Source of the DNA: Lentimicrobium sp.
Lineage (GTDB): Bacteria; Bacteroidota; Bacteroidia; Bacteroidales; Lentimicrobiaceae
DNA: 64,000 bases
Direction of reading: 5' to 3'
Assembly: GCA_019429275.1 (NCBI GenBank)
Contig: JAHYJC010000019.1
Location: 6,081 to 70,080 of the forward strand
The notes below the pieces were generated by a model. That model had not been told where the DNA came from. It did not search any database and worked only from the letters and a program-made list of their open reading frames with translations. Shown here in pieces: positions 1 to 64,000 of this stretch; position 1 is the first letter of the stretch, and each line of letters starts with the position of its first letter. Both the position numbers and the translations under genes were made by a program.

Positions 1-819
1 GAGTTGAAAAATGCCCATGGGGCGCATGAGAAAATCCTGGCTTACACGGTTGATGCAGTATATGGCTTCGTGAAGAGGCATTTCGTTTTTCAGCCGCAAC
101 GCTTCATTTATCCCGTAAAGAGCATCGCGCATAAAATGGCCATTGCCAATAAACCCGGCAATATCGTTTGACGGAACCACCACTTTACGCATGTTTTTTG
201 CCAGCAATAGAGCAAACTCATTCATGTCAGCAGAGTTTTCGGGGATGGCAATCAGCTCCACAAGTTTCTGAACGGCAGGTGGATTGTAAAAATGAAAACC
301 CAGAATGCGGCCATCCAGCCTGGCAGATTCATTCAGTCCACCAATAGGTACCGACGAGGTGTTCGTAAAAAACCACGGCTGGTTTGGGTTGTTCTGGTTA
401 ATCTGCCGGAAAAGGTTTGTTTTAAGTTCTGCGTTCTCGCTTACGGCTTCAAAAATCAAGGTGCTGTCATAGGCAGCTTCAATACGGGTACCAGGCCTGA
501 TCAATGACATTACATCAGCAACCCAGGCATCGATTACATCTCTGTTTTCGATCAGGTCCGTGCGATGAGCATAAAGTCTGCGCAATTGAACTGTTCTTTT
601 CTCGGCTACTTTCAGCACCTGTTCTTTAATGTAAACCATGAGATCTGATAAGGCAGCAGATGAAACATCAATCGCATTCAAAACAAAGTTTTGCCCTTTG
701 TTTTCAGGTTTCATCATCTGATCGGCAACCTCGAGGGCTGAGAGTAAAAGTATTCCACTCCCCATTTTGCCTGCAGCGCCAAGCACAGAAATTCTGTTTA
801 GTTTTTCTGAATAATTCAT
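1..819 (-). CDS. 3-hydroxyacyl-CoA dehydrogenase family protein (3' end runs off the window)
   Basis: Not in the ORF track; translated by hand from ATG at 819: MNYSEKLNRISVLGAAGKMGSGI (Rossmann), IFEAVSENAELK, FTNTSS, GFHFYNPPAVQKLVEL, GFIGNG, RPMGIFQL. The frame is open to base 1 and follows a crotonase gene. Confidence 0.88.
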   Translation of the reverse strand, partial: MNYSEKLNRISVLGAAGKMGSGILLLSALEVADQMMKPENKGQNFVLNAIDVSSAALSDLMVYIKEQVLKVAEKRTVQLRRLYAHRTDLIENRDVIDAWVADVMSLIRPGTRIEAAYDSTLIFEAVSENAELKTNLFRQINQNNPNQPWFFTNTSSVPIGGLNESARLDGRILGFHFYNPPAVQKLVELIAIPENSADMNEFALLLAKNMRKVVVPSNDIAGFIGNGHFMRDALYGINEALRLKNEMPLHEAIYCINRVSQDFLMRPMGIFQL

Positions 820-903
820 TTTATCTATTCGTTTAACTTAATTCGTTGATTATTTCGTAGTATTCCTGAAAATCCTGAAAGGGTTCACAACCGGAAGTTT
901 TCG

Positions 904-1677
904 TTAATCCCAGACGGCTTTCCTTTTCTCCAGAAAAGCTTTCATTCCTTCTGCTCCTTCGTTTCCGAAAGGGTCACCAAAATGCTGCTGCTCAAGTTTC
1001 TCTCCTTCAGAAAATCTCATTTCCAGCCCTTTTCGGGTAACTTCCTTCACCAGTTTTACGGCCAGCGGACCTCTGGAGGCAATCAGGTTTGCAATCCGGC
1101 GGGCTTCGTTGAGCAGTGCCTCAGGTTCTGTGATTTTTTGAACCAGCCTCATCTGAAGTGCAGTTGTTGCATCAATCACTTCACCGGTTGTTAAGAGCCA
1201 GAGCGCATCGGCCAGATTGGTAAGCCTTGGCAGCCTTTGTGTGCCGGCATATCCGGGAATGAGTCCGAGGTTTACTTCCGGTTGCCCGAATTTTGCCAGC
1301 GAAGAGGCGATTCTGAAATCGCAAGCCATGGCCAGCTCCATACCCCCGCCCAAAGCAAAGCCATTGACCGCAGCGATTACCGGAAAAGGAAGTAGGGAAA
1401 GACGATTAAAAACCGCTTGTCCGACTGCTGAGAACTTGCGGCCTTCATCGGGGGACATATTTACCATTTCAGCAATATCGGCGCCTGCAGCAAATGCCTT
1501 ACCCTCTCCGGTAATGATTAAAGCCCGGATATCCCGATTGTCGGCAATTGTGGATATAAAATGATCCATTTCACTGAAGAAAACCGAATTCAGGGCATTC
1601 AAAGCAGCAGGTCTGCTAATGGTAAGCAGTAAAATTTTGCCTTCGGCCAAAGGTTTCAGAATTGTATAATCCATCAT
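904..1677 (-). CDS. enoyl-CoA hydratase/crotonase
   Basis: TISRPAALNALN, AFAAGADI, AVNGFALGGGMELAMACD, FGQPEVNLGLIPGYAGTQRL: both catalytic Glu motifs present. Confidence 0.95.
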   Translation of the reverse strand: MMDYTILKPLAEGKILLLTISRPAALNALNSVFFSEMDHFISTIADNRDIRALIITGEGKAFAAGADIAEMVNMSPDEGRKFSAVGQAVFNRLSLLPFPVIAAVNGFALGGGMELAMACDFRIASSLAKFGQPEVNLGLIPGYAGTQRLPRLTNLADALWLLTTGEVIDATTALQMRLVQKITEPEALLNEARRIANLIASRGPLAVKLVKEVTRKGLEMRFSEGEKLEQQHFGDPFGNEGAEGMKAFLEKRKAVWD

Positions 1678-1848
1678 TAAAATTTAGGAATTTTGTTTAG
1701 TCAATAAACATCAAGATTACTTAAAAAGTTCAACAAAAGAAACCGGCAATTTCTGATAGACAAGACTTAAAAAAGCAAATGAGGACTTGTTCTAAGTATA
1801 GCACTCTGATCAGGCAATCTTATAAAAAACAGCTCAAGACTGAAAAAA

Positions 1849-2454
1849 TCAGTTTTTGTAATTTTTTAGTAAAAGAAAAATTCTGCTTTCGGTTGTCTCG
1901 GTTTTAAAAGCGAACCAGTCAATCAGTTCCAGTGCAAAACTGTGGTCAAGCATTTCGACCGGTACCGAAACAACCACATGCTCAAGCCTTATATGTCCTT
2001 TTCCATTTTCGTTGCCAATAGTATCCTCTTTGCGTGAAACCCGTTGAATCATAGATTCCTTTATCTCAATATCGACCATACCGGAATGAGAGGAGACATT
2101 TATATAGGCAACCCTGATATTTTTGAAACTTTTCCTTTTGAAAAAAGAAAAAAAACCCAGTGGAGCCGGCTTCTTAACCCTCCGGCTGGATGAGAATATA
2201 TTCAGGTAATTATTCAACCGTGAATTTTTGCTGCGGCCTTCTATTTTCCCAAAACCGATGCGGCTCTCAACGGGAAGGCTGTTTACTCTTTTGATAAGCT
2301 GATAAAGGTCGTTGAGAAAAGTACTGTACTTTTCTGAAATCAGGGAAAAATTATTTAAAACTTCCTGGCGTTTACGGTTTAAAAATTGCTCTTTAGCCTC
2401 AGCCTTTATATCAGGATTGTGTCTTTGCTCTTCTAAGTCAAGCCAATGGGCCAT
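1849..2454 (-). CDS. hypothetical basic protein, 201 aa
   Basis: Fills the gap between co-oriented genes and has a TAAATTTG box upstream; no family recognised. Confidence 0.7.
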   Translation of the reverse strand: MAHWLDLEEQRHNPDIKAEAKEQFLNRKRQEVLNNFSLISEKYSTFLNDLYQLIKRVNSLPVESRIGFGKIEGRSKNSRLNNYLNIFSSSRRVKKPAPLGFFSFFKRKSFKNIRVAYINVSSHSGMVDIEIKESMIQRVSRKEDTIGNENGKGHIRLEHVVVSVPVEMLDHSFALELIDWFAFKTETTESRIFLLLKNYKN

Positions 2455-2476
2455 AAATACAATTTTTAAAGAGTAA

Positions 2477-2484
2477 CAAATTTA
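2477..2484 (-). promoter_or_regulatory. Bacteroidota -7 promoter element (TAAATTTG)
   Basis: Exact TAnnTTTG match 22 bp upstream of the ATG at 2454. Confidence 0.5.
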
Positions 2485-2684
2485 AGAAAATATTCAGGGT
2501 AATAATTTCACGGGTAAAATAATTGACCATTTGCAGTTGTAAAAAAACCGGTCATAAATCCCGATAAATACAAACTGTAATATTCGGCTTAATATACCCA
2601 TAGATTTTCTTTTAAACCATTGATTACATGATCTCAAGAAAACAAAGCAAAAAAAATCCCGGATTTCTGAAGTTGCTGATGCTA

Positions 2685-4586
2685 TTAATAAGCGCGTTCA
2701 TTTCGCCCTTCGATGTAATTGATGAACGACCGGTTTACAACTTTATTCCCACCCGGAGTTGGATAGTTTCCGGTAAAGTACCAATCGCCTGTATGGTTGG
2801 GTATTGCAGTATGTAGGTCTTCAATGGTCTGAAAAATAACCTGAACTTCTGCTTTACAATCTGAGGGTTTAACCAGTTGAGAAATTTTTGCTGAAATCTG
2901 TTGAGCAGTAAAAGGCCGGTAAATATCTTTTACTTGATTGACTATCTGCTCTTTTGGAAGGTTCTCCTGTAGTTTGCAATTGCGATAAACCTCATTGATT
3001 ACATGCGTCATCCTGTTTTCTTTAAGCAGTTCGATGGCTGCAATGAAGGCAATAAAATCTCCCAATTTTGCCATGTCAATTCCATAACAATCGGGATAAC
3101 GGATCTGAGGAGCCGATGAGGCAATTACAATTTTTCTGGGCTCAAGTCTGTCAAGAATTCTGATAATACTTTTTTTCAGGGTTGTGCCTCTAACGATTGA
3201 ATCGTCGAGCACCACCAGGTTATCAACACCAGGATTCACAACGCCATAAGTTACATCGTACACATGGGCTACCAGGTCGTCGCGGGCATTGTCCTGGGTA
3301 ATGAAAGTGCGCAGCTTAATATCTTTAACTGCAAGTTTTTCAATTCTGGCTTTAAGATTAAAAATCTGATCTATTTTTCCGGTAGTTATTCCGGCACCTT
3401 CCTTCAGAATCAGATCCTTTTTTATACTGTCGCAAAAAGTTCCCAATTCTTCGACGACCCCATAAAAAGCATCAGCAGCAGTGTTGGGGATGTATGAGAA
3501 AACAGTGTTTTTCAGGTCGTGATTTACCGATTTTAAAATGGCCGGAGTGAGCACCCTGCCCAGCCTTTTGCGTTCCTGGTAAATATCTACATCTGTCCCC
3601 CGGCTGAAATAAATACGTTCAAAAGAGCAGGCCGCTTTCTTGCGGGGTTCAAGAATAGGGCTGAGCGTTACTTTTCCGTTATATTCAACAATCAGGGCAT
3701 GTCCGGGCAAAAGTTCCTTTATCTGACTGTGATGCACATTCAGTGCCGTTTGTATGGCAGGCCTTTCAGAAGCAGCAACCACAACCTCTTCATCCTGATA
3801 ATAAAAAGCCGGGCGAATGCCCGATGGGTCTCTGAAAACAAACGAATCGCCATGGCCGAAAAGTCCTGCAATGGCATATCCACCATCCCAATTCAAAGCC
3901 GATTGTTTTAAAATATCAGCAACATCAAGAGCCTCGGCAATTTTGGCGGTAATTTCTTTCTTGGTAAATCCTTCAGCTTTGAAACGCGCATAAAGTTTCT
4001 CATTTTCTTCATCCAGAAAATGGCCGATTTTTTCGAGAATGGTAATCGTATCAGAAGTTTCAACCGGATACTGACCAATTTCAAGGAGCCTTTCGAAAAG
4101 CTCATCCACATTGGTCATGTTGAAATTTCCTGCCAGAACAAGATTGCGGGTCATCCAGTTGTTGGCTCTGATAACCGGATGCAGATTTTTGATGTTGTTT
4201 TTGCCAAATGTTCCGTACCGCAAATGGCCAAGAAAAAGTTCTCCGGCAAATCCGGTATTGTATTTCAGCCATTGCGGATCATGCAATCGATCAGTATGGT
4301 TATTGACAGATTCCTGAATTTCCTCATAGGCCCATTTAAAGACATCAGAAATCGGTGAATTTGAATTTGAGCGATGTCGGTTAATGTATTTTGTTCCTGG
4401 TTTGGGATCAAACCTTATGCAGGCAATTCCAGCACCATCCTGACCTCTGTTATGCTGCTTTTCCATAAGCAGATGAAGTTTATTCAATCCCCAGGTAGAG
4501 GTTCCGTATTGTTTCAGATAATATTCCAGAGGCTTGAGCAGCCGCACCATTGCAATTCCACATTCGTGTTTGATTTGCTCGCTCAT
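2685..4586 (-). CDS. purF: amidophosphoribosyltransferase (long Bacteroidota type)
   Basis: Start moved to MSEQIKHE|CG (propeptide then catalytic Cys); GHLRYGT, CSFERIYF, PRT motif VVLDDSIVRGTT. Confidence 0.9.
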   Translation of the reverse strand: MSEQIKHECGIAMVRLLKPLEYYLKQYGTSTWGLNKLHLLMEKQHNRGQDGAGIACIRFDPKPGTKYINRHRSNSNSPISDVFKWAYEEIQESVNNHTDRLHDPQWLKYNTGFAGELFLGHLRYGTFGKNNIKNLHPVIRANNWMTRNLVLAGNFNMTNVDELFERLLEIGQYPVETSDTITILEKIGHFLDEENEKLYARFKAEGFTKKEITAKIAEALDVADILKQSALNWDGGYAIAGLFGHGDSFVFRDPSGIRPAFYYQDEEVVVAASERPAIQTALNVHHSQIKELLPGHALIVEYNGKVTLSPILEPRKKAACSFERIYFSRGTDVDIYQERKRLGRVLTPAILKSVNHDLKNTVFSYIPNTAADAFYGVVEELGTFCDSIKKDLILKEGAGITTGKIDQIFNLKARIEKLAVKDIKLRTFITQDNARDDLVAHVYDVTYGVVNPGVDNLVVLDDSIVRGTTLKKSIIRILDRLEPRKIVIASSAPQIRYPDCYGIDMAKLGDFIAFIAAIELLKENRMTHVINEVYRNCKLQENLPKEQIVNQVKDIYRPFTAQQISAKISQLVKPSDCKAEVQVIFQTIEDLHTAIPNHTGDWYFTGNYPTPGGNKVVNRSFINYIEGRNERAY

Positions 4587-4658
4587 AAGTTTCCTGGTTT
4601 GCGATAATCTTCTATATTTGCTTGTCGGATGGTTGCATTTCGACTTGAAAAGAAAGTG

Positions 4659-4666
4659 CAAAAATA
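4659..4666 (-). promoter_or_regulatory. -7 promoter element (TATTTTTG) of purF
   Basis: TAnnTTTG match 72 bp upstream of the revised start; it also argues against the longer ORF-track start at 4661. Confidence 0.55.
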
Positions 4667-4774
4667 CGTAAATAAGCTACCTAAACTAAATAAATTCCTA
4701 CAGAGTCCCTGATTCGTTAACCTTATTTTATTCAGGGACTTACAACGAAATTACAAAATATATAAAACCTAATC

Positions 4775-5239
4775 ATGATTTTACAAACATCAGTAAACAT
4801 AAGGCCGGCTCGTATTGAAGACTCAGGTTTTATAGTTGAAAGTCAGCTGCAGATGGCCATGGAAACTGAACAAATGTCTTTAGATAAGGGCAGCATTTCT
4901 GAAGGAGTTAAGGCAGTTTTTAACGATAATTCAAAAGGCTTTTATATTATTGCTGAAGCAAACAATTTACAGGTTGGTTGTCTTTTAATTACACCCGAGT
5001 GGAGCGATTGGCGAAATGCCTGGGTTTGGTGGATACAATCGGTTTATGTTAAACAGGATTTTCGGAAGTTGGGGGTTTTTGGTACGATGTATGACTACAT
5101 CAAAACCATGGTAATAATGCGGAATGATGTTTCAGGCATCAGGCTTTATGTTGATAAAACCAATCAGAGTGCTATGAATGTATATTGCAGGGTTGGAATG
5201 AACGGAGAACATTACAGCACCTTTGAATGGATGAAATGA
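4775..5239 (+). CDS. GNAT family N-acetyltransferase
   Basis: WIQSVYVKQDFRKLGVFGTMY acetyl-CoA motif A; LYVDKTNQSAMNVY motif B. Confidence 0.9.
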   Translation: MILQTSVNIRPARIEDSGFIVESQLQMAMETEQMSLDKGSISEGVKAVFNDNSKGFYIIAEANNLQVGCLLITPEWSDWRNAWVWWIQSVYVKQDFRKLGVFGTMYDYIKTMVIMRNDVSGIRLYVDKTNQSAMNVYCRVGMNGEHYSTFEWMK

Positions 5240-5245
5240 ATTGAC

Positions 5246-5253
5246 TACATTTG
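5246..5253 (+). promoter_or_regulatory. -7 promoter element (TACATTTG)
   Basis: TAnnTTTG match upstream of 5336. Confidence 0.5.
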
Positions 5254-5335
5254 TAAATCTCATTGTTGGAAGTCGAAAAATTATAAAATTAAACACTTAA
5301 AGAAAAAAGTTAATCAGTTAAAATAAGACAATCTG

Positions 5336-6418
5336 ATGAAATCAAAGATTATTACTTTCATGCTGCTGTTCCCGTTTGTATTTGCATTCGGCCAAAGGCC
5401 ACAACGTTGCGATGTTGCTGTGCCTGAACAGATATTTAAGCAAAAACAACGATCGGTAAGCTTGCAGCCAACCGAAGAACTGAAACTCAGGGTGGCTATG
5501 ACGGTCGCTTCAAACAATTGCCTTTCTTCTGAGCAAGTGAGGCTTCTTGCTGATTTGTTTGTGGATGATTTCAGCCGTCTGGATTTTGTCAAAGCAGCCT
5601 GGCACAATACAGTTGACAAAGAAAATTATTACTTTGTTTACGATGCGTTTGCTTATTTTTCAACTGTCTTTATGTTACACGATTATGTTCAGGCAGTTAG
5701 CAGTCGCCCGCACGACTATATCCCACCTTATGAGCCGCCTTTGAGTCTTAACTTTCCAGCTTTTAATTATCCATCTCCCGAAGGTTACCCCGGGCCAACA
5801 AATTGCAATTCTCCAATCAGAGAGGATGTTTTTCTGGAAATGGCCAGACAGGCACTTGCCAACAATTCTGAAGTTCACCGCTTGATGCTGCTTAAACAAA
5901 TGGCGCAAAATAATTGCATGAGTGTTGCGCAGGCAATGAAATTCTCCTCACTTCTTCAATCAGAAGAAAACCGGCTGAGTTTTTTCAGAGTCGCAATTTT
6001 CTCAATTTATGATCAGAGTAATCTTCCGCTTGGCGCACAAATGTTTGCACACATACCAAACAAGTCTGAGTACAACAGAATGATAAGTAATCCCACGCCT
6101 CAGCCTCAACCCATTGAACCACCTCCATGTGTGGTTTCCGATCCTGAACTTTCGCAGATTTTAACGTCCATTAAAAATGAAAGTTTCAACAGCACCAGAC
6201 TAACGCTTGCAAAACAAATTCTGCGAAGTAAGCAGTGTTTCACCACAGCCCAGGTAAAGGAGATGGTCAGACTTTTTAGTTTTGATGATTCAAGACTCGA
6301 ACTTGCAAAATACGCATGGGATTACACCATCGACCGTGAAAATTATTACCAGGTTGCCGATGCATTTTCATTCAGCAGTAACAAGGAAAAACTGATGAAA
6401 TTCCTTAACACCAAATAG
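5336..6418 (+). CDS. secreted protein with three DUF4476-like repeats
   Basis: Signal peptide MKSKIITFMLLFPFVFAFG; three units resembling C(L/M/F)sxxQv..l..lF..dd.RL.f.k.a...tvDkeNY, linked by Pro-rich segments. Confidence 0.8.
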   Translation: MKSKIITFMLLFPFVFAFGQRPQRCDVAVPEQIFKQKQRSVSLQPTEELKLRVAMTVASNNCLSSEQVRLLADLFVDDFSRLDFVKAAWHNTVDKENYYFVYDAFAYFSTVFMLHDYVQAVSSRPHDYIPPYEPPLSLNFPAFNYPSPEGYPGPTNCNSPIREDVFLEMARQALANNSEVHRLMLLKQMAQNNCMSVAQAMKFSSLLQSEENRLSFFRVAIFSIYDQSNLPLGAQMFAHIPNKSEYNRMISNPTPQPQPIEPPPCVVSDPELSQILTSIKNESFNSTRLTLAKQILRSKQCFTTAQVKEMVRLFSFDDSRLELAKYAWDYTIDRENYYQVADAFSFSSNKEKLMKFLNTK

Positions 6419-6444
6419 GAAAACTCCATATTTTAAATTCCCTT

Positions 6445-6478
6445 AGCGGGACAAGTTAAAAATCTTGTCCCGCTTTTT
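6445..6478 (+). terminator. rho-independent terminator
   Basis: AGCGGGACAAG (6445-6455) / CTTGTCCCGCT (6464-6474), an 11-bp stem followed by a T run. Confidence 0.85.
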
Positions 6479-6539
6479 ATTTTGATAAATTTTTTGATTA
6501 CCAGGTGCATTTTAAAAAGAAAACTTAAGCTTATTTTAC

Positions 6540-6547
6540 TACCTTTG
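6540..6547 (+). promoter_or_regulatory. -7 promoter element (TACCTTTG) of the oxidoreductase gene
   Basis: TAnnTTTG match 28 bp upstream of the ATG at 6576, just after the upstream terminator. Confidence 0.55.
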
Positions 6548-6575
6548 ATATTACCACAATATAATTCCACGAAAG

Positions 6576-8444
6576 ATGGACACTTACCTCAAAGTACTTT
6601 TCGTTAATGCGTCAGACGGTTTTTACAGGACAAAAAAATACAAGGTTGGCGATTTCTTCGGACCTGTTGATCTTGGGTTACATTTGGCCGGAAAATACAA
6701 AAGCCTGAACATTGGAACAGGATTGCTTTCGGGTTCCATTTTTCCGGGATCCAACCGCCTTATCTTCACTGGATTTTCGCCTTGCTGGGGAGGTTTTTAT
6801 ATCTCATCGATGGGAGGAGCCGGGCTGATATTTAATGATCTGGGAATAAACCTGCTTTCACTGGTCGGCAAAGCCAGGGTCCCGTCAATTTTATATTTGA
6901 ACCGCAATCACGGAGAAGAAATACAGCTTGAACTTGAGCCGATAGACCTGAACCAGGTTTGGAATGAGGGACGAAAAGGAATTTATTCACTCATGGATTA
7001 TGTTTTCGCGCATTACCGCGATCGGTACCCGAATAATCCAAGAATACTGGCTACAGGCCCTGCATCACTTTCAACCGATTTTGGTGCGATAGGTTCTGTT
7101 CCCGTTAAACAGGGCGGTTTGTCAAATGTTGATACCTGGGCCGGAAGGGGCGGATTTGGTTCAGCGATGCTGCAAAATCATGGAATTGCGGCTGTTATTT
7201 ACGGAGGCACTCATATTGACGAAGATTTCCGCGACCGCAAAGTTGCTGATGAATGGTTTGTAAACAAATACGCAAAAAAACTGGCCGCCAAGGATCTAGA
7301 AATAACCACAAAATACCGGTTTGATCCGAATTTTGACACCGGAGGAACTTTTGGAGTGAATTATGCAACCATGAGCGATAAACTCATGGCTTTCAATTAC
7401 CAGTCACTTGACTGGGACAAAGAGAAGAGACTTAAGGTTCATCAAAAATTTATTATTAATCATTATCTCAAACAATTCAATGAAGAAACCATCAAACCCA
7501 AACAGCAGTTTACATGCGGAGAACCTTGTGCTGCAGTGTGCAAGAAAATGAACAACAAGTACAAAAAAGATTACGAACCATATCAGACATTGGGGCCTCT
7601 GAGCGGAATTTTTGATCAGCGAGCAGCTGAAAAACTCAATCATCATGCCGACTCCTATGGTTTTGATGCAATTTCAGTTGGTGGAGTTATCTCATGGCTC
7701 ATGGATTGTCTTGATAAAGGTTTATTAAGCCCTGAGGACATAGGAGTGAAAACACAACCAGTCTTTACTCCTGATAATTTTAATCTGGTAAAAGACTCAA
7801 TGCAAAATGCAGAACTTGGATGTGAAATTCTGGATTCAATAATTGAAAAAAAGATTGATCTGAGCGAAGGTGCCCGAAAATATGCCCGACGCCTTTCTAG
7901 AGTAAAAGGAAAAAATCTCCTCGATTATTTTGTTTACAATGCTTTTGCCAGGAATGGCTGGATGGTTCCAAACCAATACTGGACTCCGGGCGCACTCTCT
8001 CCTATGTCAATTATGGGAAAATACTACATGTATTATGGAGATAATTTTATTGCACCCCGCGAGTTGGGAAGGATAAATGCCGCACGCATGGAAGCTGAAC
8101 TCATCATTGACAATATGGGTATATGTCGCTTTCACAGGCTGTGGGCCGAAGAGATGATTCCTGAAATTGTTGAATCGCTCTACGGACTTGGCGAGAACTA
8201 TCTCAAATCCATTAAATTTACAGCCAGCCGGATCAATGGAAGAAATAGCTCTGCTTTCTGGGAGTCGGCTATAAACTGCAACTATATTCTGAGTTTTCTG
8301 CGCCGCAAAAAAGAAGAAGGCCTTGATAGTCCGGAATTTAACAAATGGTTGAATGCTTTTGAAACAGATTTTAAAGAAGCCTCGCTTAATTTCTGGTACG
8401 AAATCCACAAAGGTGTTCAGGAATCATTAAGGGAATTTAACTGA
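6576..8444 (+). CDS. aldehyde:ferredoxin oxidoreductase family (W/Mo-bis-pterin, 4Fe-4S), GAPOR-like
   Basis: SSMGGAG, GPA, WAGRGGFG, TKYRFDPNFDTGGTFGVNY, TCGEPCAAVCKK, YEPY..GPLSG, GFDAISVGG, DNMGICRFHRLW; 622 aa. Confidence 0.85.
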   Translation: MDTYLKVLFVNASDGFYRTKKYKVGDFFGPVDLGLHLAGKYKSLNIGTGLLSGSIFPGSNRLIFTGFSPCWGGFYISSMGGAGLIFNDLGINLLSLVGKARVPSILYLNRNHGEEIQLELEPIDLNQVWNEGRKGIYSLMDYVFAHYRDRYPNNPRILATGPASLSTDFGAIGSVPVKQGGLSNVDTWAGRGGFGSAMLQNHGIAAVIYGGTHIDEDFRDRKVADEWFVNKYAKKLAAKDLEITTKYRFDPNFDTGGTFGVNYATMSDKLMAFNYQSLDWDKEKRLKVHQKFIINHYLKQFNEETIKPKQQFTCGEPCAAVCKKMNNKYKKDYEPYQTLGPLSGIFDQRAAEKLNHHADSYGFDAISVGGVISWLMDCLDKGLLSPEDIGVKTQPVFTPDNFNLVKDSMQNAELGCEILDSIIEKKIDLSEGARKYARRLSRVKGKNLLDYFVYNAFARNGWMVPNQYWTPGALSPMSIMGKYYMYYGDNFIAPRELGRINAARMEAELIIDNMGICRFHRLWAEEMIPEIVESLYGLGENYLKSIKFTASRINGRNSSAFWESAINCNYILSFLRRKKEEGLDSPEFNKWLNAFETDFKEASLNFWYEIHKGVQESLREFN

Positions 8445-8587
8445 TGAAACTCATTTACACGAATTCTGACTCTTCCCGGGAAAGGTTAATATTGATACTT
8501 CAAAAAATTGAATTGAAATTAACCTTATGGGTTGAAACTTTATCACAAAAAGTATGTTTATAAGTCTCCTACACGACTTGTAAAACT

Positions 8588-9739
8588 ATGAAATCGTATC
8601 AGTTTCTCATCTTCTTCAGCATTGTAACACTCGTTTATTCGGCGGTTAATTATTACATTTATCAAAGGGCAATGCAGGCGGTTCCTGTTGAAGCCAACTA
8701 CAGACTTTGGTTCCGGTGGGGTTTTATTCTGCTGGCCCTCACCTACTTTGCAGGCAGAATTCTCGAAAGGTATTATTTATCAATTTTCACCGATGTCCTT
8801 ACGTGGGTCGGATCATTCTGGCTGGCTGTAATGCTTTACGGATTTCTAATCGTACTGCTCGTTGATATTGTAAGGGTGGCTCATCATTTTACAGGTTTCC
8901 TGCCTGAATTTTTACAAACCGCACAAGCTAAAGCCAACATGCTCTATATCTCGATGATTGGCATAGCCGTGATTCTGATAGCCGGATACATAAATGCAAT
9001 CAGCCCCAAAACAAACAATCTCACAATCGATATCGACAAAAAGGCGGCAGGCTTAAAAGAGTTGAATATAGCCATGGCTTCCGACATTCACATGGGAACC
9101 CTCGTCGGCCCAAGGCGGGTTGGAAAACTGGTTGAAGCCTTAAATAAAATACAGCCTGACATCATACTGCTTGCGGGTGATATTGTTGATGAAGACCTTG
9201 CTCCGGTTATCAGACAAAACCTTGGAGAATCGCTGAAAAAGCTGAATGCTCCTTTGGGCATTTACGGAATTACCGGCAACCACGAATTTATTGGCGGAGC
9301 TGAACAGGCAGTTAAATATCTTGAAGATCACGGCATTACCATGCTTCGCGACAGTGTAATTAAAATTTCTGATGCTTTTTATGTTGCCGGCAGAGAGGAC
9401 CGGGCCAAAGGTGGCTTCAGTGGTAAAAATCGCAAAGAGATCAGGGAAATCCTTCAGGGTATCGACCTGAGTAAACCAGTGATATTATTAGACCATCAGC
9501 CTTACGACCTCCATCTGGCTGCTGAGGCTGGTGTTGATCTGCAACTTTCAGGGCACACACACCACGGCCAACTTTGGCCACTTAACTTCATAACCAGGGC
9601 TATTTACGAGTTGAGCACCGGATACCTGAAAAAAGGCAATGCTCATTTTTATGTTTCAACCGGATTTGGGGGTTGGGGACCGCCGGTTAGAACAGGTCAC
9701 CGGCCCGAAGTTGTAAATATCAGACTCAGGTTCAGATAA
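8588..9739 (+). CDS. membrane-anchored metallophosphoesterase (YkuE-like)
   Basis: N-terminal TM helices; SDIH, GDIVD, GNHE, LDH, SGHTHHGQ motifs. Confidence 0.92.
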   Translation: MKSYQFLIFFSIVTLVYSAVNYYIYQRAMQAVPVEANYRLWFRWGFILLALTYFAGRILERYYLSIFTDVLTWVGSFWLAVMLYGFLIVLLVDIVRVAHHFTGFLPEFLQTAQAKANMLYISMIGIAVILIAGYINAISPKTNNLTIDIDKKAAGLKELNIAMASDIHMGTLVGPRRVGKLVEALNKIQPDIILLAGDIVDEDLAPVIRQNLGESLKKLNAPLGIYGITGNHEFIGGAEQAVKYLEDHGITMLRDSVIKISDAFYVAGREDRAKGGFSGKNRKEIREILQGIDLSKPVILLDHQPYDLHLAAEAGVDLQLSGHTHHGQLWPLNFITRAIYELSTGYLKKGNAHFYVSTGFGGWGPPVRTGHRPEVVNIRLRFR

Positions 9740-9765
9740 TATCCTTTAACTTTTCAGGGTTTTCA

Positions 9766-9773
9766 TATTTTTG
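9766..9773 (+). promoter_or_regulatory. -7 promoter element (TATTTTTG)
   Basis: TAnnTTTG match 19 bp upstream of 9793. Confidence 0.5.
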
Positions 9774-9792
9774 CATACAACTGCAAAAAACT

Positions 9793-11394
9793 ATGGCCAA
9801 AACAAGAAAGTTCCCTCATACTTATGTGATCATTTTTTATTTGATTCTGATTGCGGCTTTCCTCACCTGGATCATTCCCGGAGGTAATTTTGATCGCACC
9901 ATAGTGGAAGTTGGGGGGATTGAGCGCGAAGTGATTGCTGACGACTCATTCTACTATGCAGAAAGCAATCCTCAGACCTGGCAGATTTTTTCGGCATTTT
10001 TTGATGGATTTGTCGATAAAGCCGATATCATTGTTTTTATACTCATGATAGGTGGAGCATTCTGGATTATGAACCAGAGCAAAGCCATTGATGTGGGAAT
10101 CCTGTCATTTTTAAAAAGGGCCAGGCGGCTAGAGGGCAACAAACCAATCAAAAGATTGGGAGTTGACAACATCATCATCACATTTATCGTCCTGCTTTTT
10201 AGTGTTTTCGGGGCTACTTTTGGCATGAGTGAAGAAACAATTGCCTTTGTAATTATTTTCGTTCCACTGGCCATCAGCATGGGATATGACTCAATAACAG
10301 GACTTTATGTTTGTTATGTTGCTGCATCGCTTGGCTTTGCGGGCGCCCTGCTCAATCCTTTTACCATTGGTATTGCGCAGGGCTTATCAAATCTACCGCT
10401 ATTTTCAGGTATAGAATATCGTTTCTTCTGCTGGGTGGTTATTAACATTGTCGGTATTATTTACATCCTCAGGTATATGAGGAAAATAAAAAATCATCCT
10501 GAAAAGTCACCTGTTTACGAAGAAGATGCACACTGGCGTGAACGTCATGAACAATCTCTCAAAAAAACCATATACCACACACCCAAATCTGCCTGGATAA
10601 GCTGGCTGATACTTTCCGCTATTTTTGCCTGGTGTGCTTTCGCATTTTCAACAACCCAACTTACCATTGGCAATTCATCTGTGACCTGGCCTATATTCCC
10701 GGTTATTGCCTTCGCATTTCTGATAAGCGGATTTCTATCATTGTTAAAATCGGTTCATTTCTTTATTCTTAACCTGCTGTCTTTTACTATTTTAATGCTG
10801 ATTGTTGGAGTAATGGGCTATGGTTGGTATGTAATGGAAATAGCGACTCTTTTCATGGCATTGGGAATTTTTTCAGGCATTTCTATGAATTACTCTCCAA
10901 ATACAATCACAAAACTTTTTCTCGACGGAGTAAAAGACATCATGGGTGCTGCGCTGGTTGTTGGATTGGCCGGTGGCATCATCATCATACTCGAAAATGG
11001 CCAGATCATAGATACACTCCTTCACAGTATATCAGGAGCTATGAAAGATATGGGCGACATTGCCACCATTGGAACCATGTATTTAATGCAAACTGCCATC
11101 AACATTTTTATTCCATCAGGCTCTGCCAAAGCAGCACTCACTATGCCTATTATGTCACAGTTTTCTGATCTTATCGGGTTATCGCGACAAGCTACAGTAA
11201 TGGCATTCCAGTTTGGCGATGGTTTTACGAATATGATCACCCCAACTTCGGGTGTTTTGATCGGAGCATTGGGTGTGGCTAAAATTCCTTTTAATAAATG
11301 GGTAAAATGGGTGGCTCCGCTTATGGTTATTCTTGTAATACTGGGATTCCTGTTGCTAATACCCACTGTAACTATGAAACTAAATGGATTCTGA
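9793..11394 (+). CDS. YfcC/DcuC family (C4-dicarboxylate anaerobic carrier-like) transporter
   Basis: FPHTYVIIF..TWIIPGG, GMSEETIAF, NPFTIGIAQ, PSGSAKA, AFQFGDGFTNMITPTSG. Confidence 0.9.
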   Translation: MAKTRKFPHTYVIIFYLILIAAFLTWIIPGGNFDRTIVEVGGIEREVIADDSFYYAESNPQTWQIFSAFFDGFVDKADIIVFILMIGGAFWIMNQSKAIDVGILSFLKRARRLEGNKPIKRLGVDNIIITFIVLLFSVFGATFGMSEETIAFVIIFVPLAISMGYDSITGLYVCYVAASLGFAGALLNPFTIGIAQGLSNLPLFSGIEYRFFCWVVINIVGIIYILRYMRKIKNHPEKSPVYEEDAHWRERHEQSLKKTIYHTPKSAWISWLILSAIFAWCAFAFSTTQLTIGNSSVTWPIFPVIAFAFLISGFLSLLKSVHFFILNLLSFTILMLIVGVMGYGWYVMEIATLFMALGIFSGISMNYSPNTITKLFLDGVKDIMGAALVVGLAGGIIIILENGQIIDTLLHSISGAMKDMGDIATIGTMYLMQTAINIFIPSGSAKAALTMPIMSQFSDLIGLSRQATVMAFQFGDGFTNMITPTSGVLIGALGVAKIPFNKWVKWVAPLMVILVILGFLLLIPTVTMKLNGF

Positions 11395-11872
11395 ATTAAA
11401 AGCATTTTTTGAAACCCCGATTGGTTTCATTGAGCTGACAGAAGTAAATGGATTGATTACCGGTTTGTATTTTCGCGATGGCAACCTGAAATCAATGATT
11501 CCTCCATCACTAAAGGAAGCAGTAAATCAGATAAATGCTTGGTTTGCAGGTGCAATAACAAACTTTACCCTTTCGGTTAATCCGGCAGGAACTCCATTTC
11601 AGAAAACAGTTTGGAATTTGCTCACCGGAATTCCTTTTGGTGAAACTGTTACGTATGGAGATATTGCGCGGAAACTTGGTTTAAAAAATGGTTCCAGGGC
11701 AGTAGGGATGGCAAATGGAGCAAATCCGGTTTCAATCATTATTCCCTGCCACCGCGTTATAGGTGCCGATGGAAAACTTACAGGTTACGGAGGCGGATTA
11801 TGGCGAAAAGAGTGGTTGCTGAAATTTGAAAAATCCAATCAAATCGGGGGATTGTTTGGACAGCTTGATTAA
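11384..11872 (+). CDS. ogt: methylated-DNA--protein-cysteine methyltransferase
   Basis: GTPFQKTVW, IPFGETVTYG, RAVGMANGANP, active site IIPCHRVIG; overlaps the upstream gene by 11 nt. Confidence 0.95.
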   Translation: MDSELKAFFETPIGFIELTEVNGLITGLYFRDGNLKSMIPPSLKEAVNQINAWFAGAITNFTLSVNPAGTPFQKTVWNLLTGIPFGETVTYGDIARKLGLKNGSRAVGMANGANPVSIIIPCHRVIGADGKLTGYGGGLWRKEWLLKFEKSNQIGGLFGQLD

Positions 11873-11965
11873 CCTTGCAAAAAACCGGTAAGAAATTACA
11901 AAGATGAATAAAAATGATCTTTCTGCCTGATTTATAGGCATATCCGCAAATCAATTAATCCGGAT

Positions 11966-11973
11966 TATCTTTG
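11966..11973 (+). promoter_or_regulatory. -7 promoter element (TATCTTTG) of the men operon
   Basis: TAnnTTTG match 17 bp upstream of the ATG at 11991. Confidence 0.55.
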
Positions 11974-11990
11974 ATAAAAAATTGACAGTT

Positions 11991-12416
11991 ATGCTGACCA
12001 GAATGACACTTGCTGAAATGAATGCCCTGAATTCCGGAACCTTAATGGAGCAATTGGGCATAGTCTATACTGAAATTGGTCCGGATTATCTCTGTGCCAC
12101 CATGCCGGTTGACCACCGCACAAAACAGCCTGCCGGCCTGCTTCATGGTGGGGCTTCAGCGGCACTTGCCGAAACATTGGGAAGCATGGGTTCAATGTCG
12201 GTAGTGGAGCTTCAAAAACAGTACATTGTTGGCATTGAAATCAATGCAAACCACATCAGAAAAGTTACTGAGGGGATGGTACACGGAAAGGCAACACTTA
12301 TTATGCGGTCCAGAAAGTTACATATCTGGGAAATAAAAATTCATAACGATGCAGGAGCACTGGTTTGTCTGTCCCGTCATACAATCATGGTATTAGATAA
12401 ACAGACAAATGAGTAA
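11991..12416 (+). CDS. menI: hotdog-fold thioesterase, probable DHNA-CoA thioesterase
   Basis: MPVDHRTKQPAGLLHGGASAALAET; first gene of the men cluster; ATG at 11991 preferred over TTG at 11982. Confidence 0.82.
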   Translation: MLTRMTLAEMNALNSGTLMEQLGIVYTEIGPDYLCATMPVDHRTKQPAGLLHGGASAALAETLGSMGSMSVVELQKQYIVGIEINANHIRKVTEGMVHGKATLIMRSRKLHIWEIKIHNDAGALVCLSRHTIMVLDKQTNE

Positions 12417-13533
12417 AATCAGTCAGACTTTTGAAGATATGCAGAGCCTTCAGCGTTTCTTAATAAGCCATGGGGTGCCTTTTGCCTCTTACAGGCTTCC
12501 CGGAGAAGCGGTTCCTGTAACAATTATTTCTGATGGCAGTTTTTCAAAATATTCATCCATCAAAAATGCCCTTGATGAAGAAAATGGATTTGTAATGGCT
12601 CCATTTTATCCTGATGATGAAATATATTTTTTAAAGGCTCATTATTCGGTTTCGGGTGTCAGGTTTAGCCCGTTTTCAATTGTAATTCCTGATGGCAGGC
12701 TGAATTTGGCTGCATCAGAAAGCCAAGCGGCTGTTGCAATAACCTACAAAGCTGACATTCAGTCTGTTATCAACACCATTAAACAAGGAAAAGCTAAAAA
12801 GGTAGTAATTTCCAGAGTAATTGAAAATAAAGATCTTACAACCAACAAAGTACCCATCCTGTATGATCTGCTCCTGAATTCACAGTCTGAATCATTTGTT
12901 TATTTAGCATATTTTCCGGGGGCCGGTCTTTGGGCAGGCGCAAGCCCCGAGTTGCTTTTCAGATCTGACAAAAACAGGGTTTTTACAGTTGCACTTGCCG
13001 GAACTCAGAAAGCAAGCCATCAGGCAAACTGGAAACAAAAAGAGCGGGATGAACAGGAATGGGTTAAACAATATATTTACGACTGCCTGAAAGCATCCGG
13101 ATGCGGCCAGATTCAGATTTCAGAAACAAAAACAGTGAAGGCCGGAAATGCCATTCACCTGAAAACAGAATTTGAAGCAGAAGCCGATCCCCGATTATTT
13201 CCTTCTATCATCGAATCGCTGCACCCGACACCTGCCGTTTGCGGCTGGCCCGATGAGACAGCATTGCAAATCATCAGTAAAACAGAAAATTACGACAGGG
13301 AATTTTACACCGGATACCTTGGCCCGGTTTACTCCGGAAATAAAATATCATTGTATGTGAATCTGAGGTGCTTACAGGTTCTGAAAAATAAGACACTGAT
13401 TTATGCCGGTGGTGGAATTACAGCAGATTCTGACCCTGAAAAAGAATGGGAAGAAACTGAACTCAAAAGCAGGAATATGTTGTCTGCCATTGAAAAAATA
13501 CTGAATTTAGCATCTGATTCCGAAACACTCTAA
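12409..13533 (+). CDS. menF: isochorismate synthase
   Basis: KKVVISR, GASPELL, ALAGT, KERDEQ, LHPTPAVCG, YAGGGIT..S.PEKEWEETELK; men cluster context. Confidence 0.92.
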   Translation: MSKISQTFEDMQSLQRFLISHGVPFASYRLPGEAVPVTIISDGSFSKYSSIKNALDEENGFVMAPFYPDDEIYFLKAHYSVSGVRFSPFSIVIPDGRLNLAASESQAAVAITYKADIQSVINTIKQGKAKKVVISRVIENKDLTTNKVPILYDLLLNSQSESFVYLAYFPGAGLWAGASPELLFRSDKNRVFTVALAGTQKASHQANWKQKERDEQEWVKQYIYDCLKASGCGQIQISETKTVKAGNAIHLKTEFEAEADPRLFPSIIESLHPTPAVCGWPDETALQIISKTENYDREFYTGYLGPVYSGNKISLYVNLRCLQVLKNKTLIYAGGGITADSDPEKEWEETELKSRNMLSAIEKILNLASDSETL

Positions 13534-13534
13534 A

Positions 13535-15226
13535 ATGAAGAATAATCAATTGCACCTTTTGGCCGATATACTTCATCAAAAAGGTATTTCAAGAGTAGTG
13601 GCTTCTCCTGGTTCACGAAATGCACCAGCCATTGTAATTTTGAACAGGCATCCCGGATTGGTACTAAAAAGTGTTATTGACGAACGAAGTGCCGGATTTT
13701 TTGCTTTGGGAATGGCGCAGCAATTGAAAGAAACGGTTGCATTGCTTTGCACATCTGGTTCTGCTGCTTTAAATTATGCTCCTGCTGTTGCTGAAGCTTA
13801 TTATCAAAAAATACCGCTTCTGGTGATTACAGCAGACCGGCCTGAAGAATGGATAGATCAGGGAGACGGCCAAACCATCCGGCAGCAGAATTTATTTAAC
13901 GGATACGTTCGAAAATCCTTTCATCTGCCTCAGCAGGCAAGCGAAAAGAACATTCGCTGGCATTTTGAACGGTCACTTTGCGAAGCCATTGACCGCACCC
14001 AATTTCCTGCTCCGGGACCAGTGCATGTGAACTTGCCGCTTTCAGAGCCTCTATATGATATTGAATGGCCCGAAAAAACTGAAGAAACAAGGTATCCATC
14101 AATTGTAAAGAGTGTTTCACTTACATCTGCCAATGATTTGGATTATCTTGGCGGAATCTGGAATACGACAACTTCAAAAATGATCGTTGTTGGTCAGTTG
14201 CCACCTGACGAAAGATTAAAAGAGCTCCTCTCCCACTTTTCAGATGATCCATCGGTTATTATTTTAACAGAAACCACAGCCAATATTTTCATTCCTGATA
14301 CCATTTCTTGCATTGACAGAACCATTGAATTGCTTGAACCGGATGAATTAATAAAATTCAGACCTGATCTTTTGCTAAGTCTTGGCGGTGCCGTTGTTTC
14401 AAAAAAGGTAAAAACCTTGCTGCGACAGATGAAACCAACTCATCATTGGCACATTAATCCTGATACCGATGATTTTCATCTCGACACTTACCAATCACTC
14501 ACTTACACAATACCTTCTGACCCGATCACATTCATCGGGCAATTGATAAGTGTTGGAAAAAAAACAGAAAGTAATTACAAAAAAATATGGCTTGACAGAA
14601 GCAGAAGGCATGCTGAACGACATGAGCATTTCCTGCATAAAACACCTTACAGCGACCTTAGCGTTTATCACAGCCTTTTTAGTGCGATACCCCGTAACAG
14701 TCATCTGCACCTTGGTAACAGCACTCCCGTGAGGTATGCGCAGCTTTTTGAGGAGGCTTCAGAATTTGTGTGCTGGTCAAACAGAGGCACAAGCGGAATT
14801 GACGGATGTGTTTCAACAGCAGCAGGAGCTGCAGAAATCTGTAATTTTCCAATTGTAGTAATTACTGGTGACATCGGCTTTTTGTACGACAGCAACGCGC
14901 TATGGAACAGCAATTTGTCGCCCCGACTTCGGATTGTTCTGATCAACAATGGAGGAGGAAATATTTTCAGGGTAATACCCGGCCCCGATAAATATGATGA
15001 ACTTGAAACGCTGATTGAAACCGGACACGAACTTAATGTGAAAGGAATTGCCACTACTTTCGGTTTAAGCTACTTTGAGGCCCATTCGCAAGTGGAACTT
15101 GATCAGAGGCTTCCTGAATTTTTTAATATTGAAAAAAACAACAAACCTGCATTGATTGAAGTTTTTACCTCTAACAAAATTAGTGCTCAGGTGTTGAAAG
15201 ATTACTTTAAAAATATCGCGTTATGA
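13535..15226 (+). CDS. menD: SEPHCHC synthase
   Basis: [54 protein letters not shown]. Confidence 0.96.
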
Positions 15227-16047
15227 AAATTACACGGAACTGGACAGCCATAAAAGATTACGAAGAAATTAAATTTGACTTTTTTGAAGGCATAGCCCGC
15301 ATCACCATCAACAGGCCCCGTTACAGGAATGCATTTACGCCCGACACCATAAAAGAAATGATAGATGCCATGCAATATTGCCGCGAAGCCGATAATGTTG
15401 GAGTGGTTGTAATTACCGGTGAAGGCGATAAAGCCTTTTGCAGTGGAGGCGATCAGAACATTAAAGGGCACGGAGGTTATGTTGGAAAGGACGGAATACC
15501 GAGGCTGAATGTTCTGGATTTACAAAAGCTTATCCGTTCGCTTCCTAAACCAGTGGTGGCAATGGTAAACGGATATGCTATTGGTGGTGGCCATGTGTTG
15601 CATGTGGTATGTGATCTTTCCATTGCATCAGACAATGCCATTTTTGGCCAAACCGGCCCGAAAGTCGGTAGTTTTGACGGTGGATTTGGCTCGTCATACC
15701 TGGCCAGAATAGTGGGCCAGAAAAAGGCGCGTGAAATCTGGTTCCTCTGCAGGCAGTATTCGGCCCAGGAAGCACTTGATATGGGACTGGTCAATAAAGT
15801 TGTTCCTTTCGATCAACTCGAAGATGAGGTAGTTGATTGGTGCAAAACCATGATGAAACGGAGTCCACTTGCTCTGCGTATGCTAAAACTGGCCTTGAAT
15901 GCCGAACTCGATGGACAGGCCGGGCTGCAGGAACTTGCCGGTAATGCAACACTGCTTTACTATCTGACCGAAGAAGCCCTGGAAGGCAAACGTGCGTTTC
16001 TGGAAAAAAGGGAACCCGATTTTCAAAAATTTCCAAAATTTCCTTAA
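15223..16047 (+). CDS. menB: 1,4-dihydroxy-2-naphthoyl-CoA synthase
   Basis: [42 protein letters not shown]; ATGA overlap with menD. Confidence 0.97.
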
Positions 16048-16117
16048 GGCTAACCCCTTCTGATAAAACGAAGTAAATCATTTAACAAAAATTTTAATAC
16101 CTTGATACTGTACAATA

Positions 16118-17026
16118 TTGAAAACCAATAAATTAAAAGCCTGGCTGCATGCGGCACGACTCCGCACCCTCCCTCTGGCCTTCTCAAGTTCTCTCATGGG
16201 GAGTTTCCTTGCTTATCATACCGGCCGGTTTAAGTGGGATGTTTTCGGCCTGGCGCTTTTAACCACACTTTTTTTACAGGTACTTAGCAACCTGGCCAAC
16301 GATTACGGAGATTCAGTAAACGGAGCCGATAATGAAGAAAGAGTCGGCCCAAAGCGTTCCGTTCAAAGCGGAGACATTAGTCTTAAAGAAATGAAGTTTG
16401 CTGTAATTATGACTTCAGTATTTGCATTGATTTCCGGAATATTACTTATTGGCTCAGGCATTGGCTTTGGTTTTTCTCAAAACTGGATTTTCCTGCTTTT
16501 GCTGGGATTCGTGGCTCTGGCGGCAGCCATCATGTACACCGCCGGTTCAAAACCTTATGGTTATGTGGGACTAGGCGACCCCTTTGTTTTTATGTTTTTT
16601 GGGTTGGCAGGTGTTTTAGGAACATATTTCCTGCATACCTTAACGCTGAAACCTGATTTGCTTTTTCCGGCATCGGCCACCGGACTTTTAAGTACCGCTG
16701 TATTGAATCTCAATAATATGCGCGACATTAAAGGCGATGCGCTTTCCGGAAAACTTACCATTGTTGTTATGCTTGGTAGTAAATGGGCAAAGGTTTACCA
16801 TGCTGGATTAATAGTTATTGCCTTGTTTTCACTCGTAATATATACTTTTCTGAATTTTAAAACTCCTCTGCAATTTCTGTTTTTGCTAACCATTTTGATT
16901 TTCGCTAAACATCTTTCCGTGGTTTTCAGCAATCAAACACCCGCTGAACTGGATCCGGAACTCAAAAAACTTTCAATAGCTACTTTTTTTACAGTGATCA
17001 TTTTCGGCCTTACCCTGATTGTTTAA
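16118..17026 (+). CDS. menA: DHNA polyprenyltransferase
   Basis: AARLRTLPL, SNLANDYGD, NLNNMRDIKGD; TTG start. Confidence 0.95.
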   Translation: MKTNKLKAWLHAARLRTLPLAFSSSLMGSFLAYHTGRFKWDVFGLALLTTLFLQVLSNLANDYGDSVNGADNEERVGPKRSVQSGDISLKEMKFAVIMTSVFALISGILLIGSGIGFGFSQNWIFLLLLGFVALAAAIMYTAGSKPYGYVGLGDPFVFMFFGLAGVLGTYFLHTLTLKPDLLFPASATGLLSTAVLNLNNMRDIKGDALSGKLTIVVMLGSKWAKVYHAGLIVIALFSLVIYTFLNFKTPLQFLFLLTILIFAKHLSVVFSNQTPAELDPELKKLSIATFFTVIIFGLTLIV

Positions 17027-17028
17027 CC

Positions 17029-18096
17029 ATGCTTAAGGCAACCTATCATAGACATACGCTTTTTTTCCGAAAACCGGCCGGAACTTCGCGTGGTGTTTTG
17101 CTTCATCGGAATGCTTATTTCTTATTGATAGCTGACAATGGCATCGATCCGGTTTATGGTATTGGAGAATGTGGCACCATTCCTGGACTAAGTTTTGACG
17201 ATAAACCAGATTATGAAAGCGCCATTGAACTGCTGTGTCGTGAATTGAACCGCGGAAATACGATCAAAAAACAATGGCTGGAGAATTGGCCTTCGATTGC
17301 ATTTGCCTTTGAAACAGCATTGCTGGATTTAAAGCAAGGCGGTAATAAGTTATTGTTTAACACAACTTTTTCTACCGGCCAGAAGCCATTGCCAATAAAC
17401 GGATTGATATGGATGGGCAATCCTGACGAAATGCTTCAACAAATTGACGAAAAAATTGCTTCAGGATTTTCAGTAATTAAAATAAAAGTAGGTGCCATTG
17501 ATTTTAACGAAGAATTAAACCTGATCAGGCATATTCGCAGCCATTTTCCGGAAAAACAAATCACCATACGGCTGGATGCCAATGGGGCATTTGAAACTAC
17601 TGATGCAATAAAAAAAATAGAAAAGCTTTCTGCCTTTTCAATTCATAGCATTGAACAGCCCATAAAAGCCGGAAATATAAAAGCCATGGCAGACCTATGC
17701 AGAAATTCTGCCATCCCCATTGCTCTGGACGAGGAATTGATAGGAATAACCAATCCGGCTACTCGTGAAAAACTGATAGAAACCATTCTTCCACAGTATA
17801 TCATATTAAAACCTACATTATTAGGAGGTTTTGAAAACTCAGAAGCATGGATCAGGCATGCAGAAACCTACGGTGCAGGCTGGTGGATAACCTCAGCCCT
17901 TGAGTCAAACATTGGGTTGAATGCCATAGCCCAATGGACAGCAACACTAAACAATCCTCTTCCACAGGGCCTTGGAACCGGATCACTTTACACCAATAAC
18001 ATTCCATCACCGCTAAAAGTTGAAGACGGGTTTTTGCATTACAAACCTGAGCAGCCATGGGATTTATCACTTACAGGTATTAAAAAGATCAATTAA
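17029..18096 (+). CDS. menC: o-succinylbenzoate synthase
   Basis: Enolase-superfamily KIKVG, RLDANGAF, SIEQP, ALDEE, ILKP, SALES. Confidence 0.93.
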   Translation: MLKATYHRHTLFFRKPAGTSRGVLLHRNAYFLLIADNGIDPVYGIGECGTIPGLSFDDKPDYESAIELLCRELNRGNTIKKQWLENWPSIAFAFETALLDLKQGGNKLLFNTTFSTGQKPLPINGLIWMGNPDEMLQQIDEKIASGFSVIKIKVGAIDFNEELNLIRHIRSHFPEKQITIRLDANGAFETTDAIKKIEKLSAFSIHSIEQPIKAGNIKAMADLCRNSAIPIALDEELIGITNPATREKLIETILPQYIILKPTLLGGFENSEAWIRHAETYGAGWWITSALESNIGLNAIAQWTATLNNPLPQGLGTGSLYTNNIPSPLKVEDGFLHYKPEQPWDLSLTGIKKIN

Positions 18097-18103
18097 TGCA
18101 GAT

Positions 18104-19201
18104 ATGAATATTCCCAGTTCACTCATAATAGGCAACAAGTACCATCAGGCTGGTGGGTTGAGGGAATACGCAAATGCATTGGCAAATGGCAATGAAACAT
18201 GGCAAAAGGATGTTGGGAATTTCCTGCTTGCCTGGCTTTCGCCAACACCTGAAATTTCTGTTCAAACGTCAGGTTCAACAGGCACTCCCCGCTTTATAAG
18301 TCACACCAAAGCAGCAATGATTGAATCGGCGAAAGCCACCGGCCAAATGCTGAAACTTGAAGCCGGACAAACTGCCCTGCTTTGCCTTTCAGCCAATACA
18401 ATTGCCGGGATGATGATGATGGTTAGGGCAATGGTTTTTCAAATGAATCTTATGATTGTAAAACCTTCAGCCCATCCTCTTAGTGAGATTAGGGAAAGCA
18501 TAATTCCTGATTTTGCGGCTATGGTTCCCGTTCAGGTTTATAACAGCCTGAAAAGCAAAAATGAATTCACTATACTTTCTAAAATCGGAAATCTGATTAT
18601 AGGAGGCGGTGAAATCAGCAAATCGCTCGAGGATGAACTTATAGATTTCCCCAATGCGCTCTTTGCCACTTTCGGAATGACCGAAACCATTACTCATATT
18701 GCCCTCAGGCAGCTAAACGGTGAAAACAGGTCTGCATTTTTCAGGGTGTTGCCCGGAATTTCAATATCAACCGATGAACGGAACTGCCTGTTGATTGATG
18801 CACCCAGAATTAGGCCTGGCAGAATTATTACCAATGATTTGGTTGAAATGATAGCATCAGACAAATTTATATGGCTGGGGCGTTACGACAATGTGATCAA
18901 CCGTGGCGGGCTGAAAATAATTCCCGAGTTGATTGAAAATAAAATTGCTGGCGAAATCAAAAACCGTTTTTTTGTTACAGGTATTGCTGATGAAAAATAT
19001 GGTCAGATTCCTGTATTGGTAATTGAATCAGCGGCTTTTGAAAAACAGGAAGAAGAAATCCTGTTGAAAAAATTACAATCACTGGTTCAAAAATCTTTGT
19101 TGCCGATAAAAATATTTACTGTAAAATCATTTACTGAAACGCATAGTGGTAAAGTCAATAGAGGTAAAACACTTCAAAAATCAGGAATACAGGGCTTTTA
19201 G
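18104..19201 (+). CDS. menE: O-succinylbenzoate-CoA ligase (short Bacteroidota type)
   Basis: QTSGSTGTP, TFGMTET, TNDLV, LGRYDNVINRGG; start moved to the first ATG after the menC stop. Confidence 0.88.
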   Translation: MNIPSSLIIGNKYHQAGGLREYANALANGNETWQKDVGNFLLAWLSPTPEISVQTSGSTGTPRFISHTKAAMIESAKATGQMLKLEAGQTALLCLSANTIAGMMMMVRAMVFQMNLMIVKPSAHPLSEIRESIIPDFAAMVPVQVYNSLKSKNEFTILSKIGNLIIGGGEISKSLEDELIDFPNALFATFGMTETITHIALRQLNGENRSAFFRVLPGISISTDERNCLLIDAPRIRPGRIITNDLVEMIASDKFIWLGRYDNVINRGGLKIIPELIENKIAGEIKNRFFVTGIADEKYGQIPVLVIESAAFEKQEEEILLKKLQSLVQKSLLPIKIFTVKSFTETHSGKVNRGKTLQKSGIQGF

Positions 19202-19258
19202 AGTGAATAAAACTATAAAAACCACTTAATGATTCAAACAGGTAAAGGAAGGGAAGAT

Positions 19259-19960
19259 TTATTTCAGGCCTTTAACATTCGGAGCGCCGGCAACAAAATC
19301 CTTCAGATAATAAGGCTCAAAATAGGCTATGTCCTCAAAAATCCCGGCATTGAATTTCGACTGAGCCAGGCCAGGCATAAAAGATGAAGAGGCCTTGAAG
19401 TTTTCAATAAACCTGAAATTTGGATGAATCAGAACGTTTCTGCATTTTTCGGCTCCATCTCCAGCAAAATAAATAATGTGACTGCCAATGAATTCACTGA
19501 ATGTGCTTTCATCAATAACGGCAGCATAAACCGGTTTAACTTCCTGTTGATTTTCGTTGAAAAGGCCGGTGTAAACCTCCATTCTGCGGGCATCGATCAT
19601 GGGAGCAAAAAGCACAGGAAGGTTTTCTACATTTTTACATTTTTGGCGCATACCCTTGGCCATTGCTTCGGCAGTTCCTATTGAAATCAAAGGTATGTTA
19701 AGCCCCCAGCAAATGCCTTTGGCTGTCGAAACCCCAATCCGAAGTCCGGTATATGAGCCGGGTCCTTTGCTCACAGCCACCGCATCCAAATCGGCAGGTT
19801 TATGCCCGCAATCTTTCAACATCTCATCAATAAACACATTGAGCACCTGCGAATGTGAATTTTTGTCGCTGGTTTCTCTGATAGCCATTATTTGGCCTTC
19901 CCTAACCAAAGCTACACTGCAAACGGGTGTGGCTGTTTCGATCAGTAAAATCATTGACAT
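19259..19960 (-). CDS. tsaB: tRNA t6A biosynthesis protein TsaB
   Basis: LLIETATPVCSVAL, GPGSYTGLRIGVSTAKG, MIDARRMEVY, FEPYYLKDF. Confidence 0.96.
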   Translation of the reverse strand: MSMILLIETATPVCSVALVREGQIMAIRETSDKNSHSQVLNVFIDEMLKDCGHKPADLDAVAVSKGPGSYTGLRIGVSTAKGICWGLNIPLISIGTAEAMAKGMRQKCKNVENLPVLFAPMIDARRMEVYTGLFNENQQEVKPVYAAVIDESTFSEFIGSHIIYFAGDGAEKCRNVLIHPNFRFIENFKASSSFMPGLAQSKFNAGIFEDIAYFEPYYLKDFVAGAPNVKGLK

Positions 19961-20048
19961 AGGATTTCAGGCATAACCTGGTTTTAAAAAGTAAAGGGTG
20001 GCTTTTGAATTTTGAACTGACTTTTATCAGGAAGGAATAAATGAAAGT

Positions 20049-21398
20049 TTATTTCTTATTGAAAAGGGCTTCTTTATCAACTACCTTTACTTTGTCGCCG
20101 TTTTTAAGTGTTTTGGATACAGCACGATAAGGACCACTTATAACTTCGTCTCCTTCGGCAAGGCCTTCGGTAATCTGAATGTAAGTATTATCCTGAATGC
20201 CGGTTTTTACTTCGGCTAAGCTGCAAATACCACCATTAATAACAAAAACATACTCTTTAGCTGGTTCCGAAAACTTGAAAGTATTCTGTGCATCTTCACC
20301 TGATTTTTGAACTTGAGTATTACTTTTTTGGGTAGTATCCTGCCGGGTAGTAACTGACTGAATGGGCACTGTAATTACATCTAAAGCTGTTTCAGTTTGA
20401 ATGTCAACAGTTGCCGACATGCCAGGCCTGAAAGGTGAAACAGTCTGCTTGCCTTTCACTTTTAAATCGCTGTATGATTCGGGCAACATTCTGATTTTTA
20501 CATCAAAATTGGTAACTTGATCTGCACTTAAACCGGAAACATTTGCCGATGTAGCAATTTGAGTAATCACTCCCTTGAATTTTTTGTTCAGATAAGAATC
20601 TACCTCAACAAGCGCTGTGTCATTCAAAGCGATACGAACAATATCATTTTCATTCACACTTACAATAACCTCCATCGCTTCAAGATTGGCGATTCGCAGA
20701 ATTTCGGTACCCGAAGAAAACTGAGATGCTCCGGCTACACGTTCTCCTTTTTCAACATTCAGCTTACTGATGGTACCTGAAACAGGCGCGTAAATTGAGG
20801 TTTTGTAGAGATTCTCTCCAGCTTCCTTTACTGAAGCTTCTGCACTTTTGACTGAATATTCAGCAGCTTTTACACTTTGCTCGGCAGCGGTTACCTCTGC
20901 TTTTGCAACTTCATATTGTGAGCGGGCAGCATCAAATTCGGCGGCTGAAATGGCATTTTCTTTAAAAAGCCTGTCATTTCTGTCGAAACTGGCTTTTGCA
21001 TTGATGTACTGAGCCTGAACCTGAGCCACTCTGGCTCTTGAATTGGCAAGATTTGCCTTTTGCGAATTTAATCCGGCAAGCATACGGTCGTAATTAGAGG
21101 CATAAATTTTTGGGTCAATTTTGGCCATCAGGTCACCTGCCTTAACTTCATCTCCTTCCTTTACATACAATTCCACAACCTCTCCGCTTACGTCAGGCGA
21201 AATCTTGACTTCAATTTCGGGCTGGATTTTACCGTTGGCCGATACCGTTTCAATTATTGACCGTAGAGCCACTTTTTCAGTAGTGACTTTAATGGCATCA
21301 TCCTCCCCTATCAAACCCTTTTTACGGGCTACTGCCAAAGCGACAATGGCAATCACCAGTACCGCAATTCCAATCTGTATTAGTCTCTTTTTGCTCAT
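20049..21398 (-). CDS. RND/MacA-type periplasmic adaptor (membrane fusion protein)
   Basis: N-terminal TM; ISPDVSGEVVELYVKEGD, coiled-coil hairpin, IYAPVSGTISKLNVEKGE, FRPGMSATVDI. Confidence 0.93.
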   Translation of the reverse strand: MSKKRLIQIGIAVLVIAIVALAVARKKGLIGEDDAIKVTTEKVALRSIIETVSANGKIQPEIEVKISPDVSGEVVELYVKEGDEVKAGDLMAKIDPKIYASNYDRMLAGLNSQKANLANSRARVAQVQAQYINAKASFDRNDRLFKENAISAAEFDAARSQYEVAKAEVTAAEQSVKAAEYSVKSAEASVKEAGENLYKTSIYAPVSGTISKLNVEKGERVAGASQFSSGTEILRIANLEAMEVIVSVNENDIVRIALNDTALVEVDSYLNKKFKGVITQIATSANVSGLSADQVTNFDVKIRMLPESYSDLKVKGKQTVSPFRPGMSATVDIQTETALDVITVPIQSVTTRQDTTQKSNTQVQKSGEDAQNTFKFSEPAKEYVFVINGGICSLAEVKTGIQDNTYIQITEGLAEGDEVISGPYRAVSKTLKNGDKVKVVDKEALFNKK

Positions 21399-21590
21399 CT
21401 TGAGTTAATTCTAAAAACGTTTAAAAATAGGAAGAATCTGTTGATCCTGACCACAATTTCGTTGATTTATTTATCTGCTCCGGGATAAAACTTCCAAAAA
21501 GTTGCATTATGTTGCCTCAACCCAAACATTATTCCGTCTTATCAATTACATGTTAATCTAAAAATAAGTCCAACACGAACTCAATAAATC

Positions 21591-21623
21591 AAAAAAACCG
21601 GCGTTATTCAGGCCGGATTTTTT
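21591..21623 (-). terminator. rho-independent terminator downstream of the TolC gene
   Basis: Minus strand reads AAAAAATCCGGC-N9-GCCGGTTTTTTT. Confidence 0.65.
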
Positions 21624-21642
21624 CTGATTATTCCCAATCATA

Positions 21643-23076
21643 TTAATTATTCAATGAGAGGGGTTTGCCTATGTAAAAATCGAGCACTGTAGTCTTGAAT
21701 ATGTAATCAAACTTACTTTGCAGTACCTCCGATTCAGCATTGGTCATATCTTTCTTAGCATTGTTGTAGTCAACCGAGTTCATAACGCCAACATTGAATT
21801 TTTGTTCTGCATAACGGAATGCCTCACGGGTGGCATCCTGTTTCTTCGTGGATGCACCATAATTCTTATATGATGCTCTTGCATCAGACCATGCCTGCTG
21901 AATGGTTTTCCTGAGCATCATTTGCTGAAGTTCAAGATCGAGACGTGAGCTTTCAACCGAAAGTCTGGCCTTTTTTACCATTGTCCGTGTTTGCCAACCA
22001 TTCAGAATGGGAATGGTGAGGTAAAGTCCGATGGTTTGATTGTTATTATCCTTTATCTGATCGCTCCATGCCTTGGTTTTGTAAGTATAATTATAGGCAT
22101 AAGTATACACTTCGTAGTTTTCACCTGCCGGATTCAATGCATATCCGATTATAGGGTTTATGGGTGTTTGCTGATCAATGATCTGACTTGCGCCCGAATA
22201 ACCAGTGCCCCAGCTTCCACTCAGGGCCAATGAAGGATAATAAGTTCCTTTGGCTCTGGCCAATTGTCTTTCGCTGCTTTGCAAACGAAATTCAGCAGCT
22301 TTAATTTCAGGCATATGTTCTCTGGCGTAAGTATAAACCTGGTCGGGAGAGCCGGTAATTTCAGGTTCATTTTCAACCGAAAGGGCTGGTACAACAATAT
22401 CAAAGCCATCTGTTGAAGGAAGATCAAGCAACTGACTTAATGTGAGGAGTGAAATTTCGAGGTCATTTTCAGCACTTACAAGAGCCGACTCTTCACCAGC
22501 AAGTTGAGCTTCAATGGTAAAAAGATCGCCGGCAGCTATACTTCCGGCATCAACCATTTTTTGCATGCGTTGCTTCTGCTGCCGGGTAATATCAAGCTGG
22601 TTGCCCCTGATCTGCACCAGTTCTTTATAAAAAAGCACCTGTAAATAAAACGTGGCAATGTTTATCGACATATCGTTCATATACTTGTCGGCATCCTGCT
22701 CACTGGCCAAAAGGTTTAATTGATTTTGTTTAATCAGATTAAGTTTCTGAAACCCATTAAACAAGGTTACTCCGCTCTGAAGGTAAAAGTTGTTGCTTTG
22801 AACCTTGCTTGTTGCAAACTGATTGGTGTATCTGTCAATAGTTTGTCCATAATTGTAAGCATGTGAAGCGTTCCCCGTAATTCCGGGGAGCAGGTCAACT
22901 TTTGATTGCAGCAAATCGGCTTTGACGCTTTCAACCAGCAACAGCTGTTGTTTTAGCTGCAAATTATTGGTAAGGGCATGGTTGATGCATTGCTCAAGTG
23001 TCCAAACCTGCTGGGCCTGAGTAAATGACGCCAGAAATCCGGCAAAAATCAATACTATTAAAGTTTTTCTCTTCAT
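21643..23076 (-). CDS. TolC family outer-membrane efflux protein
   Basis: Signal peptide; WTLEQCINHALTNN, two OEP repeats, C-terminal YIFKTTVLDFYIG. Confidence 0.94.
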   Translation of the reverse strand: MKRKTLIVLIFAGFLASFTQAQQVWTLEQCINHALTNNLQLKQQLLLVESVKADLLQSKVDLLPGITGNASHAYNYGQTIDRYTNQFATSKVQSNNFYLQSGVTLFNGFQKLNLIKQNQLNLLASEQDADKYMNDMSINIATFYLQVLFYKELVQIRGNQLDITRQQKQRMQKMVDAGSIAAGDLFTIEAQLAGEESALVSAENDLEISLLTLSQLLDLPSTDGFDIVVPALSVENEPEITGSPDQVYTYAREHMPEIKAAEFRLQSSERQLARAKGTYYPSLALSGSWGTGYSGASQIIDQQTPINPIIGYALNPAGENYEVYTYAYNYTYKTKAWSDQIKDNNNQTIGLYLTIPILNGWQTRTMVKKARLSVESSRLDLELQQMMLRKTIQQAWSDARASYKNYGASTKKQDATREAFRYAEQKFNVGVMNSVDYNNAKKDMTNAESEVLQSKFDYIFKTTVLDFYIGKPLSLNN

Positions 23077-23353
23077 CTCAATAATAATTTCTCCGGGAAT
23101 AAGTACTTTTTCTTGTCAGAATTTATAAATAGTGACTTAATATAAAAGACCATGCCACAATTTTAAATCTCTGATTATTAATTAATAATGAACAATTTCT
23201 ATCAATTTGTTGTCCGATTTCGCTCAGTATCAGTTGCGTTTTTGAACACCTGTTATACCTGAGAATCAGAAAAGTATTTCAGAATTTACAAGCCAAATTA
23301 CAACAAAATGTCCTGAATAGTAACATTGTGCACTAATACAGGAAAACAAGGCT

Positions 23354-23369
23354 CAAATTTATAGCTTTG
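23354..23369. promoter_or_regulatory. back-to-back -7 elements (minus TAAATTTG 23361-23354; plus TAGCTTTG 23362-23369)
   Basis: Two exact TAnnTTTG matches abutting in the divergent tolC / M1 peptidase intergenic region. Confidence 0.45.
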
Positions 23370-23452
23370 ATTGCAGTATTTGGTTTAAATTTACGAAAAT
23401 TTATGCCGGAACTCATATCCGGTTTGTTTGGCTCCGAATATCAGCAACAATT

Positions 23453-25795
23453 ATGAAAAATATTATTTCAGTCATTTTCATTACTTTGACGTTCATACTT
23501 GCATCATGGTTACAGGCGGATGCCCAAAAACAAACAACCGGATTTCTCAGCGACACCATTGATGTGGTTCATTATAATCTACAGCTTGATCTAACAGGAA
23601 TTTCATCGCAATATATTAAAGGAACAGCGGAGATCCGTCTAACTACGCCATTGCAGAATATATCTCACATTCCATTGAATCTGATTCAGTTACAGGTTGA
23701 TTCCGTACTTTCAGAATCGAATAGCCATCTGATTTATTACCACGAAGGAGACTTGCTGAGAATAACTGCACCTTCAACTTTTTCAGAAGGCGATACAGTA
23801 ATCATAAAGGTTTATTATCAGGGAACACCGTTTCATGAGTCATGGGGAGGATTTCACTTCTACAACCCCTGGGCTTTTAATCTGGGTGTAGGTTTTCAAT
23901 CGATACCTCATAATTTGGGTAAATCATGGTTTCCGTGCATCGATGATTTTACCGACCGGGCCTTTTATGATTACCACATCAGGGTGAATACAGGAGATGT
24001 AGCTGTTTGCGGAGGATTGCTTCAATCTGTTTCAACAATGTGCGATGAAACCATTGAATTCTGGTGGAAATCTGACCGCAGCATTCCAACCTATCTTGCC
24101 TCAGTTGCTGCCGGTCCTTATGCCATGATTACCGACACCTACACGGGCCTCGAAGCGGAAATTCCTGTTACCTGGTTTGTAAGGCCCCAGGACACGCTCA
24201 AGGTTGCCGGAAGTTTTCTTAACCTGAATGCCATTACCTCGATTTTCGAAAATTCATTTGGCCCGTATCCTTTTCAGCGGATCGGATTTACCGGAACAAA
24301 TCTCGGAGCCATGGAGCATGCCGAAAATATTGCCTATCCGCATGGAAGCATCAACGGAAACCTTTCAAATGAGTGGCTTTATGCCCACGAACTTTCGCAC
24401 ATGTGGTTTGGCAACATGGTAACCTGCGCAAGCGATGCCGACATGTGGCTGAATGAAGGCTGGGCCCGCTGGTGTGAAACACTCTACAGGGAGCATCTTT
24501 ATGGAATAGTTGCAGCGCGCAATAACATGAGAACCCTAAAAAGAGAAGTCCTGAGATATGCCCATATCAGCGAAGGCGGTTATCTGCCATTATCACCCAT
24601 GCCTCAAAACCTCACCTATGGCACTCATGTTTATGATAAGGGAGGAATGGTAACTCACGGTTTGCGTGGTTACCTGGGCGATAGTCTGTTTTTTGACGGA
24701 ATTAAAGCCTATCTCGAGGCATTTGCATGGAAATCAGCGTCTTCTATTCAAATGCGTAACTTTCTTACTCAATACACCGGAACCGATCTGCAGGGGTTTT
24801 TCGATTTCCATGTATTTGGTCCGGGTTATAACCATGTAGCTATTGATTCATTCAGCACAATGCCTCAGAAAAATGGCTTTGAAGTTGAGGTTTTTGTTAA
24901 ACAGAAACTGAAAGGAGCCGAAATTCCGGCTGTGAATTGCCGTACCGAACTGGCTTTTATGAATTCTTCACGTGAAATTGAAACCCGAACAATAGATTTT
25001 TCAGGATTTACCGGCTCAGAAATTTTTAATTTAGCATCAGAACCTGAACTTATCATGGTCGATCCTTTCGGTAAATTTAACGGAGCAACAACCACCGACA
25101 CCAAAACTTTAAAATCGACCGGAATTTTTGACTTTACAGATACTTATTTCAAAATGGAAGTCACCGAAATTGCAGATTCAGCATTTTTGCATGTAGCCCA
25201 CAATTGGGTGCATCCCGATAGTCTTGCAGTCCCGTTGTATGGACTTACATTAAGCGACTATCGGTACTGGATTATCAATGGCATTTTGCCCTCAGGATTT
25301 AAAGCTACCGGAAGATTCACTTACAACCGGGCAAACTATCTGGATCATACCCTGATTTCAGGCTCAACCGACTCCCTGGTAATACTCTACAGGCCAAATG
25401 CTTCGCACGATTGGCAACCTGTCCCGTTCACAAAAACAGGAGTATGGGTAGCCGGAACAATTTATGTGCCTGATTTACAACCGGGTGAATACACCCTTGC
25501 TGTATGGGATGAAGAGGTTGTTAAGTCAAGGTATAATAAATTACCTTCAGGAGAAATGATGCAGGTCTTTCCAAACCCATGCAAAGATTGGGTAGATGTG
25601 AGTTTTTCGAACCATAGCGGAGGAACAATCTTCATCATGGATACATCCGGCAAAGTTTTAGAAAAAAACCTGGTTTCGCCGGGCCAGAAAAGCGTAGGGT
25701 TTAGCACCAATCATATGGCAGCAGGCAATTATCTGTTACAATTCTCGGCCGATAACGGAGAAAAGAAAATGGCTAAACTTATCATTGCAAAATAA
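23453..25795 (+). CDS. M1 family aminopeptidase with T9SS type A C-terminal sorting domain
   Basis: Signal peptide; GAMEH, HELSH-x18-E (WLNEG), YDKGG; C-terminal VFPNP...GNYLL...KLII. Confidence 0.93.
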   Translation: MKNIISVIFITLTFILASWLQADAQKQTTGFLSDTIDVVHYNLQLDLTGISSQYIKGTAEIRLTTPLQNISHIPLNLIQLQVDSVLSESNSHLIYYHEGDLLRITAPSTFSEGDTVIIKVYYQGTPFHESWGGFHFYNPWAFNLGVGFQSIPHNLGKSWFPCIDDFTDRAFYDYHIRVNTGDVAVCGGLLQSVSTMCDETIEFWWKSDRSIPTYLASVAAGPYAMITDTYTGLEAEIPVTWFVRPQDTLKVAGSFLNLNAITSIFENSFGPYPFQRIGFTGTNLGAMEHAENIAYPHGSINGNLSNEWLYAHELSHMWFGNMVTCASDADMWLNEGWARWCETLYREHLYGIVAARNNMRTLKREVLRYAHISEGGYLPLSPMPQNLTYGTHVYDKGGMVTHGLRGYLGDSLFFDGIKAYLEAFAWKSASSIQMRNFLTQYTGTDLQGFFDFHVFGPGYNHVAIDSFSTMPQKNGFEVEVFVKQKLKGAEIPAVNCRTELAFMNSSREIETRTIDFSGFTGSEIFNLASEPELIMVDPFGKFNGATTTDTKTLKSTGIFDFTDTYFKMEVTEIADSAFLHVAHNWVHPDSLAVPLYGLTLSDYRYWIINGILPSGFKATGRFTYNRANYLDHTLISGSTDSLVILYRPNASHDWQPVPFTKTGVWVAGTIYVPDLQPGEYTLAVWDEEVVKSRYNKLPSGEMMQVFPNPCKDWVDVSFSNHSGGTIFIMDTSGKVLEKNLVSPGQKSVGFSTNHMAAGNYLLQFSADNGEKKMAKLIIAK

Positions 25796-25820
25796 TTTCA
25801 GAAAACAGTTTTGTTTGTAA

Positions 25821-26516
25821 ATGAAAAACCCAGAATCCACATACGTTAAGAGCCTGAGGGATTATTTTGAGGCCCATGCCAATCCCGCCATGGCTCCGAT
25901 GATGGAAAAATATATGAAGAATCATTTCAGGTTTCTGGGTATAAAATCACCTGAACGCAAAGCAATACTCAGAAATTTTATTTCAGAAAAAGGTTATCCT
26001 GAAACAGAACAGACAGAAGCTGTAATTTGCAATTTATGGAAATTCCCTGAACGGGAATTTCAGTATTTGGGCATGGAACTGGCCTCAAAAAAGGCTTTTC
26101 TCAAAAATCCCGAAAGGAATGAACTGATTGAATGGATGATAATACATAAATCATGGTGGGACACGGTCGATTTCATTGCCGGCAATCTGGCCGGAGTTTG
26201 GTTTCAGCACCATCCTGAAAAAATACCGGCTATTACAGAAAAATGGATGTCATCCGGAAACCTGTGGCTGCAGCGCAGCTGCTTGCTGTTTCAACTGAAA
26301 TACCGCTCTGCTACTAATACTGACTTACTAACAGGATTTATATTGCAGTTGAAGGATGAGAAGGATTTTTTTATCCGAAAAGCCATAGGCTGGGCATTGC
26401 GCGAACTTTCCAAAACCAGTCCGAAAGAGGTAGAAATGATTTTAAAATCGATACCACTTTCGAATTTAAGCCGGACAGAAGCCTTGAAATATATTCAAAT
26501 TAATTCGGAAAAATGA
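25821..26516 (+). CDS. alkD: DNA alkylation repair protein (AlkD-like)
   Basis: FRFLGIKSPERK, REFQY, SWWDTVD, NLWLQR, FFIRKAIGWALRE. Confidence 0.9.
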   Translation: MKNPESTYVKSLRDYFEAHANPAMAPMMEKYMKNHFRFLGIKSPERKAILRNFISEKGYPETEQTEAVICNLWKFPEREFQYLGMELASKKAFLKNPERNELIEWMIIHKSWWDTVDFIAGNLAGVWFQHHPEKIPAITEKWMSSGNLWLQRSCLLFQLKYRSATNTDLLTGFILQLKDEKDFFIRKAIGWALRELSKTSPKEVEMILKSIPLSNLSRTEALKYIQINSEK

Positions 26517-27061
26517 GCGGAATCCAAACAACCACCTGGTGGTTAGAGATGAAAAATCAACCAGCTGTTAAAGCTGAACAGACATTTGCAGAGAATTGCA
26601 TGTTGATGCAGATGACCGAACCTGTAAAATCATTTTATCTTTTTCTTTATACTTCTGTTGGAAGGCCATATCAATGGTACAACCGTTTAATGATGAGCCC
26701 ACAGGAACTGCATGAATTACTGAACAGCAAAGGCACATCTATTTGGATTCTCTATATCAAAGGAGTTCCTGCCGGATTTGTTGAATTCAATATCAGCGAA
26801 AGCAATGAAACTGAAATTGTTTATTTTGGACTTACCTGTGATTTTACCGGACGAGGGCTTGGCTTGCCTTTTCTAAAGTGGTGCATATCAAAAGCCTGGG
26901 AAAGGCCGATTGATAGGCTTTGGCTCCACACCTGCGACCTCGATCATAAAGCTGCACTGGGAATATATAAAAAAGCCGGGTTCACTGTTTATGATAAAGA
27001 CACAGTTTACCAGGAGAAACCCGACCCCGAAGATGACCCATATCTTTTATTGCCGTGGTAG
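26513..27061 (+). CDS. GNAT family N-acetyltransferase
   Basis: YFGLTCDFTGRGLG, RLWLHTCDLDHKAALGIYKKAGF; ATGA overlap with the upstream gene. Confidence 0.88.
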   Translation: MSGIQTTTWWLEMKNQPAVKAEQTFAENCMLMQMTEPVKSFYLFLYTSVGRPYQWYNRLMMSPQELHELLNSKGTSIWILYIKGVPAGFVEFNISESNETEIVYFGLTCDFTGRGLGLPFLKWCISKAWERPIDRLWLHTCDLDHKAALGIYKKAGFTVYDKDTVYQEKPDPEDDPYLLLPW

Positions 27062-27120
27062 AATTGTTGATTAATTTTTAAACCTTCAAACAAACACCGG
27101 AAGATAAGCCTATAAATTTT

Positions 27121-27732
27121 ATGGAAGAAAAACTCGCCAAAATTATATCTTACATTTTTCATCCTTTGCTGATGCCAACCTATGCGTTTCTGATACTATT
27201 CAATCAGAGTGCTTATTTTGTGATGATTCTTCCCGAAAAGCTGCGTTGGGCTATACTTGCTATGATTATAGGCAACACATTCATTCTGCCGGTTATAATC
27301 ATATGGTTTATGCTTAAAAGAGGTTTGATAAGCAGCCTGCAGATTCCGGAGAGAAGTGAAAGAACATTCCCCTTTATAATTGCGGCCATTTCATACTTTG
27401 CCACCTATTTTATGATAAGCAACCTGGGAATACCTGCCATTTATCAGATATTTGTGCTGGGCGGGGCTATACTTATTGCTGCAGCATCACTGATTAACCT
27501 TTTTTGGAAAATAAGTGCTCACATGCTTGGAATCGGTGGCATTTTGGGTGGATTTCTTGGGCTGATGCTGATGCGAACCATTTATTCGCCCATGCTGATT
27601 GTCGCATTGGTGATTATTGCATCACTCATTGCATTTGCACGGCTTAAACTAAACACCCACAACGAAGCCCAGGTTTACACAGGCTTTATTGCGGGTGTGT
27701 TTATTATGCTGGGGATCATTTTCCTGCTTTAA
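27121..27732 (+). CDS. PAP2-like integral membrane protein
   Basis: About 6 TM helices; ISYIFHPL, ERTFP, WKISAH, ARLKLNTH motifs of a conserved Bacteroidota family. Confidence 0.75.
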   Translation: MEEKLAKIISYIFHPLLMPTYAFLILFNQSAYFVMILPEKLRWAILAMIIGNTFILPVIIIWFMLKRGLISSLQIPERSERTFPFIIAAISYFATYFMISNLGIPAIYQIFVLGGAILIAAASLINLFWKISAHMLGIGGILGGFLGLMLMRTIYSPMLIVALVIIASLIAFARLKLNTHNEAQVYTGFIAGVFIMLGIIFLL

Positions 27733-27740
27733 CTGCAGAA

Positions 27741-28427
27741 TCAAAAAGGACGAAGAGAAAGTCCCAGCGAGATTGGATAGATGCCAGGGCCAAAATTTTC
27801 TTCAAATACTTTTGACACCGAATAGAACCCTGTGAGGTTAACCCATTTATATCCTATTTGCATAGTTGGCCCGAATCTCCAGGTCTGAAAATTGGGCAAC
27901 TGACTTACTTTGATTTTGGTTTTTGAACCATCTTCAAGATCATCGCCTTTATATTTGGTATGTGCGTTGATGAGATAACCAACCTTAAATCCAAGGGCAA
28001 CCCGGAAGCCCGATTCTGTTTTAAATCTGAGTTCGGCCGGTACATCAACATAAGTCAGGCTGATTTTACTTTTTTTATAATCCAGATCCTCTCCTCCGGT
28101 TGTTTTGGTTGGAATTTTACTCAGAAAAGAAACTCCTGAAGTATCCTTCAATATACTGTTGCTGAACATATTATGCATACCAAGGCCAAGTCCTGCCGCA
28201 AATGCGAAGCTACTTTCGCCTATTGGGAAATTGTGCATCGCGTAAATATTGACTCCGGGATTGAAACCCCTGAATTTAATTCCATCGGGAGCATCCATCA
28301 CCAGATCGTTGAAAATATCGATGCCTGTGGCAATTTTATCTTTGAAGAGAGTACCCGAACTACGCTGGGCTGAAACCATCACGCTCAGTACCATCATGCA
28401 AATAACACTCAGAAGGATCTTTTTCAT
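27741..28427 (-). CDS. outer-membrane beta-barrel (porin family) protein
   Basis: Signal peptide, alternating beta-strands, YVDVPAELRF, terminal Phe. Confidence 0.82.
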   Translation of the reverse strand: MKKILLSVICMMVLSVMVSAQRSSGTLFKDKIATGIDIFNDLVMDAPDGIKFRGFNPGVNIYAMHNFPIGESSFAFAAGLGLGMHNMFSNSILKDTSGVSFLSKIPTKTTGGEDLDYKKSKISLTYVDVPAELRFKTESGFRVALGFKVGYLINAHTKYKGDDLEDGSKTKIKVSQLPNFQTWRFGPTMQIGYKWVNLTGFYSVSKVFEENFGPGIYPISLGLSLRPF

Positions 28428-28571
28428 TGGCTTAAATAATTGTTAAATGAATATCGAAAGTGATTACTCAGGCGCATTGAAAACAGCCTGTAATACTGAT
28501 ATTTATGAAATTCATCAATCGTAATGCAGTCGATTCAGGACAATCATCATGAATATTTGAAAACAATACGA

Positions 28572-28579
28572 CAAAGATA
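28572..28579 (-). promoter_or_regulatory. -7 promoter element (TATCTTTG) of the beta-barrel gene
   Basis: TAnnTTTG match between the pgi stop and the barrel start. Confidence 0.45.
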
Positions 28580-28646
28580 ATAAAAATCGCGAATGGCAAT
28601 CCATTGACCGGAGACCATCGCGGAATGACTTACAAATCAGGCAGAA

Positions 28647-29999
28647 TTATTCAAGAAGCTTAAGGAGCTTTTCGGTCTGTTGCTCGAAACCGGGCTTACC
28701 AAGCAGGGCAAACATATTTTTCTTATAGGCTTCAACACCAGGTTGATCGAATGGATTTACTTCGAGCAGATAACCCGAAAGGGCGCAGGCAAATTCGTAG
28801 AAATAGAGCAATTCTCCCAGATTATTTTCATTCACCTCAGGAATGCTGATTATTATATTGGGCACTTGTCCGTCGACATGAGCGAGGAGAGTTCCCAGTT
28901 CGGCCTTTTGATTTACTTCAAAAATGCGTTTTCCGGCAACAAAGTTCAACCCATCAGAATCATCGGTTTCAGAAGGAACCGAGAGTTCGCGTCGTGGCTT
29001 TTCAACCCTTAAAACCGTTTCAAAAATCACCCTCAGGCCTTCCTGAATATATTGTCCCATGGAATGTAAATCGGTGGTAAAGCTGACACCGGCAGGAAAA
29101 ATTCCCCGGTTAAGCTTTCCTTCACTCTCTCCGTACAATTGTTTCCACCATTCAGTAATATAAACAAGCGAAGGCTGATAATTAACCATAATTTCAATGG
29201 GTTTCCCTGATGTATAAAGAGCATTGCGGGCTGCAGCATACATAAAGGCAGGATTTTCGTCAATTGTTTTTGCAGTTGTAACCAATTGCTTCATGGCTTT
29301 TGCACCTTCAATAAATTTCCTGATATCAAATCCGGCAACAGCCACGGGCAGCAATCCAACAGGGGTGAGCACTGAGTAACGGCCTCCTACATCGTCGGGA
29401 ACTACATAGGTTTTATACCCCTCATTGTGAGCAAGACCTTTTAGGGCTCCTTTGGATTTGTCGGTAATGGCAATAATTCTTTTGCGGGCTTCATCTTTTC
29501 CGTATTTCTTTTCCAGATGGCGTCGCAGAATTCTGAATGCTATGGCGGGTTCGGTCGTGGTTCCCGATTTTGAAACTACAGTAAGGACATAGTCATATTT
29601 ATCGAGAATATCCAGTAAATCGGACAGATAATCTTCCGAAATATTGTTGCCTGCATACACCACAAAGGGCGACTTTCGCTCATTTTTATTCAGAAGTCCT
29701 GAAAAATTATGTTGCAAAGCTTCAATAACTGCGCGCGCTCCCAGGTATGAGCCACCAATGCCAATCACCACAAAAATATCGGCCTTATTACGAATATTGA
29801 TTGCATCTTGTTCAATTGAGGAAAGCATACTTTCGTCGATTTCGTCGGGCAGGGCAATCCAGCCCAGAAAATCGTTACCTAAACCTGTTTTGTTCAGCAG
29901 AGTCCCCTGATGCAGAATCAACTGTGCTTCAAATTCATTGATTGTTTCTTTTGAAACGAATCCTTCGAGCTTGTCGATATTGATTTTAAGATTTGTCAT
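28647..29999 (-). CDS. pgi: glucose-6-phosphate isomerase
   Basis: GIGGSYLG, SKSGTTTEP, VGGRYSVLT, QLYGESEGK, NPFDQPGVEAYK. Confidence 0.97.
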   Translation of the reverse strand: MTNLKINIDKLEGFVSKETINEFEAQLILHQGTLLNKTGLGNDFLGWIALPDEIDESMLSSIEQDAINIRNKADIFVVIGIGGSYLGARAVIEALQHNFSGLLNKNERKSPFVVYAGNNISEDYLSDLLDILDKYDYVLTVVSKSGTTTEPAIAFRILRRHLEKKYGKDEARKRIIAITDKSKGALKGLAHNEGYKTYVVPDDVGGRYSVLTPVGLLPVAVAGFDIRKFIEGAKAMKQLVTTAKTIDENPAFMYAAARNALYTSGKPIEIMVNYQPSLVYITEWWKQLYGESEGKLNRGIFPAGVSFTTDLHSMGQYIQEGLRVIFETVLRVEKPRRELSVPSETDDSDGLNFVAGKRIFEVNQKAELGTLLAHVDGQVPNIIISIPEVNENNLGELLYFYEFACALSGYLLEVNPFDQPGVEAYKKNMFALLGKPGFEQQTEKLLKLLE

Positions 30000-30032
30000 A
30001 ACAGGCTTAACTTTGTTTTAGGCTTAACGCTG

Positions 30033-30040
30033 CAAAGATA
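30033..30040 (-). promoter_or_regulatory. -7 promoter element (TATCTTTG) of pgi
   Basis: TAnnTTTG match 33 bp upstream of the pgi ATG. Confidence 0.55.
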
Positions 30041-30086
30041 AATTACGTATCTCAAATGAATGGCACTTAAAGCAATTTATAAAATT

Positions 30087-30121
30087 AAAAAATGCAGCCT
30101 TGTGGGAAGACTGCATTTTTT
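30087..30121 (-). terminator. rho-independent terminator ending an ORF-less transcript upstream of pgi
   Basis: Minus RNA: UGCAGUCUU-CCCAC-AAGGCUGCA-UUUUUU, a 9-bp stem whose G-U pair forms only on this strand. Confidence 0.75.
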
Positions 30122-30213
30122 GCTGCAACACATTAATTAATCAATTATTACATACAACACACACCAAACAAAAACACAAAATATATTAAGTTCTTATCGC
30201 TGTTTTATTTGCT
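30087..30213 (-). ncRNA. candidate small RNA of about 125 nt (5' end estimated)
   Basis: TAATTTTG -7 box at 30225-30218, terminator at 30121-30087, no ATG-started ORF between them; G/U-rich core. Confidence 0.4.
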
Positions 30214-30311
30214 GAGACAAAATTACATCATACTTCAGGCTTCACCTGTTAACGAAACCAAATAAACGTTAAAAGATGTTAAGCTTCATCGTTTTATGAT
30301 CATAGCCAACT

Positions 30312-30319
30312 TACCTTTG
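30312..30319 (+). promoter_or_regulatory. -7 promoter element (TACCTTTG) of rprX
   Basis: TAnnTTTG match 5 bp before the ATG, so the mRNA would be nearly leaderless. Confidence 0.45.
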
Positions 30320-30324
30320 CAGTT

Positions 30325-31896
30325 ATGAACCGCAGACATATACTTCTGATCACCATAATGGTAAGCCTGGCCTTGATTTTACTCACCGGCATTCAGGCTT
30401 ATTGGGTAAGAAGCGCTGTAAAAGTGCGTGAAGCTGTTTTTCAACGCAGTGTTGCCGAAGCTATTGGTGATGTAATGCGAAATCTTGAAAAGACGGAAAT
30501 AACCAGGCAAATAAATAAAAACAGGGAGTATAATAATCTTCTAAAAGCCATAGACTCGCTTGACTATCTGATTTATCTTGAAACAGGAAAATTGCCAAAA
30601 AACGACGGTTCTTCAGGATTTCACTATCAACGACAGCAGCATTGGGATGAAATTTTTGAGGATAATCAATGGAAAATGGTTAAACGCAAAGATTCTGCCC
30701 TGATAGAATACCCCGGCGAAAATGAAAATTTAATTGAAAATACTGAACTCAGCGAGAGAGCACGTCAACTCAACAGAAAAAAAGCTTTTCTTCTGAATCA
30801 GGTTTTTGATGAAATGTTCAATTCTCCGTTTGCCCCAAATATAGAGAACAGAGTGACCTATGGGCTACTCGACACCCTGATATACAAAGCATTAAATTCA
30901 AAAGGCATAAAAACGGAGTTTGAGTTTGGCGTGCTGAGTGAAGCCAGAAAAATAATGGTAGTTGAAAAAAATCCTGAAATACGTGCTCAACTTCTCGAAG
31001 AAGGAATGTTTTTCCCGATGTTTGCCGGAAATGGTTATGGGCATTCATCTGATTATCTGGTTTTGATTTTTCCCAATCAAACCCGGTATTTATTTCTGCA
31101 AATCAGTGGAATGTTGTTTATATCGGCAGGGCTTATGCTATTGATCATCATATCATTTGCTGTTGTAATTATGGCAATGATCAGGCAAAAAAAGTTGTCG
31201 GAAATGAAAAATGATTTTATCAACAACATGACTCATGAATTTAAAACCCCCATTTCAACAGTATCGCTGGCCTGCGAAGTTTTGAATGACCCTGAAGTGC
31301 CTAAAACGGAAGATTTGGTTCATTCGTATATTGACATCATCAGTCAGGAAAATAAACGTTTGGGAGTGTTGGCCGAAAAAATCCTTCAAACAGCAATTCT
31401 TGAAAAAGGGCAGCTCAACCTCAGAAAAGATCACATCAACGTTCATGAGGTAATTGCGGATGTGATCCACAAAATCTCAATACAAGTCGAAATTCGCGAT
31501 GGGAGTATTTCATTTATTCCTGAAGCATCTGATCCAATAATTATTGCCGACAAGATACACATTACCAATGTGATAAACAATCTGCTGGATAATGCCAACA
31601 AATACACGCCAAAGAAACCCCAGATAAAAGTTAATACTGAAAATATAAACAATGGAATACTGATAAGTGTTTCTGATAACGGTACAGGCATCAGCAAAGC
31701 AAGTCAGAAAAAAATCTTCGACAAACTATATCGCGTTCCCACCGGAGATGTTCACAACGTTAAAGGTTTTGGATTGGGGCTGAGTTATGTTAAATTTATA
31801 GTCGAAAAACATCATGGTGAAGTAAGTGTTGAAAGTGAAATAGAGAAAGGTTCAATTTTCAGGGTCTGGCTTCCGGCTGGTTTTGATCATGATTAA
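30325..31896 (+). CDS. rprX: sensor histidine kinase RprX-like
   Basis: Two TMs; DFINNMTHEFKTP H-box, NLLDNANKY N-box, DNGTG, GFGLGL; upstream of an RprY-like regulator. Confidence 0.88.
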   Translation: MNRRHILLITIMVSLALILLTGIQAYWVRSAVKVREAVFQRSVAEAIGDVMRNLEKTEITRQINKNREYNNLLKAIDSLDYLIYLETGKLPKNDGSSGFHYQRQQHWDEIFEDNQWKMVKRKDSALIEYPGENENLIENTELSERARQLNRKKAFLLNQVFDEMFNSPFAPNIENRVTYGLLDTLIYKALNSKGIKTEFEFGVLSEARKIMVVEKNPEIRAQLLEEGMFFPMFAGNGYGHSSDYLVLIFPNQTRYLFLQISGMLFISAGLMLLIIISFAVVIMAMIRQKKLSEMKNDFINNMTHEFKTPISTVSLACEVLNDPEVPKTEDLVHSYIDIISQENKRLGVLAEKILQTAILEKGQLNLRKDHINVHEVIADVIHKISIQVEIRDGSISFIPEASDPIIIADKIHITNVINNLLDNANKYTPKKPQIKVNTENINNGILISVSDNGTGISKASQKKIFDKLYRVPTGDVHNVKGFGLGLSYVKFIVEKHHGEVSVESEIEKGSIFRVWLPAGFDHD

Positions 31897-31943
31897 ACAG
31901 TTTCTCCACTATATTATTAAACCTGAAATTAATTGAAAATCAA

Positions 31944-32636
31944 ATGGAAACAGAAAAAATCCGAGTACTGCTTGCTGAAGACGACCGTAATCTGGGCAAT
32001 ATATTGAAATCTTACCTGGAAGCAAAAGGATATGCGACCCGTTTATGTGTTAACGGACAGGAAGCTTATGACCTTTTTGTAAAAGAGCAGTTTGATTTTT
32101 GCATAGTGGATGTTATGATGCCCGTAAAAGATGGGTTTACACTTGCACGTGAAATAAGACAGGTTGACAGGAGCATTCCAATTTTGTTTCTTACTGCAAA
32201 ATCACTCGAAGAGGATAAACTGAAAGGCTTTCAGGCCGGAGCCGATGACTATCTCACTAAGCCATTCAGCATGGAAGAATTGCTGTTGCGAATAAGCGCC
32301 ATACTCAGAAGAGCAGGACACACAGCTAAAGGAAAAAAGGAGTTTAAAATAGGAAGTTTCCTTCTTGATTACAATAGTCAAGTCCTTACAAGCAATGGAA
32401 TTGATCAACGATTGACTTCAAAGGAAAACGAATTACTGAGGCTACTTTGCGAAAATCTGAATGAAGTACTCGACCGCAGTTATGCCCTGAATAAAATATG
32501 GCAGGACGACAGCTATTTCAATGCAAGAAGCATGGATGTTTACATAGCAAAACTAAGAAAATACCTCAAGGGAGATGAAAATGTGGAGCTGATCAATGTT
32601 CACGGAATCGGCTTCAAACTGATTGTGAAGGAGTAA
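31944..32636 (+). CDS. rprY: OmpR-family response regulator RprY-like
   Basis: LLAEDD, DVMMPVKDGFTLA, GADDYLTKPFSMEEL, LTSKENELL, YFNARSMDVYIAKLRK match recalled Bacteroides RprY motifs. Confidence 0.92.
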   Translation: METEKIRVLLAEDDRNLGNILKSYLEAKGYATRLCVNGQEAYDLFVKEQFDFCIVDVMMPVKDGFTLAREIRQVDRSIPILFLTAKSLEEDKLKGFQAGADDYLTKPFSMEELLLRISAILRRAGHTAKGKKEFKIGSFLLDYNSQVLTSNGIDQRLTSKENELLRLLCENLNEVLDRSYALNKIWQDDSYFNARSMDVYIAKLRKYLKGDENVELINVHGIGFKLIVKE

Positions 32637-32680
32637 GTTCTGAATTACTTAATGAGAAGTTTCCGTTTAATATAAACAGA

Positions 32681-33679
32681 CTACTCAGCATATTCTCTCA
32701 TAAATTTCTCGGCCATCTCGACCATATGTGAAGTGCCAACAAAAAATGGCACTCTTTGATGCAATTCAGTGGGCTGAATATCTAGAATACGCTCATATCC
32801 GTTTGATGCTTTGCCTCCTGCCTGCTCAGCCAGAAAAGCAATTGGGTTGCATTCATACAGCAGCCTTAATTTTCCATTTGGATTTTTCACAGTTCCCGGA
32901 TAAATGTATATGCCACCCCTTATCAGATTGCGGTGAAAATCGGCAACCAATGAACCTATGTAGCGGGTAGTGTAAGGCCTGTTTGTGGACTTATCATCCT
33001 GCTGGCAATATTTCAGATAATTTTTTACACCCTGTTGAAAATAGATGTAGTTTGCTTCATTGATGGAATATATATTCCCGCCTTCCGGGATTCTCATATC
33101 AGGGTGCGAAAGAAGGAAAAGCCCGACTGATGGATCGAGCGTAAAACCATTCACACCGTTACCTGTTGAATACACCAGCATTGTTGAAGAGCCATAAATG
33201 ACGTAACCCGATGCAACCTGTTGATTTCCTGGCTGTAAAAGGTCTTCAACTGTTCCGGGTCCTGAAACTCCTTTTCGTCGGTATATTGAAAAAATTGTCC
33301 CTATAGGTACATTTACTTCAATATTCGAAGATCCGTCAAGCGGATCCATGGCAACAACATATTTTCCTTTTTGTGAGAATGCATTCTCATAGGTGTAAAG
33401 TTCATCGTTTTCTTCAGAGGCCACTGCACAAACCATTCCGCCATACCTCATGGCAGAAAGGAAACAATCGTTGGCAAAAACATCGAGTTTCTTTTGCTCT
33501 TCGCCCTGAATGTTGGTTGAACCAAAATATCCATTAATATCGGCCAGCCCTGCTTTATTTATTTCCCGGTTAACAAGTTTTGCAGCAATTCCAATATCAT
33601 TGAGCAATCGGGTAAATTCACCTGTGGCGTATTGAAAATCGGCCTGTGTTTCATTTATAAATTGTATCAGAGTTTTCAT
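32681..33679 (-). CDS. fbp: fructose-1,6-bisphosphatase class 1
   Basis: [40 protein letters not shown]. Confidence 0.97.
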
Positions 33680-33765
33680 GAGTTAATGATTTTAGTTTCA
33701 TTAATTTGATGGCATTCATACATCTGGCTTTTCATCTCCATAATCCTTTCATATCCATACACGAA

Positions 33766-33782
33766 CAAATGTATTAAATTTG
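33766..33782. promoter_or_regulatory. back-to-back -7 elements (minus TACATTTG 33773-33766 for fbp; plus TAAATTTG 33775-33782 for lysC)
   Basis: Two exact TAnnTTTG matches separated by 1 bp between divergent genes. Confidence 0.55.
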
Positions 33783-33802
33783 CATCACCAATTCATGAAG
33801 GT

Positions 33803-35065
33803 ATGAAAGTTTTCAAATTTGGAGGAGCTTCAGTAACTGATGCCCCGTCCGTTCAAAATGTGGGGAGAATTTTAACAATGTTTCCTCACGAGAAGATTTG
33901 TGTTGTGATTTCAGCCATGGGAAAAACAACCAACCGGCTTGAAAAAGTAACCGAGGCATGGATCAATCAGGATGTGGCAGTGCTTCAACTGGTGAGTGAA
34001 TTAGAACAATACCATACTTCAATTTCTAAAGCACTCAATGATGCAGGTAAATCAGGAATTAAACTGATAATGAATGACATAAGACGTTTTTTGGAGACTG
34101 CACCACCTTCAAATCCCGATGCTGCCTACGATCTGCTCGTTTCACAGGGAGAGCTGCTCTCCACAGCCATCATCAGCGATTACCTTAACCTGAACGGAAT
34201 TACCAATCAGTTGCTCGACGCCCGAAAGGTAATTATTACCAGCGAATCGCATCGCAATGCCCGCATTCTGTGGGATGAAACCAATTCGAGAATTGTTGCT
34301 GCATTCGACGAGGCTAATCCCGATCAGAACGCACCGATTACCCTTACCCAGGGCTTTATAGGTAACAGCATTACAGGCCACCCCGTAACCCTTGGCAGAG
34401 AAGGCTCGGATTTCAGTGCTGCTGTGTTTGCACATGCCCTCGATGCCACCGAAATGATTATATGGAAAGATGTTGCAGGTGTTTACAATGCAGATCCCAG
34501 GTATTTCAGTGATGTGGTTAAACTTAATCAGATTTCATACCGCGACGCTATTGAATTGGCCTATTTCGGCGCTTCAGTTATCCATCCTAAAACCATACAA
34601 CCTCTTCAGAATAAAAATATTCCCCTGTATGTGAAATCATTTTGCGATCCTTTAAACGAAGGCACACTTATCCATCAGTTTACAGACAACGAATCGATGA
34701 TACCTTCATTTATAGTAAAACCCGGACAGGTATTGGTTTCAATAACCCCAAAAGATTTTTCTTTTGTTGCCGAAGATGGATTACACAACATTTTTGGACT
34801 TCTTTCACACATGGGAATCAGGATTAATTTGATGCAAAATTCAGCTATTAGTTTTTCTATTTGTATTGATGATAACCCCGAAAAATTAAAACGCCTTTTT
34901 ACCGCCCTTGGTGGTGAATTTACCGTTAAATACAATCAGGCACTGGAACTGATTACCATTAGGTACTACACAAAAAAAGTTATAGATAAGATTATTGGCA
35001 AACGCAAAATTTTTCTGGAACAACGGAGTCGTTTGACGGTTCAGCTGGTGGTAGAGGAAAAATAG
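33803..35065 (+). CDS. lysC: aspartate kinase (monofunctional)
   Basis: MKVFKFGGAS, VISAMGKTT, TLGREGSDFSA, IWKDVAGV, YFGASVIHP; C-terminal ACT domain. Confidence 0.95.
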   Translation: MKVFKFGGASVTDAPSVQNVGRILTMFPHEKICVVISAMGKTTNRLEKVTEAWINQDVAVLQLVSELEQYHTSISKALNDAGKSGIKLIMNDIRRFLETAPPSNPDAAYDLLVSQGELLSTAIISDYLNLNGITNQLLDARKVIITSESHRNARILWDETNSRIVAAFDEANPDQNAPITLTQGFIGNSITGHPVTLGREGSDFSAAVFAHALDATEMIIWKDVAGVYNADPRYFSDVVKLNQISYRDAIELAYFGASVIHPKTIQPLQNKNIPLYVKSFCDPLNEGTLIHQFTDNESMIPSFIVKPGQVLVSITPKDFSFVAEDGLHNIFGLLSHMGIRINLMQNSAISFSICIDDNPEKLKRLFTALGGEFTVKYNQALELITIRYYTKKVIDKIIGKRKIFLEQRSRLTVQLVVEEK

Positions 35066-35092
35066 CCTGGTCATGACTCCCATATAAAAGTT

Positions 35093-35122
35093 GCAGCAGG
35101 ACCTGAAAACAAGTCCTGCTGC
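35093..35122. terminator. stem-loop between convergent lysC and the OmpA gene
   Basis: GCAGCAGGAC / GTCCTGCTGC 10-bp stem; weak U tails. Confidence 0.55.
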
Positions 35123-35192
35123 GGGAAAACAAATATAAAGGAAACTAAGGGGGCATTGAATTTATATTCAAACTATCACCTGCCTCATTTTA

Positions 35193-37295
35193 CTAAGGTT
35201 TTAAAGGTGATTTCGAATATATCGGTAAATAATTACTGGATTCTGAATCTGAGCAATTCTTAAAGAAATCTTCATTCAAATCTTTAAGCTCCAACTTCTG
35301 ACTTGCTTTAAAGTCATCAAGAGGTTCCTCAGTTCCTTGTTTTTCAGATTCTGCCAGACCAGAAATCTTAATTTCGGTTCGCCTGTTCTTCTGATGCTCA
35401 ACTTCTGAGCACTGTACATTGTCAGAACACTGATTAACAAGCTTATATTCGCCGTAACCTTTCGAGGTTATACGGTCTTTATTAATACCGCGCGATTTGA
35501 TATACTCAACCGCTGATGCAGCTCTCCTTTCAGAAAGTCGGTCGTTATAACTAAAACTGCCTCTTGAGTCGGTATGTGAACCGAGTTCAACAGTAATTTG
35601 AGGATTTTCATTGAGGAAGATAGCCACTTTATCGAGTTCGACTGCCGCATCGGGGCGGATATTCGATTTATCGAAATCGTAGTAAATATTTTCGAGCGCG
35701 AATATTTGATCCAATTTATATTTTCCGAGAAGAAGATCGCGGTTTTTAACTTCAGTTGATCTCGATTTCATATCAAGAGACAATGCCAGACAATCGGGAT
35801 AGAAACCGTTCTTAATAGCCTTGACTAGCAATTGAGAACCCCGTTTTACCTGAATGGCATACTGGCCCGAATCATCAGTTTTAAGTACAGTTATTTCGTT
35901 GGTATTCTGATCTAAAACAAAAACAGTTACGTTTTTCATCAGTTCGAGGGTTGTCTTGTCTTTAACAAAGCCGGAAATCAGTACAGAATCGGGCAGTCGT
36001 TCGCTGATCGTAATCAGGTAAATATCATCTTCGCCAACGCCACCTGGCCTGTTTGAACTGATCATTCCCTCCGCTTCATTTGAGTGAATTACAATACCAA
36101 AATCATCGGCAGGCGAATTAAGCGGCGCTTTTAAATTATGAGGTGTTGTCCAGCCATCTTCTGTTTTTAAAGATTTGAAAACATCAAGACTTCCAAGTCC
36201 CGGGTGTCCAGTGGAGGAGAAATACAATATACTGTCTTTGTGGAAATAAGGAAACATTTCGTCGCCAAAGGTGTTGATTATCTCTCCAAGATTTTCAGCC
36301 GGTCCCCAACCAGTATCCAGAAGTTTAACCCTATAAATATCGGTACCCCCTTGTCCTCCCGGCATATCTGATACAAAATACAAGGTCTTTCCATCGCTTG
36401 ACAGAGCCGGATGGCCGACAGAATACAATTCGCTGTTCAGATAGAAAGGTTCTGGGTCACCCCATTTCCCATCCTCAAACTTGCTAGAATACATTTTCAG
36501 GCGGTTTGTGTAATAACGGGTAGAGTCGAGTTCGCCGGTTTTCCGCGTTACACGGGTAAAATAAACGGTAAGGAAATCTTTAGAGAAAGTTGCTGGTCCA
36601 TCATGATAAGGTTGACTCAGGCTGGCAGAATAGAGCGACGGTGAACCTGGAACCGGAAAATTTTTATCCTCTTCCTTTTTTAGTGTCGCATAAAACAGGT
36701 CTAAAAAATAGGCCCCTGTCCATCCATAACGTTTTGCGCCGGCCCTTGCCATACGGTCGCTGGTAAAAATAACCCCATCTTTTCCATAAACCGGAGAGAA
36801 ATCGGAAAAGGGAGTATTTATGGCTTCAGCATTAATGAGTTCATAATCATACTCTGGCTCCGTCCACTTATTGACTTCACGGCTGTATTTTTCAAATAAC
36901 TTTCCTTTTGGATCATCAGGCTTTAGCGAAGAATATTTGCTGAATTGTTCAGCAGCCTCTTCGTATTTTCCAAGACTACGCAAACTTTGGCCGTAATGAT
37001 AATAAAGGTCTGGATTTGTCTTATTTACCTCCAAAGCCTTATTGTACCAGCGGGCAGCATCTTCAAAATTGCCTGTCAGACGGTTACAGTCGCCTAGCCG
37101 CTCCGTTGCATGAGCAAAATGTTTATTGTTTTTTGCGGCAAGTTTTTCGTAATAAGGGATAGCCCTGCTATAATTGAAGGCAGTAAATAATCTGTCAGCT
37201 TTTGCTCTTTGAGCAAACCCCTGATATCCAGTGGCAAAAACAGCGACAAATAATAAAACCAGATATTTTGTTTTCATAACTTTAAACTTTATCAT
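35193..37295 (-). CDS. PorE-like OmpA family protein (TPR + PD40 propeller + prealbumin-like + OmpA_C)
   Basis: Signal peptide, TPR segment, PD40 repeats (GHPALSSDGKTLYFVSD), ENIYYDFDKSNIR, GSHTDSRG, NRRTEI. Confidence 0.92.
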   Translation of the reverse strand: MIKFKVMKTKYLVLLFVAVFATGYQGFAQRAKADRLFTAFNYSRAIPYYEKLAAKNNKHFAHATERLGDCNRLTGNFEDAARWYNKALEVNKTNPDLYYHYGQSLRSLGKYEEAAEQFSKYSSLKPDDPKGKLFEKYSREVNKWTEPEYDYELINAEAINTPFSDFSPVYGKDGVIFTSDRMARAGAKRYGWTGAYFLDLFYATLKKEEDKNFPVPGSPSLYSASLSQPYHDGPATFSKDFLTVYFTRVTRKTGELDSTRYYTNRLKMYSSKFEDGKWGDPEPFYLNSELYSVGHPALSSDGKTLYFVSDMPGGQGGTDIYRVKLLDTGWGPAENLGEIINTFGDEMFPYFHKDSILYFSSTGHPGLGSLDVFKSLKTEDGWTTPHNLKAPLNSPADDFGIVIHSNEAEGMISSNRPGGVGEDDIYLITISERLPDSVLISGFVKDKTTLELMKNVTVFVLDQNTNEITVLKTDDSGQYAIQVKRGSQLLVKAIKNGFYPDCLALSLDMKSRSTEVKNRDLLLGKYKLDQIFALENIYYDFDKSNIRPDAAVELDKVAIFLNENPQITVELGSHTDSRGSFSYNDRLSERRAASAVEYIKSRGINKDRITSKGYGEYKLVNQCSDNVQCSEVEHQKNRRTEIKISGLAESEKQGTEEPLDDFKASQKLELKDLNEDFFKNCSDSESSNYLPIYSKSPLKP

Positions 37296-37325
37296 CGAGT
37301 AGAAACAAATTCATTCATTGAAATT

Positions 37326-38273
37326 TTAGAAATACCTTGGTGTAATCAACCTGGGCGCAAACAGGTTAAGATCATGCGAAATCATAATTTCGTGGGATCC
37401 CTGTTGATAGGTCTTCATCTCAGTAAGGTATGTATCATACGAGTAACCGAGCCTCCAGTTTTCACCCAGATTCAGTTCAACCATAAAGACCAGTGCATTC
37501 TTGTTGGTGATTGCATTGCGGTTGGTTCTGTAGGAAGCTCCAAGCCAAATGAGATTATTGAATAGGAAACTGGCATTAAGGTCCATATTAAGCGGAGCAT
37601 TCTGAGTATATTTTAACATAAACCCGGGACGAAAAACTATATTTTCGCTTAAAGGCACGGCTGCGCCTGCAATGCCATAAAAATGACGGGCAAGAGTGGA
37701 ATAAGTGCTTAATCCATTTTCAAAATCAACCTTTCCGTACTGACTTTCGAAGAGTTGCTTTGAGGAAACTCCCATGTAGTATGATTTTGTGTAGTAATAA
37801 ATTCCAAAGTTGGCATCGGGCTGAATTTTGTTTTTCGGACGGTTCAGAATGGTAGGATCATCACCGTCTCTCATTTGAACAGCATCCCAGTCCACATTAA
37901 CCTGGTTAAAGCCAGCCTGAAGGCCGAATGACAGGATCCCACTTAATAACCTGACTCTGTAGGCATAGTTACCCATAAATCCAATGTCGGTAAAAGGACC
38001 TGTCTGATCTGCATACACATACATACCAATGGCTACTTTTTCGTTGCGTAGTGGTGTGTGTGCGCTAAAAGTCAGGGTGCGTGGTGCCCCGTCTCCAAAA
38101 CCTACCCATTGATACCGGTTGAGTAGCGTCATGGTAAGCACATCCCGGCTACCGGAATAAGCAGGATTTATTACCAGCTTGTTAAACATAAACTGACTGT
38201 ACAATGCATCGCGTTGTGCAGAAGCAGCTAGAGTTATCAGGAACAGTCCGATGATGATGATTGACTTTTTCAT
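37326..38273 (-). CDS. PorP/SprF family T9SS outer-membrane protein
   Basis: QRDALYSQFMFNKLVINPAYSG, RYQWVG, LGYSYD, GSHEIMI; directly follows a type B CTD gene. Confidence 0.93.
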   Translation of the reverse strand: MKKSIIIIGLFLITLAASAQRDALYSQFMFNKLVINPAYSGSRDVLTMTLLNRYQWVGFGDGAPRTLTFSAHTPLRNEKVAIGMYVYADQTGPFTDIGFMGNYAYRVRLLSGILSFGLQAGFNQVNVDWDAVQMRDGDDPTILNRPKNKIQPDANFGIYYYTKSYYMGVSSKQLFESQYGKVDFENGLSTYSTLARHFYGIAGAAVPLSENIVFRPGFMLKYTQNAPLNMDLNASFLFNNLIWLGASYRTNRNAITNKNALVFMVELNLGENWRLGYSYDTYLTEMKTYQQGSHEIMISHDLNLFAPRLITPRYF

Positions 38274-38382
38274 TGTAATGGCTGTTATATTGTTCTTTTT
38301 TCTTTTTGGTTATTTGTGCAGGACTTACCCGGCTGTCGTTGAATTACTGTAAGCTTTCTCTTACAGCCGGGCAAAACCCTTG

Positions 38383-41300
38383 CTAGTTATTACTGCCATG
38401 GATGATTACCCAGCCAGTATAGATCTGATTTATAGATCTCAGTTTTACAATGTAGTAGTAGGTACCATCGGGCAGTTTTTTGCCGAATTGATTGGTTCCA
38501 TCCCAAACTACGCTGCTGTTGTTGTACCCGGTGAACTCCCTGATCTGATCACTCCAGCGATTGAAGAGCAATATTTCATTATCAGGATATTCCTCAATTC
38601 CATCAATAATCCAGGTATCATTCCTTCCATCGCCGTTTGGTGTAATACCATTGTAGATAACAACATCAGGACGGCCTTCGTCAGGAACAATTACGATTAC
38701 CGATATGGCTGTGTCGGAAACTGCTATTCCGTTAACGTCGTAGAGAATATAGGTAAACTGATCTTCTCCTATGAAGTCTGCTGCCGGAGTATAGGTTACT
38801 GTCATATCTGAATTGAGCGTTACACTTCCATTTACTGTTGGTGTAAGAATTTCTATAGCTGCAGTAACTCCAGCAGGAATAATGTCGTTCGCCATATTTA
38901 TAATCAACCTCGGTGTATTGACAAGGGTTGTATCCATGTCGTTTATTGCAACAAGGTAAATTGGATTGTCGTTAACAATTGTAATGGTAACAACAGCCTC
39001 ATCGCACAATCCACTGAAATCGCATACCCTGTAGATAAAGGTATCGGTACCAAAATAGCCTGAGTTAGGAGTATAAAGTACTTCACCGGTCTGTGAATCA
39101 ACCATTGTGAATCCGTTGGCAGGATTACTGGTTACAGTTACAGTTGATGGATCGATATTGTTGTCACAATCAGAATCGTTGAGCAATACTGCAATATTTA
39201 CCGGTACATTGATCGGTGTGGTTGCATAATCATCAACGGCTACAGGGCCGGCAACAACTGTCAGTTGCATTTCGCAGGTTGCTGTGTTTCCATGAATATC
39301 GGTTACTGTCCATGTTATGGTATGAATTCCAACAGGATAAGAGCCACTTGCATTTCCGGTATTGTTATAACTGTTGACCAGATTTTCAATTCCGCAATTG
39401 TCAGAAACAACCGGTACAGGAATTTCAACTACTGCATTGCAATCGGTTCCTGCTGTCATGGTCATATCTTCGGGACATTCAATTACCGGCATCTCATTAT
39501 CCGCAACGGTAACGGTCATTTCACAGGTAGCTATCAACCCGTGAATATCGGTAACTGTCCATGTAATGGTTGTTGTTCCGGTAGGGTAAATACCGCTTGC
39601 ATCAACGCTGCCATTGAAGCTGTTTACAATGCTTTCAATACCGCAGTTGTCAGAAACTACCGGTTGTGGAATTTCAACATAAGCTTCGCATACACCCTGA
39701 TCAGTGTTTACTGAAATATTCTCAGGACACTCAATTACCGGTGCTTCGTTATCAGTAACTGTGATAACCATGCTGCATTCTGCGGTCAGGCCATGAATAT
39801 CGGTCACAATCCAGCTAACTGTTGTTGTACCAACCGGGTAGATACCACTTGCATCACTTGTACCGTTGTAATCGTTAACAATGCTTTCAATGCCGCAATT
39901 GTCAGAAACTTCAGGTTGTGATACTGTAACATTGGCTTCACAAACACCAGGATCGGTATTTACAGCTACATCTTCAGGACAAATGATTACCGGAGCTTCG
40001 TTATCGGCCACAACAACGTTCATGCTGCATTCTGCAGTATTGCCATGAATGTCGGTTACTATCCAGGTAACTATTGTTGTACCTGCGGGGTAGAATCCAC
40101 TTGCGTTGTCAGTTCCATTGAAACTATTTACCAGACTTTCAATTCCGCAATTATCTGAAACTACAGGCTGTGGAACTGTTACATCGGCACCGCAAACACC
40201 AGTATCGGTATTAACTGCGATATCTTCAGGACAAATGATTGTTGGAGCTTCGTTATCAACTACCGTTACATTCATTGTGCAGGTAGCAGAATTTCCATAC
40301 TCATCAACCACAGTCCAGACTACAACTGTTGTGCCAACCGGATAGATTGCTGAAGCGTTTACGGTTTGTGTGTAGGAGTTGGTAACTGAACTGATTTCAC
40401 AGTTGTCACTTACTTCAGGCTCAGGAACTGTAACATAAGCTTCGCAAACACCCTGATCGTTGTTGACAGTAATGTCTTCGGGACAGGTGATCTGCGGATC
40501 TTCGTTATCAACCACTGTTACAGTCATTTCGCAAGTGGATGAATTGCCACAGGCATCGGTTGAAGTCCAGATGACAATAGTTGTACCTATTGGATAGTAT
40601 CCACTGGCTATCGGAGTGCCTGTATAGCTATTGACAATTGAAACCCCGCTGCAGTCATCGTCAGTATTTGGAATCGGAACCTGTACATACGATCCGCACA
40701 ATCCCGGTTGTGTGTCTACTGTGATATTAGGCGGGCAAGTCAGGGATGGAGCCTGGGTGTCAACAATTGTGAACACTGCTGAAGCTGTTGCGGTATTCCC
40801 GCACTCATCGGTTGCAGTAAATGTTACAGTTGCTGCACCGGTTGCGCCACAGAGGTTGCTCAAACCGCTAAAGTTATTGGTAACTGTAACCTCACCGCAA
40901 TTATCAGTTGCAGCAACATTAGTCAACCAGTTTTCAAGATCCTGAACGTTGCCATTTCCGTCACATTCAACTGTAATGTTCGAAGGAGCAATGGTGAAAA
41001 CAGGAGCTGTTTCATCAATAATAGTGAAAGTTGCACTGGTGGTTGCAATATTTCCGCAATCATCGGTTGCAGTCCAGGTAACTGTTGCTGCACCGGTTTC
41101 ACCACAAAGATCGCTCAGGCTGACAAAGTCATTGGTAATAACAACCTCGCCACATAAATCAGAAGCTGCGACGTTGGCAAGCCAGTTTTCAAGTGCTTCG
41201 CCACTGTTTTCGTCGCAATTGACTGTTAAATCTTCGGGAACAAGGGTGAAGTAAGGAGCAATTTCATCAATTATGGTGAAAGTTGCACTGGTGGTAACGC

Positions 41301-44300
41301 TGTTGTTGCAATCATCAGTTGCTGTCCAGGTTACTGTTGCTATCCCGGTTGTTCCACAAAGGTCACTCAGGCCGGTGAAGTTATTGGTAATGGTTACCTC
41401 GCTGCAGGCATCAATTGCTGAAACATTTTCAAGCCATGTGTTCAGGTCTGCTGCATTGCCATTTCCGTCACAGGAAACAATAATGTCCTGAGGTATAATA
41501 TTGAATACAGGTGCTGTATAATCAAAGATAGCAAAAGTTGCTGTAACCATCTCAAAATTACCGCACTCATCAACTGCGGTCCAGGTAACTGTTGCAAGTC
41601 CCGTTGATCCACAGAGGTCGTTCAACCCCTGGAAATTATTGGTCACGCTAACTACTCCGCAGTTATCTTCTGCAACAGCAGAATTTAACCAGGCTGTAAG
41701 TTCTTCACCATTTCCATTTCCGTCGCACTCAACAACTGTAAATTCAGGGACAACAGTGAAAACAGGGGGAGTCAAATCGTGAATTGTGATGATCTGGCTT
41801 ACGGAGGCTGTGTTACCACAAGCATCGGTGTAGGTCCAGGTGCGGGTAATGGTCTCAGGACAGGTGTTGCCGTCCGATACATCGGTTCCTAATACTTCAC
41901 CAGCTCCGTCACAATTGTCGGTCCAGCCTAAGTAAACATTTACCGGCATATCATCGATACATTGATAGGTTGCATCAGCTATTGCTTCAAAGACTGGTTC
42001 AGTTATGTCTACAGTCCAGGTATAGGTGATCTCTACCGGTGTGGCGATGTTGCCGCACTCGTCGGTATAGGTGGCTATCCAGGTCTGGGTGTAAGCACAT
42101 CCATCATTGGTCGGGCCTTCGGTAGCAACATTGGGTGCGAATGCACCTTCGCAATTGTCAAGTCCGGTGAATTCAGGAGCAGTGATTGCTGTTGGGTTGC
42201 AGCCAAGGTCGCCGCTTTCAGCTACCGTGCTGATGACAGGAAGTTCTGTATCTATGGTCCAGGTGTAGGTAATCTCTACCGGAAGGGCTATGTTGCCGCA
42301 ATCATCGGTATAGGTGGCTGTCCAGGTCTGTGTGTAGGCACATCCGTCATTGGTCGGGCCAGCGGTAGCAACATCAGGGGTGAATGCGCCTTCGCAATTG
42401 TCAAGGCCTGTGAATTCAGGAGCAGTGATTGCTGTTGGGTTGCAGCCAAGGTCGCCGCTTTCAGCTACCGTGCTGATGACAGGAAGTTCTGTATCTATGG
42501 TCCAGGTATAGGTAATCTCTACCGGAAGGGCTATGTTGCCGCAATCATCGGTATAGGTGGCTGTCCAGGTCAGTGTGTAGGTACATCCGTCATTGGTCGG
42601 GCCTTCGGTAGCAACATCAGGGGTGAATGCGCCTTCGCAATTGTCAAGGCCTGTGAATTCAGGAGCAGTGATTGCTGTTGGGTTGCAACCAAGGTCGCCG
42701 CTTTCAGCTACCGTGCTGATGACAGGAAGTTCTGTGTCTATCGTCCAGGTGTAAGTAATGCTCACTGGTTCTGCAACATTTCCCTGCGCATCAGTAAATG
42801 ATGCCGTCCAGGTTTGTGTATAAATACAACCCGTGTTAGAAGGTCCATCAGTAGATACAACAGGAGTAAAAGGCCCTGAGCATCCATCAAAACCGGTAAA
42901 CTCAGGAGCTGTTATCGAAGTCGGGTTACAACCAAAATCAGTATCTTCAGCCAGGGTTGATATCACAGGAAGTTCATCATCATCTATCCATGTATAGGTA
43001 ATCGATACCTCATCGGCTATATTGCCACAGGCATCGGTATAACTGGCTGTCCAGGTTTGTGTAAAGTCACAATTCTCGGATGTTGGCCCGTCTGTAGATA
43101 CCAAAGGTTCAAATGTTCCATCGCAATTATCTGATCCGGTAAATACGGGTGCTTCAACAATGGGATTGTAACCAAGATCTCCACTTTGAGCTGTTGTTGA
43201 AATTAATGGTTTTTCAGTGTCAATGGTCCAGGTCCAGGTAATGTTCATCTGTTCAGCTGCAAAACCACAGGCATCAGTATAATTTGCATACCAGGTTTGT
43301 ATGTAGTTGCAACCTGTGCTTGAAGCTCCGCTGGTCGTTACTACAGGAATAATAATGCCTTCGTAATCATCGGTACCTGTGAAAACAGGAGGTATAATTT
43401 CACCCGGATTGCATCCAAGGTCTCTGTTGATTTCTTCAGTTGTAATGACAGGGGCTTCATTATCAAGCCAGTTTATAGTTAACGTTGCTTCGGCTTGGCA
43501 TGAAATTGCATCATAAACCCTTACCAAAATGTTACCGGCTCCGGCGCCTGAAAAAGAATAAACATTGCCTGTCTGAGTAAAAACAGCATTTGTATTGTTT
43601 GAAATTATTTCAAAACTATAAGGAGGCTGTCCTCCTGTTGCTGCAAAGTAACCTTCAGCAGTGTTTCCATTTTCACATTGCAAATCAAAAGTTTGCTCTG
43701 CGCTCAGTTGAATCAGGTTAGGTACTGTAACATTTTGTGAGTAAGTTAAAGTTGCACCGGTTCCATCAATAACGGTAAGTGATACTACGTAAACTCCGGG
43801 GTTAGCATAACTATGAATCGGATTGGCTGCGGTTGATGTTGCTCCATCACCAAAAGCCCAAAAGTAGGTGTAATTGCCATCTCCACCATCAACTACTGAA
43901 TTGAAACTGACTGGTGTACCTGAACCCAGGTTGCAGCCCAGGTTATACTGAAATCCAACCGAAAGGGGAATATTGACTATTACAACCTGTTCAACACAAA
44001 GACACTTAGGGGTATTCCATCCACAGGCTCCTGATATGTTTTGCTTCCATGACATGGAAAAATTAAGGATTTCAACCTCCTGTCCGCAAACCCAGTTTAT
44101 GTCTCCCAGATTAATGAATGTTCTTGGTATGGGTGCATTTTCATAAAGGCAACTTGTTACATGTGTTGTCGTGGATACATTGGTAAATGGTTCCGTAATC
44201 TTAAGATTATACTCCACATACAACGAATAACGGGTTGCATTTGAAACAACCTGAACCCATAAATAGGAAGTAACAGGCTCTCCTGAAACGCATGGCTGTA

Positions 44301-44454
44301 ATAGATTGCTATTTATATCACCTATAAAGAATTGCGATATAATAAAATCATTCGAGGTACATTTACTACAGTCCGTTTGAGCAGAACTTTCACCGGCTGT
44401 GCCTAAGATAAAAGTTGCCATTAATCCGAAAAGAATCCTGGAAAAGGTTTTCAT
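38383..44454 (-). CDS. 2023-aa surface adhesin with PKD, Ig/HYR-like repeat blocks and a T9SS type B (gliding-associated) CTD
   Basis: Signal peptide; PKD (YFWAFGDG..HSYANPGVY); 6x~81-aa, 4x~85-aa and 6x~84-aa HYR repeats; two PVAVDD/LVAIND Ig-like units; C-terminal NGITPNGDGRNDTW...GTYYY. Confidence 0.93.
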   Translation of the reverse strand: MKTFSRILFGLMATFILGTAGESSAQTDCSKCTSNDFIISQFFIGDINSNLLQPCVSGEPVTSYLWVQVVSNATRYSLYVEYNLKITEPFTNVSTTTHVTSCLYENAPIPRTFINLGDINWVCGQEVEILNFSMSWKQNISGACGWNTPKCLCVEQVVIVNIPLSVGFQYNLGCNLGSGTPVSFNSVVDGGDGNYTYFWAFGDGATSTAANPIHSYANPGVYVVSLTVIDGTGATLTYSQNVTVPNLIQLSAEQTFDLQCENGNTAEGYFAATGGQPPYSFEIISNNTNAVFTQTGNVYSFSGAGAGNILVRVYDAISCQAEATLTINWLDNEAPVITTEEINRDLGCNPGEIIPPVFTGTDDYEGIIIPVVTTSGASSTGCNYIQTWYANYTDACGFAAEQMNITWTWTIDTEKPLISTTAQSGDLGYNPIVEAPVFTGSDNCDGTFEPLVSTDGPTSENCDFTQTWTASYTDACGNIADEVSITYTWIDDDELPVISTLAEDTDFGCNPTSITAPEFTGFDGCSGPFTPVVSTDGPSNTGCIYTQTWTASFTDAQGNVAEPVSITYTWTIDTELPVISTVAESGDLGCNPTAITAPEFTGLDNCEGAFTPDVATEGPTNDGCTYTLTWTATYTDDCGNIALPVEITYTWTIDTELPVISTVAESGDLGCNPTAITAPEFTGLDNCEGAFTPDVATAGPTNDGCAYTQTWTATYTDDCGNIALPVEITYTWTIDTELPVISTVAESGDLGCNPTAITAPEFTGLDNCEGAFAPNVATEGPTNDGCAYTQTWIATYTDECGNIATPVEITYTWTVDITEPVFEAIADATYQCIDDMPVNVYLGWTDNCDGAGEVLGTDVSDGNTCPETITRTWTYTDACGNTASVSQIITIHDLTPPVFTVVPEFTVVECDGNGNGEELTAWLNSAVAEDNCGVVSVTNNFQGLNDLCGSTGLATVTWTAVDECGNFEMVTATFAIFDYTAPVFNIIPQDIIVSCDGNGNAADLNTWLENVSAIDACSEVTITNNFTGLSDLCGTTGIATVTWTATDDCNNSVTTSATFTIIDEIAPYFTLVPEDLTVNCDENSGEALENWLANVAASDLCGEVVITNDFVSLSDLCGETGAATVTWTATDDCGNIATTSATFTIIDETAPVFTIAPSNITVECDGNGNVQDLENWLTNVAATDNCGEVTVTNNFSGLSNLCGATGAATVTFTATDECGNTATASAVFTIVDTQAPSLTCPPNITVDTQPGLCGSYVQVPIPNTDDDCSGVSIVNSYTGTPIASGYYPIGTTIVIWTSTDACGNSSTCEMTVTVVDNEDPQITCPEDITVNNDQGVCEAYVTVPEPEVSDNCEISSVTNSYTQTVNASAIYPVGTTVVVWTVVDEYGNSATCTMNVTVVDNEAPTIICPEDIAVNTDTGVCGADVTVPQPVVSDNCGIESLVNSFNGTDNASGFYPAGTTIVTWIVTDIHGNTAECSMNVVVADNEAPVIICPEDVAVNTDPGVCEANVTVSQPEVSDNCGIESIVNDYNGTSDASGIYPVGTTTVSWIVTDIHGLTAECSMVITVTDNEAPVIECPENISVNTDQGVCEAYVEIPQPVVSDNCGIESIVNSFNGSVDASGIYPTGTTTITWTVTDIHGLIATCEMTVTVADNEMPVIECPEDMTMTAGTDCNAVVEIPVPVVSDNCGIENLVNSYNNTGNASGSYPVGIHTITWTVTDIHGNTATCEMQLTVVAGPVAVDDYATTPINVPVNIAVLLNDSDCDNNIDPSTVTVTSNPANGFTMVDSQTGEVLYTPNSGYFGTDTFIYRVCDFSGLCDEAVVTITIVNDNPIYLVAINDMDTTLVNTPRLIINMANDIIPAGVTAAIEILTPTVNGSVTLNSDMTVTYTPAADFIGEDQFTYILYDVNGIAVSDTAISVIVIVPDEGRPDVVIYNGITPNGDGRNDTWIIDGIEEYPDNEILLFNRWSDQIREFTGYNNSSVVWDGTNQFGKKLPDGTYYYIVKLRSINQIYTGWVIIHGSNN
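39247..40755 (-). repeat. six HYR-type repeats of about 84 aa
   Basis: Recurring EAPxIxCPE..SDNCGI..YPVGTT..VTDIHGN..C. Confidence 0.85.
40756..41772 (-). repeat. four repeats of about 85 aa
   Basis: Recurring APVF..P.d.tV.CDGNGN..L..WL.nV.A.D.C..V.vTNNF.GL.dLCG.TG.ATVTWTA.D.CGN. Confidence 0.85.
42007..42735 (-). repeat. three near-identical 243-bp tandem repeats, part of a six-copy block spanning 42004-43458
   Basis: AAGTTCTGT recurs at 42241, 42484 and 42727 (period 243); only a handful of substitutions between copies. Confidence 0.95.
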
Positions 44455-44668
44455 AATATAATGATTTTTGTATTTTTATTTGTTTTCCCATTTTTACTGC
44501 CCGGGAGGCAGGTTTTCAGCTTTTTGGTAACCTCGTCTACACTTTTCCGCCCCCCCCGAGGTGTTTTGGTGCAATCGAATTATTCTGTATTTCAATAACT
44601 TACATCAATATTTCTGATTCTATTCCTGAAATATTGTTTTGCAGCTTGTTACTTTAAAACTGATGATA

Positions 44669-44699
44669 CAAAAGTATTTCAGGAATTGTCGGTGCGCAA
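44669..44699 (-). promoter_or_regulatory. promoter of the adhesin operon (TTG-N20-TACTTTTG)
   Basis: TTG at 44699-44697 and -7 box at 44676-44669, giving a leader of about 210 nt. Confidence 0.55.
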
Positions 44700-44838
44700 T
44701 ACGTTTTTAGACTACTTTTTAAGCTATAAGGCATCAGGGATTTATAAGTATAAATACGTATTGCATGGATTATAAAGATTCTTTTTCAGCAACTTATATG
44801 GGCCATTTTTTAGTTATGGCGCATAGTTTGCCTGTTGT

Positions 44839-44877
44839 AAAATAAGAAAAGCCGCTCATCGCAGCTTTTCTTATTTT
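44839..44877 (-). terminator. rho-independent terminator of the pseudouridine synthase gene
   Basis: AAAATAAGAAAAGC / GCTTTTCTTATTTT, a 14-bp inverted repeat 35 bp past the stop. Confidence 0.7.
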
Positions 44878-44912
44878 ACTATGATCATTTCTTTATTGAT
44901 TCCATGAAATTT

Positions 44913-46433
44913 TTATATCATCAATAACATATTTATTTCTGATTGTTCAAGCATTCGCCAACGTCCTCTGGGAAGATCCTTTTTGGTCAAATTGGCAAAT
45001 GCTACCCTATCAAGTTTGACCACTTCATATTCAAGCACCTCAAATAAACGACGGACTATTCTGTTTCTTCCGGAATGAATCACCAGTCCTATGTTTTTCT
45101 TGTCATCTCCACTTCCGGTATAGGCAATTTCATCAACGGCCATTATACCGTCTTCCAGCTCTATACCTTCAGTTAAACGGATCATATCTGACTTTGCAAG
45201 TCCCTTATTCAACTCAACATGATATACTTTTCGCACTTTATGCCCCGGATGAGTCAGTTTCTTTGCGGTTTCCCCGTCATTTGTAAAAAGCAGCAAACCC
45301 GAAGTATTTCTGTCGAGACGGCCAACCGGATAAATTCTTTCTTTACATGCATCCTTAACCAGCATCATTACCGTGTTGCGATCCTGAGGATCATCCACGG
45401 TTGTTATGTAGCCTTTGGGTTTATTCAGCAACAGATATACCTTCTTTTCAATACTGAGTGTTTCGCCTCCGAACTGAACTTTATCATCTCTGGTTATTTT
45501 TGTTCCAAGCTCAGTTACTATTTTACCATTCACCGAAACAGCCCCTGATTCAATAAGCACATCGGCTTCTCTTCGGGAGCAAACGCCTGAATTGGCTATA
45601 AACTTATTCAGCCTGATTGAGCCGTCTTTGTCGTAACCATAGTTTCCTTTAATTTTCCCTGGCTTATAAGATTTATCATCACGGTATTTTCCGGGTTCTC
45701 CTTTTTCCTGAAACTTTCGTTTTGGCCTGAATTCACCATCATCTCTGTGCCTTGAGGGTTCTCTTTCAACGGCATCTGATTTTCTGACCCTTCTTTCGCG
45801 TGGGGCATCCGATACGTCTTCGGGTTTGCGTGGTCGTGTCGGTTTGGTTTCATCAGGCCTGCTGTGGACTCTGGGCTTATAAGTCTCATCCTGTGATTCA
45901 CGGGGTTTCCTGCTTTTGAATGGACGATCTCCTGCCGACTTATCAGCGTATCGTTTTTCGTGAGGCGTACCCGATTTGTCATCACGTTTCCATGGGCGGG
46001 AAGTTTTTTCGTCGCGGGCTCCTTTATATCTGTCGGCTTTATCAGCATCATGACCTTTTTCCCCAAAGGGTTTACGGGTTTTGAAAGGGCGGTCTCCAGA
46101 TGGTTTGTCAGAATAGCGCCTTTCGCGTGGTACGTCCGACTCTTCACCTTTTTTCCATGGTTGTGTAGGTTTGCCGTCACGGCTTCCTTTATATGTATGG
46201 TGTTTATCCGATCCTTCACTTTTGCCCTCATAAGGCTTCCGGCTTTTGTAAGGCCGATCGCCTGATGTTGAAGATCCATCAGAATTATCCCTGGATTTAT
46301 ACCCATGGGATGGCCCGGAAGGCGTTTTTCCAAATGTTTTGCCTTTACCGGCACGCCCATTCGTGGGGGTACCATCCGGCCTGCTGCTTTTGCCCCTTTT
46401 ATCATCACCGGGGGCGCGTTTCATCGCACTCAT
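44913..46433 (-). CDS. rluB: RluB/RsuA-family pseudouridine synthase with a long charged N-terminal extension
   Basis: IRLNKFIANSGVCSRREAD (S4), LLNKPKG, PVGRLDRNTSGLLLFTNDG, GRNRIVRR; about 270 aa of K/R/D/E/P-rich N-terminus. Confidence 0.88.
   Translation of the reverse strand: MSAMKRAPGDDKRGKSSRPDGTPTNGRAGKGKTFGKTPSGPSHGYKSRDNSDGSSTSGDRPYKSRKPYEGKSEGSDKHHTYKGSRDGKPTQPWKKGEESDVPRERRYSDKPSGDRPFKTRKPFGEKGHDADKADRYKGARDEKTSRPWKRDDKSGTPHEKRYADKSAGDRPFKSRKPRESQDETYKPRVHSRPDETKPTRPRKPEDVSDAPRERRVRKSDAVEREPSRHRDDGEFRPKRKFQEKGEPGKYRDDKSYKPGKIKGNYGYDKDGSIRLNKFIANSGVCSRREADVLIESGAVSVNGKIVTELGTKITRDDKVQFGGETLSIEKKVYLLLNKPKGYITTVDDPQDRNTVMMLVKDACKERIYPVGRLDRNTSGLLLFTNDGETAKKLTHPGHKVRKVYHVELNKGLAKSDMIRLTEGIELEDGIMAVDEIAYTGSGDDKKNIGLVIHSGRNRIVRRLFEVLEYEVVKLDRVAFANLTKKDLPRGRWRMLEQSEINMLLMI
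45771..46265 (-). repeat. three degenerate 55-aa (165-bp) repeats in the RluB N-terminal extension
   Basis: SGDRPYKSRKP / SGDRPFKTRKP / AGDRPFKSRKP at 55-residue spacing. Confidence 0.8.
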
Positions 46434-46452
46434 TGAATTTATTTTTAGCCTG

Positions 46453-46460
46453 CAAAGTTA
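46453..46460 (-). promoter_or_regulatory. -7 promoter element (TAACTTTG) of rluB
   Basis: TAnnTTTG match 19 bp upstream of the ATG at 46433. Confidence 0.55.
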
Positions 46461-46673
46461 GTCAAGAATAGAATACCCTGAAAATTAATTTATATTTTTG
46501 ATTTTCAGGGGTTTTAATTGACAAAATCTCATCATTTTTTTACATCTTTCAAACCCTGCTTATCATTTTTTCTGACCGGAAACTTCCGGATATTAAAAAA
46601 TTTTTTGTATATTCGTAACATTCCCTCCAAAACGGGAAAAAATTCAGTTTGGTGCAATCAAAATTACAGGATC

Positions 46674-47804
46674 ATGGAAAATCAGGATGAAAAAATTATC
46701 GTTATTGCACGATATTCAAATTCAAGGGCATTGCTTCTGCAATCAAGGCTAAGAGCAGAAGGTATAGAATGTTTTCTTAATCACGAAAACCTGCTTCAGG
46801 GAGCCGTTTCATCAGGTGTTGAACTTAAGGTGAAAAGGTCTGATGTAGAAAAAGCCCTCAGATTGATCGAATATTTTAAATCGGAACATGGTTCACAAAA
46901 AGAAACTGCAATCAAAGCTCTGAAGAGCGTAAGAAAAATACTTGTCCCGGTTGATTTTTCAGATGCTTCGCTCAAATCGTGCAGTTACGCCCTTGGACTT
47001 GCTGCCAAACTTAAGGCAGAGATAAAATTACTGCATGTGTATTACAATCCGCTAATTGATATGGCGCCTTTCGATACCAGCCATACCTATCAGATAAATC
47101 TTGTAAATTATCTGCACGAAGCTGAACAACATGCAAAGCATCAACTAATAAACCTTGCAAAAGATCTCAAAAATCAGGTTAAGAAAAGCAAAGCAACCAC
47201 AAAAATTACTTACTCTTTATCGAACGGACTTGCTGCCGAAGAGATTATAGCAGCCAGCAAAAAATTTAAACCCGGCCTTATCATTATGGGAAGCCAGGGA
47301 ATTGGCCACAAAACCGGCAGCCTGTTGGGTAGCGTAACCACTAAAATTATAGGAAAAATCAGTGCACCACTGCTTGCCATCCCCGAAACCAGCAAATTCA
47401 AGGGTTTTGACAGTCTGAAAAATATATTATATGCCACCGATTTTGACCATAACGACCACTTGTCAATAAGCAAACTGATTAATATTTTACATCCTTTTAA
47501 CGTAAAATTGTTTTGCACACATATCAGCATAGGCACAAAGAAACCATGGCAAAAAGTAAAAATGGACAGTTTGAAAGAGCTGATTTCCGGTGAATTTAAG
47601 GATGTACCAATACATTATGATATTGTTGTCAGCGACGATGTCATCAATGGTCTGGAGATGTTTATTCGCAATCATTCTATTGATGTGATTGCCCTAACCA
47701 ATCACAACCGGAGCATTCTGTCACGCTTTTTTACTCCGAGCATAACAAAAATTCTTCTCAACAGGGTAAACAAACCTCTACTGGTTTTTAGATCAACTGA
47801 CTGA
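46674..47804 (+). CDS. universal stress protein (two USP domains) with an N-terminal DUF2007-like domain
   Basis: Start moved to MENQDEK; LLQSRLRAEGIECFL..GVELKV...DVEKA (DUF2007-like); ILVPVDFS, IIMGSQG, ILYATDF. Confidence 0.85.
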   Translation: MENQDEKIIVIARYSNSRALLLQSRLRAEGIECFLNHENLLQGAVSSGVELKVKRSDVEKALRLIEYFKSEHGSQKETAIKALKSVRKILVPVDFSDASLKSCSYALGLAAKLKAEIKLLHVYYNPLIDMAPFDTSHTYQINLVNYLHEAEQHAKHQLINLAKDLKNQVKKSKATTKITYSLSNGLAAEEIIAASKKFKPGLIIMGSQGIGHKTGSLLGSVTTKIIGKISAPLLAIPETSKFKGFDSLKNILYATDFDHNDHLSISKLINILHPFNVKLFCTHISIGTKKPWQKVKMDSLKELISGEFKDVPIHYDIVVSDDVINGLEMFIRNHSIDVIALTNHNRSILSRFFTPSITKILLNRVNKPLLVFRSTD

Positions 47805-47834
47805 TAAACACAAAAAAAATCTGCAAAGATCAAA

Positions 47835-48197
47835 TCATAAAACCGGATAAAAAGCATCTTCTATGTGATTGATTTTTTTTGTGGTGTTGTTTAGAATAAC
47901 AGAAATAATGTCGAAACGGGTCTCCTTTTCGACATTGTTTTTTTCGAGATATGCCTGTGCAGCCCTTACCAGAAAACGCTGTTTTGCCTGATTGACAAAT
48001 ACCTCCGGCTCGCCATACCCCGATGAAGCCCTTGTTTTCACTTCAACAATAACAAGGAAGTCGCCTTTTTCTGCAATAATGTCAATTTCATCTTTCCCAA
48101 ACCGCCAGTTGGTGGACAGTATTATATATCCGTTGTCGTGAAGGTGTTTAACGGCAATATCTTCACCGATGGTGCCCAGATCGTTGTGCTCTGCCAT
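47835..48197 (-). CDS. yraN: YraN family (UPF0102) nuclease-like protein
   Basis: LGTIGED, NWRFGKDEIDIIA, VEVKTR, RFDII, HIEDAF. Confidence 0.95.
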   Translation of the reverse strand: MAEHNDLGTIGEDIAVKHLHDNGYIILSTNWRFGKDEIDIIAEKGDFLVIVEVKTRASSGYGEPEVFVNQAKQRFLVRAAQAYLEKNNVEKETRFDIISVILNNTTKKINHIEDAFYPVL

Positions 48198-48234
48198 AGT
48201 AGAATTATGCTTAATAGGTTTATAAAATAAGCTT

Positions 48235-48242
48235 CAAAGTTA
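48235..48242 (-). promoter_or_regulatory. -7 promoter element (TAACTTTG) of yraN
   Basis: TAnnTTTG match 37 bp upstream of the ATG, 27 bp outside the IS end. Confidence 0.5.
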
Positions 48243-48269
48243 AACTTTGCGGTTTCAATAGCCCGTTTT

Positions 48270-48320
48270 TGATTATTTCGGCCAAACGGCGCCACCATTT
48301 CAGTGCAAACGGCGCCACCT
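48270..48320. repeat. IS21 terminal inverted repeat (istB side) with two internal binding repeats
   Basis: CAAACGGCGCCACC at 48283 and 48306 (period 23). Confidence 0.9.
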
Positions 48321-48354
48321 TTAAGAGAGTGAATTTGTAACGCAATGATAAGCA

Positions 48355-49113
48355 TTATTTTTCAGTTTTTTTTCTTCTTAATGAGTCTCCTTTTAGGTCA
48401 AACCGGTGTGCATTACCTGCCAATCTGTCCATTATTGCATCGGCAATTGTCGATTCTCCGATATACTGATGCCAGTTACTAACCGGTAATTGTGATGAAA
48501 TCAATGTTGACTTCTTACCATAGCGATCTTCCAAGATTTGAAGCAAGGCGAGCCTTGTAATTTTATCCATTGGATGTAATCCGAAGTCGTCAAGAATAAG
48601 GAGGTGGGTTTTTTCTAATTGATTGAGCATCTTTATGTAAGTGCCATCAAGTTTTGAAAGTGATATTTTCTCCAGAAAGCGATTCATCCCCAGATAGAGT
48701 GTCTTATACCCCATTGAGCAAGCTTGTCGACCAATAGCACAGGCGAGATAGCTTTTACCGCAGCCGGTAGCACCTGTTATCAGTACGTTTTCACTTCTAT
48801 CAATAAATCCGCAATCGGCAATAGAAAGTAAACTTTCCGGAGTCAGATTCCGGGCGGTATTACAATAAACCTGTTCCAACACTGCATTGTAGCGAAGTTT
48901 GCTGTGTTTGAGGTATAGCTGTGTTTTAAGGTTCACCCGATGTTGTGCCTCTGCTTCCGAAAGCCTGGCAATAAAAGGATGGATAGAAGGTTGCTCCTGC
49001 ACCGGGAGTGAGATTACGGCCTGATAAGCATCGGCCATTCCGTGTAGTCTTAATTGACTGAGTTGATCCAATGTGATTTGATGGTTCATGTTGTTTGGTT
49101 TTAGAGTGATCAT
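48355..49113 (-). CDS. istB: IS21 helper ATPase IstB
   Basis: Walker A GATGCGKS, Walker B LLILDDFG, LEDRY, ADAIMDRL, LKGDSLR. Confidence 0.97.
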   Translation of the reverse strand: MITLKPNNMNHQITLDQLSQLRLHGMADAYQAVISLPVQEQPSIHPFIARLSEAEAQHRVNLKTQLYLKHSKLRYNAVLEQVYCNTARNLTPESLLSIADCGFIDRSENVLITGATGCGKSYLACAIGRQACSMGYKTLYLGMNRFLEKISLSKLDGTYIKMLNQLEKTHLLILDDFGLHPMDKITRLALLQILEDRYGKKSTLISSQLPVSNWHQYIGESTIADAIMDRLAGNAHRFDLKGDSLRRKKTEK

Positions 49114-50672
49114 TTATAAGCTTGAGGTCCACGTATGTTTTCATGAGTAAAAAGATCCACAGACGGCGACTGTGAGTCATCAGGTTGTTTGTCTAATCCT
49201 TTTATCAGGATGTTGTTTATCATTCTGTAATTGACACGTGAAGCCGGAATGGCTCGTTTGCAGGCGTTTTCAAAGCGTTCCGCGCCATACTGTTCTGCTA
49301 AACGGATCAAACCAAGGCAAGCCCTGTAGGCTTGCTCGATAAAAGATCTTGATTCCAGTATCCGCCTGGTAATTTCAACTGCATTTTCACCTATTGCTTT
49401 CGCCTTGTTTAAAAAATAGTCTGCATCCCAGCCTTTGGCTTCAAGATAGTTCTGGTGCTGCTCCGGCATGTGTTCTTTCAGCGTTGTATAATCATGCTTT
49501 CTATAATTACGAGTATGACTAGCAATCCTTTGTAATCCCATAAAAACTTCAACAACATCACTATTGTAGACCAGTTTTACTTTTTTGCCAATGTGCTGGT
49601 AGGGGACGCTATATTGATGATAATCCTCACCAAGTATGACATGATAGTTCTTCTGTACCTTAGCCATGGCGGTATGTTTGATAACGAACGGATCAGCAGG
49701 AAGAGCATTTAATAATGGAAGTTCGTCCTGTACAAAACGGTCAGTGCGACTATATGGCCGTTTCTGAAAAGGTGTACGATTGTGCTTGTTCAGGAAGATT
49801 AAGATCCTTTGATTTAATTCCGCCAGACTGTAAAAAGTATCATTACGTATAGACGCATAGATACGCAGATAAGAAATGTGAACCATGTTCTCAACGGTGG
49901 GCTTATCTTTTGGTTTGCCTACCCTGGTTGCAGATAAGCTTGTATTGTAGTGCAGAGACCATTGCAGGCAAAGCTCGCTGAATACCGGTTCATACCGGCT
50001 GCTCTTTTGAACATACTGCTTCATGTTGTCACTCAGGGCGTTTTCAGGCACTCCGCCAAAGTAACTCATACATCGACCCAGAGCGGCAAACAGATGCTCC
50101 TGCGAAGCACTGCGGAGGGCCTCAACGTATGTGTAACCACTATAGGGAAGCACGCACACAAGGACCGGACAGGAAATCACCTCTCCAGAGGTTGTATCAG
50201 CATAATACAGAGGTTTGCCGGCAAAATCAATCTGTACCCTTTCTCCGGCCTTATGCTCAAAGTGCATCGTGGCTATGTTTGTACGGAGGTGGTCTTTGGT
50301 ATGTTCGCAAAATTGCACATACCCATATCCCAAAGGAACTTCTTCTCTGTATTCTTGCCAGAGCTTTTGTCGGGTGACACCGGGTCGCGTTAACTCACGC
50401 TGATAATAATCCAGCCTGGTGCTCAAATACTCGTAACGAGAATCGGGCAGGGAAAGCGCTGTGCCAGGGTAAAACAACTTCGCCAGTTCTGCATCCGGCT
50501 TGCCAGATAGCTCATTTAGAGGCAGCGAAACTTGTAGTATCTTGGCAACATAAGCATCAATTGTATGACGTCCACAGTGCAGTTCACGGGATATCTCCCG
50601 CTTGGAACTACCCTTGGACATAAGTTGAATTATGCGTCGAATTTGTAACATCGTAATTGATTTATTGGACAT
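49110..50672 (-). CDS. istA: IS21 transposase IstA
   Basis: N-terminal HTH, QIDFAG, SDNMK, KDKPTVEN (DDE), YSVPYQ. Confidence 0.97.
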   Translation of the reverse strand: MSNKSITMLQIRRIIQLMSKGSSKREISRELHCGRHTIDAYVAKILQVSLPLNELSGKPDAELAKLFYPGTALSLPDSRYEYLSTRLDYYQRELTRPGVTRQKLWQEYREEVPLGYGYVQFCEHTKDHLRTNIATMHFEHKAGERVQIDFAGKPLYYADTTSGEVISCPVLVCVLPYSGYTYVEALRSASQEHLFAALGRCMSYFGGVPENALSDNMKQYVQKSSRYEPVFSELCLQWSLHYNTSLSATRVGKPKDKPTVENMVHISYLRIYASIRNDTFYSLAELNQRILIFLNKHNRTPFQKRPYSRTDRFVQDELPLLNALPADPFVIKHTAMAKVQKNYHVILGEDYHQYSVPYQHIGKKVKLVYNSDVVEVFMGLQRIASHTRNYRKHDYTTLKEHMPEQHQNYLEAKGWDADYFLNKAKAIGENAVEITRRILESRSFIEQAYRACLGLIRLAEQYGAERFENACKRAIPASRVNYRMINNILIKGLDKQPDDSQSPSVDLFTHENIRGPQAYK

Positions 50673-50724
50673 TGTACCGGGTTTTTGGCAAGGTACTATT
50701 TGTTACAAATCCGCTCTCTTTTTT

Positions 50725-50800
50725 AGTGGCGCCGTTTGGTGTGAAATCACTGGCGCTATTTGCTCCGAATTTACTGGCGCTGTTTGCTCCGTAATAGTCA
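50725..50800. repeat. IS21 terminal inverted repeat (istA side) with three internal binding repeats
   Basis: TGGCGC-centred units at 50727, 50751 and 50775 (period 24). Confidence 0.9.
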
Positions 50801-51242
50801 GGCAACGGTATTTGTCGGAAAACCACCATTGTGGGGGCCTGCCGGATACAATAATGTTCAATATTATTACCTGCCCGATTTAGAGTCATATTATGATGTT
50901 AACAACTCCAGGTTTATCTATTATGAAGGAGGCACCTGGGTTCACCGGAAATATCTGCCCAGGCAATACCGGAGCTATGATCTTTACAGTGGCTACAAGG
51001 TTGTTATGCACGATTACAGGGGAAACTCGCCCTATGCTCATTTTAAAGAACATAAAAGCAAGTATGCAAGAGGCTATAAAGGCCAGGAGCAAAAAACCAT
51101 TGGCAACCGGCCTGATCAACGGAAACAGGGTTTAAAAAATGCAAAGCAGAATCATCCCGGCCAAAAGGTTTCAAAAATGAACCAGGGTAAAATTAAGGGG
51201 CACAACGGCAAAGGTGGCGGAGGCAAAGGCAGAAAAAAATAG
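50801..51242 (+). pseudogene. 5'-truncated secreted hypothetical protein; start and signal peptide replaced by the IS end
   Basis: The frame continues from the IS boundary as ATVFVGKPPLWGPAGYNNVQYYYLPDLESYYDV, resembling the mature N-terminus of a Bacteroidota family; no native start or signal peptide outside the IS; K/G-rich tail. Confidence 0.65.
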
Positions 51243-51362
51243 CCCGGACGTTGCTTTGCTTTATCAGGAATTATTGCTGTATTATCCCTCTTAATCAGGT
51301 GGCCGATACTCAACACCGGCTTTACTTTGAAATGCATTACAAAAAAATCAGGGTGCATTCAA

Positions 51363-51430
51363 ATGTGTGAAATATATAAATTTCTCAACGAATTATATAA
51401 CATCAAAAGGCTTGATTGTGCCGAAATTTG
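51363..51430 (+). promoter_or_regulatory. regulon site A: tandem box promoter
   Basis: ATGTGT-GAAATATATAA(51369)-N10-GAATTATATAA(51390)-N22-GAAATTTG(51423). Confidence 0.8.
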
Positions 51431-51463
51431 TATAAAATTATTTCACAACCTAAAACAAGAAAC

Positions 51464-51796
51464 ATGAAAAAAATGGCATTTGGATTGGTTACAATTATGC
51501 TGATGGTATTGTTTGCTCCGCTTCAATCTGAAGCAAAAATAAAAGACAAACTACCCTCATTGAAGAAAGAAAAAACTGAGATTTCGGTCGAGGCCCAGAC
51601 CATGGTAAACCGACTGGAAGAAATCAAAGCAATGGATCTTTCAAAAATGAACTCATCAGAAAAGAAAGAATTGCGTGCTGAAGTAAAGATGATAAAAAGC
51701 GATCTTCAGGCACAACAGGTAAACAGCAGCGGTGGAGTTTATATTTCTGTCGGAGCAGCTATTTTGATTGTATTGTTGCTGATCCTCCTTTTGTAA
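51464..51796 (+). CDS. conserved Bacteroidota hypothetical protein (signal peptide, coiled coil, C-terminal TM)
   Basis: MKKMAFG.. signal; RLEEIKAMDLSKMNSSEKKELRAEVK; GGVYISVGAAILIVLLLILLL. Confidence 0.8.
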   Translation: MKKMAFGLVTIMLMVLFAPLQSEAKIKDKLPSLKKEKTEISVEAQTMVNRLEEIKAMDLSKMNSSEKKELRAEVKMIKSDLQAQQVNSSGGVYISVGAAILIVLLLILLL

Positions 51797-51872
51797 TCAG
51801 GGGCATTCATAAAACCTGAAAATTCCTGGGGCATCAAAGCCTGAAGCTTTCAAACTTAAAAAAAATATAGAA

Positions 51873-52025
51873 ATGGGAAACTTACTTTACATCATAGCTG
51901 TCGTCCTGATCATTGCCTGGCTTATCGGATTGATTGGATTTCATGCAGGAGGAATTATTCACGTATTGCTGGTAATAGCAATCATTGCTGTTATTCTCAG
52001 ACTTATACAGGGAAAAAGGATTTGA
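51873..52025 (+). CDS. lmo0937 family small membrane protein (50 aa)
   Basis: Missing from the ORF track; hand translation MGNLLYIIAVVLIIAWLIGLIGFHAGGIIHVLLVIAIIAVILRLIQGKRI. Confidence 0.88.
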   Translation: MGNLLYIIAVVLIIAWLIGLIGFHAGGIIHVLLVIAIIAVILRLIQGKRI

Positions 52026-52224
52026 GAATATTAGATTTTACCTCAGATTTGCTTCTGTCGTAAAACAAGTACTTCCCTTTTAGAACCTTGTACCAATACT
52101 GTGAAGAAATACTAAAGCAAGACTTTTATCGACTATCAGCAAAACATAAATTACCAGATTTGAATTGAGTTTAATTGGATTGGCAGTTCCATTTTTCTTC
52201 TTGTTCTTATAGCTTTAGTATCTT

Positions 52225-52257
52225 AAAACCTCCGCTTGCTGACGGGGGTTTTTTTAT
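52225..52257 (+). terminator. rho-independent terminator
   Basis: AAAACCTCCG-cttgctga-CGGGGGTTTT followed by a T run. Confidence 0.75.
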
Positions 52258-52284
52258 TTCCTGAAAATAAATACTACAGTAAAT

Positions 52285-52352
52285 ATGTGTGAATGATGTA
52301 ACTTATGGTAATATTTATGTAACACTCTCCGGATGCATATATTTTATCTTTG
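52285..52352 (+). promoter_or_regulatory. regulon site B: tandem box promoter
   Basis: ATGTGT-GAATGATGTAA(52291)-N10-TATTTATGTAA(52312)-N22-TATCTTTG(52345). Confidence 0.85.
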
Positions 52353-52375
52353 AACAGAACCTAAAAATCAAAATT

Positions 52376-52561
52376 ATGCCACTTCTTACCATTTTAATTG
52401 TGCTGATTGTCGCCGGTGTTTTACTTTGGCTGGTAAATTCATTTATCCCCATGGACCGGAAAATAAAATCGATCCTGAATATCGTGGTGGTAATCATTCT
52501 CATCATCTGGCTGCTGAAGGCATTCGGAATTTTATCCTCTTTAGGCAACATAACTTTTTAA
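52376..52561 (+). CDS. Thivi_2564 family small membrane protein (61 aa)
   Basis: MPLLTILIVLIVAGVLLWLVNSFIPMDRKIKSILNIVVV; start moved to the ATG downstream of the -7 box. Confidence 0.82.
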   Translation: MPLLTILIVLIVAGVLLWLVNSFIPMDRKIKSILNIVVVIILIIWLLKAFGILSSLGNITF

Positions 52562-52676
52562 ACAGGTCAGCAAAAATATTCTGCTGACACATCCGTGGTT
52601 TTCCCGGGTTGCCAGGAAATTATTGGAAATTACTTTTTCGAAATTTACATTTACCTATACCTAACACCCTGAAATA

Positions 52677-52871
52677 ATGAATATTAAAAGAATTTTCGGG
52701 TCTATACTTACCATTCTTGGTATTGTTGGCCTTATTTATGCAGCCGTTTTATTTGCAGGCAATTCAGGGGGCACATCAGGGGTTAAATCCCTGATAATTT
52801 ATGCCGTACTTGGCCTGATATTCTTTATTTCCGGAATCGGACTTATCCGCTCTACCAAAGATGAATCATAG
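52677..52871 (+). CDS. small two-TM membrane protein (64 aa)
   Basis: KRIFGSILTILGIVGLIY...LGLIFFISGIGLIRSTKDE; A-rich translation initiation region. Confidence 0.78.
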   Translation: MNIKRIFGSILTILGIVGLIYAAVLFAGNSGGTSGVKSLIIYAVLGLIFFISGIGLIRSTKDES

Positions 52872-52898
52872 CTAAACCCGGTCAACAAACCTTTTAAG

Positions 52899-52938
52899 AA
52901 GTTGCATCAAGCCACATTTACCCGGTTCGATGCAACTT
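52899..52938. terminator. stem-loop between convergent genes
   Basis: AAGTTGCATC / GATGCAACTT 10-bp stem with a 20-nt loop, T run on the plus side. Confidence 0.5.
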
Positions 52939-52993
52939 TTGCTTTTGGTACAAAGTGCTTTTGAGAGCCGCAAAAATGAACCTGTAAATCATA

Positions 52994-53995
52994 TCATAAG
53001 GTAATGGAATCATTCAGATTCCCCGGTTTTGGTATTTCCGGAATTTTCTGCGGTTCAATTTCAATCTTCGCTTTTACAATTTGCACTGCCCAGGCATTGG
53101 GCACTATTTTCTTGCCGTGGGTGATGGCATATACCTTGGTAAATTCAGCCCCGAAATAAAGAATAATGGCTGAATAGTAAACCCATACAAGAATCAGGAT
53201 TATTGAGCCGGTGGCACCGTACCACGAAGCAATAACGGAACGGCTGAGATAAGCGCCTATGCCAAACTTACCTATCATAAAAAGAAAGGTTGTGAAGGAT
53301 GCACCTATCAGGCAATCTTTCAATACAACCTTACCATCGGGCAGGGTTTTGAAAATGACCGTAAACAGCAGGGTTATGATGATAAACACAATCAGAATAT
53401 TCAGGAAATAAAATAAATATAACGTGTCTTTCGGAAAAAATTCTGCAAGCTGTTTGCTCAGCACATCCATCAGTGAGTTCACAATTAAACCTACCAACAA
53501 CAAAAATCCCACAGAACCGATCATTGAGAAAGACATCAGGCGGTTTTTCAGAAATTTAACGATTCCACGCTTTGGCTTTGCCTTGAGACCCCATATGTAA
53601 TTGATTGAATCCTGGATTTCGGCAAAAACTCCTGAAGCTCCGACCAGTAAAAATCCCACACCCAGCACAGTTGCAAAAGTGCTGCTGTGCGACAATTTTA
53701 CATTCTTTATAATGTCCTGTATCTGAATTGCGGCATTGCTGCCAACCAGCCCGTTTATCTGGCCAAAAATTTCGCCGCGCACAGCCTCTTCTCCAAAAAA
53801 GAATCCACTCAGGCTAATGATGATGATGAGCAGCGGCGGCAGCGAAAAAATGGTGTAATAGGAAAGGGCTGCACCCAGTTTCATTCCATTGTCGTAAATA
53901 AATTCATTAAATGTCTCCTTGAGCAGATACCAGATTTTACCAAGTGATTTTTTGAATTTTTCAATTGACGGTATGGAAATTTGCATAAGTTTCAT
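52994..53995 (-). CDS. YihY/virulence factor BrkB family membrane protein
   Basis: GAALSYYTIFSLPPLL, GASGVFAEIQDSINYIW, FKTLPD, YGATGSIILILVWVYYSAIILYFGAE. Confidence 0.93.
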   Translation of the reverse strand: MKLMQISIPSIEKFKKSLGKIWYLLKETFNEFIYDNGMKLGAALSYYTIFSLPPLLIIIISLSGFFFGEEAVRGEIFGQINGLVGSNAAIQIQDIIKNVKLSHSSTFATVLGVGFLLVGASGVFAEIQDSINYIWGLKAKPKRGIVKFLKNRLMSFSMIGSVGFLLLVGLIVNSLMDVLSKQLAEFFPKDTLYLFYFLNILIVFIIITLLFTVIFKTLPDGKVVLKDCLIGASFTTFLFMIGKFGIGAYLSRSVIASWYGATGSIILILVWVYYSAIILYFGAEFTKVYAITHGKKIVPNAWAVQIVKAKIEIEPQKIPEIPKPGNLNDSITL

Positions 53996-53997
53996 GG

Positions 53998-55830
53998 TTA
54001 CTGAAATAAGGTGGTTGTGGGTTTGCCGATTTCAAAATCCCTGATATTAAAATCTTCTGTTTCATAGGAGTTGAATTTAATGATATTGTTCCCTTTGCCC
54101 GGGATAACAGGATAATAAGAAATGGATACCTGAAAAGTGTTGATTATCAAGTTTATATTTTTTATGAGCACACCCAGCCCGAATTGAGAATAAATACGGC
54201 TGCCTGAAAAACCTGTTTCAGTATCGCCCAGCACACCCAAAGAGCAGATAAAGTAGGGACCAAAGTAGAAGCCAATGAAATTCCAGGGGCTGTATGCCTG
54301 CGTTTGCAATGTCAGCAACAACCTGCTGTTGCCCGACAACACCTGACTGCTGAAGCCGGGCAGGCCCACATTATTATTCAGCGTAAGACTGTCGGTAGCA
54401 TAACGGTTCAGCCCAACGGTAAGTTGAGGCTTCACAAATTGCCGGAATTTCCATTTTCCAACCTCCTTCAGGCCGGTGAAGTAAATAAAGCCTGCCGAAA
54501 AGATTCCCTGTTCAATTTTTGAATTGTGAATAAAAGTGCCGAAATCAAAGTTTGCACTCAGGTAACCAAATGAGAAATAATTGCCAAAAGAAGCCTGTGC
54601 AGCAGTGTAGAACCGGCCCGTACTGTTCCGTTTCTGGTAACCACCTGTCAGGCTGTAAACATTCCCAACAGGTACATCTTCGGTAAGCCCAAATTTAAAC
54701 ACATATTTATCCTGAAAATATTTTCTTCTTGAAACGCCAATACTGGCCAGGTAAAAATCTTCATCGTGGTATAAATACTCCGGATCCGCCGATTCTTCAG
54801 GCTTTTCGGGATAGCGAATACGCGTGTAGCGGATGGCAGTAATGAAATTTGAGGTACGGCTGTTCTCCGAATTTCCTTTGAATAACTGTATGGCGCTGCC
54901 TGCCCAGTAATCCTGGGCATTAAATTTATACCGCTCAACACGAACCAGTGTATCATTAAATCGCTGAAAGATTTTCTGAGCCTGCTGTGAAATATTTACA
55001 CCTGCTGCCCACTTTGCATAGGGTGAGAAAAACGGACGGTCAATGTCAAAACTCTTTCTGAAATTACCGAACTCATCAGTGCCATAGTACAATTTTGAAC
55101 TTATAAAACTATTCATGATGTTGGGCACAGAATAGCTTGTTTTAAAATCATGTCCACCGGTTGAGAGATGCCGCGTCAATCCATTCCTAAACTCATGTCC
55201 CAGGCCTGCGAAATTTTTTTCAGTAATTTTAATTCCAACACGGGTATTTGTTACATCAAATTCAGGAATGATACTCCATGTATCCAGTTCCCTGATAAAA
55301 ATATCTACAGAATCGGAATTTTCAGATGTGGCTTTGATAAAAAAAGCTACATCGGTTACATAACCCCTGCTGCGCACCAGCCGTTCCGATTCTTTAACCA
55401 GCAATGAATCAAATGCCTGGTTTTTACGAAAAAGCAAAAGATTGCGGATGGTGGCCGGTTGCGTTTTAATGTGCAGTTTGTTGCCGGCCCTTGAAGTAAA
55501 GCTGGGATAAGATTTAATGGTGTCGGCAATTGAATTTCCGAAAGGATCGAGTGTTTCGATGTGAATTTGCCTGATGATTTTACCCTCAAACGTATCGTAA
55601 GGTTTTTGTACCGGGACTATATGTGGTTTCTTATTTACATCATCTGCCACGGGTTTAAAGAACAGCCGGTACATGAACCTTGTAAACCTGCTGCGCTCTG
55701 CATAATCTTCAATATTCCCGTAAAGAAGCGTAGAATCTTTTTTTGCAGGTGTTTGCTGGGCATAGGTATAATCACTCGTTAGAATTTGAGCAAAACACAG
55801 CATAAAAGTTATTTTGAACCACATCTGCAT
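53998..55830 (-). CDS. Omp85/TamA-like outer-membrane protein (POTRA + beta-barrel)
   Basis: Signal peptide; POTRA-like TIRNLLLF..FDSLLVKESERLVR..DVAF..VDIFIRELDTWS; amphipathic strands; ends LFQ. Confidence 0.7.
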   Translation of the reverse strand: MQMWFKITFMLCFAQILTSDYTYAQQTPAKKDSTLLYGNIEDYAERSRFTRFMYRLFFKPVADDVNKKPHIVPVQKPYDTFEGKIIRQIHIETLDPFGNSIADTIKSYPSFTSRAGNKLHIKTQPATIRNLLLFRKNQAFDSLLVKESERLVRSRGYVTDVAFFIKATSENSDSVDIFIRELDTWSIIPEFDVTNTRVGIKITEKNFAGLGHEFRNGLTRHLSTGGHDFKTSYSVPNIMNSFISSKLYYGTDEFGNFRKSFDIDRPFFSPYAKWAAGVNISQQAQKIFQRFNDTLVRVERYKFNAQDYWAGSAIQLFKGNSENSRTSNFITAIRYTRIRYPEKPEESADPEYLYHDEDFYLASIGVSRRKYFQDKYVFKFGLTEDVPVGNVYSLTGGYQKRNSTGRFYTAAQASFGNYFSFGYLSANFDFGTFIHNSKIEQGIFSAGFIYFTGLKEVGKWKFRQFVKPQLTVGLNRYATDSLTLNNNVGLPGFSSQVLSGNSRLLLTLQTQAYSPWNFIGFYFGPYFICSLGVLGDTETGFSGSRIYSQFGLGVLIKNINLIINTFQVSISYYPVIPGKGNNIIKFNSYETEDFNIRDFEIGKPTTTLFQ

Positions 55831-55873
55831 TTGTCAAAATTAAAAATTTTAAACCTGACATTTTCAGGAATGG

Positions 55874-56836
55874 CTATTTCGGTTGATCCTGTTCTTTTTG
55901 TTCGGCGGCTTCCTGTTCTGCTGCCTCAATCATTTTTAATTCATCGGCTGCAGCTTTCTTTTTGAACATTCCCTTCAACAATAAACTATGCTGGAAAGCT
56001 TCAATGGTTGAATTTAATCCTTCGGTAGTTTTATTGAGATTATAAATAGTGCTGTTTATGTTTCCGGCTATGATGGTATCATAAATCAATCTGCCAAGGG
56101 TGCCTTTGCCTTCATTAATTTCGATCACACTTCTCTCAACTTGCTTTGTAATGCCTTCTGAATTATCTGCAGTAACTCTCAGACTTGCTAAAATATCGGT
56201 TAAATTTTGCCTCGATGCCTCCATGGTTTCATTCAATCGGGATGAACTTTCTTTAAAGTTCTGAATGGTCTGGTTAATATCTTCAGCAATGGTTGAATCC
56301 TGAATTAACCTTCCAAGTGTTCCTTTGCCTGAGTTTACATTTGTCATCACTTCGGCAAGTTCCTTTGTTATTACTTCAACACTACCTGCGGTTACCTGAA
56401 GACTGGCAATAATGGCATCCGTTTCAACAGGTTCGGTCGAATCAAGGTGTTGGCCATCCTTTGCCAAAGGAGCATCTGTAGTTCCCTGTGTAATTATCAA
56501 GAGCCGGTCGCCTATCAGCCCTTCTGAACCTATGGCCACTTTACTGTCTGATTTAATAAATTGCTGAACCTCTTTTCGAACCAGCATATCAACCCTTACC
56601 GTTGAGTCGTTGATGATTGAAATTACATCAACTGTCCCTACATTAATGCCTGAGAAACGGATATTGTTCCCCACCTGCAATCCGCTTACATTGTAAAAAT
56701 TTGTAGTAAGTTTAAAAACAGGGTTGAACAGATTTTTTTGCTTGCCGATGATAAATATGGCCATCATAAAAAGCGCCAGCCCTCCGACAACAAAAAGACC
56801 TAAGCGGACTTTAAATTTTTGTGTGTGCGTATCCAT
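55874..56836 (-). CDS. mlaD: MlaD/MCE family protein with an extended helical region
   Basis: KVRLGLFV TM, NVSGLQVGNNIRFSGINVGTV, IGSEGLIGD; duplicated GKGTLGRLI. Confidence 0.92.
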   Translation of the reverse strand: MDTHTQKFKVRLGLFVVGGLALFMMAIFIIGKQKNLFNPVFKLTTNFYNVSGLQVGNNIRFSGINVGTVDVISIINDSTVRVDMLVRKEVQQFIKSDSKVAIGSEGLIGDRLLIITQGTTDAPLAKDGQHLDSTEPVETDAIIASLQVTAGSVEVITKELAEVMTNVNSGKGTLGRLIQDSTIAEDINQTIQNFKESSSRLNETMEASRQNLTDILASLRVTADNSEGITKQVERSVIEINEGKGTLGRLIYDTIIAGNINSTIYNLNKTTEGLNSTIEAFQHSLLLKGMFKKKAAADELKMIEAAEQEAAEQKEQDQPK

Positions 56837-56894
56837 TTTGTTATTGTTTTACACTAATTCGTATTTCAGTTTCATTGCCGGGATGTTCCGGAAT

Positions 56895-57677
56895 TTATAA
56901 AAAGAAGGCCTGAATGGCAGGATCATCCGATTTTTCAAAATCCTCAACAGTTCCTTCTTTATATACGGACCCTGAATCGAGCATAATGATTCGGTTTGCT
57001 GTTTTCAGTGCGCATTTAATATCATGTGTAATGATGATGGATGAGGTTTTATACTTCTCCTGAACATCATTGATGAGTTCGCTTATTTCGTTGGAAGTAA
57101 CCGGGTCGAGTCCGGTTGTTGGCTCATCGTAAAGCATAACCAGAGGGTCCACAACAATAGTACGGGCCAGACTAATACGCTTGCGCATGCCACCCGATAG
57201 TTCGGAGGGCATTTTGTTCTGCGCATCGGGCAAACCCACATTTTCAAGCACCTCATTTATTTTGTTATCCCTCTCGTTTTTCGAGAGATTCTTTTTCAGT
57301 CTGACTAACGGAAATTCCAGATTCTGTTTCACGGTCATTGAGTCGTACAAAGCACCGCTCTGAAAAAGGAAACCGACCTTCTGTCTGAGTTCGCTCATTT
57401 CTTTTCTGCTCAGCGTTTTCACATTTTTCCCAAATACGTCAATGGTGCCGCCTTCAAAATTCAATAAGCCAACAATGCACTTTATCAGCACCGATTTACC
57501 GGTACCTGATTTGCCCAGCACAACCAGGTTTTCGCCATTGTAAAGGTTTAATGAAGCATCTTCTAAAACCTTTATTTTACCGAATGACTTTTGCAGATTG
57601 TTTATCCTGATAACCGGTTCTGCTACCTTTTCAGCAGATTGAATCTCATTTGGAGCGAATTTAAGTTCAGTGTTCAT
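56895..57677 (-). CDS. mlaF: MlaF-type ABC ATPase
   Basis: GKSGTGKS, FLFQSGALYDSMTV, LSGGMRKR, LYDEPTTGLDP, ITHD. Confidence 0.93.
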   Translation of the reverse strand: MNTELKFAPNEIQSAEKVAEPVIRINNLQKSFGKIKVLEDASLNLYNGENLVVLGKSGTGKSVLIKCIVGLLNFEGGTIDVFGKNVKTLSRKEMSELRQKVGFLFQSGALYDSMTVKQNLEFPLVRLKKNLSKNERDNKINEVLENVGLPDAQNKMPSELSGGMRKRISLARTIVVDPLVMLYDEPTTGLDPVTSNEISELINDVQEKYKTSSIIITHDIKCALKTANRIIMLDSGSVYKEGTVEDFEKSDDPAIQAFFL

Positions 57678-58540
57678 AATACCAGCATATCAGTAATTTG
57701 TACGGCAATCATATCCACCACCAGCACCAGAAGCGATGCCAGCACAACCGCAGAATTTGCAGCCACCCCAACACTTTCGGTTCCACGTCCGGCATGATAA
57801 CCTTTGTAGGTTCCCACAAAGCCAATAACTGCTCCAAAGAAAAAGGTTTTAATTAGTGCCGGAAAAAAATCCATAAAATCTACTACTTTGAATGCCTGTG
57901 CAAAAAAGAGCGTAAGTGGTACATCCCCTTTGATATTTGCCCCTGCCCAACTTGCCAGAATACCAAAAGCATCGGCATACAAAACAAGCAACGGTATCAT
58001 AAGTGTTGCCGCCAGCACCCTGGTTACTACCAGAAATCTTATTGGATTTGTTGAAGACACTTCCATGGCTTCAATCTGCTCGGTCACTTTCATGGAGCCC
58101 AGTTCGGCACCCATGCCCGATCCGATTTTTCCGGCGCAGATAAGGGCGGTAATTACCGGCCCCATTTCCCTGATAAGCGATACAGCAACCATTCCTGGCA
58201 GCATGGATACTGCTCCGAAATCAACCAGCACCGGGCGCGATTGTATGGTGAGCACCAGCCCCATAATGGCTCCGGTAACTGTTATGAGCGGTAAAGTTTT
58301 GTATCCGATTTGAAAACACTGGCGAAAGAATTCCTTAAATTCAAAATCGCGCGAGAATAATTCTCTGGTAACCTGCGATATAAACATAAATACATCCGCA
58401 ACATCGGTCAGAAAGTTGCCGGCTGCCTCGGTTTTTGAAAGGGTGTTTTCGCTAAGTTTGCTTATAGAACGCACTGTTACGTCCCGGAGTTTCGGAATAA
58501 CCTTGACAACCGGGATAAACTTTTTCGTATTTATTTTCAT
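57674..58540 (-). CDS. mlaE: MlaE family ABC permease
   Basis: IREMGPVITAL, GKIGSGMGAELGSMKVTEQIEAME, VGVAANSAVV; ATGA overlap with mlaF. Confidence 0.94.
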   Translation of the reverse strand: MKINTKKFIPVVKVIPKLRDVTVRSISKLSENTLSKTEAAGNFLTDVADVFMFISQVTRELFSRDFEFKEFFRQCFQIGYKTLPLITVTGAIMGLVLTIQSRPVLVDFGAVSMLPGMVAVSLIREMGPVITALICAGKIGSGMGAELGSMKVTEQIEAMEVSSTNPIRFLVVTRVLAATLMIPLLVLYADAFGILASWAGANIKGDVPLTLFFAQAFKVVDFMDFFPALIKTFFFGAVIGFVGTYKGYHAGRGTESVGVAANSAVVLASLLVLVVDMIAVQITDMLVL

Positions 58541-58730
58541 TATGCCCGGGTTTTATTATGTTGACAATTCACTTTCAGTAAGATTGCTGTTTGGTTAATC
58601 AACGGTAGTCAGTCCGTTTTTCATGGTTCTAAATATTCCTTTGCCGAAACAGCCATTCAATGAAAGGCAAAAGAACATGACGCACCAGGCAGAAACTGCC
58701 TGTGAATTTGTATGCCAGGATTATATGCCG

Positions 58731-58798
58731 CAAATTTACCGGCCATTTGCGGCGAATGCATTACATAACTATTTCTATTAGTTACATGATTCACACAT
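58731..58798 (-). promoter_or_regulatory. regulon site C: tandem box promoter of the mla operon
   Basis: Minus strand ATGTGT-GAATCATGTAA(58792)-N10-TAGTTATGTAA(58771)-N22-TAAATTTG(58738). Confidence 0.85.
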
Positions 58799-58859
58799 CT
58801 CAATTGCTGGTTTATAAAATGGACAGCCTTTTTTACATTAAACCCTGCCCCGATTTACA

Positions 58860-58927
58860 ATGTGGGAATCATGTAACTCTGTTGCAGAATTGTGTAACGC
58901 TATTCGGTAGCCTTTAACAGACCTTTG
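58860..58927 (+). promoter_or_regulatory. regulon site D: tandem box promoter of the ytxH operon
   Basis: ATGTGG-GAATCATGTAA(58866)-N10-GAATTGTGTAA(58887)-N22-GACCTTTG(58920). Confidence 0.85.
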
Positions 58928-58963
58928 TCTTTCTATATATTGTTCACTTTTAAATTCAAAACA

Positions 58964-59242
58964 ATGAGCACAGGAAAAGTAGTTTTAGGTGTAGTGGCAG
59001 GTGTTGCACTTGGCGCAGTAGCAGGCATCTTATTTGCCCCCGACAAAGGGAAATCTACCAGAAAGAAAATCTCGAAAAAAGGAGAAGATCTTACCAATGA
59101 TTTGGAAAAGAAGTTCAACAAATTCGTTGATAAATATTCTAAAAAGTTTGACAAGCTAAAGGATGAGGCCAATGCCATGGCTGATGAAATCAACTTCGAA
59201 GCAAAAGAAACCGAAGAGCAGGTAAAATCTGAAAAGCGCTAA
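58964..59242 (+). CDS. YtxH domain-containing protein
   Basis: MSTGKVVLGVVAGVALGAVAGILFAPDKGKSTRKKI followed by a coiled coil; ATG start preferred. Confidence 0.92.
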   Translation: MSTGKVVLGVVAGVALGAVAGILFAPDKGKSTRKKISKKGEDLTNDLEKKFNKFVDKYSKKFDKLKDEANAMADEINFEAKETEEQVKSEKR

Positions 59243-59357
59243 CTCAGGCAAATTTTAAATCTACCATCAGCAAAGCAAGTACAATTCCTTATGGCTGGTG
59301 GCCCGGTTGGATAGTACCTTCTGAGTTAATGAAAGTTATTAAAACAAAAATCAGTAT

Positions 59358-59699
59358 ATGGAAACTCCGGTAAGGCAGTTAGAGTTATTGTTTGAAAAAG
59401 CAAAGGCTTATGGAACAACCACCTATGAGCTTTCGAAACTTAAAGCGGTGGAAACAACTGCAACCATTACAACATCTCTGGTGTCGCGCATGGTCGTGGT
59501 CGCTTTTGCCGCTATATTTTTAATTATCCTGAGCACAGGAGTGTCGTTTTGGCTTGGAGAACTACTTGGAAAGATATACTATGGCTTTTTTGCGGTAGCC
59601 GCATTTTACCTGGTAATCAGCCTTATTTTACACTTTTACCTCCATAAGTGGATTAAAAAACCATTAAGTGATTCCATTGTTTCTCAGGCACTTCAATAA
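59358..59699 (+). CDS. phage-holin-family-like (YqjE/DUF1469-like) membrane protein
   Basis: YELSKLKAVE N-terminus, two TMs, WLGELLGKIYYGFFAVAAFYL. Confidence 0.75.
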   Translation: METPVRQLELLFEKAKAYGTTTYELSKLKAVETTATITTSLVSRMVVVAFAAIFLIILSTGVSFWLGELLGKIYYGFFAVAAFYLVISLILHFYLHKWIKKPLSDSIVSQALQ

Positions 59700-59707
59700 G
59701 ACTTATC

Positions 59708-60112
59708 ATGGAAAATATATCGACTGCAGCCGGACTCAGAGATGCGATTGTTTATCTTGAAGCCGAACAGGCCAGAGAGGGTGCTGAATTGAATGAACAG
59801 TTCAGGATTGTTTATGATAGCCTGAAACCCATTAACCTTATTAAAGGCGCTTTTGAGGAAATAACCGGCTCAAAGGATATTCAGGAAAACCTGTTGACGA
59901 GTTCGGTGGGACTTGCCACAGGATATCTGTCAAAATTATTGGTTCAGGGTATAATGAAAAGACCGTTGAATAAATTTTTCGGCACAGCCGTAATGTTTGG
60001 TACCAAAAACATAGTCTCACAAAACCCGGAAGCCATAAAGTTTTTAGGTAAGATATTTTTTAACCTTTTCAGAGGCAAAGCAGATTCTGCCAAAAATAAA
60101 CCAGATGAATAA
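59708..60112 (+). CDS. hypothetical protein, third gene of the YtxH trio
   Basis: LRDAIVYLEAEQ coiled coil, LKPINLIK, amphipathic or hydrophobic C-terminal half. Confidence 0.75.
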   Translation: MENISTAAGLRDAIVYLEAEQAREGAELNEQFRIVYDSLKPINLIKGAFEEITGSKDIQENLLTSSVGLATGYLSKLLVQGIMKRPLNKFFGTAVMFGTKNIVSQNPEAIKFLGKIFFNLFRGKADSAKNKPDE

Positions 60113-60128
60113 ATAATCCGGAATTCAG

Positions 60129-61238
60129 ATGGATACAATTCTGAAGTTGCCGTTCTATGCAAAAGCATCCATCCTTTTGATAGGATTGTATGTTCTCATT
60201 GCCATGCTCAGTATTGCCCAGGGAATTATTGTTCCATTGGTTTTTTCCGTTATTCTGGCCATTTTGCTTCATCCGGTGGTCAGTTTTTTTGTCAGATCAG
60301 GAATAAATAAAGTTATCGCCATTATTCTTACCCTCATGCTAACCATACTTGTGATGGCAGCCTTTGGCTTATTGATTTTTTCACAGGCAAGCAAGTTCAG
60401 CGAAAGCTGGCCACTGATGGTTGATAAATTCACTCTAATGCTTAACGATAGCATTGGTGGAATTTCAGGTTATTTCGACATAAGCCCTCAAAGCATTCAT
60501 GAATGGATAGAAAAAACCAGGGTTGAAATACTCAACAACAGCGGTGCAGCCATAGGGCAAACCCTTATAAGTGTTGGCAGCAGCCTGGTTGCTTTATTTC
60601 TGATTCCGGTTTATATTTTTTTAATCCTCTTCTACCAACCTCTGCTCATTGATTTTATTCACAAGCTATTTGGTGTCGGCAACAAAAGCAAGGTTACAGA
60701 AATTATTACCCAAACAAAAAATGTTGTTCAGCAATACCTCGTTGGGCTGGTTATAGAAACAATCATCATAGCAGTGCTTGAAATTACTGCTTTGCTGATC
60801 CTCGGTATTGAATATGCCATACTCCTTGGCATTATTGGCGCTTTACTCAATCTTATTCCATACATAGGCGGCGTGGTGGCTGTTGCCATGCCAATGATGG
60901 TTGCTTTGGCTACCAAGGATTCAGGCTGGTATGCCTTGTACGTGCTTGCCATCTATTATTTCATTCAAATTATCGACAACAATTATATAGTTCCGATGAT
61001 TGTTGCCTCAAAAGTGAAAATCAATGCACTTTTTTCAATCATAGCTGTAATAGCTGGCAATGCCCTCTGGGGCGTTTCCGGAATGTTCCTTTCCATACCT
61101 CTGCTGGCTGTTGTAAAGTTAATTTTCGACAACATTGAACCCATGAAACCCTGGGGCTTTCTGTTGGGCGACACCATGCCATCCATTCTGAAAATTGATC
61201 CGATTCTGAAAACCATAAAAAAACTGTCAAAAAAATAA
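60129..61238 (+). CDS. AI-2E (PerM) family transporter
   Basis: IIVPLVFSVILAILLHPVV, LNLIPYIG, QIIDNNYIVPMIV, LWGVSGMFLSIPL. Confidence 0.93.
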   Translation: MDTILKLPFYAKASILLIGLYVLIAMLSIAQGIIVPLVFSVILAILLHPVVSFFVRSGINKVIAIILTLMLTILVMAAFGLLIFSQASKFSESWPLMVDKFTLMLNDSIGGISGYFDISPQSIHEWIEKTRVEILNNSGAAIGQTLISVGSSLVALFLIPVYIFLILFYQPLLIDFIHKLFGVGNKSKVTEIITQTKNVVQQYLVGLVIETIIIAVLEITALLILGIEYAILLGIIGALLNLIPYIGGVVAVAMPMMVALATKDSGWYALYVLAIYYFIQIIDNNYIVPMIVASKVKINALFSIIAVIAGNALWGVSGMFLSIPLLAVVKLIFDNIEPMKPWGFLLGDTMPSILKIDPILKTIKKLSKK

Positions 61239-61312
61239 ACACGGGTTTAATGGCAACTACTCCTGCGACGGGGAATACTCGAACCGGATTGAGTTTTAAG
61301 AACCGCTGTTTA

Positions 61313-61380
61313 ATGTATGAATTATATAAATCTAATTGAGAAAAGTATAATGCATCCATCTGCCTGCTGAAGTAATTTTA
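61313..61380 (+). promoter_or_regulatory. regulon site E: tandem box promoter (degenerate second box)
   Basis: ATGTAT-GAATTATATAA(61319)-N10-GAAAAGTATAA(61340)-N22-TAATTTTA(61373). Confidence 0.65.
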
Positions 61381-61471
61381 TTGCGCAAATACCGGAGTTT
61401 CATCACCTGAATTTTTCTGCAGAGTCCATTTACGGAATTGAAATATTATCCGGATCAAACACAAACAGGCT

Positions 61472-62953
61472 ATGAAAGTTCTCTTGGTCTATCCTCAATA
61501 CCCTGATTCATTCTGGAGCTTCAAACATGCATTGCGTTTTATATCGAAGAAGGCAGCAGTTCCACCGCTTGGCTTAATAACAGTATCTGCCATGCTGCCA
61601 GCAACCTGGCAGAAAAAACTGGTGGATATGAACGTTTCAAAACTCAAAACTTCTGACATCGAATGGGCTGATCTGGTTTTTATCAGTGCCATGTATATTC
61701 AGAAAGAGTCGGTTGACTATGTCATACGCGAATGTAAAAAATCGGGAGCCCGGATGGTAGCCGGTGGCCCACTGTTTACCCAGGAATACCAGAATTATCC
61801 GCAGATTGACTATTTTGTGCTGAACGAGGCTGAAATTACATTGCCCCTTTTCCTGAAAGACATAGAGAATGGTAAAACTCCTGAAAATGTATATAAAACC
61901 GATGAGTTTGCTGACATTACACAAAGTCCGGTACCGGATTTTCATTTATTGTCGATGAAGGATTATGTATTTATGGATGTTCAGGTCTCGCGCGGGTGCC
62001 CTTATTCATGCGAGTTTTGCGAAATTACTACATTACTGGGCCACAAGGTAAGGATGAAAAGCACCCGGCAGGTATTGAATGAACTTGAAGCCCTTTACAA
62101 GCTTAACTGGCGCGGATCGGTTTCTATTGTTGATGATAATTTCATCGGCAACAAACAGCAGATCAAGCTCGATTTGCTTCCCGGCCTCATACAATGGATG
62201 AATTTACACAAACACCCTTTTGTGTTTAGCTCCCAGACATCAATAAATCTGGCCGATGATGATGAACTGTTGTCGATGATGACCGATGCGGGTTTCGGTT
62301 CAACTTTTATCGGCATAGAAACACCTTCCGCAGCATCACTGAATGAATGCAATAAGGTGCAGAATAAAAACCGTGATATGCTTCACAGCGTGTTAAAGAT
62401 TCAACGTGCCGGAATGTTGGTTTCGGGAGGCTTTATCGTCGGCTTCGACAGCGATTCGCCGGCTGTGTTTCAGCAGCAGATCGATTTCATTCAGCAAAGC
62501 GGAATTGTATCGGCCATGGTGGGGCTGCTGAATGCCCCGAAAAATACCAGGCTTTACGACAGGCTTGGCAAAGAAAACAGGCTGGTTCTGGAGTCGTCGG
62601 GCAACAATACAGATTTTACCATGAATTTTGTGCCAAGGATGAATGTCCAGGAATTGATTACAGGCTATAAAAAAATCATACACGACATTTATACAACCCG
62701 GCCCTACTACAAAAGAGTGCGAAAGTTACTGGTCAACTATAAACGCAGAGATAAAAAAACGGCAAGTATCAGTTATGCCAATATGAAGGCACTCATCAGA
62801 TCATTTCTTGTTATCGGTATTTTAAAACGTGGCCGAAGCGATTTCTGGAAATTTATGATCTGGACACTCTTTATCAAACCTGGCTCAATGGCCGATGCAA
62901 TCGAATACTCAATCTATGGATATCACTACAGGACCGTTTACGGCCTGCGATAG
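61472..62953 (+). CDS. B12-binding radical SAM protein (class B methyltransferase-like, DUF4070 C-terminus)
   Basis: YPDSFWSF..PPLGL, VAGGP (cobalamin domain), RGCPYSCEFC (CX3CX2C), VDDNFIGN, FIGIETP, GFIVGFDSD. Confidence 0.92.
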   Translation: MKVLLVYPQYPDSFWSFKHALRFISKKAAVPPLGLITVSAMLPATWQKKLVDMNVSKLKTSDIEWADLVFISAMYIQKESVDYVIRECKKSGARMVAGGPLFTQEYQNYPQIDYFVLNEAEITLPLFLKDIENGKTPENVYKTDEFADITQSPVPDFHLLSMKDYVFMDVQVSRGCPYSCEFCEITTLLGHKVRMKSTRQVLNELEALYKLNWRGSVSIVDDNFIGNKQQIKLDLLPGLIQWMNLHKHPFVFSSQTSINLADDDELLSMMTDAGFGSTFIGIETPSAASLNECNKVQNKNRDMLHSVLKIQRAGMLVSGGFIVGFDSDSPAVFQQQIDFIQQSGIVSAMVGLLNAPKNTRLYDRLGKENRLVLESSGNNTDFTMNFVPRMNVQELITGYKKIIHDIYTTRPYYKRVRKLLVNYKRRDKKTASISYANMKALIRSFLVIGILKRGRSDFWKFMIWTLFIKPGSMADAIEYSIYGYHYRTVYGLR

Positions 62954-62996
62954 TATGGGGAAATCGTCAGAAATCACATATATTTTACCCTCAAAA

Positions 62997-63064
62997 AAGT
63001 GGGAATTATGTAAAATTTCTGAAAAGTTGTGTAACAGAACCTTTCGTAAAGCTTATCTACTTTG
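62997..63064 (+). promoter_or_regulatory. regulon site F: tandem box promoter of the regulator operon
   Basis: AAGTGG-GAATTATGTAA(63003)-N10-AAGTTGTGTAA(63024)-N22-CTACTTTG(63057). Confidence 0.82.
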
Positions 63065-63094
63065 TACCATCACAAATTAACTTAAAATCACAAA

Positions 63095-63307
63095 ATGAAA
63101 ACACTTGCTCTAATCTTACTGGTTATTGGTCTGGGATTGACCATCTTCACCACCTTTACCTACTTTACAAAGGAAAAAATTGTTGACATCGGTGAACTTG
63201 AAATCACTGCAAAAAAACAGAATAATCTTAACTGGTCTCCTTTGATCGGTATCGGAGTTATTGCCGTTGGTGGAATTCTTTACTGGCAGTCAACCAAAAA
63301 ACAATAA
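63095..63307 (+). CDS. small two-TM membrane protein (70 aa)
   Basis: TM - TKEKIVDIGELEIT - WSPLIGIGVIAVGGIL TM. Confidence 0.82.
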   Translation: MKTLALILLVIGLGLTIFTTFTYFTKEKIVDIGELEITAKKQNNLNWSPLIGIGVIAVGGILYWQSTKKQ

Positions 63308-63310
63308 CTC

Positions 63311-63877
63311 TTGAGACTTAGCATTAAATACATGGTAAGTGCCCGCTGTAAAATGCTGGTTAAGGAAGAGTTAAAGAACCTCGGGCTTCATTACGTCTTC
63401 GTCGACCTTGGGGCAGTTGAAGTGATGGAGAATCTCACTTTAGCCCAGCGCGAGCAATTTGGCAAGGCCTTGCAAAGGTCAGGATTGGAGCTAATGGACG
63501 ACAGAAAAGCCATACTGATTGAGAAAATTAAAAACGTAATTGTTGAGCTGGTTCATCACTCAGATGAAATACCCAAAGAAAACTTTTCAGATTACCTGAG
63601 TAAAAAACTGGACTACGATTATACCTATCTTGCAAATCTTTTTTCTGAAGTTCTGGGCACAACCATTGAAAAGTTTTACATAAACCACAAAATTGAGCGG
63701 GTAAAGGAACTCATCTTTTATGATGAACTAAACATTTCCGAAATCGCCTGGAAATTAAATTACAGCAGTGTGGCGCATTTATCCAATCAGTTTAAAAAAG
63801 TGACCGGCCTCTCACCCTCGCATTTTAAAAAGTTAAAAATCAAAAGCCGTGTTCCCATTGAAGAGATTGGGAATTAG
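63311..63877 (+). CDS. AraC family regulator with a short HMA-like N-terminal domain
   Basis: TTG start; YMVSARCKMLVKEEL N-domain; YDYTYLANLFS and KIERVKEL..LNISEIAWKLNYSSVAHLSNQFKKVTGLSPSHF double HTH. Confidence 0.93.
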   Translation: MRLSIKYMVSARCKMLVKEELKNLGLHYVFVDLGAVEVMENLTLAQREQFGKALQRSGLELMDDRKAILIEKIKNVIVELVHHSDEIPKENFSDYLSKKLDYDYTYLANLFSEVLGTTIEKFYINHKIERVKELIFYDELNISEIAWKLNYSSVAHLSNQFKKVTGLSPSHFKKLKIKSRVPIEEIGN

Positions 63878-63917
63878 CCCGGGATTCTCCTCCATATCTG
63901 CATCTGCAGTAAAAAAT

Positions 63918-64000
63918 ATGAAATCAAAAAAAAAACCAGAATCAAAATATGACAGAAGCCTCAGTGAAAGTCCTGACCCTCTGATTACAAACACTGGCAA
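63918..64000 (+). CDS. possible start of a downstream gene (partial)
   Basis: ATG preceded by an A-rich stretch; MKSKKKPESKYDRSLSESPDPLITNTG open to the window end. Confidence 0.3.
   Translation, partial: MKSKKKPESKYDRSLSESPDPLITNTG

Follow-up and report, generated by a model that had tools for sequence, protein, structure and literature searches.

How phospholipids pass from one membrane of a Gram-negative bacterium to the other remains a matter of debate. In the E. coli PqiABC and LetAB systems and in chloroplast TGD1-3, MCE needles or stacked rings bridge the periplasm and need a contact at the outer membrane; PqiB and LetB carry 3 or 7 MCE domains, and this contact is made by the lipoprotein PqiC or directly. 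The TGD system combines a MlaEFD-like engine with an outer-envelope barrel, TGD4, which is not an Omp85/POTRA protein. MlaA and MlaC are largely proteobacterial, and a broad survey found Bacteroidota and their relatives to possess MlaEFD without MlaA, MlaC or a barrel on MlaD (PMC10665443). According to Grasekamp et al. 2023, the MlaD of the FCB group never carries a barrel of its own, and no outer-membrane partner is named for it (PMC10665443). With MlaA and MlaC missing and no barrel on the FCB-type MlaD, the outer-membrane partner of these transporters is thus unaccounted for.

The locus considered here lies on the minus strand of the window (the whole 64,000-nucleotide stretch of Lentimicrobium sp. 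DNA that was analysed) and consists of five co-oriented genes in the order mlaE, mlaF, mlaD, a gene for a barrel protein of 610 residues and yihY/brkB (Table 1). The first-pass annotation had described this layout as an operon, and both its coordinates and its spacings were confirmed: the mlaE stop and the mlaF start share an ATGA overlap, followed by gaps of 58 bp (mlaF–mlaD), 43 bp (mlaD–barrel gene) and 2 bp (stop of the barrel gene–yihY). The reading put forward below, on which the evidence leaves us evenly divided, is that the operon encodes an accessory MCE transporter that is independent of MlaC and MlaA and supplies its own Omp85-fold outer-membrane component, onto which MlaD would dock.

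Table 1. Features of the mlaEFD–barrel–yihY locus, with coordinates given as positions in the window.
Feature	Coordinates	Strand	Evidence
mlaE, MlaE-family ABC permease, 288 aa	57674..58540	-	PF02405 8.3e-68; TIGR00056 1.2e-58
mlaF-like ABC ATPase, 260 aa	56895..57677	-	PF00005 (ABC_tran) 1.2e-32
mlaD, MlaD/MCE domain, 320 aa	55874..56836	-	PF02470 9.6e-14
Divergent Omp85-fold outer-membrane protein, 610 aa	53998..55830	-	AF2, Foldseek, hhalign
yihY/brkB-family inner-membrane protein (Virul_fac_BrkB), 333 aa	52994..53995	-	PF03631 1.5e-48
Putative promoter module of the operon	58731..58786	-	Read from sequence; function inferred
Inverted repeat AAGTTGCATC...GATGCAACTT, possible transcript end	52899..52938	-	Read from sequence, just 3' of yihY

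MlaE, MlaF and MlaD scored under the NCBIfam equivalog cut-offs (the MlaF model PRK11831, e.g., gave 152.8 bits with the mlaF product, under its equivalog cut-off), which makes the three proteins members of their families, not equivalogs. The yihY product scored 166.1 bits with PF03631 (cut-off 33.7) and 83.2 bits with TIGR00765 (cut-off 73.15), and its gene is single-copy in the genome by tblastn. Pfam searches of the five operon proteins returned no match to an MlaB-like STAS domain, to MlaC or to MlaA. Whole-genome searches with PF04333 (MlaA) and PF05494 (MlaC) each gave zero matches in the genome (4.19 Mb, 96.5% complete), so that neither of the partners whose presence elsewhere would have spoken against the first-pass proposal was found; the two proteins were likewise not found in a Bacteroides control genome.

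Some 190 nt 5' of the ATG of mlaE, a predicted promoter module comprises tandem TGTAA(C)-N16-TGTAA boxes (TGTAAC/TGTAAT; 58786-58761 on the minus strand) and, downstream of these, the -7-like box TAAATTTG (58738-58731). The tandem-box pattern is enriched in the window, where it was seen 7 times against 0.82 expected, and the promoter block is kept 5' of mlaE in five relatives, in line with the regulatory site (regulon site C) that had been placed upstream of the operon. Two earlier guesses at a promoter motif, TTCGGCAAAGGAAT and GCCGCAAAT, showed no enrichment and were dropped, the tandem TGTAA boxes being the enriched pattern, and a scan for the sigma-70 consensus proved uninformative for this phylum. 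At the other end of the operon, the inverted repeat AAGTTGCATC...GATGCAACTT possibly marks the end of the transcript; it was not called by a consensus terminator scan because it has no T run.

The product of the fourth gene has zero Pfam or NCBIfam matches, and its description in the first-pass annotation as an Omp85/TamA-like POTRA barrel was upheld by an AF2 model, by Foldseek and by profile links. Its hydrophobic N-terminus has the features of a signal peptide (MQMWFKITFMLCFAQILTSDYTYAQ followed by Q, with cleavage near YAQ/Q), after which comes a conserved periplasmic extension of ~50 residues. In the AF2 model (pLDDT 70, pTM 0.66) one POTRA-like unit only, at residues ~85-183 (E85-94, H111-131, H142-153, E158-167, E174-183), directly precedes the barrel, which spans residues ~187-587, is nearly all β-strand and opens with an Omp85-like NFxGxGH motif. 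In the Foldseek comparison with the PDB, the best 50 matches were all BamA, TamA or Toc75, each with a probability of 1.0 and with E-values from 4.5e-13 to 3.6e-10, at modest TM-scores of 0.23-0.41.

At the level of sequence profiles the links to canonical Omp85 proteins are weak but colinear (E 8e-4 and 3.2e-4), pairing POTRA with POTRA, the NFxGxG first-strand motif with its counterpart and barrel with barrel. With hhalign, residues 112-589 align with a BamA-type Omp85 (E 3.2e-4, probability 39%) and residues 98-207 with the genome's own BamA, over its last POTRA and its first strand. The family profile weakly matches the POTRA and the first barrel strand of two PF01103-confirmed Omp85 proteins, and Pfam POTRA matches, likewise weak (best E 0.02), appear at the expected place in 11 of 30 homologs. 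Two conserved motifs, GLxGF (489-493) and GFxFxP (520-525), fall roughly at the places of the loop-6 (V/I)RG(F/Y) and strand-13 (F/G)xDxG motifs of Omp85, in a weak hhalign alignment whose registers are not fixed, and are without the Arg and Asp of these motifs. Compared with PDB chains by sequence, the barrel and the profile of its family matched only designed Kelch proteins, which are spurious hits.

That the protein is some other large outer-membrane barrel, resembling BamA by chance, seems to us very improbable indeed. Such a reading may appeal to PF01103 (Omp85), which, with E-values of up to 1 admitted, matched neither the protein nor any of the 30 homologs, to the absence of a PDB sequence match, to TM-scores of only 0.3-0.41, and to the ~20 strand segments that DSSP places after the POTRA, not a clean 16, a count in which loop hairpins and barrel strands are taken together. 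It is opposed, however, by the fact that 50 of the 50 top structural matches are Omp85-family chains, by the position of the weak POTRA matches within the family, by the colinearity of the profile alignment with BamA and TamL, which includes both the POTRA and NFxGxG, and by the retrieval of Pfam-confirmed Omp85 proteins of other genomes with the family profile.

The MlaD protein is composed of an N-terminal TM helix, one MCE domain and an all-helical extension of ~175 residues, which consists of two 73-residue repeats with a GKGTLGRLI motif, the corresponding DNA repeat lying at 56092 and 56311 with a spacing of 219 nt; at its C-terminus a hydrophobic HSLLLKGMF motif is followed by a K/E-rich tail. 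A C-terminal β-domain is absent from this MlaD, in agreement with what has been described for the FCB group (PMC10665443). Long and short forms of MlaD in the relatives are, in the alignment, exactly one 73-residue repeat apart, and variation of the extension by whole repeats is as expected for a tube reaching across the periplasm. Residues 139-316 are helical in the AF2 monomer model, where the pLDDT over the extension is low (33-39), so that the model supports no geometry. An element specific to the linked genes, through which the two proteins might dock, was sought in the MlaD C-terminus and the barrel N-terminal extension, and none was found: the NFLFRGYFKKK sequence with its charged tail at the MlaD C-terminus is shared by Bacteroidota mlaEFD operons that have the barrel and by those that lack it, and the Flavobacterium homologs, whose genes are not linked to mla, keep the barrel extension as well.

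Gene order was compared among the 80 closest species-level relatives, with counts limited to loci having enough flank. The barrel gene is located directly downstream of mlaD and co-oriented with it in 71 of 75 loci (95%), at a median gap of 69 bp that shrinks to 0-6 bp in several of them, and the complete MlaE-F-D-barrel order is present in 59 of 63; this recurrence is more than chance. The linked loci belong to Prolixibacteraceae (Mariniphaga, Draconibacterium, Gaoshiqia), Lentimicrobiaceae and many unclassified Bacteroidales, and 3-5 changes suffice for the linked state on the barrel tree. The expectation of a conserved five-gene order therefore held for MlaE-F-D-barrel, across a large Bacteroidales clade, but not for the last gene, since yihY stands 3' of the barrel in only 35 of 69 relatives and at another locus, L125, directly follows mlaD with no barrel present. 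The same observations reduce the first-pass proposal of YihY as an inner-membrane partner to that of a member of the neighbourhood, a partnership with MlaE being unsupported, and literature searches for a lipid role of YihY gave nothing relevant.

The linkage between mlaD and the barrel gene is clade-specific, and the barrel family is far wider than the linkage. It comprises 3008 clusters at 50% identity, and in 301 genomes of the phylum its profile finds a strong match in 47 and a match at E <= 1e-5 in 57; in Flavobacterium and other distant lineages the barrel gene is found amid unrelated housekeeping genes, away from mla. Three genomes have near-identical mlaEFD sets without any barrel, and another has the order DUF748-mlaEFD-yihY, again with no barrel. 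Phyletic co-occurrence was uninformative as a test of partnership, with MlaE found in 28 of 29 barrel-bearing genomes that were checked and MlaD-type matches in 233 of the 301 genomes, set beside the 47 of 301 with a strong barrel match.

In the arrangement envisaged for the operon, which would be controlled as part of a stress/envelope regulon, MlaE and MlaF would constitute the inner-membrane ABC engine, and MlaD, with its single TM helix as anchor, would assemble into the usual MCE hexamer, from which the 175-residue helical extension would reach into the periplasm as a tube. The Omp85-fold barrel, with its single POTRA and N-terminal extension, would be the outer-membrane component of the same pathway, and the distal end of the MlaD tube would most likely meet the periplasmic parts of the barrel protein. 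The barrel might then serve as the outer-membrane anchor and as the site of lipid entry or exit, a role analogous to that of the C-terminal barrel of the long MlaD in Veillonella and to that of TamA/TamL for TamB, with YihY presumably co-transcribed as an inner-membrane protein in looser association with the module. The Omp85 fold has a weak lateral seam and causes local membrane thinning. In a more specific form of the model, which we offer only tentatively, the operon would encode the first trans-envelope machine to join MCE and Omp85 proteins, in which the MlaD tube docks on the POTRA and the N-terminal extension and the lateral seam acts as a portal for phospholipids into or out of the outer membrane. 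The physical contact is inferred, and so are the substrate, the transport direction and whatever part YihY may play.

Somewhat unlikely, in our judgement, is a reading of the barrel as an Omp85 paralog of general envelope biogenesis, perhaps a partner of an AsmA/DUF748/TamB-like protein or an insertase for particular outer-membrane proteins, which makes no contact with MlaD and whose gene in one clade has merely ended up beside mlaEFD within a co-regulated cluster for lipid homeostasis. The pairing of TamA/TamL with TamB is the only established role of Omp85 proteins in lipid-transport machines, and AsmA/DUF748/TamB-like genes are frequent neighbours of the relatives' loci: a DUF748 gene (793-818 aa) comes directly after the barrel in two relatives, TamB-TamL does so in Prolixibacteraceae, in Flavobacterium mlaD is followed by AsmA-like genes or mlaE is preceded by an Omp85 gene, and L125 shows the order DUF748-mlaEFD-yihY. 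That most of the lineages with the barrel encode it apart from mla, and that mlaEFD occurs without it, points the same way. Against such a paralog stands the absence of an AsmA-like gene beside the barrel in the window and in most of the 80 relatives. Where TamB does adjoin the barrel, it comes with its own canonical Omp85 (TamL), and the present genome has a separate TamB-TamL pair on another contig, so that the divergent barrel is not needed as a TamB partner. Its position immediately 3' of mlaD in 95% of the close relatives is, moreover, tighter than loose clustering predicts.

We consider it distinctly improbable that MlaEFD is self-sufficient, with the MlaD hexamer reaching or inserting into the outer membrane by means of its own C-terminal hydrophobic motif, a mechanism already put forward for long MlaD proteins that have no barrel, and with the barrel and YihY as unrelated, co-transcribed cargo of a stress regulon. 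The MlaD C-terminus, being the same in operons with and without the barrel, would fit such a scheme, as would the very small C-terminal barrels reported for modelled hexamers of MlaD proteins without a barrel domain (PMC10665443) and the placement of the operon within a multi-unit envelope/stress regulon that has one shared promoter module. Unrelated cargo is, however, difficult to reconcile with an order kept across dozens of species from at least three named families, at gaps that are very short or zero, and with a mlaD-barrel junction that is constant while the other regulon units around the operon vary.

Literature searches for a paper on the pairing of MlaEFD with an Omp85 partner in Bacteroidota found nothing relevant. 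The barrel, a conserved, operon-encoded and Pfam-invisible Omp85-fold protein whose gene directly follows mlaD, is a specific candidate for the missing outer-membrane part of such pumps in this phylum, and one that is genetically testable, the linked form being present in cultured Prolixibacteraceae and the unlinked form in Flavobacterium. If the model of an MCE transporter with its own Omp85-fold outer-membrane component is true, service to MCE transporters would be added to what Omp85 proteins do in inserting proteins and anchoring TamB. Its more specific form, with docking and a lateral portal, would explain how Bacteroidota that have neither MlaA nor MlaC join a Mla-type pump to the outer membrane, and would give an unannotated Omp85-like family of ~3000 clusters (50% identity) a role in lipid transport, not in protein insertion. 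If the model is false, the analysis has nonetheless delineated a large, uncharacterised family of Omp85-like proteins in the phylum, currently annotated as "hypothetical protein".

Among the described systems, proteobacterial Mla (MlaFEDB, MlaC, MlaA-OmpC/F) likewise unites in one operon the MlaE permease, an ATPase of the MlaF type and a MlaD with a single MCE domain. It differs in that the present operon has no MlaB and the genome no MlaC or MlaA, in the length of MlaD (320 residues here, ~183 in Proteobacteria), and at the outer membrane, where a lipoprotein in a porin trimer has as its counterpart here an Omp85-fold candidate. PqiB, LetB and TGD are set apart from the present system by its single MCE domain, its helices built of repeats and its candidate Omp85-fold partner. 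The analogy drawn in the first-pass annotation to TGD1-3 and TGD4, in which a barrel likewise accompanies a MlaEFD-like engine, is a loose one, because the present barrel matches Omp85 structures. The TAM complex (TamA in Proteobacteria or TamL in Bacteroidota, with TamB) is similar in its adjacent, co-oriented genes and in combining a POTRA-bearing Omp85 with a periplasm-spanning lipid conduit anchored in the inner membrane. Its conduit is, however, an AsmA-like β-taco, whereas here it would be an ABC-powered MCE hexamer, and TamA/TamL have three POTRA domains, whereas the present barrel has one, is not a lipoprotein and has no match to PF01103.

The long MlaD of Veillonella parvula and other Negativicutes belongs, likewise, to a minimal MlaEFD system without MlaA, MlaB and MlaC (PMC10665443), and it resembles the MlaD described here in having one MCE domain between a TM helix and a long helical extension. 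Both operons are located amid genes of outer-membrane lipid homeostasis (with tamB nearby; in Veillonella, tamB mutations have been seen to act as suppressors), and a β-barrel as the outer-membrane end is common to the two, as a proposal in the present case; in Veillonella this barrel is a small C-terminal domain of MlaD, whereas here it is a separate Omp85-fold protein with a POTRA. An Omp85-family barrel beside an ABC transporter has also been described in Borrelia, where BBJ25 is encoded next to a MacB-like transporter and a LolA-like protein (PMC13078400). Although that system belongs to another phylum and uses a MacB type VII transporter, not MlaE/MCE, with no MCE protein, it resembles the present one in being a computationally found, divergent Omp85 within an ABC-transporter cluster, for which delivery of a lipidic cargo to the outer membrane has been proposed (PMC13078400).

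The window carries a tandem run of five minus-strand open reading frames, the first two (mlaE and mlaF) overlapping at an ATGA and the remaining intergenic gaps being 58, 43 and 2 nt. The ORF layout and the Pfam and NCBIfam identities of MlaE, MlaF, MlaD and YihY agree with the first-pass annotation, whose description of the operon is therefore correct as written. The 610-aa product of the fourth gene has zero matches in Pfam or NCBIfam.

Genes of the mla operon and associated features in the window
Feature	Position	Strand	Details
mlaE	58540-57674	-	288 aa; PF02405, 8e-68
ABC ATPase (MlaF model among matches)	57677-56895	-	260 aa; Pfam and NCBIfam
mlaD	56836-55874	-	320 aa; one MCE domain, PF02470, 1e-13
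DNA repeat inside mlaD	56092 and 56311
barrel gene	55830-53998	-	610 aa
yihY/brkB	53995-52994	-	333 aa; PF03631, 1.5e-48
small hydrophobic ORF just 3' of yihY	52677-52871 region	-	~64 aa
two TGTAA(C/T) boxes upstream of mlaE	58786-58761	-	21 nt apart
tandem TGTAA boxes	52297-52322	+	pattern match
tandem TGTAA boxes	58872-58897	+	pattern match
tandem TGTAA boxes	63009-63034	+	pattern match

The fourth protein carries an N-terminal signal peptide, is rich in beta-strands and belongs to a large, unannotated family: its homologs number thousands at ~60% identity, all "hypothetical" and none with Pfam domains, and a family profile run against 1.84 billion cluster representatives recovered 3008 clusters at a cut-off of E <= 1e-3, of which 1008 reach E <= 1e-30. 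In the AF2 model, for which 30 homologs were used (pLDDT 70, pTM 0.66), a conserved but poorly modelled N-terminal stretch of ~50 residues precedes a single beta-alpha-alpha-beta-beta unit (residues 85-183); a large barrel comes next, and then a short disordered tail. The Foldseek comparison that the first-pass annotation had proposed for this gene returned exclusively BamA, TamA or Toc75 as the best 50 PDB matches (E from 4.5e-13, probability 1.0, TM 0.23-0.41). The ties to Omp85 at the level of sequence are weak but consistent. Pfam POTRA matches fall just below threshold, at the correct position, in 11 of 30 family members, and in hhalign residues 98-207 match the final POTRA and the first strand of the BamA encoded by the same genome (E 8e-4), a stretch that includes NFxGxG, the opening motif of Omp85 barrels. 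With a more diverse family profile, residues 112-589 align colinearly with the C-terminal 480 residues of proteins of the BamA/TamL type (E 3.2e-4). Run on 301 genomes sampled evenly from the phylum, this profile also gave weak matches (E 1e-6 to 1e-11) to a few long ORFs, again in that region, and the two that were checked are both Omp85 proteins with PF01103 and POTRA matches. It is concluded from model and profiles that the 610-aa protein has an Omp85 fold, as had been claimed, with one POTRA, and is too divergent for PF01103. The family profile weakly matches a 909-aa patatin-POTRA-Omp85 (PlpD-like) protein of a Bacteroidota genome (L126:850-3579).

MlaD has a TM helix, the MCE domain and then ~175 residues that are modelled as helical at low confidence. 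Its size classes among relatives, ~240 and ~320 aa, differ in alignment by exactly one 73-residue helical repeat carrying GKGTLGRLI, which points to repeat number as the means of tuning how far the periplasmic extension reaches. The protein ends in a hydrophobic motif (consensus NFLFRGYF; HSLLLKGMF in the window) and a K/E-rich tail, an ending that is not barrel-specific, since it is common to other Bacteroidota mlaEFD operons with or without the barrel gene.

The conservation of the arrangement was followed by scanning one genome per GTDB species (407 relatives), the counts referring to the closest 80 of the 407, which include Lentimicrobiaceae and the Prolixibacteraceae Mariniphaga, Draconibacterium and Gaoshiqia. 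In these, mlaD is directly upstream of the barrel gene and co-oriented at 71 of the 75 loci whose flanks are long enough, with a median gap of 69 bp and several of 0-6 bp. Of the five-gene order claimed earlier, the E-F-D-barrel part is conserved (59/63), but yihY comes next after the barrel in only 35 of 69 cases, so that YihY, proposed as a partner, is associated with the module in about half of them. An E. coli paralog of YihY, YhjD, has been tied genetically to lipid A precursor export. The literature yielded nothing useful on YihY itself, of which the window's genome has one copy. The small ORF 3' of yihY resembles DUF5670-type small membrane proteins in the same position in one relative (L001). 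In a tree of 102 barrel proteins, 76 linked to mlaEFD and 24 unlinked, the linked state needs 3-5 changes only, and linkage marks essentially one large clade.

Other recurrent neighbours are an OmpA-like protein, L,D-transpeptidases and YtxH/AI-2E stress genes. In several Prolixibacteraceae the operon adjoins genes for TamB (PF04357; at most 1661 aa) and for an Omp85 resembling TamL (PF01103 and POTRA), either directly downstream of the barrel (L042, L051, L055, L058, L063) or nearby on the opposite strand (L054, L090, L095), which recalls the mlaEFD-tolC-tamB cluster of Veillonella.

After the two boxes, which lie ~220 nt before mlaE, comes TAAATTTG, a fit to the TAnnTTTG -7 box of this phylum, and the whole block is conserved at this place in five relatives. 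The pattern TGTAA(C)-N16-TGTAA has 7 matches in the window against 0.8 expected; tandem boxes stand before several units around the operon and also precede the divergent ytxH gene. This recurrence is consistent with the "regulon site C" previously taken to drive the operon.

A search of the window's genome, where mlaC/mlaA partners at another place would have spoken against the first-pass reading, found neither MlaA nor MlaC, and a control Bacteroides genome likewise has neither. The window's genome also encodes another MlaE-MlaF pair, on contig C31, and, on contig C16, an orphan MCE protein next to an amidase and an LptD-like (LptD_2) gene, so the barrel-linked operon is a system additional to the set common in Bacteroidota. 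Elsewhere it has a TamB-TamL pair, further AsmA-like genes and five ordinary Omp85 paralogs. In many relatives the barrel-linked set is immediately preceded by a second, paralogous mlaE-mlaF-mlaD in tandem (264/258/325 aa; L030, L035, L036, L038, L049, L052, L054, L062, L069, L082, L086, L088, L090, L095, L101). The additional MlaE/F pair and the orphan MCE of the window's genome are dispersed.

The main rival explanation sees in the barrel a general Omp85 paralog that only happens to lie in a lipid-homeostasis cluster and perhaps works with AsmA-like proteins. This reading is kept alive by the wide unlinked distribution of the family, by mlaEFD sets without a barrel and by recurring AsmA/DUF748 neighbours. 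The family is present in 57 of the 301 phylum genomes (strong in 47), and among 20 neighbourhoods of its more distant members mla genes were nearby, and convergent, in only one. The N-terminal extension of the barrel, a conceivable docking element, is likewise conserved where the gene is not linked to mla. Even in genomes that have the divergent barrel at another place, mlaEFD is repeatedly found beside Omp85 or AsmA-like genes. In Flavobacterium, a genus assigned here from protein names, the barrel gene comes after DUF2520, HAD, UbiA, Maf, MscS and AI-2E genes, while an AsmA-family gene (932-940 aa) stands after mlaEFD (L112, L114, L115, L116); in other species (L113, L117) a canonical Omp85 of ~760 aa and a ~900-aa protein precede it. 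The barrel profile has no match in some genomes with very similar mlaEFD (MlaD E ~1e-100 against the window's); one genome without a match (L125) reads DUF748-mlaE-mlaF-mlaD-yihY. It has to be noted that MlaE is almost universal, and co-occurrence statistics therefore cannot decide partnership. Four genomes of another class of the phylum (G208, G164, G200 and G023; loci L121-L124) have mlaEFD and no barrel, and these mlaEFD genes nearly equal those of close relatives in similarity to the window's (MlaE E ~1e-122 to 1e-129), which suggests horizontal spread of the module.

Within the linked clade, the operon junction is tight and clade-wide, an argument for a common pathway of MlaEFD and the barrel. 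The most economical mechanism would be a bridge: the MlaD hexamer, extended by its helical tube, would contact the Omp85-fold barrel at the latter's periplasmic POTRA and extension, and the barrel would serve as anchor and lipid portal. Full-text literature searches found no paper on a pairing of MlaEFD with an Omp85-type protein in Bacteroidota, and according to Grasekamp et al. (2023; PMC10665443) FCB-group MlaD lacks the barrel altogether. The new element would be an MCE transporter with a separately encoded Omp85-fold protein as its putative outer-membrane component. The proposed bridge from MlaD to a separate barrel parallels Veillonella, in which MlaD has its own barrel domain, as well as the pairing of TamA with TamB.
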